DNA of 44,195 bases, from contig NW_021834703.1 of assembly GCF_006345805.1 (NCBI RefSeq), positions 1 through 44,195 of the forward strand. Direction: 5' to 3'. Every line of letters begins with the position of its first letter. The first letter of the stretch is position 1. Shown here piece by piece: positions 1 to 44,195 of this stretch. The stretch is from Octopus sinensis. Taxonomy: Eukaryota. The position numbers and the translations under genes are program-made. The notes beneath the pieces are model-generated. The model saw nothing but the letters and a program-made list of their open reading frames with translations, made no database searches and was not told the DNA's origin.

Positions 1-510
1 GAAGAAGAAGAAGAATGTGGGACGATTTTGTGTTGCAGCGGAAATAAAGAGAGAGAAAAATAAAGATGAAACAAGAGAGAGAATTATTATGTGTTTGAGA
101 TTTGGACGGAAATATGAATAACAGGAACAATATAGAAGACAGTGAATAAGATAAGGTCACGTGGACAGGCGATTAAGATCCACCCACGCATAGCTTCAAA
201 GCTAAATTGCCTTGGCCTACCCTTGAAACTGTCCACCGACTTTTGACATCAAATCAAGCAAACAAACAAGGAACCAACGAGGAATCAGGGTCACATAAGG
301 AGACAACACACCATTTTTCTAATTGTTTAATGTGATAAAACGGTGCAGATGATAGTTTTTAGTGGTTCTTTGACTAGTAATAGGAAGGAACTATTCTTGA
401 ACCGGAGACGTAACTTGTAATCTTTGCAATGGAGTGGTCTTTTTAATGAAGTTAGGGAAGGCCCAGTTGGAGCGGTCCTGAAACCGCGTGAGGAATTATG
501 TGTGCTATAT

Positions 511-902
511 GTTTTTGTTGGCTCTCCGTCGGTTACGACGACGAGGGTTCCAGTTGATTCGATCAACGGAACAGCCAGCTCGTGAAATTAACGTGCAAGT
601 GGCTGAGCATTCCACAGACACGTGTAACCTTAGACACGTAGTTCTCGGGGAGATTCAGCGTGACACAGAGTGTGACAAGGCTGGCCCTTTGAAATACAGG
701 TACAACAGAAACAGGAAGTAAGAGTGAGAGAAAGTTGTGGCAAAAGAGTACAGCAGTGTTCGCCACCATCCCCTGCCCGAGCCTCGTGGAACTTTAGCTG
801 TCTTCGCTCAATAAACACTCACAATGCCCGGTCTTGGAATCGAAACCGCGATCCTACGACTGCGAGTCTGCTGCCCTAACCACTGGGCCATTGCGCCTCC
901 AC
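511..902 (-). mobile_element. tRNA-derived SINE, family C, full length with TSD
   Basis: Minus strand starts GTGGAGGCGCAATGGCCCAGTGG (A box) ... GGTTTCGATTCC (B box). A 13-bp direct repeat ATGTGTGCTATAT flanks it at 498-510 and 903-915. Highly similar to the copy at 4926-5317. Confidence 0.9.
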
Positions 903-924
903 ATGTGTGCTATATAATAAATCG

Positions 925-1270
925 CCAACACCACCACCACAAGCTCTTCCTCCATCGAAACTACCATTACAACCAATATCATCAAAACCATCAATATCAC
1001 CACCAACACCATCACCATCAACACCACCACCACCACCACCGCCAACACCACCAACATCACCACCACAACCACCACCGCCAACACCACCAACATCACCACC
1101 AAAACCACCACCACCAACACCATCACCACCACCAACGCCACCACCACCACCACCACCATCACTACCACCGCCACCACCTCCATCACCATCATCACCACCA
1201 TCACCACCATCACCACCACCGCCAACACCACCACCACCACCATCACCACCACCATCACCATAGCAGCCAT
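925..1270. repeat. Degenerate (CAC/CAT/CAA)n trinucleotide tract
   Basis: Low-complexity tract; it explains the His-, Pro- and Val-rich ORFs at 824-1291. Confidence 0.85.
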
Positions 1271-1647
1271 CATTACTCTACCAGCTTCTAGACGAGATTA
1301 GCCTCCCCCCGTCTCCATAAATCCTCATCTTCATAAATCTAGATCCTTATCACGATTACGATTATGATTTTTGCGATCATCATTATTATCCTTTATTAAA
1401 GTCATTTTCTTCACTCCTTATCTTCGACATCCTCCCCCTCCCCCACACCATTTTCCTCAACGTCCTCCTATTTCTCCTGCTCCCGAATAAGCACCGCCGA
1501 CACTCCTCCACCAAAAAAAAAAAAATGAAATGAAAAAAAGCAAAAACAAAAACAAAAAAATAAAAATAAAAATGACAATCAAACGGAATGTGATGGCGGC
1601 GTCTTTGTTGTTTGTCTGGGTGCCTTGCTTGTGTAAGCAATTTTGCC

Positions 1648-1778
1648 ATGAAAAACGTTTGTCTTGTAATCGACGTCTTCCAGGAATTAGTAAATTACAT
1701 ATCGCAATTAAACAGAATTAGGAACGATTTTCTTCTTTGCATATTTCCTTTCTTCATATCCGCATCCTTCGTCGGATG
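1648..1778 (+). CDS. Candidate first coding exon (MKNVCLVIDVFQELVNYISQLNRIRNDFLLCIFPFFISASFVG), unidentified
   Basis: GCCATGA start context, open frame with a hydrophobic C-terminal stretch, and a donor-like ATG|GTATGT at 1779. No homology recognised. Confidence 0.2.
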
Positions 1779-1823
1779 GTATGTTATAGAAGTAGTGATC
1801 GGGGTAGGGATGGAGGGAGAGAA

Positions 1824-1860
<37 letters not shown>

Positions 1861-2139
1861 AGGGGAGAGAATGAAAGAGGAGAGAGAATAAGAAAGGAAG
1901 GCAGAGAGAAGAGAAAAAGAACTAAATATACAGAATGAAGGTATATTGAAAGCTGAGATTCTGGAGTCGAGATATTCCTACATTTTGGAGTATCTAGGCA
2001 TGGCAATTCATAAGAATAATAAATTTATTCATAATAATCCTTTATTTGACAAAAGGACCTCTGTATGTACATATATATCAATAGAAATCGCATCACAATC
2101 TATATTTATTAAAATTAAATATACAACAATATATATATA

Positions 2140-2550
2140 GGCGCAGGAGTGGCTGTGTGGTAAGTAGCTTGCTTACCAACCACATGGTTTCGGGTTCAGT
2201 CCCACTGCGTGGCATGTTGGGCAAGTGTCTTCTGCTATAGCCTCGGGCCGACCAATGCCTTGTGAGTGGATTTGGTAGACGGAAACTGAAAGAAGCTTGT
2301 CGGATATATGTATATATATATGTATGTGTGTGTATATTTGTGTGCCTGTGTTTGTCCCCCTAGCATTGCTTGACAACCGATGCTGGTGTGTTTATGTCCC
2401 CGTTACTTAGCGGTTCGGCAAAAGAGACCGATAGAATAAGTACTGGGCTTACAAAGAATAAGTCCTGGTGTCGATTTGGTCGACTAAAGGCAGTGCTCCA
2501 GCATGGCCGCAGTCAAATGACTGAAACAAGTAAAAGAGAAAGAGTAAGAG
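2140..2550 (+). mobile_element. tRNA-derived SINE, family A (CORE-like), full length
   Basis: Head GGCGCAGGAGTGGCTGTGTGGTAAG ... GGGTTCAGTCCC. The segment TTGGGCAAGT resembles the CORE/MIR-type domain (recalled, not searched). Internal (TA/TG)n and tail CTGAAACAAGTAAAAGAG. About 10 related copies in the window. Confidence 0.9.
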
Positions 2551-3072
2551 TATACAACAAGCCTTGTGAAATACAGCCAGCAACGTTTTCTTGGCCGAAA
2601 TATTAATTTCGCCGCTTATCAAACTGTTAAAATCAACAAAATGGTTTCGTGCTGCGTTCAATGCAATCGACGTTTGAAGGAGTAGGCGGATTTTGAAAGC
2701 GAGGGGGAGAGAGAAAAAAAAGACAGAAGAGATAAGTAACTTAACAGTAAATATAGCCAGTACTAAATCAAAAATTACATAAACCAAAACTGGAATGCTT
2801 TAATATGTGTCCGATGGTTTATGCTTAATTTCTGCTAAGATGTGCTTTATAAAATGTGGATTTGAAGATGAAATCTCACTCCTGATATTTTCACAGTCAC
2901 TGGAAGTTTTGTTGACCTGTTAATATAACGTTTGATCTTGGAAGAACTTCCATTTAATGTTTTTATCTGACGTTCTCTTCATTGACTTTCCAGATTTATG
3001 CTGTGAAGGTTGTTGCATATCTCTTCTGGCGTCTAAAAGATGAAAATAGTTGTATTTGGATTTAAATTTTAC

Positions 3073-3240
3073 TTGCACAAAGCTTGGTCTCTGTCTGGCC
3101 ATTGCCATATTTTGCTGATATCTGAGTCTCATAAACAACAGAGGTTATCTCAAATGCCTGCCTTTGAATATATTCTGATTTATCTCTGCATGTGTATACT
3201 AGATAGGTCTGAATTAATACATTGCTGTAATATGATGATA
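3073..3240 (-). CDS. Candidate internal exon, phase 1-1 (SSYYSNVLIQTYLVYTCRDKSEYIQRQAFEITSVVYETQISAKYGNGQTETKLCA)
   Basis: Acceptor TTGTTCTTTAG, 168-nt open frame, donor CAA|GTAAAA. Faint FN3-like pattern only. Confidence 0.25.
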
Positions 3241-4112
3241 CTAAAGAACAATGTTATAACACTATATAAAAATATAACTGGTGGTATATGTCGTATGGCG
3301 AGTAACTTTGGAACTATACTTTTACCATCATGGATGATATCAGGATATATAGCATAATACAATAATTACAATTTTAAATTTATCAAATTTCTTGGGGCTT
3401 AATAAAAATGAAGAAATGAATAGTAATTTTCAAGCGAAAATATTACCTTTAAAATTGAATAAAACAAATTTCGGATTTGAATATTTGCAATAAATATGTT
3501 ATCAATTACAATAATATCCATACTGCCTCTCTTACGCTAACGTTCTCTGTATCTGTCTTTTAATCTCTCGCCATCTTTCTATATGATATAAGGCGATACT
3601 GGAGATATCAATCAACTAAAGTTTATATCGGCAATTGTTAAATATTGATATTTTTACGCAAAGCTATATGATATGCTGCTATTCTACAATATTATTACAT
3701 ATTTCCATTATTCATATCACAACACTGCAAATATCACGAAGTGATGAAAAGTGTGATCTTCGATTTACTGCCTGAACACTTAGCTAGATTGTCATGGGTG
3801 GAATGATTTAAGCAAAGTTCTGCTCGGTCAGGGATGATAAAGCAGTAAGCAAAAGCAACCGTAACACAATTCACAATAATACACCACGACATGAGCGATT
3901 TTGATAGAAGTAAGAAGAAAGGACGTAAACGATGTTGGATAAGAATAGTTGAAGTTAAGTAAATAATATGAGCTAGAAAAACGATATGAGAACAAATGTA
4001 CAGAACGAATGTTTTTTCAGAAAAAGTTTTGAAGTGTATCGAGTGTTCAAAAAAAAGAGACAGGGGTCAGATTCTTGATGTGCAAGATAAACCAGTTTGA
4101 GCAACATATACC

Positions 4113-4511
4113 CTTTACTCTTTTACTTGGTTCAGTCATTTGACTGTGGCCATGCTGGAGCACCGCCTTTAGTCGAGCAAATCGACCCCAGGACTTATTT
4201 TTTGTAAGCCTAGTATTTATTCTGTCGGTCACTTTGCCGAACCGCTAGATTACGGGGACGTAACACGCCAGCATAGGTTGTCAAGCGATGTTGGTGGGGG
4301 GGGGACACAGATACACAAACGTATACACACACACACATATATATATATATATACATATATACAACGGGCTTCTTTCAGTTTCCGTCTACCAAATCCACTC
4401 ACAAGGCTTTGGTCGGCCCGAGGCTATAGTAGAAGACACTTGCCCAAGATGCCACGCAGTGGGACTGAACCCGGAACCATGTGGTTGGTAAGCAAGCTAC
4501 TTACCACACAG
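4113..4511 (-). mobile_element. SINE family A, slightly 5'-truncated
   Basis: Reverse complement of the 2140-2550 element over ~400 bp. Confidence 0.9.
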
Positions 4512-4925
4512 AAAAAAATGACAGAGATGATTCTGAACTGAAAGAGAACAGATGGTTGCGCACATAGCCAGTCTCTGGGTGTAACATGTTTGCTCAGAGA
4601 GTCTAAAGCAGAAATTAGAATTATCATGAGGGCAGAGCAGACCCATAAAAGTATTCTACTGGATTAGCGAGTTAAGATTTCAGGCAGTAAATCAAAAGAC
4701 GCATTTTTCATCATCTCGTGGTATGAGTAATGGAAATATGTAATAATATTGTAGAATAGCATCATATAATAGCTTTGCGTAAAATCATATATTGGCAAAT
4801 ATGTAATAACATATGACAAAAATGTAAGATCTGTCAAAGCAGAAGATATCCTTGAAATTATCTGTGTAAAGGTATTATGAGATATGAAATTTCAAACGGA
4901 CAGGCATATAGCATATTAACGTCCA

Positions 4926-5317
4926 TGTGGATGGAAGCACTCCGTCGGTTACGACAACGAGGGTTCCGGTTGATCCGAATCAACGGAACAGCCTGCTCGT
5001 GAAATTAACGTGTAAGTGGCTGAGCACTCCACAGACACGTGTACCCTTAACGTAGTTCTCGGGGATATTCAGCGTGACACAGAGAGTGACAAGGCCGGCC
5101 CTTTGAAATACAGGTACAACAGAAACAGGAAGTAAGAGTGAGAGAAAGTTGTGGTGAAAGAGTACAGCAGGGATCACCACCATCCCCTGCCGGAGCCGCG
5201 TGGAGCTTTAGGTGTTTTTCGCTCAATAAACACTCACAACGCCCGGTCTGGGAATCGAAACCGCGATCCTATGACCGCGAGTCCGTTGCCCTAACCACTG
5301 GGCCATTGCGCCTCCAC
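4926..5317 (-). mobile_element. SINE family C, full length with TSD
   Basis: Same A/B-box head as 511-902; 9-bp direct repeat TAACGTCCA at 4917-4925 and 5318-5326. Confidence 0.9.
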
Positions 5318-5540
5318 TAACGTCCAGGTAGAGATGTACCCAATAAAGAAAGAAAATAATGTTTGAAACAAGTATGATAGAAAGAAGAACATGAGGAAAT
5401 GGAAAAAAAAATAAGAGGATCTAAAATATGAACTTCAATGAATCTGCAATTTCCGTAAAGGTAGCATTATCCAAATTGCAATGATCAGCCTGAGAAATAG
5501 TCCCAAGAAAAATGTTGGTTGAAGATGTTGCATATCCAAA

Positions 5541-5960
5541 TGAACTTCCGATATGTGTGCGACATGGTGATCTCATATCAAGATAAACAACACATGACCT
5601 TGCAGGTGGAGCCCAATTAGAATTTTCTTCTGGTCGAGTGTGGCCATGCTGGAGCACAGCCTTTAGTCGAGCAAATCGACCCCAGGACTTATTTTTTGTA
5701 AGCCTAATATATATATATTCTGTCGGTCACTTTGCCGAACCGCTAGGTTACGGGGGCGTAACACACTAGCATAGGTTGTCAAGCGATGTTGGGGGGGGGG
5801 ACAGATACACAAACGTATACACACACACACATATATATATACATATATACGACGGGCTTCTTTCAGTTTCCGTCTACCAAATCCACTCACAAGGCTCAAA
5901 AGGTCCCTGAATAAAGGTTGTTTAAGGATGTTGAACGAAACACCCATGTTTCCATGGGTG
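5541..5960 (-). mobile_element. Chimera: fragment of the ~560-bp TAA-tailed retroposon interrupted by an internal SINE A segment (5639-5896)
   Basis: The flanks match 16109-16668 contiguously; the middle matches SINE A but lacks its head and tail. Confidence 0.8.
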
Positions 5961-6004
5961 CCTATAGCAAAAGTGATTATCCTGATTGTTATTATTATCA
6001 TTAA

Positions 6005-6420
6005 GGTGGCGAGCTGGCAGAATTGTTAGCATATCGGGGGAAATGCTGAATCGCATTTCGGCTGTCGATGCATTCTGAGTTCAAATTCCGCTAAGATGGA
6101 CTTTGCCTGTCAGCTCTTCGTCGTCGATGAAATAAGTTGGTCACTGCATCGATGTAATCGATTATCCTCCTCCCCAAAGATTTCAGCCCTGGTGCCTATA
6201 ATAAGAGGATTATTATCATTATATCAGCCTTTTGCACTGGAAGGACTGTCAGAAGATGTAACTGCTACTTTTTTGAACCCGAGAGGATGAAAGGCAAGGC
6301 CAGCCAAATCGCAGTAGAATTTGAATAATAACAATGATGATTTCAAATTTTGGCACAAGGTCAGCAATTTTACGGGAAAATTTAAGTCGATATTATAAAC
6401 CCAAATGGTACTTAATGAGT
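6005..6420 (+). mobile_element. SINE family B (plus, ~6005-6220) followed by degenerate minus-strand family B fragments
   Basis: GGTGGCGAGCTGGCAGAA head, GAGTTCAAATTCCGC B-box and TTTGCC central domain; reverse fragments at ~6250-6420. Confidence 0.75.
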
Positions 6421-7259
6421 ACTTAAGATGAGGAAGATGGAGGGTGATGGAAGGAGGGTGGATAGAGGATGAAGGGAGCGGAGAGGACGAGGTTAAAGGG
6501 GAGGTGAGGTGGACAATGAGAAGTACTGAAAAGAAAAAAGGAATAAAAAGTATTAGGAAGAGGAGAAGAAAAAGAAGAAAAACAGATATCTCGTCATAAC
6601 GCTATTCTTGGCCGCCATCGTGTCTGTTTTAGCTGGTATTACAGCAGTGACCTCTCTTATTAAAATAATCTTCTTAGAAGAATTCTGTACACTGTATTAT
6701 TTCCTCATCAAGTCACGCTTCCAAATTCCATTTTCCTTCCGTCTGTCTGACTGTCTGTCTACTTGTCAATATGTCTGCCTCTATGTCACTCTGTCAGTCT
6801 GACTACCCAGTTGGATAGCTGGCTGCCTGGCTGGCTGGTTGGCTGTCTATTTTTGCCTACTTATTACTTTTTTTTTTATTATTTCTTTTTCTGTTTTCCT
6901 ACTTTCTTTTCGTTTCCTTTTACCTTTTTAACACTTTTTTCTTATAATTTCCTTTCATTTATTATTTAAGTTTTTCACATATTATTTTTTAGGTGGAAGA
7001 AATTTAGTTCCGGCTCAACGTTTACGATTATGATGGCAGTGGCGGTGGCAGAAGTCATGGTAGTAAAATGGTAGTCGTAGTGGTTGTGGTGATGGTGATG
7101 ATAGGGCTGGTAGGGCTGGATGAAAGAAGGAATGTTGTGATGGAAAAAAACAGGAATCAAATATATCTTTAACACAATTTATGCCAAGTAAAAAGAAGAT
7201 ACAAAGCAAACAACAAACTAAGGAAACAGTTACATAAATCGACACAAGCAGGTAATATG

Positions 7260-7581
<322 letters not shown>

Positions 7582-7583
<2 letters not shown>

Positions 7584-7760
7584 CGGGAAGCTTTATGAAA
7601 ATAGACAAAAGACGAAGGCAGGTGGGAAACAAACAAACAATTGTATTAGTATGGCGCTCAGGAAATATAAATAAAACAAGTCTTTAACGTTTCGAGCCTA
7701 CGCTCTTCAACAGAAAGATACACAGAGAGAAAAAAAAAACACAGAAAGAAGGAGAGAAAA
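7582..7760 (-). mobile_element. Penelope-like element terminal remnant
   Basis: Carries a minimal hammerhead motif with a palindromic ACGU stem III, a hallmark of Penelope-like elements. No coding sequence is left. Confidence 0.5.
7681..7718 (-). ncRNA. Minimal type I hammerhead ribozyme motif (core variant CUGUUGA)
   Basis: Minus strand: UCUUU-CUGUUGA-A-GAGC(GUAG)GCUC-GAA-ACGU-U/AAAGA. Stem I 5 bp, stem II 4 bp, palindromic stem III, GUU cleavage triplet; A6 is replaced by U. Confidence 0.7.
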
Positions 7761-8049
7761 AAAATGCGTGCAAATATATATATATAATCGAACGGTCTTT
7801 GTGTGTTTTAAATGGCTTATAAACAGCTTCCATGCTGCAATTATATATGTGTATGTGCGTGTGTGTATGTGTCTGTGTCTGTGTGTAAGTATGCATGTGC
7901 GTATGTATGTATATATATATACATTCGTACATACAAAACTCTTGGCTCCCGGCTCATTTTGTACCTTTTACTTATTGTATTAATAAAGATAATAATCATA
8001 ATAAAAATGATAATATATTATTGTTGATATTGTAATTATTATATTATTA

Positions 8050-8089
<40 letters not shown>

Positions 8090-8110
8090 TTTTTTTTTTT
8101 ATTATTATTA

Positions 8111-8606
8111 TTGAGTGAGAGAGCAACGCATGCCATCAAAGTGACTCTAGCGTAAAATATACGAAGCCCAGTTTACCCAGCATGACTACCCATCTGATAA
8201 GAGTACACTAGGCACATGCATCACAACCATATGTGCCCGATATGGTAATGTCATATCAAGATAAACTGTGCATGTTGTTGCAGGTGGGGCCCAGGTAGAA
8301 TATTTTTTCTGGTTGAGTACCCATCCCCGCTAAAACGGTCACGGAATAAGGGTTGTTTAAGGATGTTGAACGCAACACCCCTGTTTCCAGAGGTGAATCA
8401 TTGAAATCCCAAACAATTCCACTCAGCACATGACTATGATGCTCTCCCACTAATTCTGTTCGTGATCAGAGATGCACGTATCTTAGCCACTAAGGGAGAT
8501 GCTCAACTGGTTTAGTTCAAACAACTGACAGGAAAATCAACGGTATTGAGCGGAATATTTTCTGTAGACCATCTTTTTATACCAAGACAAAATAATGTCC
8601 ATGATA
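8111..8606 (-). mobile_element. ~560-bp non-coding TAA-tailed retroposon, 5'-truncated copy
   Basis: Matches 16109-16668; the 3' end CTCTCTCACTCAA runs into (TAA)n at 8030-8112. Confidence 0.85.
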
Positions 8607-9262
8607 GTGTGTAATAATATGCCGTGAGTCTCTCGATGAGCTACAGTCTTTTGACAGTGCATAGAATCCGTTGATTTCTAATTACGCTCAGAATACTAAT
8701 TTCTAATATACAAACATTTAATAAGTGTTAATCTCCTGACGGACCGTTTCGCTATAATTTTACCTTCGCTCAGAGAAAGCGCATCTCACTCTTTTCCGCA
8801 AATATTTACATTCTTATTTCTCTCACAGATTGTTTTTCTAATGTTCAGAAATATTTCTCTCCTTCCACAGACGCGCATAAAATGTATACTGTGTAATTAA
8901 TTATTGACAACTATTAAACATCACAAATACGCAAATTAAGCTACCCACTACGATTGCACCATAATTTATGATTGTTATATTTTGAATTTAAATGTTCTAT
9001 GCTATTTACTATTTGCTGAAGGAAATCCAGTATGTCTTCCGTGAGTTGTAGTCACGAAACCATAAAACCAGTAGACAGGATATCCTGCTTTTGTTTTTCT
9101 TTACATCCACAGTATAGAAGGAGAATGTATTTTTGCATTCCTCTTACAGCTTGGCTTTACAGTATTCAAATCCATTTTAGTCCTTCCGTTTCATGCTGTG
9201 TTTGTGTATTAACTTGTATGTGTATGCATGCATGCATGTCTTCATTCAGTTTTATTTCTAGA

Positions 9263-9659
9263 CTAGCAGTATCGCCCGGCGTTGCTCGGGTTTGTAAGGG
9301 AAATAACTATATAAGCCTTTTTAGAGAGTTATAGCCAAAAAATAACAAAAAAAATGCATTAAAAATGGAACAAAATTTATGGTAAATTTTTTTAAATCGT
9401 TGACTCATCGTAGACATTTTTAGAGAGTTACTTCCCATATATAATAGCGAAAAAATGCATTAAAATGGGAAAAAATTATGGTAAATTATTTTAAAAATCG
9501 TAGACTCATCGTAGACGCGCGCTAATACCCAGAAGGGCTCGATATGAATCACGACTATAAGATACCCGCTTTTGCTTACACTGCACCGCAAAATGTGGGA
9601 GTAGTTAGGAATCTAAATCGTAGGAGACAGACACACGACTTGACTTTTATATATAAAGA
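9263..9659 (-). mobile_element. Non-autonomous Helitron
   Basis: Minus strand A|TC...CTAG|T, with a GC-rich hairpin CCCGAGCAACGCCGGG (9275-9290) 8 nt before CTAG, no TSD, and two internal ~99-bp tandem repeats (9318-9516). Confidence 0.8.
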
Positions 9660-9912
9660 TGTGTTGCCAATAAAGAATGAGTCGCTTTCTAACCTAGATT
9701 CAGGGCTCCTTCATTGGAATTTGAAAAACATCGGCATAGTATTTACGCATATGCGTAGATTACTATGCTTTGTTTTATGTATGTATTCTCATGCATATAG
9801 TTGCATGTCTAGATAAGTTCATATATTCTTAAATGAGAAACCTCTGGTAAGTTTTAGAAAATTTCACAGTTCCAGTGTATGTATATATAGATAGATAGGC
9901 AGATGGATAGAT

Positions 9913-9947
<35 letters not shown>

Positions 9948-9978
9948 TGTATGCCCGAGAGCAGAAACAACATCGTCG

Positions 9979-10033
<55 letters not shown>

Positions 10034-10089
10034 CCTGTGAAATCATGTATCCCTGCCGTAAGGCTTTATTTCCACACATGTCAGCTTAA

Positions 10090-10400
10090 TTTAATTCGTC
10101 CATAGTCGAAAGACACCTGTTGTTATGTCCTGTTTTCGTATATATTCGCTGTTTTCTTCTAAGGAATCGAATGCTATTAGCTTAATTTTTCCTTTGGGCT
10201 GGCCAGATTGGAGCAATCTCGAGTATAACCAGCCGAAATTGCAAAGATAGTCTGGAACTCTGCTGAAGAAAGAAAACTCCAAATGACCTGTCCTTGTTTT
10301 CTTTGTATCGTCTATCTGGATGTTTTGTTGTCCCTCTTTTTGTATCACCTAATTATCTGCATGTTTTGCATCCTTGTCCCTTTTTGTATCATATATATAC
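10090..10400. mobile_element. Unclassified interspersed repeat remnant, possibly Penelope-like terminal repeat
   Basis: Structured GC-richer segment (GGCTGG/CCAGCC and AGATTG/CAATCT stems) with an internal short duplication (TGTCCCT..TTTGTATCA twice). Family assignment is by impression only. Confidence 0.35.
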
Positions 10401-10429
10401 ATATATGAAATAGAGCGTGTGTGTGACTG

Positions 10430-10640
10430 CGTGTGCTTTTGTTGCTCCTCCGACCGAATGACAACCACACTTTGGATTGCTTACATCCCCGTAACATAGC
10501 GGTTCATTCAAAACGGAACGATAGAATAAGTTCTAGGTTTAGAAAAAATAAGTAACAGGGTCAGTTCGTTTGTCTAAACCCTTCTTAGCGGTGGCCCAAT
10601 ATGGCAGCTGTTAAAAGTCCGTAGCAAGTAAAAGAATAAA
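10430..10640 (+). mobile_element. Degenerate SINE A 3' half
   Basis: CCCCGTAACATAGCGGTTC...GATAGAATAAG...GCAAGTAAAAGAATAAA match the family A tail. Confidence 0.7.
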
Positions 10641-11162
10641 GCATGAAATTCTAGCTCTTCCTATAAATCCCAGACTCGCTGTTTAATCTCATCCACTCTG
10701 TCACACTTCTCGGAGAACAGTAAGGTATTCCCTGAATCTTTGTATATGGGAATACACGGCAAGTTAACAACGGCAACAGAGAGTCGGTGTTGAAATCGGC
10801 AAATGATGTCTTGACCTGTTTAAAATGTAAATAAAAGCCCCTTAATTACCACTTTAAGGTATCAAGAACGGTAAGAACAGATGGGGGTGATTACGACATG
10901 GATGCCATTTATTAGGTCTCTTTCATGTAAGGTAAACTGGAACTAAACCAATCAAGTAGGAACAGGAACAACAACAAGGTCAGCAAAACCCTTAACATGA
11001 GGAACAACAATAAACAAACACACAATAAAAAAAGATCAATAAAAACTACAAAATGAAAAACCACACCAGCAGCAGCAGCAGCAGCAGCAACGACATACAA
11101 CACAGGAACAAATAGATCTAAGAAGAAAATAATGATATATTTGTATACAGCCGCATATATAC

Positions 11163-11225
11163 ACCGGAAGTAAAGTACTCCGGAAATAAACTAACTTGTA
11201 ACCTAATTGTATAAGCGCGTGCGCA
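11163..11225. promoter_or_regulatory. Candidate promoter motif cluster: two ETS sites and an NRF1-like site
   Basis: ACCGGAAGT (11163-11171), TCCGGAAAT (11179-11187) and GCGCGTGCGCA (11215-11225) in unique AT-rich DNA. Confidence 0.35.
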
Positions 11226-11520
11226 GCTCGCATTAGCAAGAAGACAGCAATCTGCAATATCTGCATTTTAAAAGTATATATTGTTACTTTGCATTTGTTT
11301 GTAGTTTTTTGCTTCGTGATTCTTTTGCTGTTGCAATCATATACTTTCTTCATTTAATCTTTTACTACAAGAATTTGAGACAATTTTCAGGAAGTTAAAC
11401 ATGGAGTACACTTTGACAATGGAAACTGAACATTCCAGAAACGATTGCTTGAACTTATCCGGATCGGATTTATCTTCATATGTCTAAGTACAGACTCATG
11501 GTGGTGGTAATGGTGATAAT

Positions 11521-12330
11521 AGGGCGGCGAGCTGGTAGAAATGTTAGCACGCCGGGCGAAATACGTAGCCGTATTTCGTCTTGCCGTTACGTTCTGAGTT
11601 CAAATTCCGCCGAGGTAGACTTTGCCTTTCATCCTTTCGGGTTCGATAAATTAAGTACCAGTTACGCACTGGGGTCGATGTAATCGACTTAATCCGTTGG
11701 TCTGTCCTTGTTTGTTCCCTCTGTGTTTAGCCCCTTGTGGGTATTAAAGAAATAGGTATTTCTTCTGAGGTTACGTTCTGAGTTCAATTTCCGCCGAGGT
11801 AGACTTTGCCTTTCATCCTTTCGGGGTCGATAAATTAAGTACCAGTTATGCACTAGGGTCGATGTAATCGACTTAACCACTTTTTCTGTCCCTCTTTGTC
11901 CCCTCTATGTTTAGCGCTTTGTAGGCAATAAAAAATAAGAAACGTTAGCACGCCTGGCGAAATGCTTAGCGGTATTTCGTCTGCCGTTACGTTCTAAGTT
12001 CAAATTCCGCCGAGGCCGGCTTTGCCTTTCATCCTTTCGGGGTCGATTTAAAAAGTATCAGTTATGCACTGGGGTCGATATAATCGACTTAATCCGTTTA
12101 TCTGTCGTTGTTTGTCCCCTCTGTATTTAGCCCCTTGTGGGTAGTAAAGAAATAGGTATTTCGTCTGCCGTTACGTTCTGAGTTCAAATTCCGAAGTCGA
12201 CTTTGCCTTTCATCCTTTCAGGGTCGATTAAATAAGTACCAGTTACGCACTAGCGTCGATGTAGTCGACTTAATCCCTTTGTCGGTCCTTGTTTGTACCC
12301 TCTATGTTTAGCCCTTGTGGGCAACAAAAA
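11521..12330 (+). mobile_element. Tandem array of four SINE family B units
   Basis: Four repeats of GTTCTGAGTTCAAATTCCGCCGAGG..CTTTGCCTTTCATCCTTTCGGGGTCGA..; units 2 and 4 are head-truncated at the junction AAAGAAATAGGTATTTC. Confidence 0.92.
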
Positions 12331-12339
12331 AAGATAATA

Positions 12340-13190
12340 GTGTTGTTGTTTGTGGTTGTTTGTGGGTGGTGGAGGTAGTGGCAGTTGTGGTGTTGGTGGT
12401 GGTTGAGGTTATGGTGGTTGTGGTAGGGTGCGCATGGTTGTGTTAGTAGTTGTGGTGGTGGTGATGGTGATAGTGGTGGTCTTAGTGCTGGTGGTTGCGA
12501 TTATGATGGGTTTGGTGGTATTGGTCATGGTGTTGTTGGTTGTGGTGGTGTTAGTTGTGGTGGTGGTGATGGCGCTGGTTGTGGTAGTGGTGGTGGTGAA
12601 TGTGGTGTTGGTGATTGCGGTTCTGGTAGTAGTGTGGTGATGATGGTTGTGGAGGTGGTGGTAGTTTTGTTGGTGATTGCGGTTCTGGTAGTAGTGTTGG
12701 TGATGATGGTTGTGGTGGTGGTGGTAGTTTTGTTGGTGTTTGTGGTTCTGATAGTACTGTTGGTGATGATGGTTGTGGTGGTGGTAGTTTTGTTAGTGGT
12801 TGCGGTTCTGGTAGTAGTGTTGGTGATGATGGTTGTGGTGGCGGTAGTAGTTTTGTTGGAGGTTGCGGTTCTGGTAGTAGTGTTGGTGATGATGGTTGTG
12901 GTGGTGGTAGTTTTGTTGGTGGTTGCGGTTCTGGTAGTAGTGTTGGTGATGATGGTTGTGGTGGTGGTGGTAGTTTTGTTGGTGGTTGCGGTTCTGGTAG
13001 TAGTGTTGGTGATGATGGTTGTGGTGGTGGTGGTGGTAGTTTTGTTGGTGGTTGCGGTTCTGGTAGTAGTGTTGGTGACGATGGTTGTGGTGGTGGTAGT
13101 TTTGTTGGTGGTTGCGGTTCTGGTAGTAGCGTTGGTGATGATGGTTGTGGTGGTGGTGGTAGTTTTGTTGGTGGTTGTGGTTCTGCAGAA
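12340..13190. repeat. (GTG)-based degenerate tract with a ~60-66-bp minisatellite (~9.5 units, 12607-13182)
   Basis: The unit marker GCGGTTCTGGTAGTAG recurs at spacings 62,63,60,63,60,63,66,60,63. Confidence 0.9.
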
Positions 13191-13495
13191 TGTCCATTGT
13201 TCTACGATGAAAATTCAATTGTTCGAACAACTGAATTACCTGCTGCTTAATTGCAGGTAATTTGTTGAGTATTCCACGCTCTCACCATATCTGTGACAAG
13301 GGTTACATCTTGAATTACAAGTACAATTTGCCCGACGGACTTAATACAGTTTCCCTTTTCCCCTGATTTCTCTCTGAAGGCATGTGGCCTTTGGAAGCGA
13401 TAGAAAATGACATTTGGCCATCATAAATCGCAGTAAGATCCTAGCAGTTACCGTCTCCTAACCATTCGCGGTCCATATCAAGTCTACATGCAAGC

Positions 13496-13842
13496 AGGCA
13501 TGGCTGCGTGCTCCAGAAATTCGCTTTGGATTTGAATCGAATCCCAGTACGCGGCACTTACTCAATTATCTTCTACTAATGTTTCGGGCTACCCGATGTT
13601 CTGTGAATTCATTTGGTAGACAGAAACAGTGTCCAAGAACGTTATTACTTTGTGTGTATGTGTTTCTGCGTGTGCTTGTCTCCTTCCTACTGGAAAACGA
13701 GTGTTGGTTTGCCTACGTCCCCACAAGGCAATAGTTTGGCAAAACAGACCGACAGAGAAAGTACAAAATTATTTTATTGAGATCTAATCCCTTCAAGGTG
13801 TGCTTCATAAAGGCAGTCCAATGACTGAAGCAAGTGAAAGAT
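13496..13842 (+). mobile_element. Old, degenerate SINE A
   Basis: GGCATGGCTGCGTG head and tail CCAATGACTGAAGCAAGTGAAAGA. Confidence 0.65.
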
Positions 13843-13885
13843 AATATATATATATATGTACACACACACTCACACACATATATAT

Positions 13886-13959
<74 letters not shown>

Positions 13960-14011
13960 TATACGCACGCGCATGCTCACACAAACTCTAACACATGCAC
14001 ACATACACATA

Positions 14012-14455
14012 AATTGGTTTAAAATTTTGGCACAAGATCACCATTCCGGGGAAGGAGCAAGTCGATTACATCGACTCCAGCGCATGACTGGTACTTATTA
14101 TATGGCCCCCGAAAGATAGAAGGCAAAGTTGTCCTCGGAGGAATTTGAACTCAGAACATAATGAGGGGCGATATGCCGCTTACCACCTTTCCCGGCGCAA
14201 GTCATGATTCTGCCAGCTGAACGCTTTAGCAAACATACATGTTTTGGTTTCAAATTTTAATACAAGGCCAGCAATATCGCAGCGGGTGGGGTGGGGGGGG
14301 TGGGGTGGGGCTAAGACGATTATATTGCCACTAATGCTCAACTGTTACTTATTTTATCGAACCTGAGAGGAGGAAAGGGAGAGACGACCTTGGTGGAATT
14401 TGAACTAAGAACGTAAAGACAGAGGAAATGCCACTGAGTAACTTGTCTGTCTACC
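14012..14455 (-). mobile_element. Two adjacent SINE B copies; the second is flanked by a 13-bp TSD
   Basis: GGAATTTGAACTCAGAAC B-box in both copies; TTAGCAAACATAC at 14226-14238 and 14456-14468. Confidence 0.75.
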
Positions 14456-15395
14456 TTAGCAAACATACTTATATTGGTTGCTATAATGCACTATGTCACA
14501 AAACAAGATGTTAGTCCCACAATACACAAATATGTGTTGGCTTTTTATTAATGGAAGTTTACTCTCATTCTTATTTATATGTGCTTCAATAATTCACTTT
14601 CGTTTGTACTTTTACATTTCACCGTCGACCACTCTTCGGTTAATATCAACAAAAAAAAAGTGATTTGAATTAGTGAAATGCTTAATTATGGAGCTACCGA
14701 TTACAGATCAATGAAACGTGTTTACTTTTATTGCTGTCGTCCCTGGTCAACCATGGTATAACTCAGCTTTGATAAGATTTGTTCAATCTACTAGCTTCTT
14801 TTATGTTTAGAGTCATCTGTGTATAAAAGTACGCCATAGAATGGGTTCTTCCATTTTTCAAGATACTACAATCCAGTTTAAGGGAGATATGACTGCTGTT
14901 TCAGTTACACAGAGCGACAACGTTGTTTCGGAATTAAGGGGTTAGCGTTATCAGGTATTCATACTTTTTTGTCTTTTCGGTAGATCTTTCAGGTCTGATA
15001 TAGCTTATGTAATTCGTCAGATAAAATTTAGTTTTTCTCACATCATTTTCAAACTTCATCAATTTCAATTTATATCTAATATCATACATAAGCAGAGACT
15101 TACAAACTTGTGTGACTTACTCGTAGACAATAGATTGTATTTCCATATTCATATGTAAAGGTGTGGTCCACTCGATGTTTAATCATTCAATAGCTATTGT
15201 CTTTCAACTTTGTTCTTACAGACTCCATACATAACTTGATAAAGCAGATCTGTTACTTTTTTTCCCACGTACTTAAACGGGGACTTACGGTTGAGGAAAC
15301 GGATCTTTAAAACTAAAGAACGATTGGTAAGGGATAACAAATGAAACTGATAGCCATCAGAAACACATATACTCGCATTTAAATATATTTATGCA

Positions 15396-15437
<42 letters not shown>

Positions 15438-15439
15438 AG

Positions 15440-15493
15440 CATATATATATAATATATATTATATATATATATATATATACATATATATACATA

Positions 15494-15590
<97 letters not shown>
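15440..15590. repeat. (TA)n microsatellite
   Basis: Direct observation. Confidence 0.95.
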
Positions 15591-15591
<1 letters not shown>

Positions 15592-15949
15592 TATGCATGT
15601 GTGTATGTGCTTCTATATGTATTCATACATATTTACATATATATTTGGCAAGGAATATACGTAAATGCAATGCATACGATGAGAATATGTGTCAGGCTTT
15701 CTTTAGGTGCATTGAACAGAATTAAAATGGCTTATATTTAAAATTTCTCCCTGTTCATTAAATCGGAACAAATCGAAGGCGTTGCCCCTGTTCTTACTGG
15801 CGAGAAATGTTACTGAGGTCTTTTGTGAGTAGCTGTGAAAATGACATACCGAGGAAAAGGGTGTACTTACAACAAATTTAAATAAAATCATTCCCATTCA
15901 AACACGCACAGAAACTAGCACAATGAACAAGTCGCATAATAACTAGTAA

Positions 15950-15951
15950 TG

Positions 15952-15998
<47 letters not shown>

Positions 15999-16038
15999 CA
16001 TTATTATTATTAATAATAATAATATTATTATTATTATC

Positions 16039-16084
<46 letters not shown>

Positions 16085-16108
16085 TTGTTGTTGTTGTTAT
16101 TATTATTA
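15950..16108. repeat. Compound (TTA)n/(TAG)n/(TTG)n tract forming the 3' flank of the retroposon
   Basis: Direct observation. Confidence 0.9.
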
Positions 16109-16668
16109 TTGAGTGAGTGAAAGAGCAGTGCATGCCATCAAAGTGACACTGGGGTAAAATATACGAAACCCAGTATACCCATCATGACTACCCGTCTCAT
16201 AAGGGTACACTAGCCACATGCATCACAACCATATGTGCGTGACATGGTGATCTCATATCAAGATATACAGCGCATGACCCTGGAGGAGGGGCCCAATTAG
16301 AATTTTCTTCAGGTCGAGTAAACCATCCTGCTCAAAAGTTCCCTGAATAACGATTGTATAAGGTTGTTGAACGAAACACCCATCTTTCCAGAGGTGAATT
16401 ATTGAAACCTCAAAGAATCCCTCTCAACACATGACTATGATGCTCCCCACTACTACTGCTTGTGATCAGAGATGCACATGTCGTAAGCCACTAAGGGACA
16501 GGCTCAACTGGTTAATGTCAAACAAGTGACAGGCAAATCTGTGGCACTGAGCAGAATATTGCTATAGCCCATCTTTTATACCAAGACAAATCAATGTACA
16601 TGATAATACTTCCAATCAGTTAAGATCAGAAGCCATGAGAGCCACGGCCTGGTACTGCATCAGGGCAT
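16109..16668 (-). mobile_element. ~560-bp non-coding TAA-tailed retroposon, apparently full length
   Basis: Minus strand 5' TGCCCTGATGCAGTACCAGG ... 3' end into (TAA)n. Five related copies in the window. No long ORF, no tRNA A/B boxes seen, internal TATAAAAG. Confidence 0.85.
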
Positions 16669-16731
16669 TGGACTGTAGCCATGGGAAATTATTATTATTG
16701 TTATTAAAACACTGGGGTCTATTTAATCATT

Positions 16732-16933
16732 TCAAGATAAACAGCGCATGACCTTACAGGTGGGGTCAAGTTTGAATTTTGTTCAGGTCGAGTAGCCCTC
16801 TCCCACAAAAGGTCCCTGAATAAGGGTTGTAGCCCAGTTTTTATACCAAGAGAAAACAATGTACCGGATAACACTTCCAATCTGTTGAGTTCAGATGCCA
16901 TGAGAACCAGTGCCTGGTACTGTATCATGGCAT
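16732..16933 (-). mobile_element. Internally deleted copy of the ~560-bp retroposon
   Basis: Joins GGTTGT to AGCCC through a TGT microhomology (16828-16830), dropping roughly 240 bp; retains the 5' end. Confidence 0.8.
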
Positions 16934-16984
16934 TTATCATCATCATCCTCATTATCTTTGACATCATCATCATCATCATCATTC

Positions 16985-17135
16985 TTCCGCCTCTTTACGT
17001 TGTGAGTTCAAATGCCTATGAGGCCAGGTTTGCGTTTCATTCACCCGAAGTCAGTAAAATTTATATCATTCATGGACTGCCGTCTTTGTAATCGACTGAT
17101 CCCTCCACGATATCTTCAGGGCTTCTGACTAGAAT
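16985..17135 (+). mobile_element. Degenerate SINE B fragment
   Basis: TACGTTGTGAGTTCAAATG..TTTGCGTTTCAT..TGTAATCGACT. Confidence 0.6.
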
Positions 17136-17323
17136 GCAAGAAGGACTGTTCATCTCTTTTTGCATATCTATACATATTTATCATATGTATCGAATTATAT
17201 ATAAGTCAATCTATCTGTCTATAGATGCACATAGATACACACTACATATATACACACACACACAAACGCATATATATATATATATTTATGTATATATGTA
17301 TATATACACAAAAACAGAAATAC

Positions 17324-17360
<37 letters not shown>

Positions 17361-17932
17361 CATATAAGTATGTTTATATACATACATACGCACACATACA
17401 CACACATATGTATATCGATAGATAGATAGAGAGAGAGAGAGAGAAACACACACTCACAAACACGCATATACAACTAATGGACAACATACTTATATTGGCG
17501 TACGTTCGTATATACGCACGTACATTTAGCGTGTTTGTATTGTAGGACACATCACAGTTTCTTATAAACCAACTGACAAGTCAAAGGTACCATTGTTAGA
17601 ATAACAGAACTCTTTAGACAATATATAATTCTTCAGACAATTGTCTGAGTAATTACAGAGGTGAACGCTTGACACTTTGACACGTTGCATTAGATTGGTC
17701 AATTAGTGTTAACAAAAATACAATCAAAATTATTTTTTCAGAAACTATACGTGCAAACATTCATACGTACGTACATACATAATACATACATACATACATA
17801 CATACATACATACAGCTATATATGTCTGTATAAATATATGTTGTGTGTGTATGTAAATTATATGTGTAAATATATATGTATACATGTATATATATAATAT
17901 ATATACTTATATATATATATATATAATATATA

Positions 17933-17963
<31 letters not shown>

Positions 17964-18038
17964 AATATAATATATATGAGTGCGTGTGTGGGTGTGGGTG
18001 TCTGTTTTTATATATTACAGGAACATCATTTTCGTTAC

Positions 18039-18191
18039 TTGTAGGCTATGATTGTCCAAAGAGCACTAATTAGAATAAGCATGAGTAGAAATAACGTGGC
18101 CGATCGAAGTGCTAGACACAGCAGTTGAGATTTTTCCGATTGCAGTATAATTTCTTTGAACGAAATGGTGATTTGGATGGTTAGTAGAATC
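18039..18191 (-). CDS. Candidate internal exon, phase 2-2, with a hydrophobic helix (ILLTIQITISFKEIILQSEKSQLLCLALRSATLFLLMLILISALWTIIAY)
   Basis: Acceptor ...CCCATGGTGTTTCAAG, 153-nt open frame, donor CAA|GTAACG. No homology recognised. Confidence 0.25.
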
Positions 18192-18387
18192 CTTGAAACA
18201 CCATGGGAGGACGCAAAGATATATTAAATGATTAACAAATAGATACAACTGGGCGTTATTGTAACTGGAATGCTTTTGATTATATGTATAGTCACTGAGT
18301 CAAATTGAAGAACTAATTTCTGGAATATCATGGCTATCGTTAAATATGTTTATCTTACCTTACTTACGTCTATATTGAATGTTTGTG

Positions 18388-18712
18388 ACTGGGCACTCCG
18401 TCGGTTATGGTGACTAGTGTTCCAATTGATTCGAAGAACAGAACAGCCAGTTCGTGAAATAAACGTGCAAGTGGTTGAGCACTCCTTAGACACTCGTACT
18501 CTTTGCGTAGTTCTCAGGGAGAGTCAGCGTGATACACCGAATGGAGATGGTTGGCACACTGAGCTACACGTAAACTGACTTTGCCAGTTGACTGGGCTGT
18601 AGCCATGTGAACTGAAGTGTCTTCTTGCCAAAGGAAACAATGCGCTGATGAGAATCGAACTCGTGAGCCGAATGTACGAAGCGCTAAGCGATGTGCCTTC
18701 ATTTGAATATGC
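18388..18712 (-). mobile_element. Diverged SINE family C copy
   Basis: GCACTCCGTCGGTTA...CGTGAAATAAACGTGCAAGTGG shared with 4926-5317. Confidence 0.8.
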
Positions 18713-20144
18713 GTACGAAAGTTCATAAACACATGCGCGCGCATACACACATACTCACACATACACACACAGACACACTCACTAACACACAGAAAAACAC
18801 ACACATTGCATTTGTGAGAATCGTATTGAAAAATGGCTGCTTTCGCAGTTGAGATAATCATTAGTTTGTTTTGTACAATGACACATTACAAGGAAACATT
18901 AATAGCATTCGATGAAATTCGAAATTTATTGGCGCCGATGTTGACTATGTTGCTGTTGTTATTGCGGTTTTTGCAGCTGCTATTATTGTTGTTTTTCCTG
19001 TTGCAATTGTTGTTGTTGTCGATGATGTTGCGATTGTTCATAGTTTAGCTCCTGTCCATACGTGTTTAGATATACATTTTACCAAACGTTAACCGCTCTG
19101 CTCATACAGTATTTCTTGTTCAGAAATAGCATATACAGGACAATAAACGATCACTCTAAGACACTATATTGAAAGAGATTTCTCTGCTATTTCTGTTATG
19201 CGAAACAACCATACCAGGTGAATCACCTCGGCTCGGGAAAATAGTGTTTTTCACTGTTATGATAAAGTGTGACTAGTTTTCGCTCACACTCTAATTCAAA
19301 TTTCCTTCCCAGGCATGTTGCGCTCTTTCTTTTCACAACTTTTGTGTTTATCTTCGTTACCAAATACAGTTTATATGGTTTCTATCCGTTTTAAGTAAAT
19401 TTCCAGCGGTCGCATCTAGAGTATTTTTGAGCAAGACTAACTTATTCTCCATTTCAGTGTCAAAGACATATCTCCCTTTAATTAAAGTAAAATGCAGCCA
19501 GATATAATAGTTACATTCACATGTGTATCAATGAGAGTCAATCATTATTTATACACAATGTGTCTATAAAAAGGCCGTCAGAAATGGCATTTATTACTAA
19601 GGATGTCTCAAAGTCGTAATCAAAGTAATCTACCAGTCATTGACTGATTTCAAAACGATATTCTTGGAGCAATTCTAGATGTTTCTAGATCTAACTCGAA
19701 CAATTTTTTTACTTAAACCAAATGTGTTGGGGATAGTTGAATAAACAGGACCAAGATTAATTTGCATATTATTTGCCACTTCATCAATGCTCATCTGTCT
19801 GCTCGACAGAACTATGAAGATGCTGGTCCAGTGTCGGTATCAATGAAAAACAAATAAAACATGATCATCCGACTGATTTGATGCGTGATACTCGTGCGAC
19901 TATTGTTGAATTAATCAATCCATTTATAGAGAGGAAATAACGTCTAAACATTGTCTCCATATTCAGTTGAACTTTTTCGATAGATTTGGTACTTTATACA
20001 CAGTTATCATTCACAAAACAGTTCATGTCTACCATAACACCAACAACAACATTATCGACGTTGATATAAAGGTCTATTTACGTGAGCAAGAAATTCTAAC
20101 ACTTGTAAAAAATGTTCTTTTATAAGTGCATTGCAGATTACTAT

Positions 20145-20750
20145 CCGCAACACACTTGCGCAACAAGATGGCAATGGACTACAAAGACGGCATCAAGAAT
20201 CTTCTGAAATATTACTCAGCAATGGGTTGTTGCATCTCACCGAAAGTACAAGTCTTGGATTTCTTAGCAGATAGTCTTGGAGCAGTGTCTGATGAACATG
20301 ACAAAAAGATTTCGCCCAGGACATTAGTGCTATGGAGAAACGGTACTAAGGCTTTCTGAATGACAAAATGGTGGCTGAATACTACTGGACATTATACCGT
20401 GACCAATCAGATCAGGAACACCGCAGGAAGTCCAAATCACAATGTTTCTAACTCTGTTGTTCTAACTTTGTTTTTGTCTGACTCATTTTTGATGTATTCA
20501 CTCTACGTAGAATGATTGTGATGATTTTAACTCAATAAACTCATCGAGTTTCTAAAATATTATATCTTTTTTATTACGTTAATGATTTCATATATACAAA
20601 TATATAAATATTTGCTTGTATCTACTGAAAAAGTGATATGTGTTGCATACAAATGGAGTGAAAGTTTGAAATCAGCATGGAAAATTAACCTAAAAGAGTT
20701 GGTTTGCATTCATATTGAGTATAATACATTTAATTTTATTGACCAGAGTG
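20145..20750 (+). mobile_element. Chapaev3-type (CMC superfamily) DNA transposon, 3' remnant with right end
   Basis: Translation with a frameshift and stop gives NLLKYYSAMGC..LDFLADSLGAVSDEH..QDISAMEKRY*G....MVAEYYWTL, matching the recalled LDFFPENLGAVSDE(H/Q)GERFHQDI..MEKRYQG..MLADYCW motif. Ends in GTG at 20748-20750 (CAC..GTG termini). Confidence 0.75.
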
Positions 20751-21544
20751 ATTGATGGTTCACTCTTGAACTTCGTAATTTTAGGTCATCCGTAACCATA
20801 CATAGTTTTGGCACCAAGTCCATGGAACATATTTGCCCTAAACGCAATCCTATTACATAACCGTAGTTCACCTATAGTAAATAGCTGTGAATTCTTTCAT
20901 TCCTAACGTCTTATGAACCTTTCACGAAAATTAATGGAACAACATGAAGTTAAAAATGGTAAAGATTGAAGTAGCGATATGTCACAGAGAATCGAACTAG
21001 AATCATACAGATTCAACCTACTGTAGACCAAATATATGTGTAATGACTAATAATCAAATCCCTTTCTATATTTAGGAGATTCCCCTGTTTTTTTTTACCT
21101 CTACCTATTTTCGCCACCGATAAAGGAACGTTTCTACCAACCGCCATCTCTCCCGTTACAACTCATCATCATTATCACCAGCGTACTCAACACTATGGCT
21201 CACCGATTAAACGTCCTTCATCTGTAGAACACTGATATATCCATAAATGGACGGGACTCAACAGAGTGATGGCAGCGCAGCCTGGTTGGTGGTGGGAAAC
21301 TTTGAACTTGGAAATAAGAAACAAAAAAATTCAGACAGTCAAAAAAACGTCCTGAAAACTAAAAAAAGGAGAAAATAAAGAAATAAATTATAAAAGTACA
21401 CAATAAAACCTAAACAAAATAATAAATAAATAAAATAAAATAAAATATAACATATGGAGAAATATATTTAAATATATAAACCCGGGTACTTTTCGCAATT
21501 TTCGGTGATTTCATTTAATATTATCTGTTCAGTGAATTGAAGTT

Positions 21545-21582
21545 AAAATGGCGGACACATATCTGGAAAAGGTTGCCGGAAG
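21545..21582 (+). promoter_or_regulatory. YY1-type and ETS-type motifs, possible promoter or 5' exon
   Basis: AAAATGGCGG (21545-21554) and CCGGAAG (21576-21582). Confidence 0.2.
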
Positions 21583-21699
21583 CAAGATTCAACCGAGAAG
21601 TTTCAGACAGTCAAAAGTGCGTTCTGTCTCAATTCTGGAATCCATAATTAAATGAACATTAGTTTATATGCACACATTCATACTATACATCTGTTTATG

Positions 21700-21787
<88 letters not shown>

Positions 21788-21835
21788 TATATCCAAATCA
21801 TTATATATAAGCAAACACAAGCACAAACACATACA

Positions 21836-21893
<58 letters not shown>

Positions 21894-22559
21894 CTGTATG
21901 TGTGTGTCAGCGTTTTGGCATATAAATGTGTCTATGATTTATTCTGTATATTACTGTTCGTGTATATGTGATGTGAATGCCTGTCTCTGTCTGCGCGCAC
22001 CGAAAAGAAAGTGTAAAGAAAAAGGAAAAAAAGAAAGAAAATAAATGAAAAATACCAAAAAAAGACGTACTACATTTTTATAATATTTATACAGATTAAA
22101 AATAACATCCATACAAATATTTGCTGCTTTGCTCAAAGCATATTATGTAAGAAAAGATACCGAATAAACGAGAAAACCAAAAATATCGAAAATAAATTTC
22201 AAAAAAAAAAATAAGTGCGAGTTCTCCAGGAATGTATTTGGTTAAAGATATTCTCTGTTAGAAAGGATGGAATCCAAACTTCGTTGAATAATATAGGTAT
22301 TTTGAATTTAGCCTAAAGACATGTCGGAAAAATTAGAAATTATGATAGCGATTGAGATAACCTGATTTGTTTGCATTTAAATAGGTGTGTGTGTGTATGA
22401 GTGTCTGTGTAGATCCGTATGTGTATTTGTCTGTACACACACATTCATACGTGAATATATGGATACATACTGCATAAAAACACACACAGACACATTTATA
22501 TCTACATATTATATATATATATATTATATATATAGATATATATCATATATGTACATCTA

Positions 22560-22599
<40 letters not shown>

Positions 22600-23280
22600 A
22601 TATATATATATATATATTATACATATATATATATATATACATATATATATAAATAATGTATATATATATATATACATATGATGTATATGCATGTGTGTAT
22701 GTGTGTGTGCATGCGCGTTTGTATGTGTATGGTTGTGTCGGATGCTTGTGTTGTGTTCGAGAGTACGTGTAACAAAATTCCTAGTATAGTTATGTATTCG
22801 TATATGTGCGGAAATTTATATATATTTTCCACACATTTATACATAATTTCATTAGCATCATTTATATTTATCTTTAAAAATAGTGGAATCTCGTTCACTA
22901 TGTACCTCCCGATATGTACAGGAGAAAAAAAAAATTATAAATTTCAGACTAGAAAATCAGAAAGAGTGTTACATTTTGTGAAAAGTGTTATTTCATGAAG
23001 ATGAGATATGAACTGAAATACAAAGAAATTGGACACATGCACACGTATGCACACGTATGTATATGTTCCTATGTACATGCATACAAACATATACGAAGTT
23101 CTATATGTAGGTATAAATATGTGTGTTTTGTTAATGCTTACAGTTTTGTTTATTCCTTTATAAACTCACATGAAATGTATTTGTAAAAATGTATGTATCC
23201 ATGTACCGCATAAGCGGTTATGTTTTGTATGCAAACCCTCTCTCATGCACATGCATAGTATCTATCTATCTATCTATCTA

Positions 23281-23334
<54 letters not shown>

Positions 23335-23335
23335 A

Positions 23336-23560
23336 TTTCTTTATTGCCCACAATGGACTAAACATAGAGGGGAAACAAGGAAAGACAAAGGGATTAAGTC
23401 GATTATAAAGACCCCAGTGCGTAACGGGTACTTTATTTATCGATCCCGAAAAGATGAAATGCAAAGTCGACCCGGCGGAATTTGAACTCAGAACGTAAAG
23501 ACAAGAGAAATATTGCTAAGCATTTCGCCCAGCGTGCTAACGTTTCTGCCAGCTCGCCGC

Positions 23561-23562
<2 letters not shown>
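23336..23562 (-). mobile_element. SINE family B, full monomer between (TATC)n tracts
   Basis: Reverse complement of GGCGGCGAGCTGGCAGAAACGTTAGC...GTGGGCAATAAAAGAAAT. Confidence 0.88.
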
Positions 23563-23657
<95 letters not shown>

Positions 23658-23835
23658 TATAGATATACTGTACCGCACATTGGGCAAGTGCTATCTTCTA
23701 TAGCCACGGAGAGACCAAATCTTTGTGAGTAGACTTGTGAATGGAAACAGGTAAAAGCTAGTCATTTATATATGTATGTATGTATGTGTGTATGTATGTA
23801 TGTATGTATGTATGTATGGTATGTATGTATGTATG

Positions 23836-23866
<31 letters not shown>

Positions 23867-23884
23867 TATTATAATATAATATAT

Positions 23885-24222
23885 AGGCGTAGTAGCGAAT
23901 GTGTGTGGTAAGTAGTTGCTTACCAGCAACATGGTTCCGGGTTCAGTCGCACTACATGGCACCTTGGACTAGTGTCTTCTACTTAGCCTAGGGGGTAGAC
24001 CAAAGCCTGTGAGTGGATTTGGTAAACGGTAATTGAAAGGAGTCCGTCGTATATATGTATGTATATATATATATTATATATATTATATATATATATATAA
24101 TATATATAGTGTGTGTGTGTATGTGTTTGTCCCCCCTCCCTAACATCGCTTGACAACTGATGCTGGTGTGTTTACGTTCCCGTAACTTAGCTGTTCGGTA
24201 AAAGAGTATAAAGAGAGTAAAC
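23885..24222 (+). mobile_element. SINE family A (with a short upstream fragment at ~23662-23760)
   Basis: GTGTGTGGTAAGTAG..GGTTCCGGGTTCAGTC..GGCACCTTGG..CCCGTAACTTAGC. Confidence 0.85.
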
Positions 24223-24235
24223 GTATATATACATA

Positions 24236-24353
24236 TCACCGTGATCACCGTGACTACCAGGCTATCAGATGTTGCCACATATCGCTGGTCACAATGCGCT
24301 TCGCATTGTTTTAGCCTTCAAGTGTCGCCACCCCGCTGGCTAAGCGAGTAGGC
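24236..24353 (-). mobile_element. 3' fragment of a further retroposon with a (CACGGTGAT)n-type tail
   Basis: Minus strand ends GTCACGGTGATCACGGTGAT, a tandem short tail. Single copy here, family not assigned. Confidence 0.45.
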
Positions 24354-24419
24354 CATATATACATATATACGTATATATTCTGAAATTTTATACCCACACA
24401 AACTAACACATATATACGT

Positions 24420-24727
<308 letters not shown>

Positions 24728-25018
24728 CTACAAGTCAGAAAAAATGTAAATTAATTGAAACAGAGCTTTGAGGAAATCTTATAACAAAATGGATTTATAA
24801 TTTAAATTCAGTTCACATATTAAATTTTCATGAATGCAAAGCTATTGTAAGACGTTTTCAGCGTAATTGTTTAATCACAACGTATTTAATTGAAAAATAT
24901 TCAAGAATGGAAATGAAACTGCACATATTAAACCGTTAACGCGACGTATGAAAATAGAAAAGAAATAACATGCTGATTCAATTCTGAACAAAAACAGTTG
25001 ATTGCTATCTCATTAAAT

Positions 25019-25420
25019 AGGTGCAAGCGTGGCTGCATGGTAAGAAGTTTTCTTCCTAGCAACATGATTCCCGGTTCAATCTCACTATGTGCCAGCCTAA
25101 GAACTTGTCTTTTACTATAACCTCAGGTTAACCAAAGCCTCGTGAGTGGAAAATTTGTAGACGGAAAATGAACGAAGCCCACCGTATATATATATATATA
25201 TATATATAAGATCTTTGCGGATCTTAAAATATTCTTTGAGGCCTTTCTTAGATTTGCAAACCTTCTGGCATACATTATATTGAAAGGTGTGCACAGACAA
25301 ATGTTTGTGTTTGTCCCCTTCCATCCGCTTGACACCCAGTGTTGGTTTGTTTCCGTTCACGTGTCACATAAGCGGTTCGGTAAAAGCGTCCAGTAGAATA
25401 AGTGCGTGACTTTTAAAAAA
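25019..25420 (+). mobile_element. Diverged SINE family A
   Basis: GGTGCAAGCGTGGCTGCATGGTAAGAAG head, GTAGACGGAAA core and AGCGGTTCGG tail. Confidence 0.8.
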
Positions 25421-25439
25421 GTACATGCATGCCTGTATG

Positions 25440-26885
25440 CAAAGAAATATGCATAAGAGGAAAAAGAGCATTAACCTGATTACAACATTCTCAAAGGACA
25501 TAGCGTTGGCGTTTGGTCAAGATACATGTTGCTATATGGTTGTTAAAAGAAAGAAAACTGTAAAACTGTAGACTAGCAACAGCTCCATCACTGATGTAAC
25601 TGTTTCCCATATATCTGATGAGGAATGTTACAAGTATCTAGGGATGGAGGAAAACATATCTTACAATAGCACCTGTTGTAAAATACGTGTCACTAAAGAA
25701 TATTACTCTCGAATAAAGGAAATTTGTATCTCGCAAATTTCAGCATTCAATAAAACAGCGGCCCACAATGTGTTTGCTGTGCCAGTGCTCATACCAATAT
25801 TTGTGCTGCTCGATTGGACGCTTGATGAGATCCGAGCCACTGAGGTGAATACCCCGAAGGTACTAACCAGCGAACATAATTTCCAGATCAATAGTGACGT
25901 AGACCGCCTCTACTTAAAGCGAAAACAAGAGGGTAGAGGCTTAACATCAATGCAAGCTGCCATTGAATGCCATATCACATTCCTTCGGCAACATCATTTC
26001 ACCAGCAAGTCTCGAAGTGCCTCCCTTGACCAAGTTTGCATATATGAGGTTGATAACGTCATGAGACTTGGAAAGCAGCCCATTGGGCAGTATTACTTGT
26101 GTGATGAACTTAAGTCAATGCACAAAGAAGTCGCACGACTCTACTTCGACGTATCATCAGATGAAAGGATGAGCGTATATCAACAGGGATATTTATCAGC
26201 AGAAATCTACGAGATGATTAATAACATTGGTCATAGAAGTAGTCCATCATGGACCAACAGCCGGATTACTAACTGCCACTTTGAAGAGTATGTGTTTGCA
26301 ATCCAGGGAAAATATATCTAATGCACTAAACGGACAGGGATGAAGGAAAAGCAGAAAAATGTAGCAAACGATGGAAACTTTGTGGAGATAACACCAAAGA
26401 TATCACCCACATCACAAGCAGTTGCCTGAAAATGTCATCACAGTATTATTTATCGATAAGGCATGTTGTTATAACTTGGACACTGTATTATGAGATACGT
26501 CGGAAGGATAAATCGAACACAAAGAAATAAGAAACTACAATATGGTAAAAGGCATAGCCACTCATAATAAAAAAAAGTGTAGTGGCAGAATGTTCCAGCG
26601 AAAACCTCAATAAAATGTAAACACAATAGACCTGATATAATGATATGGGATAGGGAAAAGAAACTGTGTACTCTAGCGGAAATCAGCTGCCCAGCGGATG
26701 TTAACATAAAGCTAAAGACCAGCGGAAAAGAAAATACCTACGCTGAACTATTGAGAAAGCTGCAGTTACTCTATCCAGGTTACAAATTCAAGTTTATACT
26801 TAGTAATTAATGGGTCACAGAAATATGTAACACACTGCCTAAGTACCAATCTTGAGAAATTAGGCTTCTCAGAACCAGAAAAGAA
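25440..26885 (+). pseudogene. Decayed R4/Dong-type non-LTR retrotransposon ORF (RT C-terminal part, zinc knuckle, RLE endonuclease)
   Basis: FSKDIALAFGQDTC; YKYLG at 25629-25643; NVFAVPVL..DVDRLYLKRKQEGRGL; LCGDNTKDITHITSSC (CCHC remnant); HNRPDIMIWD..LAEISCPAD (PD-(D/E)xK). Stops and frameshifts present. Confidence 0.85.
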
Positions 26886-27244
26886 TAGTGGGAGCAGAGA
26901 AGATTGATAAATGAAAAAAAGAAAAGGCCACTACTTCTATGTAAATATAGGACTGGTCTATATATGGTGGGGTGGCAGGGGACATGTTTTATTTCCAGGC
27001 TGTACTAACATGGCCGTGTTAAAGGTCGATCATATGTATATCGACAAATCATTGATGTGTAGATGAGGGATATTATATAAGTGAGAAATATGTTACATCA
27101 GCAGGCCTAGTACTGCGTGTGTGTATGATAATAATGTTGGCAATATTGAGTGAGAGCAATACCATATTTTAGTATTGGTAGTACAATAAAATGTAATTCT
27201 GTCCACAATGCCGATGTTGATGGTAGTTTTCTAGGCAGAAGATA

Positions 27245-27625
27245 CTGGCAGAAACGTCAGTGCGCCGGGTGAAATGCTCAGCGGTATTTCGTCTGCCGCT
27301 ACATTCTGAGTTCAAATTCCGCTGAGGTCGACTTTGCTTTTCATCATTTCGGGGTCGATTAAATAAGTACCAGTTACACACTGGGGTCGATATAATCGAC
27401 TTAATCCGTTTGAATGTCCTTGTTTGTCCTCTCTGTATTTAGCCCCTTGTGGGTAGTAAAGAAATAGGTATTTCGTCAGCCGCTACCTTCTGAGTTCAAA
27501 TTCCGCCGAGGTCGACTTTGCTTTTCATCATTTCGGGGTCGATTAAATAAGTACCAGTTACTGAATCCGTTTGTCTGTACTTGTTTGTCCCCTCTATGTT
27601 TAACCCTTTGTGGGTAATAAATAAA
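27245..27625 (+). mobile_element. SINE B dimer with the recurrent AAAGAAATAGGTATTTC junction
   Basis: Two consecutive central domains; junction at ~27458-27474. Confidence 0.88.
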
Positions 27626-27659
27626 TAAATAAGAAGATATTGATTCAGATTTCGCGGTC

Positions 27660-27810
27660 ATATCGCTCCCAATGATCAACTGGCTTTTTTATCGACCTCG
27701 GAAGGAGAAACGGCAAAGTCGATCTCGGCGGAATTTGAACACAACGTAAAGACGGATGAAATACCGCAAAGCATTTTGTTCGACGTGCTGACCAGTCAGC
27801 TAGATTGTCG
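27660..27810 (-). mobile_element. Degenerate SINE B, inverted relative to the adjacent dimer
   Basis: GGCAAAGTCGATCTCGGCGGAATTTGAAC..GAAATACCGC. Confidence 0.75.
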
Positions 27811-28651
27811 CATTCGTAAAACAGAAAGTATTCAAACATGTTCAGAATAACTATATTTAATCATTGGTTATCTTCCTATGAGGACATCTCTGCGGATTAA
27901 AACTACATATGCCCACAAGAAAACGGGACTAAGCCAAGCAGCATATATTTCCACAGGTTCATTTGCTTTTTGTCTTGCTACAGACGGCAGCAAAATTGCT
28001 AAAAATGTCTCACCATATGATCTTTAAAACACAACGAAGACAATGTGCGTTGTACTTCCAAATATTCTATGTATGCAGAAATGACAAGACAGATAGTCAC
28101 GGCTGGAGCAATTTTAATAATAGATCTCCTAGATTAAAACTGAGATACGACTAGAAATAATCAGAACATATTAACAAACCACGAAAAAAAACACAAAAAA
28201 AAAACAAATATAAAATTAGAAAATAGAATCCAAACGTTTCTGAATAGAAAATGAGGGAAAAAACTTCAGATAAGCCTGTGAAAGGAATTTTACACATGCA
28301 ATCCTAAGACAGTCTATTGAGAAAATATGTAGTAAAGAAGGAAAACAAAAACAGAAAAAGAGAAACAAGACAAAACATATAATGTTATGAATTACATGGG
28401 AGCGTTCTTTAATCATGTTCTGTTATATAGGTGTAAAAAAGAACGAGAGGAAGGCTGAATAATTTTACCTGTCGGTCGAAAAATATTGCGTAACGATGAG
28501 AAAAGTATTTGATATCAACGAAACAAAACTCCATTAGAGAAACTGATATTGTAATTACGATTTTATAATTAGTGTCATAGGTATGCACACAAACTCACAA
28601 ATCAAGATCTAACTCTCTTTCCCTCTTTTTCTCTTTCTTTCTTTCGTTCGT

Positions 28652-28699
<48 letters not shown>

Positions 28700-28809
28700 T
28701 CATTCTTTCTGTATCTCTGTTCTCATCTTTCGATTTCTTGCACTTACATTAAGTATTTCTCTTTCTGTGTGTGTCTCTCTCTCTCGCTTCACACACACAT
28801 ATGCACAAA

Positions 28810-28822
28810 TGTGTATGTATAT

Positions 28823-28868
<46 letters not shown>

Positions 28869-29080
28869 ATATATATCTGGGGAGGTGCGCCTCTGTGTGT
28901 ATGTGTGCATTTATATAAACATGTATAAATATATATACGCATATATATTGTATATGTATGCATGTATGTATATATATATGTATATATATATATACATATG
29001 TATATACACACATATATATATATATATATACATATATATACATATATATACATATATATATATATATATGTATATATAAT
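28810..29080. repeat. (TA)n/(TACA)n microsatellite complex
   Basis: Direct observation; source of several YI-rich ORFs. Confidence 0.9.
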
Positions 29081-29550
29081 GCGCGTGCGTGTGTGTGTGT
29101 TTCATATAGCACAGCAATCAACCGCCCAACCTTGCTCCATAGTGCAGTGATGTAAGTGTATAAGACTAGTCCCTAGGCACGTTCAGTTTGTAGCCAAAAT
29201 TGTGTGAGCCCGACTGAATGCAAGCTAAGTGCACCATATGATTTGTCACTTCTGTGCCTATCTCTAGGAAAATTTTATTTCATGGCGGATATTTTCACTG
29301 TTCTGATGTAGTCTTTTACAAATGTTGTGATAATAATTTCTTTTACAATATCGATCCCACATACTCATAAATTTCGAACCATTCGTAGGACCCTATGATT
29401 AAGTAAAATATCTCAAATATCTTATGTATTTTAATTCTAGGGTAAAATTATATCGAAAGTAAATGGCAATTTACATGAATGATGATATTTAAGTTTTTCT
29501 CATGAATGGTACATTATACTTAAATATTTACAGGGGCTGTTAGCAACGGT

Positions 29551-29942
29551 TTACTCTTTTACTCCGACCATGCTGGAACACCGCCTTTAGTCGAGCAAAT
29601 TGACCCCAAGACTTATTCTTTGTAATCATAGTACTTATTCTATCGGACTCTTTTGCCGAACCGCTAAGTTACGGGGGACGTAAACACATCACCATTGCCT
29701 GTCATGCGATGGTGGGTGGACAAACACAGACGTACAAGCATATACACACATACATATATATATATATACATACATATATACGACGGGCTTCCGTTAGTTT
29801 CCGTCTATCAAATCCACTCATAAGGCTTTGGTCGGCCCGAGGTTATAGTAGATCGCACTTGTCCAAGTTGCCATGCTGTGGGAATGAACCCGGAACCATG
29901 TGGTTGGTATGCAAGCTATTTACCACACAGCCACTCCTGCGG
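29551..29942 (-). mobile_element. SINE family A
   Basis: Reverse complement of the family A consensus; head ends CCACACAGCCACTCCTGCG. Confidence 0.9.
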
Positions 29943-30716
29943 TCTATAAATAGAGATTAGCTGACCACCTTAATGTGGTATCTAACAGCATCGATGACCA
30001 ACAACTGTTTACGTAAGCGTTTATATATATATGATGTGTGCGCGTGTGTGTGTGAGTGTGTGTGTGTTGTTATACGCGTGATACCCAGTCCGTGGAAAAA
30101 TTGTTTTGCATGAAACCAGTTCATGGTACAATAAAGGCTGGGAACTTCTGCTTCGGAAGATTTAAGAGAGGGTGAGACACAATAACGTAAATGTTTTCTT
30201 TGTTTTCTATGAAAAAGTATCACCTGAATTTGTTAATTAATGTACAAGGTTCACATTATAGAATGATCTCTTGCTATTCACTGCGACTTCAGTCTTGGAT
30301 AATTGTTTAGCGTTTAACGTCTCTGTTCATCAGATGACAAAATAATGACGTTAAGGAGCTGTCGGAATCCAGTTGCTTTAAACTCAGACTTATGCATGCT
30401 ACGGTTCATGATGGTCCAGGACATGACCCAAATCGAATGCTACCCAAGGTCAATTTGAATGCAAGAGAAGGAAGAAGCGCATATTGTTCAAGGTCGCAGG
30501 AAAGCCCTAAAGATATTCTTTAGATACTGAACTTATGAAATGTAAAGGTTAAGGGATAAGAGAGAAAAAGAAAGAAAGCAAGAAGATGGATATTGAAATG
30601 CTTCGGCGGATTAAGATGTTTAGGAAGTTTTTCTTCTTTTCTAAGGAGCTTAAAGGATTTGCATTCGGGGCCAGCTAGGATCACAACTGGTGGTCCGATT
30701 ATTATTATTATTATTA

Positions 30717-30819
<103 letters not shown>

Positions 30820-31040
30820 GAGGCAGCGAGCTGGGAGAATTGTTAGCGCGTTGGACGAAATGCTGAGCCGTATCTCGTCCGTCGCTGTTTTCTGAGTTCA
30901 AATTCCACTGAGGTCGACTTTGCGTTTTATCCTTGCAGGTTCGATTAAATATATACCAGTTACGCACTGGTGTCGATGAAATCGACGTAACCCCTTCATC
31001 CAAATTTCAAGACTTGTGCCTATAGTAGAAAGGATGACTT
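30820..31040 (+). mobile_element. SINE family B between (TTA)n tracts
   Basis: GGCAGCGAGCTGGGAGAATTGTTAGC head; tail CTTGTGCCTATAGTAGAAAGGAT. Confidence 0.85.
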
Positions 31041-31046
31041 GTATTG

Positions 31047-31110
<64 letters not shown>

Positions 31111-31112
<2 letters not shown>

Positions 31113-31226
31113 GTTTGACTTTTGCTTTATGTCTGTACAAATTTGCTCCAAGTCTCACCCAGAGACCTCAAGAGACAACAGGTTGGAAGTTCACGTTGTT
31201 GTTATGCCTAGTGTGCCATATATTTG

Positions 31227-31228
<2 letters not shown>
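31111..31228 (-). mobile_element. 3' UTR fragment of the R4/Dong-type LINE embedded in (TAA)n
   Basis: The reverse complement aligns with 33170-33272 (CCAA.TATATGGCAC.CTAG...CTTGAGGTCTCT.GG..AAGCAAAA.CAAACATAT); TAA tracts on both sides. Confidence 0.75.
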
Positions 31229-31279
<51 letters not shown>

Positions 31280-31514
31280 CATCATCATCATCATCTTTAA
31301 GGTGATGAATAGAAGAATAGTTTGCACGACGCACAAATTACGTAGCAGCATTTCCCCAGATACTTTTACGCTAAAATTTCAAATGCCACCAAGAATATTT
31401 TACTTTCCATCATCCCAGGATTAATAAAATATTGATACAATTGGCTTATCCCGCCCCAATAAAATTGTTGGCTTCGCGCCAACATTTTAAGCAACAACAA
31501 CATCAACAGCAATA

Positions 31515-31680
31515 ATGATTTCAAATTTTGGCACAAAGCTACCAGTTAGATGGGTGGGGTTAATTTGATTGCATCAACACTAATCCTCAAATGGCACTTT
31601 TTTTCATCTAGCCCGAATTGATGAAAAGCAAAGTCGACTTCGGCGGAACTTGAACTCAGAACGTGAAGACGGCTGGAATG
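31515..31680 (-). mobile_element. SINE family B fragment
   Basis: GCAAAGTCGACTTCGGCGGAACTTGAACTCAGAACG. Confidence 0.75.
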
Positions 31681-31875
31681 GATAATGTCGACAAATACTC
31701 CAAGCATTCAAAAATGATCTAAATTCTCAAAAAAGTTATGCAAATATTCGTAGTATGAAAATTAGTGAAATTAAAGATCTTTGTCTACCTGAAAAAGCCT
31801 GTATTCGTAGTAACAAAATAAAGTAATTTACAAAAATGCCATAGTTTCTCATGACACAGGATGTGATTAAATCAG

Positions 31876-32061
31876 GACATTTTTTATTTCGTACTGAATG
31901 TTACATCATGGGAAAATAGCCATTCATCTGAATGGTTTCGAAATTACTCTTGTTTTATAAACAATGCTTACGAAAAGGAACGTGATGTTGGTCAAAATAG
32001 CTCACACAATGAATGGTCTATGAACAAACCATTGAGACTTACAATCAATATGCATGTCCCA
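31876..32061 (+). CDS. Candidate exon encoding an Ig-like extracellular segment (DIFYFVLNVTSWENSHSSEWFRNYSCFINNAYEKERDVGQNSSHNEWSMNKPLRLTINMHVP)
   Basis: 62 open codons ending exactly at a perfect donor CCA|GTGAGT (32062). NYSCFINN resembles an Ig F-strand YxC motif; three N-x-S/T sequons. The acceptor is weak at 31875, or good at 31859 if one T of the T6 run is an error. Confidence 0.4.
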
Positions 32062-32772
32062 GTGAGTATAATTGAAGCCACGCTGCTCTGAATAACACTG
32101 AATATTTGTAAGAGTTTTTGAAAACAAGTAATGCTTACAGACAGAAAAAACTCAAAACATTGAGAAAAAGAAAAGCAAAAAAAGAAACAAACAAAAAACA
32201 CACAAAAAACAACAGCACTAACTCATATACTCGAGAGTGTCAAGCATTGTTTCCTAGCGGGCGAAGCAGCTTCTTCATAGCCTATCGTGGGAACATCTAC
32301 GTGGTCGCTCTGCAAGCAAGAAACAACAACCACATTTCTCCAATTCACAAACCGCTTTCTCAATACTGAAAATCCAGATGTATTTTTTAAAACTTACACA
32401 TAGAAAGACATGGGATGGCGATCGTTAGTTGAGGGTCAAAGATTATAGGTCGACTGCAGTTATGACTGACACTAACAAAAAATATCAACAAAAATAGCAC
32501 GGCCAGAGCAGCATCACGGTCTAAGATGTATACTCTTAAATGTAATCGAAGCACAGAATACGATTCATATGAGCCAATATCCGAATTAATTATAAAAACA
32601 TCTATACGGACAACCACAGAAACAAGATCGCAAAAAAGAAATGTATTTTTAAAAAGCGAGCTGGTAGCGTTGTCACACCATGAGGGAAAATATCTTGTGG
32701 AATGTGTTCCGGCGCTTTGCATTCAGAGAACAAATCCCACCAAAGCCAAACTTTTATCTGGATTGTAGTTGG

Positions 32773-32944
32773 CTGCAAAGTCATGCGCTGTTTATCTTGA
32801 TATGAGATCACTATGTCGCTCACTTAAGGTTGTGATGCGCACATAAGGTTGTGTTCCTGGTGTACCATTACCAGACGGGTAGTCCTGATGGGTATATTTT
32901 ACCCCAGTGTCACTTTGATGGCATGGACTGCTCTCTCACTCAAT
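32773..32944 (+). mobile_element. 3' fragment of the ~560-bp retroposon
   Basis: GTCATGCGCTGTTTATCTTGATATGAGATC...CCAGTGTCACTTTGATGGCATG..CTCTCTCACTCAA followed by (TCA/TAA)n. Confidence 0.85.
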
Positions 32945-32969
32945 CATCATCATCATCATAATAATAATA

Positions 32970-33290
32970 GGAATTATAGCAAAAGGGGATGGCTGTTATC
33001 TATCCCAGACACCAGGAAATCCCCAAATTGAATAAATTCAAAAGTTAGTGCGCATGGGAACTGCCCATATCCTACGTAAAGTACTGTCTATGTAATCTCA
33101 AATTTTAAAAGAAACTTATAAACTTTTTTTGTTTTCTTAAACATTCTCTACAAGAATATTTTGCGCAAAACCAATTATATGGCACCCTAGTCATCACACC
33201 AACTTGAACTTCTAACTTGCTGTCGCTTGAGGTCTCTAGGTGGGACAAATACTAAGCAAAATCCAAACATATGACAACAACAACAACAAC
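32970..33290 (+). mobile_element. 3' end of an R4/Dong-type LINE (ORF C-terminus plus 3' UTR and (CAA/TAA)n tail)
   Basis: IQKLVRMGTAHILRKVLSM* (stop 33093-33095), typical of RLE-LINE ORF ends; the UTR is shared with 31111-31228. Confidence 0.8.
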
Positions 33291-33399
33291 AATTATAATA
33301 ATAATTATTATTATTATTAGTTGTACACACAATATTTTAAATATATAACATCAAAATATTGGATACTGTTCGACGAATTCAATAATAATAATAATGATA

Positions 33400-33429
33400 A
33401 TTATAATAACGTGATAATGATGACGACGT

Positions 33430-33488
<59 letters not shown>

Positions 33489-33724
33489 GTGATGATGTTG
33501 ATGATGATGATGATGGTGATGTAGCAGATAAATTGCTTGGTGTCCTTTGCTCCTGTTTTACATTCTGAATTCAAATACCACCTAGGTCAACTTTGCTTTA
33601 CAGCGCTTTCGAGGTGTCGATTAAATAAAGTACCAGTCAAGTACTTGGGTCGATATATTCAACTTACATCTCACTTCGCAATGGCTGGCCTTATATTAGA
33701 CGCTAATATTAGAAAATCTATTAC

Positions 33725-33785
<61 letters not shown>

Positions 33786-33792
33786 GTTATTG

Positions 33793-33830
<38 letters not shown>

Positions 33831-33880
33831 GCTATTGTTATTGTTATTGTTATTATTATTATTATTATTATTATTAGCTT
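33400..33880. repeat. (TGA)n and (TTA)n tracts enclosing a degenerate SINE B (~33520-33720)
   Basis: Direct observation; CATTCTGAATTCAAAT..CAACTTTGCTTT..GTCGATTAAATAAAGTACCAG. Confidence 0.75.
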
Positions 33881-35027
33881 TATTGCTTTGAGAGGTACCT
33901 GCTCGACTTTTGGTTTGTTCAATTAATTAATAAAGACAGTGGAATTTATACTCACTTGCATGCAATTGAGTACATTCACACAAAAAAATCCAGTTCCCAC
34001 CTCTCACACTAACACACAAACACACGTACGGACACCCACGCATATTTACGCCTTCAGAACCGCACACGGATGCATAGAATCAAAGCTAAATATATACACT
34101 AGACATATAGTGATTCATATATATATATATGCACACACACGTAAAACACACCACCGTCTATGTATGTGTGTATGTGTCTATATATATATATGTGTGTATG
34201 TGTGTATGTGTGTATGTATGTATACATGCATATATATACATACGGTAATTAAGGGAAAAAAATACTATCGGCCGCGTACTGCACTTAAGTTGCGAAATGG
34301 GAAAACAAAAATGAATGAACATATAAAAAAACAATAACAGCAACGACCACAACAAGCAGACATCAAGAAGATCAACAATAACAACAGAAAAGCAGGGGCA
34401 GCAGCAACAACAACAGCAACAACCACAACAACAATGGCAGCAAAACCTATCTTGAAAGCGATCGGTGTTGGCAAGTGAGAAAGTGAAGCAAGCGTGTGAC
34501 AAGTAAGATTCGGTTCAAAAGAAAAAGAAAAAGAAAAAAAATGAAAGAGAACGAGAAAAAAAAACAACATAAAAAGACGTATAACATTAAGTGTATAAAG
34601 GTTAAAGAATACTTGAAGGAGTGTTATACTCACGCACGCACACACACACACACACACCTTATATATGTACGTATGTATGTATGTACATATGTATAGCATA
34701 CATATATGTATATGATTATATGTATATACTTAAAACATCTATGTATGTATGTATGTAAGTATGTATGTATATATATATATATACATACATACATATGTTA
34801 ACACCCCCACATACACATAGAGAGACACGCAAATACACATACATACAAATACATGCATAGATACATATAAATACATACATACATACATACATACATACAT
34901 TCATACATACATACATACATATCTACATGCATACGCACGCCTTTCACTTCCCGTACATGAAGAAAAGTGTTCAGTATATATATTATTTGAATTTCTTCGT
35001 TTATTCTAAGCTGAATTTTCTCTAAAT

Positions 35028-35049
35028 CTATCTATCTATCTATCTATCG

Positions 35050-35098
<49 letters not shown>

Positions 35099-35099
35099 G

Positions 35100-35138
<39 letters not shown>

Positions 35139-35178
35139 GCTATCTATCTATCTATCTAAATATCTATCTATCTATCTA

Positions 35179-35217
<39 letters not shown>

Positions 35218-35274
35218 CTATCTATCTATCTATCTATCTATCTAATCTATCTATCTATCTAATCTATCTATCTA

Positions 35275-35350
<76 letters not shown>
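35028..35350. repeat. (TATC)n tetranucleotide microsatellite
   Basis: About 320 bp. Further TATC/GATA tracts at ~23258, 23561, 36314, 36655, 39560, 39805 and 41107. Confidence 0.95.
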
Positions 35351-35944
35351 CCTGTCTGCCTATATACATCACTGTGTGTGTATGTTTGTGTGTCTGTAAT
35401 TTAGTAACAAAATTATTGGTGACAATCCGCCAAACATATTGGTTACAATTTTTTTCGTCCACACGATCAAGTCATCAACAGGTATTGCATCGTATGCATA
35501 AACCTCCATGTAGAGTAAGTGTGAACTGTAATCTCTTTTGGAAAGTGGTTTTCAATTCGCACTTTTAAAATTAAGCTACATACCTTTTATGCATCTTCTT
35601 TTATATATTCGCATATTGATTATTAACGTTCGTTCGTTTGACTAGCAGTTATAATCGAAACATACGGCCGATTGTTCTTAATCACACATTTAATAAATAG
35701 TGTATAATTTCAGCATTTAAAAATATTTCTCATTGATTTATTTCACTTTGGTGAGAGTCACGCTTAACTTCAGTTATAACACAGCATTGCCTATCGATAA
35801 GTATCGAATTAAAGAATTAAGATACTCAATTTTTCTGCAGTCCATACCGTGCGTATTCACTGTGTGGAAGTGAATTCGCAATTGATAAGCGTCCTTACTT
35901 ACAATATTATCAGTAGATGGCACTTGAACGATTTTCATCAATGT

Positions 35945-36305
35945 AGGTGCAGGCGTGGCTGCGTGGTAAGAATCTTGCTTCCCAGTCACGAGGTTCCCGG
36001 TTCAGCATCACTGCGTAGCACCTTGGGCAAATGTCTCCTTCTAAATCCTTGAGCCGACCAAAGGCATTTGATTGCATTTGTTTGACAGAAGCTGAAAGTT
36101 TGGGAAGAGTATCATTTGTGCTATTTGAGAAAGGGCTTTGTGCTATTTCTTCTGGTTCTTTAGGTTCTGAGTTCAAACCTTGCTCAACTCAGTTATGTCT
36201 TTCAACGTTTCCGGGTTCGATAAATAAACTACCAATCAAATACTTGTGACGTGAGACGCGACTAACATTTGTACCTTGAAATTTCTTCGTCTTGTGCCTA
36301 AATGA
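35945..36305 (+). mobile_element. SINE A head fragment (~35945-36070) and degenerate SINE B 3' part (~36160-36305)
   Basis: GGCGTGGCTGCGTGGTAAG..GCACCTTGGGCAAATG; GTTCTGAGTTCAAAC..GGGTTCGATAAATAAA. Confidence 0.7.
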
Positions 36306-36338
36306 GAAACAATATCTATCTATCTATCTATCTATCTG

Positions 36339-36421
<83 letters not shown>

Positions 36422-36424
36422 CTC

Positions 36425-36655
36425 AGGCGGCGAGCTGGCAGAAACGTTAGCGCGCCGGGAGAAATGCTTAGCGGTATTTCGTCTGTCGTTACGTTCTGAG
36501 TTCAAATTCCGCCGAGGTCGACTTTGCCTTTCATCCTTTCGGGGTCGATAAATAAAGTTCCAGTTTCGCACTGGCGTTGAGGTAACCGACTTAATCCCTT
36601 AGTCTGTCCTTGTTTGTCCCCTCTATATTCAACCCCTTGTGGGTAGTAAACAAAT
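36425..36655 (+). mobile_element. SINE family B monomer between (TATC)n tracts
   Basis: Close match to the family B consensus from GGCGGCGAGCTGGCAG to GTGGGTAGTAAAC. Confidence 0.92.
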
Positions 36656-36680
36656 ATATCTATCTATCCATCCATCCATG

Positions 36681-36770
<90 letters not shown>

Positions 36771-36771
36771 G

Positions 36772-36803
<32 letters not shown>

Positions 36804-37171
36804 ATATTTATTTATTTATTTATTTATCTATCTATCTTTATATCTATTTATCTGTCTTTCTATCTGTCTATTTATCCATCAATCCGTCGATCGATCTATG
36901 AATCCAGCTATTTGTCTGTCTGTCTGTCTGTCAGCCTGCTTATCTATCTACACACACACACACATACATATTACTACATACATACTGGTATACAAACACA
37001 CACACATACATACATACATACACACATACATACATACATACATACAATCCTACACCACACAAACATGCACAGACATGGAGACTCACACACACACACCTAA
37101 AAAGATAAAAGCAAATCTTTTAGGACCAAACAAAATACATTCAAATGTTGATCCATCAAAGTGAAGTACTG

Positions 37172-37460
37172 TTTCTTCTCCTTCTTCTTCTTCTCCTCCT
37201 CCTCTTCTTCTTCTTCTCCTCCTCCTCCTTCTTCTTCTCCTCCTCCTTCTTCTTCTTCTTCTTCTTCTTCTTCTCTCCTCCTTCTTCTTCTTCTTCTTCT
37301 TCTCTTCTTTCTCCTCCTTCTTCTTCTTCTTCTTCTCCTCCTCCTTCTTCTTCTCCTCCTCCTCCTCCTCCTCCTTCTTCTTCTTCTCCTCCTCCTTCTT
37401 CTTCTCCTCCTCCTCCTCCTCCTCCTCCTTCCTTCTTCTTCTTCTTCTTCTTCGTCTTCT
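37172..37460. repeat. (CTT/CCT)n polypyrimidine tract
   Basis: Direct observation. Confidence 0.95.
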
Positions 37461-37699
37461 CTTTCGCTCATCCTTTTCCTTTACCTCTTGTTGCTCCTCT
37501 TCCATCTAGTCCACGCCACTCTCTTCTTTTCCATCCCTATTTTTCCTCCTTCCTTTTTCTTTTCTCTTTCCATATATTCCTCCTTCCACATCTCCCCTTC
37601 ATTTTTTATTCTTTCCTGTTATTTTCTTCCATCTTTTATTTCGTGACTCCAATATCCGTCGTCATCATGGTGCGGTCTTGTGATGAAATTATCATTCTT

Positions 37700-37960
37700 T
37701 CTATCCATCCATAAATTCCACCCACTATTCCTAGAAATCTTGGTGGATAGAATCCCCAGGTACCTCCAGCATAGGACCGTACAACAAGCAACAATAATTT
37801 CCTCTTACGACTGGATTCCTAAGCATAACCAACTGAAACCACGGATATTATCCAACCGTCTCGTTCTTGGGCTTCCTCTAAGTTTCCACGTGCTTCGCTC
37901 GGCTAGAAAAATCTCCCTTGCGATTTTTTCCCGCGACATTTTAAGTACATGTCCGTAAGG
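37700..37960 (-). mobile_element. RTE-clade (Expander-like) LINE 3' remnant
   Basis: Minus translation YGHVLKMSREKIAREIFLAERSTWKLRGSPRTRRLDNIRGFSWLCLGIQS*EEI..WRYLGILS matches the recalled RTE C-terminus (GHV.RM...RGRPRTRW.D.I..LAW..LGI); ATGG-type tail. Confidence 0.7.
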
Positions 37961-38419
37961 GAGTCATCATAAATTATTCTGGTGGACATGTGGTGCCTCT
38001 AAGGGCGTACACTAGTTTCACAAAGGCTGAAGTCAGAGAGGCGAATAAAGCGCTCAAATTTGGAAAGGATGTGATTTGGCTCAAAATGTAAAAAAATCTA
38101 AAATAGGGACTGTATTATCTAGCTGCCCTGTGCATGCTATTAAGGTTGGACCTCAATATTTTTTTTTTAATTGATGAAACATAGAAAAGGGAGCTACGAC
38201 CAAGTCAAAATAGGTCGACAATATTTTCTTCTTGGCTTTTTCGTAGTTGATGGAGGACATTTTTTTATTGTATATAACTAATCGTTCGTTTAAAAAAAAA
38301 AAAGAAGGAAAACAAGAAGCGTAGACATCACGCCTCTTCGGCTGAGAACGTATACGAATCTAGTTCTAGAACTGCACTGAACCCCAGTATACACCTATAG
38401 AATGTTGGGAAGAACATCA

Positions 38420-38446
38420 GCAATAATAATGATAATAATAATAATA

Positions 38447-38492
<46 letters not shown>

Positions 38493-38960
38493 GTTTAGAG
38501 AAAAAGAAAAAGAAGAAGGAGGAGGAGAAGGAGGAGGAGGAGGAGGAGAAGAAGAAGAAGAAGAAGAAGAAGAAGAAGGTGGAGGAGGAACAGAAGAAGA
38601 AGAAGAAGGAAAAGAAGAAGAAGGTAAAGAAGAAGAAGAAGGAGGAGGAAAAGAAGAAGAAGAAGAAGGAAAAGAAGAAGAAGGTAAAGAAGAAGAAGAA
38701 GAAGAAGAAGGAGGAGGAGGAGGAGGAGAAGAAGAAGAAGAAGAAGAATTAGAAGAAGAAGAAGAAGAAGAAGAAGAAGAAGAAGAAGGAAAAGAAGAAG
38801 AAGTAGAGAAAGAAGTAGAAGGAAAAGAAGAAGAAGAAGAAGAATTGGACAAGAGAAGAAGAAGAAAGAAGAACGCTAAAGAAGAGGAAGGAGAGGAAGA
38901 AACAAAAAAAAAGAAAAGGGGAAAATAGAAGGAAGAAAAGGAACGGGAAAGAGCAAGAAG
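38420..38960. repeat. (AAT)n followed by a (GAA/GGA)n polypurine tract with an internal ~54-bp higher-order duplication
   Basis: GGAAAAGAAGAAGAAGGTAAAG occurs twice (about 38607 and 38667). Confidence 0.9.
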
Positions 38961-39558
38961 AGAAGGAAAAAACGACGTGTAGAAGAGCACAGAATACAAA
39001 CATGAATTAAAATAACAACGAGAAATTGTAATAACAACAATACAATCGGCAATATTTTTTTTGTATTGAAAATAAAACTAATATTGACATAACACATTTG
39101 TTTTCAATTTTATTTACGTATTTATCTTCTTTTTCTTTTTTTTACTTTGACTTAGCTGTCGTCTATTCAATGTTTGTTGCACTCAACAACTAAACAAAGA
39201 AGCGGTGGCTGTTTTTATTTATTTTTTTTATTTCCAACTATCCTTAAACAGTTTGTATAATGTGTCTCATATCATAAATAATGACAAAAATATATATATA
39301 TATGTAAGAAAAACGACGATGACGATGACAGTGTCGCTAATCGTAAACAAGAGCAACAACAAGAATATTATTGATGGCAATGAGGTCAACTGGAACAACC
39401 ACAAACCACATTAGACTCGTACAATCAATGCAGAATTGGTACTAATTCGTCCTCAGTGCACAAAACACCTACATATGTATGTGTGTGTGAGTTTGCGTTT
39501 ATACATATATACAAGTAAACTACACACGTAATACATTCATTGCATATGCATCCATATC

Positions 39559-39638
<80 letters not shown>

Positions 39639-39639
39639 C

Positions 39640-39675
<36 letters not shown>

Positions 39676-39754
39676 TTATCTATCTATCTGTCTCTATCTA
39701 TATGTATGTATATATACATACTACTATATATATATATATATATAATAGATATAT

Positions 39755-39796
<42 letters not shown>

Positions 39797-39827
39797 TATA
39801 AATTGATAGATAGATAGATAGATAGAG

Positions 39828-39872
<45 letters not shown>

Positions 39873-39960
39873 TAGGGTGAAATATATTTAATTTAATAAA
39901 ATCAACAAATTTCACCTATTACCATGTCGTATGGAAAAGGAACATATTCGGTAAAAATTT

Positions 39961-40080
39961 ATAATTATATAATAAGGGTTTTTTGCAACAAGTTGCTTAA
40001 ACCACATTACCGAAATATTAATATTTTCGGTATGTGGTTTAAACACTTGTTGCAAAAAACCCTTATTATTATAATTATAT
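39961..40080. repeat. 120-bp near-perfect palindrome (fold-back/MITE-like)
   Basis: The 25-bp ATAATAAGGGTTTTTTGCAACAAGT is perfectly inverted; arms continue through AAACCACA and TACCGAA to a central ATATTAATAT. Confidence 0.9.
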
Positions 40081-40274
40081 ATATATAATATTATATATAT
40101 ATATAATATTATATATATATATAGTGTTTGTATACCCTTAACTTAACGTGACAGTCCCGTATGGTAATTACACGCCGCTGTTAAGCATCGAACGCTTCCT
40201 GTCGGCTTTGACACATTTTTCCCTGTGTCCTTATGTTTGTGAAGGGGAGGTAAGCACCCCCTCCAAGCCAAGAT

Positions 40275-40333
40275 TCACACCTGAGGACATGCATGTTTCT
40301 GGGTCTTAACCCGTCATCAGCCCAGGATAGTGA
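40275..40333 (-). ncRNA. Type I hammerhead ribozyme
   Basis: Minus: UCAC-UAU-CCUGGG-CUGAUGA-C-GGGU(UAAG)ACCC-A-GAA-ACAUGCAUGU-C/CUCAGG-U-GUGA. Intact CUGAUGA and GAAA boxes, GUC triplet (cut between 40286 and 40285), 6-bp stem I plus a distal 4-bp stem, and a 10-nt palindromic stem III; C.A mismatch at 10.1/11.1. Confidence 0.88.
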
Positions 40334-40578
40334 GGTCTGCTGATTGAGGAGCCTGTCCAGCCTTCACAAACATATATATTTACAGTGAAATCTATTCACT
40401 GATCACCGTAATCAGAAATATTAAATTTCTAAATGTCTCAAAGAGACATGAGCAATGGTGGAGCGATAGAGTGGTTGTATACTGTCAACTTAACGTTATA
40501 TATATATGTATATATATATGAAGCTACATATACATATCTATTATCTTTTAATTCTTTAAGTAGTTAGACTGCCACCAT

Positions 40579-40978
40579 ATTCTTTTCTACTCTAGATACA
40601 AGGCCCGCAATTCTTTTTTGTGAGGTGCGTAGAGGGCCAGTCGATTAAATTGACTCAATACGCAACTGGTCCTTAATATATCGACCCCGAAAGGACGAAA
40701 GGCAAAGTCTACTTCGGCGAAATTTGAACTCGGAACGTTAAGACTGATGAAATACCTATTTCTTTACTAACCGCAAGGGGCAAACACAGAGGGGACAAAC
40801 AAGGACAAACAAACGGATTAAGTCGATTACATCGCCTCCAGTGCGTAACTAGTACTTATTTAATCGACCCCAAAGGATGAAAGGCAAATTCGACCTCGGA
40901 ATTTGAACTCACAACGTAGCCTCAGACGAAATACCGCTAAGCATTTCGCCCGGCGTGCTAACGATTTTGCCAGCTCAC
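40579..40978 (-). mobile_element. SINE B dimer with the recurrent junction
   Basis: Forward GAAATACCTATTTCTTTA (~40749-40766) is the reverse complement of the junction; two central domains. Confidence 0.88.
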
Positions 40979-41035
40979 TGTCTATAGACTGCAGCCAAAT
41001 TTGGAGCACTACCTAGAGGGGGTTTTGTAGTTGAA

Positions 41036-41087
<52 letters not shown>

Positions 41088-41106
41088 GGGAAGAAGAGAG
41101 AAGATC

Positions 41107-41175
<69 letters not shown>

Positions 41176-41197
41176 GTGAATGCGCGCACTTCTTTGC

Positions 41198-41895
41198 TGT
41201 TACGTCTCACGGATGAATCTTTTTTTTCGACCGAATAGTGACTGGTGATGAGAAATGGACTCTCTATATATAATGTCTAGTGCCGAAGACAGTGGGTGTG
41301 GAAAGGAGAAACACCGGTACCCCTGGCTCAAAAAGTTCTTCACCCACGTAAGGTGTTCTTATCTCTTTGGTGGGATAGGAAAGGTTTGGTCCACTTTGAA
41401 CTTCTTAAGCCAAACCAAACGATAACAAAGGATATCTACTGCGAGAAGTTTCAGCGGCTTAAGTCAGCGCTAGAAGAAAAACGACCATCTTTGGTTTCAA
41501 GACGAAAGGTGTTTTTTCGTCAGGAGAATACCCGGCCACATACAGCAAGGATGACACTCCAAAGGCTAGAGCAGTTTGAATGAGAAACAATGCCCCACTC
41601 ACCATATTCGCCGGACATTACCCTATCTGATTATCATTTATTCCGTAGTCTTTAAAATCATTTGGACGGAAGAATTCTGAATTCTGTAGACGAGGTCAGA
41701 ACATTACTGCAGGAGTAATTTCCGTCACGGACAAATGAATATATGGAAGGGCCTTGCAAGTCTACCCGATGGATGGAAGACCATTGTAGAAAATGAAGGA
41801 GAATATACATTAGATTAAAAAAGAAGAGTGTTTATCTTAATTTTGAACAATAAAAGAAGTATAAAAAACTGCATTATTTATGGTTTAACCCAATA
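41198..41895 (+). pseudogene. 5'-truncated mariner (D,D34D-type) transposon with right TIR
   Basis: DRIVTGDEKW (D at 41247-41249), WWDRKGLVHFELL, QENTRPH (second D appears as E), HSPYSPDITLSDYHLF; in-frame stops. Ends ...ATTTATGGTTTAACCCAATA at 41895. Confidence 0.92.
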
Positions 41896-43092
41896 TTTTA
41901 TTAACATCAATTAAATTCATTATGTCACCCTCTAAGCAATTTCTAATTTGTGTCAAAGTTAGAAGCCATATTGAAAGCAAAGGTAGGAGCTAGAAGAAAG
42001 ACTAAAATAACAGACTTAATGAATTGTGATACCGGTTTACGTCTGTTTATGTGGCGAGTTTTCAATTATGCAGAGATTGGTATTTTCTTCCATGTAATCT
42101 ATTGTCATTGAAATAAGTATATGTTAAAATATAGAGAATTTTATCAATTAAAACGACGCAGTCTCTCTCCGAAAATGCGTACTACTGCACCTATGCTAAA
42201 AATATTTATTACTTTTGATGTCTTTGTCTATGCTGTTATATATTTATTCTGGGTCAAGGTTCGCACCAAAGAGGTTTGGTAGGCAAATTTGCTTACGATT
42301 TAATGAAACAACTCTCAGTGAAAAACATGACCTGAGTCCTAAAGTCATTAATGGAGAGTATTGAGGGGTGTTCCACTTGGATCTGGTCGAGGACGAACAA
42401 AAACGACCTCTATATTGTTTGAAAGCAGTATTTTTGTATTCTAACGCTAAGGGAAGCAACTTTGAGCGATTCCTTTTAGTAGTGTTGACGTTTCACCACT
42501 ACCCTTGCAACTAATGATATTTCTTTAAGTATAAATTTGAAAGCTCAATCAACAGGGAGGAATTTTGACAAGATGAAGTCACCAAAGTGTTTAAATGCAT
42601 AAGTCCCTGATATCCAAGTTGTTAAAAGGTGTCAGTAGAAGGGCAAACAGGCGTCATGACATGGAGGTGTCGTAGCCCCTTTAAAGCGTAAACAGTTAAG
42701 CGCCAGAGTATTTACCAAAAGGGCATTATTTCTCGAGAGCCCTTCTGCTGTTCAACTCTTTTGGGAGATACTTAATGCTAGTTCTTTAACAAATAACAAA
42801 TAAACAGAGCGATTGATGTATTAAGAGCAAAAGGTATAATATTCACCACTTAGAAGTGAATGTTGTTTTTATGCACCAGATAAGCAAATGGGAGTTTTCC
42901 CTCTTGGTAAACATTGCAGTATTTGTGTGTTGTAACGCACAACCTTTTACAATTTAGAGTCTTCGGGCAGCTCTTTCCATAATGATTTGAGGACTTAGAC
43001 CAATGCAAAACAATTACTAAATAAGTACTTTGTTCCCCTGAATTTAACTGCATCTACTCTTCGAAATCATCTCTACACCGACAATTTGTGAC

Positions 43093-43494
43093 CTCTTTTA
43101 CTCTTTTATTTGTTTCAGTCATTTGACTGCGGCCATGCTGGAGCACCGCCTTTAATCAAGCAACTCGACCCCGGGACTTATTCTTTTGTAAGCCCAGTAC
43201 TTATTTTATCGGTCTCTTTTGCCGAACCGCTAAGTAACTGGGGCATAAACACACTAGCATCAGTTGTCAAGCAATGCTAGGGGGACAAACACAGACACAC
43301 AAACACACGCATATATATACATACATGTATACGACGGGCTTCTTTCAGTTTCCGTCTACCAAATCCACTCACAAGGCTTTGGTCGGCCCGAGGCCATAGT
43401 AGAAACACTTGCCCAAGGTGCCACGCAGTGGGACTGAACCCGGAGCCATGTGGTTGGTAAACAAGCTGCTTACCACACAGCCACTCATGCGCCT
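43093..43494 (-). mobile_element. SINE family A, full length
   Basis: Close reverse-complement match to 2140-2550. Confidence 0.92.
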
Positions 43495-44195
43495 ATTAAA
43501 GTTAAAAGATATTAAAATTTTACCATAAAATCTGAACTACTTGATGCAAATCAGTGCAATCCAAATATTTCTTTAAATATCAATTAAAATTTGTTTTCAC
43601 TTATTACGCATTTTTGTGATGATTGAACATATTGTTCTTCGTCCTTTCAAAGTTCTTTCAGGCCACCTTCATACGTTTTCTCACAGGCTTTTTAGCCTCT
43701 TTGTTCTCTCTATAATTTTTATATTATTTATTCCTTCACGTCCAGCTCTCTTTCCTCTCTTTCTTCTCAACATTTCACTCTTGTATTTATGGAATACACA
43801 CACACACAAACACAAACACAAACGCACATACACACACGTACACCCACATACATATATACATGCATGTGTGCATACATAACGAAAAAAAACTATAAAGTAT
43901 AAATATAGATTTAAATGACCATTTATAATTTCTCTCTCCCACATTCTCTCTCACGCTCTCTTTTACACTCGTAAACAATAAATCTACATCGAGCTCTGCT
44001 CAGTAATTTTTGGTGTATTCCCATCACCTCTGTATTACTATACTTCAAAAAGTTGAGCTCTACTTGGCTGCGATGCGGAGATATATGATCTATCTCCACA
44101 AATCGAAGAATAACCAGATTTTTTTGATGACTGTTTATTACCTTGTCATCTTAAAAGTAGAGTACAATCGATTTTCGTAGGTTTCTTGCCCGAAC

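What the first reader, a model, noticed from the sequence alone, without database searches (positions are those of the whole stretch)
40275..40333. Near-canonical type I hammerhead ribozyme with a 10-nt palindromic stem III
CUGAUGA, GAAA and GUC are all intact. Stem I (CCUGGG/CUCAGG) is followed by an internal loop and a UCAC/GUGA stem, the geometry used for loop 2-stem I tertiary contacts. Stem III, ACAUGCAUGU, is self-complementary, allowing monomeric or dimeric cleavage. The one defect is a C.A pair at 10.1/11.1. The fold is read directly from the sequence; activity is untested.
Basis: partly seen in the sequence, partly recalled or inferred. Interest (0 to 1): 0.85.

Follow-up and report, generated by a model that had tools for sequence, protein, structure and literature searches.

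The report
Hammerhead ribozyme of an octopus-type retrozyme
The motif is a real, structurally conserved type I hammerhead ribozyme, but it is the standard ribozyme of a roughly 345-base mobile repeat (a "retrozyme"-like element) present in hundreds of copies in this cephalopod-like genome. It is a new member of a known kind, not a lone curiosity.

Summary
On the minus strand of 40275-40333 lie CUGAUGA, GAAA and GUC, a 6-bp stem I, an internal loop, a distal UCAC/GUGA helix, a 4-bp stem II and the palindrome ACAUGCAUGU. The predicted cut is after the C complementary to 40286.

The motif is not isolated. It sits in a 373-nt insertion (40124-40496, minus strand) inside a (TA)n microsatellite. The insertion is one copy of a ~344-nt dispersed repeat in a 2.7-Gb octopus-like genome. 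The core is found 38 times exactly, 88 times with up to 3 mismatches, and 274 times across sister subfamilies. A reversed-pattern control found none.

Across 56 distinct sequences the fold is backed by strong covariation. Four of six stem I pairs and the 10.3-11.3 pair of stem II change compensatorily, and loop 2 varies in length.

The C.A at 10.1/11.1 is the family consensus, not damage to this copy. A sister lineage has U-A there. No Rfam hammerhead model detects any member.

Copies show 5' truncation, partial tandems, head-to-head inverted partners, a 30-86-nt tail, 9-14-bp target duplications and a (TA)n bias. This is the insertion style of Penelope-like elements. The consensus unit folds as a very stable circle (z = -9).

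Catalysis, circular RNA and the mobilising partner remain inferred.

The parts
40124..40496 (-). Whole insertion: one unit of the ~344-nt repeat (348 nt here) plus a 26-nt terminal redundancy (tail). It matches the family consensus at 333 of 348 aligned positions.
   Evidence: The terminal direct repeats are 40124-40149 and 40470-40496.
40275..40333 (-). Type I hammerhead ribozyme domain, comprising the distal helix, internal loop 1, stem I, core, stem II and stem III.
   Evidence: for the sequence; for covariation; for copy numbers.
40321..40326 (-). Stem I, 5' strand CCUGGG (positions 2.6-2.1).
   Evidence: columns 8-13 pair with columns 50-55. 95.5% of cells are paired and 4 of 6 pairs show changes on both sides.
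40280..40285 (-). Stem I, 3' strand CUCAGG (positions 1.1-1.6).
40314..40320 (-). Catalytic box CUGAUGA (C3-A9).
   Evidence: Near-invariant within the family.
40300..40313 (-). C10.1, stem II GGGU/ACCC with loop 2 UUAAG..., and A11.1.
   Evidence: The 10.3-11.3 pair is G-C in 39 sequences and A-U in 15. Loop 2 length varies among subfamilies. The 10.1/11.1 position is C.A or U-A.
40296..40299 (-). Catalytic box GAAA (G12, A13, A14, A15.1).
   Evidence: Invariant in the 26 distinct family sequences.
40287..40296 (-). Stem III palindrome ACAUGCAUGU. As a monomer it is 3 bp plus a UGCA loop; between two ribozymes it forms a 10-bp duplex.
40286..40286 (-). C17. The predicted self-cleavage site is 3' of this nucleotide, between the complements of 40286 and 40285.
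   Evidence: Follows from standard hammerhead numbering applied. Not tested.
40411..40496 (-). 86-nt module (consensus 1-86). In most other copies it is also repeated at the 3' end as the tail. It is the part best conserved between subfamilies and is the likely recognition region for the mobilising reverse transcriptase.
   Evidence: 87-100% identity against 74-88% for the body; 417 copies with up to 2 mismatches.
40076..40123 (.). (TA)n microsatellite flanking the insertion. A further short (TA)n run begins at 40497. This is the target site.
   Evidence: Family-wide (TA)n bias.

Best explanation
The motif is the self-cleaving type I hammerhead of a small non-autonomous retroelement. This is a ~344-nt, protein-free, highly self-paired unit of the kind described as metazoan non-LTR retrozymes, in a cephalopod (octopus-like) genome. 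Proposed life cycle: loci that carry at least two ribozymes in direct orientation are transcribed. Each hammerhead cuts after GUC, probably helped by pairing of the palindromic stem III between neighbouring ribozymes. [quoted passage not shown] A host RNA ligase closes it into a stable circle. A reverse transcriptase and endonuclease supplied in trans, most likely by a Penelope-like element, copies the RNA into new sites, preferentially (TA)n. The result is 5'-truncated copies, partial tandems, head-to-head inverted partners and a short tail. The window copy is one such insertion: a single unit plus a 26-nt tail with one ribozyme whose sequence equals the family consensus. On its own it could cut a transcript once but could not release a monomer. 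Shown here: the motif, the repeat family, stem covariation, the predicted compact fold, and the insertion architecture with (TA)n bias and target-site duplications. Inferred: catalysis, circularisation, and which element supplies the enzymes.
For: Family: 87 matches at 85-92% identity over ~370 nt in a 2.7-Gb genome. Median K2P distance to the consensus is 0.039. GC is 45%. Fold: across 56 distinct ribozymes, 84% of cells are paired against 78% in shuffles. There are 104 compensatory cells against 37 +/- 6, with 0 of 500 shuffles reaching that, and a covariation score of 0.296 against at most 0.118 for slid controls. Stem I occurs as CCUGGG/CUCAGG, CCUGGA/UUCAGG, CCUAGA/UCUAGG, UCUAGA/UCUAGA and UCCAGA/UCUGGA. 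Stem II occurs as GGG/CCC or GAG/CUC, with loop 2 varying from about 2 to 7 nt. The internal loop UAY/U is conserved. Circle: the consensus unit folds at -127.7 kcal/mol against -85.9 +/- 4.7 for shuffles, z = -9; the window copy gives z = -4. Retrotransposition marks: variable 5' ends with fixed 3' ends. 13 of 30 loci carry an inverted part. All 15 close inverted ribozyme pairs are head-to-head. (TA)4+ lies at 18 of 60 insertion ends against 3.3% of control windows, p = 6e-13. Flank repeats of at least 8 nt occur in 16 of 30 copies against 70 of 600 mismatched flank pairs. The 86-nt 3' module is better conserved than the body. Partner candidates: GIY-YIG endonuclease frames are abundant, with open frames up to 781-883 aa. 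Literature: the canonical metazoan type I architecture, with helix I of 6 bp, helix II of 4 bp and a short helix III capped by a palindromic loop, is in PMC4209133. Retrozyme features and circular RNAs of 170-400 nt are in PMC7229834. Partial tandems, inverted 5'-truncated copies, a 30-40-bp tail and (TA)n targets are in PMC8557442. The link between retrozymes and Penelope-like elements is in bioRxiv 10.64898/2026.07.22.740005.
Against: No cleavage, expression or circular RNA data exist here. Position 10.1 is C or U, not the nearly universal G, so the G10.1 N7 metal-binding site (known from hammerhead biochemistry; recalled, not tested) is missing. Rates could therefore be low. No Rfam hammerhead model scores the window copy or five sister loci at E <= 10. 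Most genomic copies hold one ribozyme or none, and long tandem arrays were not seen among the listed places. This differs from the arrays described for other animals. No sequence link to an autonomous element was found. Twelve GIY-YIG loci share nothing with the unit, and 14 tail-only loci have no consistent ORF upstream. Within the family the ribozyme is well conserved but not uniquely so: its window ranks 3rd of 290.
Confidence: 0.8

Rival explanations
1. A structurally conserved but catalytically dead or very weak hammerhead-like fold. The three-way junction would be kept for another reason, such as shaping the rod-like RNA or serving as a recognition element for the reverse transcriptase. 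The Y10.1/A11.1 pair would have abolished useful self-cleavage.
For: 10.1/11.1 is never G-C in the 56 distinct sequences. The Rfam models reject the whole superfamily. Minimal hammerheads of Penelope-like elements are reported to cleave poorly in vitro (PMC4209133). Most copies carry a single ribozyme.
Against: All 11 core nucleotides plus C17 match the catalytic consensus in the family consensus. No intact-core requirement is obvious for a purely structural role. The architecture is exactly that of the active canonical metazoan type I ribozymes (PMC4209133, PMC7229834). A sister lineage has a Watson-Crick U-A at 10.1/11.1.
Confidence: 0.15
2. A chance match to the hammerhead consensus inside an ordinary repeat, with no selected RNA structure.
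For: The single-sequence folding energy is unremarkable, z = -0.37. There is no Rfam hit.
Against: Compensatory changes occur in 10 of 18 pairs across subfamilies, far above the shuffled and slid controls. Loop 2 length varies while stem II is kept. The reversed-pattern controls found zero matches.
Confidence: 0.02
3. A SINE-type (Pol III, tRNA-derived) element carrying a hammerhead, like the schistosome Sm-alpha repeats, mobilised by a LINE and not by a Penelope-like element.
For: It is a short, dispersed, non-coding repeat with target-site duplications and 5' truncation.
Against: No tRNA-like part was found. No poly(A) or simple-repeat 3' tail is seen at the copy ends. Head-to-head inverted partners, partial tandems, a 30-86-nt tail and the (TA)n bias are the marks described for Penelope-like elements, not for LINE-driven SINEs (PMC8557442).
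Confidence: 0.03

Closest known systems
Metazoan non-LTR retrozymes with type I hammerheads (Cervera and de la Pena 2020, PMC7229834), e.g. the ~350-390-bp repeats of the mussel Mytilus galloprovincialis
   Same: Unit length of 344-348 nt, within the 150-450 nt range. GC below 50%. No ORF. One type I hammerhead per unit. The monomer is predicted to be highly self-paired, with the ribozyme free at one end. Target duplications are longer than 4 bp. The host genome also carries Penelope-like elements with their own minimal hammerheads.
   Different: Copies are mostly dispersed pieces of 0.3-1.6 units, often with an inverted partner. Long tandem arrays were not seen. 10.1/11.1 is C.A or U-A, not G-C. 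Expression and circular RNA are untested. No sequence similarity to published retrozymes could be checked with the tools at hand.
Canonical metazoan type I hammerheads of satellite or SINE-like repeats (newt satellite 2, Schistosoma Sm-alpha, Dolichopoda pDo500)
   Same: Stem I of 6 bp followed by an internal loop, stem II of 4 bp, and a short stem III with a palindromic loop that allows a double hammerhead (PMC4209133).
   Different: Stem III here has 3 bp plus a tetraloop, which is stronger than the 1-2 bp of the newt type. The 10.1/11.1 pair is non-canonical. The family is undetected by Rfam RF00163.
Penelope-like elements and their pseudo-LTR minimal hammerheads (PMC4209133, PMC8557442)
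   Same: The insertion architecture matches: 5' truncation, partial tandem, head-to-head inverted 5'-truncated copy, 30-40-bp tail and (TA)n preference. A hammerhead with a palindromic stem III lies in the repeat.
   Different: There is no RT/GIY-YIG ORF. The unit shares no detectable sequence with 12 sampled GIY-YIG loci. The genome's PLE-type ribozymes (CUGAAGAG...GAAACAUGUGUC) form a different sequence family.
Plant LTR retrozymes and viroid-like circular RNAs with hammerheads (PMC4918200)
   Same: The logic is shared: self-cleaving ribozymes release a compact RNA that can circularise, and a reverse transcriptase supplied in trans copies it.
   Different: Those carry type III ribozymes, LTRs, a primer-binding site and a polypurine tract, and measure 600-1000 nt. 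None of these features is present here.

Membership tests
Hammerhead ribozyme, type I | Catalytic core C3-U4-G5-A6-N7-G8-A9 and G12-A13-A14, with A15.1-U16.1 and H17 (not G) at the cleavage site | tested here: met
   CUGAUGA, GAAA and an A-U closing pair are present, with GUC giving C17. The same holds in the family consensus.
Hammerhead ribozyme, type I | Three helices around the core, supported by covariation, with helix I open | tested here: met
   Stem I is 95.5% paired with 4 of 6 pairs compensatory. Stem II is 82% paired with 3 of 4 pairs showing changes on both sides. Stem III could not vary because the search pattern fixed it. The 5' and 3' ends lie in helix I.
Hammerhead ribozyme, type I | G10.1-C11.1 base pair (highly conserved in canonical hammerheads, PMC4209133) | tested here: not met
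   C.A in the window copy and in the family consensus. U-A occurs in 16 of 56 distinct sequences. G-C was never seen.
Hammerhead ribozyme, type I | Match to the curated covariance models (Rfam RF00163, RF00008, RF02275-RF02277) | tested here: not met
   No hammerhead match at gathering score or at E <= 10 for the window copy or for five sister loci. RF00163 does find other hammerheads in the same genome.
Hammerhead ribozyme, type I | Site-specific, Mg2+-dependent self-cleavage giving 2',3'-cyclic phosphate and 5'-OH ends | not testable with these tools
   Needs in vitro transcription and a cleavage assay.
Hammerhead ribozyme, type I | Loop 1 - loop 2 tertiary contacts | tested here: inconclusive
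   An internal loop UAY/U lies 6 bp from the core and is conserved across subfamilies, and loop 2 is A-rich. The geometry is plausible, but no contact can be shown from sequence alone.
Metazoan non-LTR retrozyme | Short (150-450 bp), low-GC, non-coding repeat carrying a type I hammerhead | tested here: met
   Unit of 344-348 nt with GC 45%. No ORF was listed in this stretch.
Metazoan non-LTR retrozyme | Tandem arrangement, from dimers to large multimers | tested here: inconclusive
   Partial tandems of 1.05-1.6 units are common, and a few loci hold 2-3 ribozymes in direct orientation (L003, L019, L059). No long arrays were seen among the listed places.
Metazoan non-LTR retrozyme | Highly self-paired monomer RNA | tested here: met
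   The consensus circle folds at -127.7 kcal/mol, z = -9. This is a prediction only.
Metazoan non-LTR retrozyme | Expressed as linear and circular RNA of unit length | not testable with these tools
   No transcriptome of the host is at hand.
Non-autonomous derivative of Penelope-like elements | PLE-type insertion structure: 5' truncation, partial tandem, inverted 5'-truncated upstream copy, 30-40-bp tail, microsatellite bias | tested here: met
   All 15 of 15 inverted pairs are head-to-head.
Non-autonomous derivative of Penelope-like elements | Sequence shared with an autonomous PLE, usually at the 3' end or pseudo-LTR | tested here: not met
   No similarity to 12 GIY-YIG loci with 1.5-kb flanks. 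The sample is small relative to at least 4846 first-look candidates, so this result is weak.

The most novel reading that the evidence does not exclude
This is a natural, still-active hammerhead lineage that has replaced the almost universal G10.1-C11.1 pair with a pyrimidine at 10.1 and a nearly fixed A at 11.1, and so works without the G10.1 N7 metal site. It defines a cephalopod retrozyme superfamily that all current covariance models miss. Its insertion scars give direct genomic evidence, in an invertebrate, that retrozymes are mobilised by (TA)n-targeting Penelope-like elements.
Probability: 0.4. Interest if true: 0.5.

Novelty: new member of a known kind. Interest (0 to 1): 0.35.

Why it matters
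Animal retrozymes are abundant circular-RNA-producing elements whose mobilising partner is still debated. This family adds a cephalopod example whose genomic scars point clearly to Penelope-like machinery: head-to-head partners, tails, (TA)n targets and a conserved 3' module. It also shows that a whole superfamily of structurally validated hammerheads is invisible to Rfam models, so Rfam-based annotations undercount ribozymes in such genomes. If the ribozyme is active, the consistent absence of G10.1-C11.1 would be a useful natural test of how much the ribozyme needs that pair.

Tried and rejected
(1) Rfam scans at gathering score and at E <= 10 found no hammerhead hit. These covered the window, an 801-nt stretch, a 101-nt stretch and five sister loci. 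The only hits were spurious miRNA or snoRNA-like matches to AT-rich hairpins.

(2) I built a covariance model (R1) to search the genome. The genome search does not accept such models, so I used IUPAC patterns.

(3) Covariation within the family alone (26 sequences, 96% identity) was uninformative. It became decisive only after sister subfamilies were added.

(4) Per-position conservation within the family does not single out the ribozyme. It ranks 3rd of 290 windows, and consensus positions 61-120 are equally conserved.

(5) The search for the autonomous partner failed. Twelve GIY-YIG loci share no sequence with the unit and hold no hammerhead core within 1.5 kb. Fourteen loci found through the tail alone are 5'-truncated copies without consistent ORFs.

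(6) I sampled ribozymes through the tail, independently of the core. Only 5 distinct full ribozymes were reached, 2 of them with an acceptable core. This is too few to test for subfamilies with dead cores.

(7) A tRNA-derived SINE origin is not supported: ARAGORN found nothing.

(8) The ORF at 25572-26321 has no Pfam domain. Its only homologue is an uncharacterised Octopus bimaculoides protein. I used it only as a hint to the host.

Full report
**Observation**

The plus strand of 40275-40333 reads, as its reverse complement, UCAC-UAU-CCUGGG-CUGAUGA-C-GGGU-UAAG-ACCC-A-GAAA-CAUGCAUGU-C-CUCAGG-U-GUGA.
- This is a complete type I hammerhead with both catalytic boxes. GUC gives C17, the complement of 40286.
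- Stem I has 6 bp and is followed by an internal loop (UAU opposite U) and a 4-bp distal helix.
- Stem II has 4 bp. The 10-nt palindrome ACAUGCAUGU forms stem III.
- The only departure from the canonical motif is C.A at 10.1/11.1.
- Single-sequence folding does not make it stand out. The MFE is -15.7 kcal/mol with z = -0.37, and the hammerhead fold itself scores -13.0.
- No Rfam family reaches its threshold in the window. No hammerhead model appears even at E <= 10 in 801-nt or 101-nt searches.

**Context**

The window belongs to a 2.7-Gb assembly. It is AT-rich and full of microsatellites. The one informative ORF has its only homologue in Octopus bimaculoides, at 56% identity. The host is therefore most likely an octopus-like cephalopod. 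This is an inference.

The ribozyme lies in a 373-nt insertion, 40124-40496 on the minus strand, with (TA)n on both sides. The insertion is one copy of a dispersed repeat.
- There are 87 matches of 85-92% identity over ~370 nt.
- The median K2P distance to the consensus is 0.039.
- The unit is 344 nt in the consensus and 348 nt here, with 333 identical positions. GC is 45%.
- The 35-nt ribozyme core occurs 38 times exactly.
- The 47-nt version occurs 88 times with up to 3 mismatches.
- CTGATGA-N8-20-GAAACATGCATGTC occurs 274 times.
- The reversed-pattern control gave zero in every case.

**Is the fold selected?**

Within the family the sequences are too alike to tell: 96% column identity and 3 compensatory cells.

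The 274 pattern hits include sister subfamilies that are homologous over the whole unit at 74-88% identity. Their stems differ.
- Stem I occurs as CCUGGG/CUCAGG, CCUGGA/UUCAGG, CCUAGA/UCUAGG, CCUAGG/UCUAGG, UCUAGA/UCUAGA and UCCAGA/UCUGGA.
- Stem II occurs as GGG/CCC or GAG/CUC, with loop 2 varying from about 2 to 7 nt.
- The distal helix occurs as UCAC/GUGA or CUGC/GCAG.

On an alignment of 56 distinct sequences, the named structure gives these counts:

| Measure | Observed | Control |
|---|---|---|
| Cells paired | 84.3% | 77.9% in shuffles |
| Cells with changes on both sides | 104 | 37.2 +/- 5.7 in shuffles (0 of 500 reach 104) |
| Covariation score | 0.296 | 0.177 in shuffles (0 of 500); at most 0.118 for slid partners |

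Four of six stem I pairs are compensatory, and the 10.3-11.3 pair is G-C in 39 sequences and A-U in 15.

One limit applies. These sequences were collected with a pattern that fixed the core and stem III, so those columns carry no information. An attempt to sample independently of the core, through the 3' module, reached only five full ribozymes and is inconclusive.

**The 10.1/11.1 position**

The C.A is not damage to this copy. It is the family consensus. Across the superfamily, A11.1 is in 55 of 56 distinct sequences. Position 10.1 is C in 38, U in 16 and G in 2. The 16 with U form a U-A pair, mostly in the UCUAGA and UCCAGA lineages.
- C-to-U at this CpG is the commonest mutation, so the direction of change cannot be decided.
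- Canonical hammerheads keep G10.1-C11.1 (PMC4209133).
- From hammerhead biochemistry (recalled, not tested here), the N7 of G10.1 helps bind a divalent ion next to the A9 phosphate. A lower cleavage rate is therefore possible.
- No Rfam hammerhead model reports any member of the superfamily at E <= 10. The same model, RF00163, does find a different family of minimal hammerheads in this genome, CUGAAGAG...GAAACAUGUGUC.

**Monomer or dimer**
- The stem III hairpin alone is unstable at +1.0 kcal/mol.
- The intermolecular 10-bp duplex scores -14.7 kcal/mol.
- Two 59-nt domains together fold to -42.7 kcal/mol as a double hammerhead, against 2 x -15.7 apart.
- A short helix III with a palindromic loop, and dimer-assisted cleavage, is the pattern described for metazoan type I ribozymes (PMC4209133). 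Invertebrate versions can also cut as monomers (PMC7229834).

**The element**
- Folded as a circle, the consensus unit gives -127.7 kcal/mol against -85.9 +/- 4.7 for shuffles, z = -9. The window copy gives z = -4.
- Stem I continues into a long quasi-rod, which leaves the ribozyme at one end.
- Read in the ribozyme's sense, copies have fixed 3' ends and variable 5' ends. The 3' end lies after consensus ~31 or after consensus 86.
- Bodies often start exactly at consensus 1 and are preceded by a 5'-truncated upstream copy, forming a partial tandem.
- 13 of 30 loci carry an inverted part.
- All 15 close inverted ribozyme pairs seen are in minus-then-plus order, that is, head-to-head.
- Many copies are so truncated that they lack the ribozyme.
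- (TA)4+ lies at 18 of 60 insertion ends against 3.3% of nearby control windows, p = 6e-13.
- Flank repeats of at least 8 nt occur in 16 of 30 copies, against 70 of 600 mismatched flank pairs. Clear 9-14-bp duplications occur outside microsatellites.
- The 86-nt 3' module is the part best conserved between subfamilies, at 87-100%. It occurs 417 times with up to 2 mismatches.

This combination is what Craig et al. describe for Penelope-like elements (PMC8557442): 5' truncation, partial tandem, an inverted 5'-truncated neighbour, a 30-40-bp tail and (TA)n targets.

GIY-YIG endonuclease frames are abundant in this genome, with open frames of up to 781-883 aa. Twelve sampled loci share no sequence with the unit, so the partner is not identified.

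No tRNA-like part was found.

**Comparison with what is known**

The element matches the definition of metazoan non-LTR retrozymes (PMC7229834) in these respects:
- size and GC content;
- lack of coding capacity;
- one type I ribozyme per unit;
- a predicted compact monomer;
- coexistence with Penelope-like elements.

It differs in three respects:
- copies are mostly dispersed fragments rather than long arrays;
- inverted partners are frequent;
- the 10.1/11.1 pair is non-canonical.

[quoted passage not shown] The scars seen here fit that view.

Hammerheads have been counted in a cephalopod genome by Rfam annotation: 235 hammerhead 1 hits in the giant squid (PMC6962438). I found no paper in the searched library that describes a cephalopod retrozyme.

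**Verdict**

The object is a new member of a known kind, with a consistent small deviation at 10.1/11.1. The window copy is an ordinary single-ribozyme insertion. Catalysis, circular RNA and the mobilising enzyme remain to be shown.

Noticed in passing
window 39962-40077: A near-perfect 116-nt AT-rich hairpin (long inverted repeat) lies just upstream of the (TA)n tract. It draws spurious sub-threshold matches to miRNA precursor models on both strands. It may be a MITE-like foldback element.
   Followed up: no
G000 loci L031, L034-L037, L039, L040 (e.g. C13:29988995-29989039): A second, unrelated hammerhead family occurs in the same genome: GUAC-CUGAAGAG-ACCC-AGAA-GGGU-C-GAAAC-AUGU-GUC-GUAC. 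It has a 4-bp stem I and a palindromic loop 3, the minimal type reported for Penelope-like elements. Several copies exceed the Rfam RF00163 cut-off.
   Followed up: partly
G000, e.g. C10:27570372-27570635 (L067), C6:82399801-82400064 (L068), C6:12733272-12733535: GIY-YIG endonuclease frames are very abundant, with at least 4846 first-look candidates. Many sit in uninterrupted frames of 781-883 aa with identical scores. This suggests young, possibly active Penelope-like elements.
   Followed up: partly
window 25572-26321 (+): A 249-aa stop-free frame has no Pfam domain. Its only homologue in 5.8 billion proteins is an uncharacterised Octopus bimaculoides protein (56% identity over 67% of the query). 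It is probably a lineage-specific transposon remnant.
   Followed up: partly
window 815-1297, 12427-13281, 37083-37714, 38328-39077: Long simple or short-period repeats give stop-free frames in several reading frames (His-rich, Val/Thr-rich, Glu/Lys/Arg-rich, Ser/Pro-rich). The window as a whole is dominated by microsatellites.
   Followed up: no
loci L093-L106 (e.g. L094 3208-3531): Many copies of the repeat are reduced to the last ~100-150 nt of the unit plus the 86-nt tail, with an equally short inverted partner head-to-head. These ribozyme-free fragments may be as numerous as the ribozyme-bearing copies.
   Followed up: partly
L059 (G000:C1:192534690-192536380): A sister subfamily has two ribozymes in direct orientation 449 nt apart, so its unit is longer than the 344-nt family. 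It is one of the few loci seen that could release a unit-length RNA.
   Followed up: no
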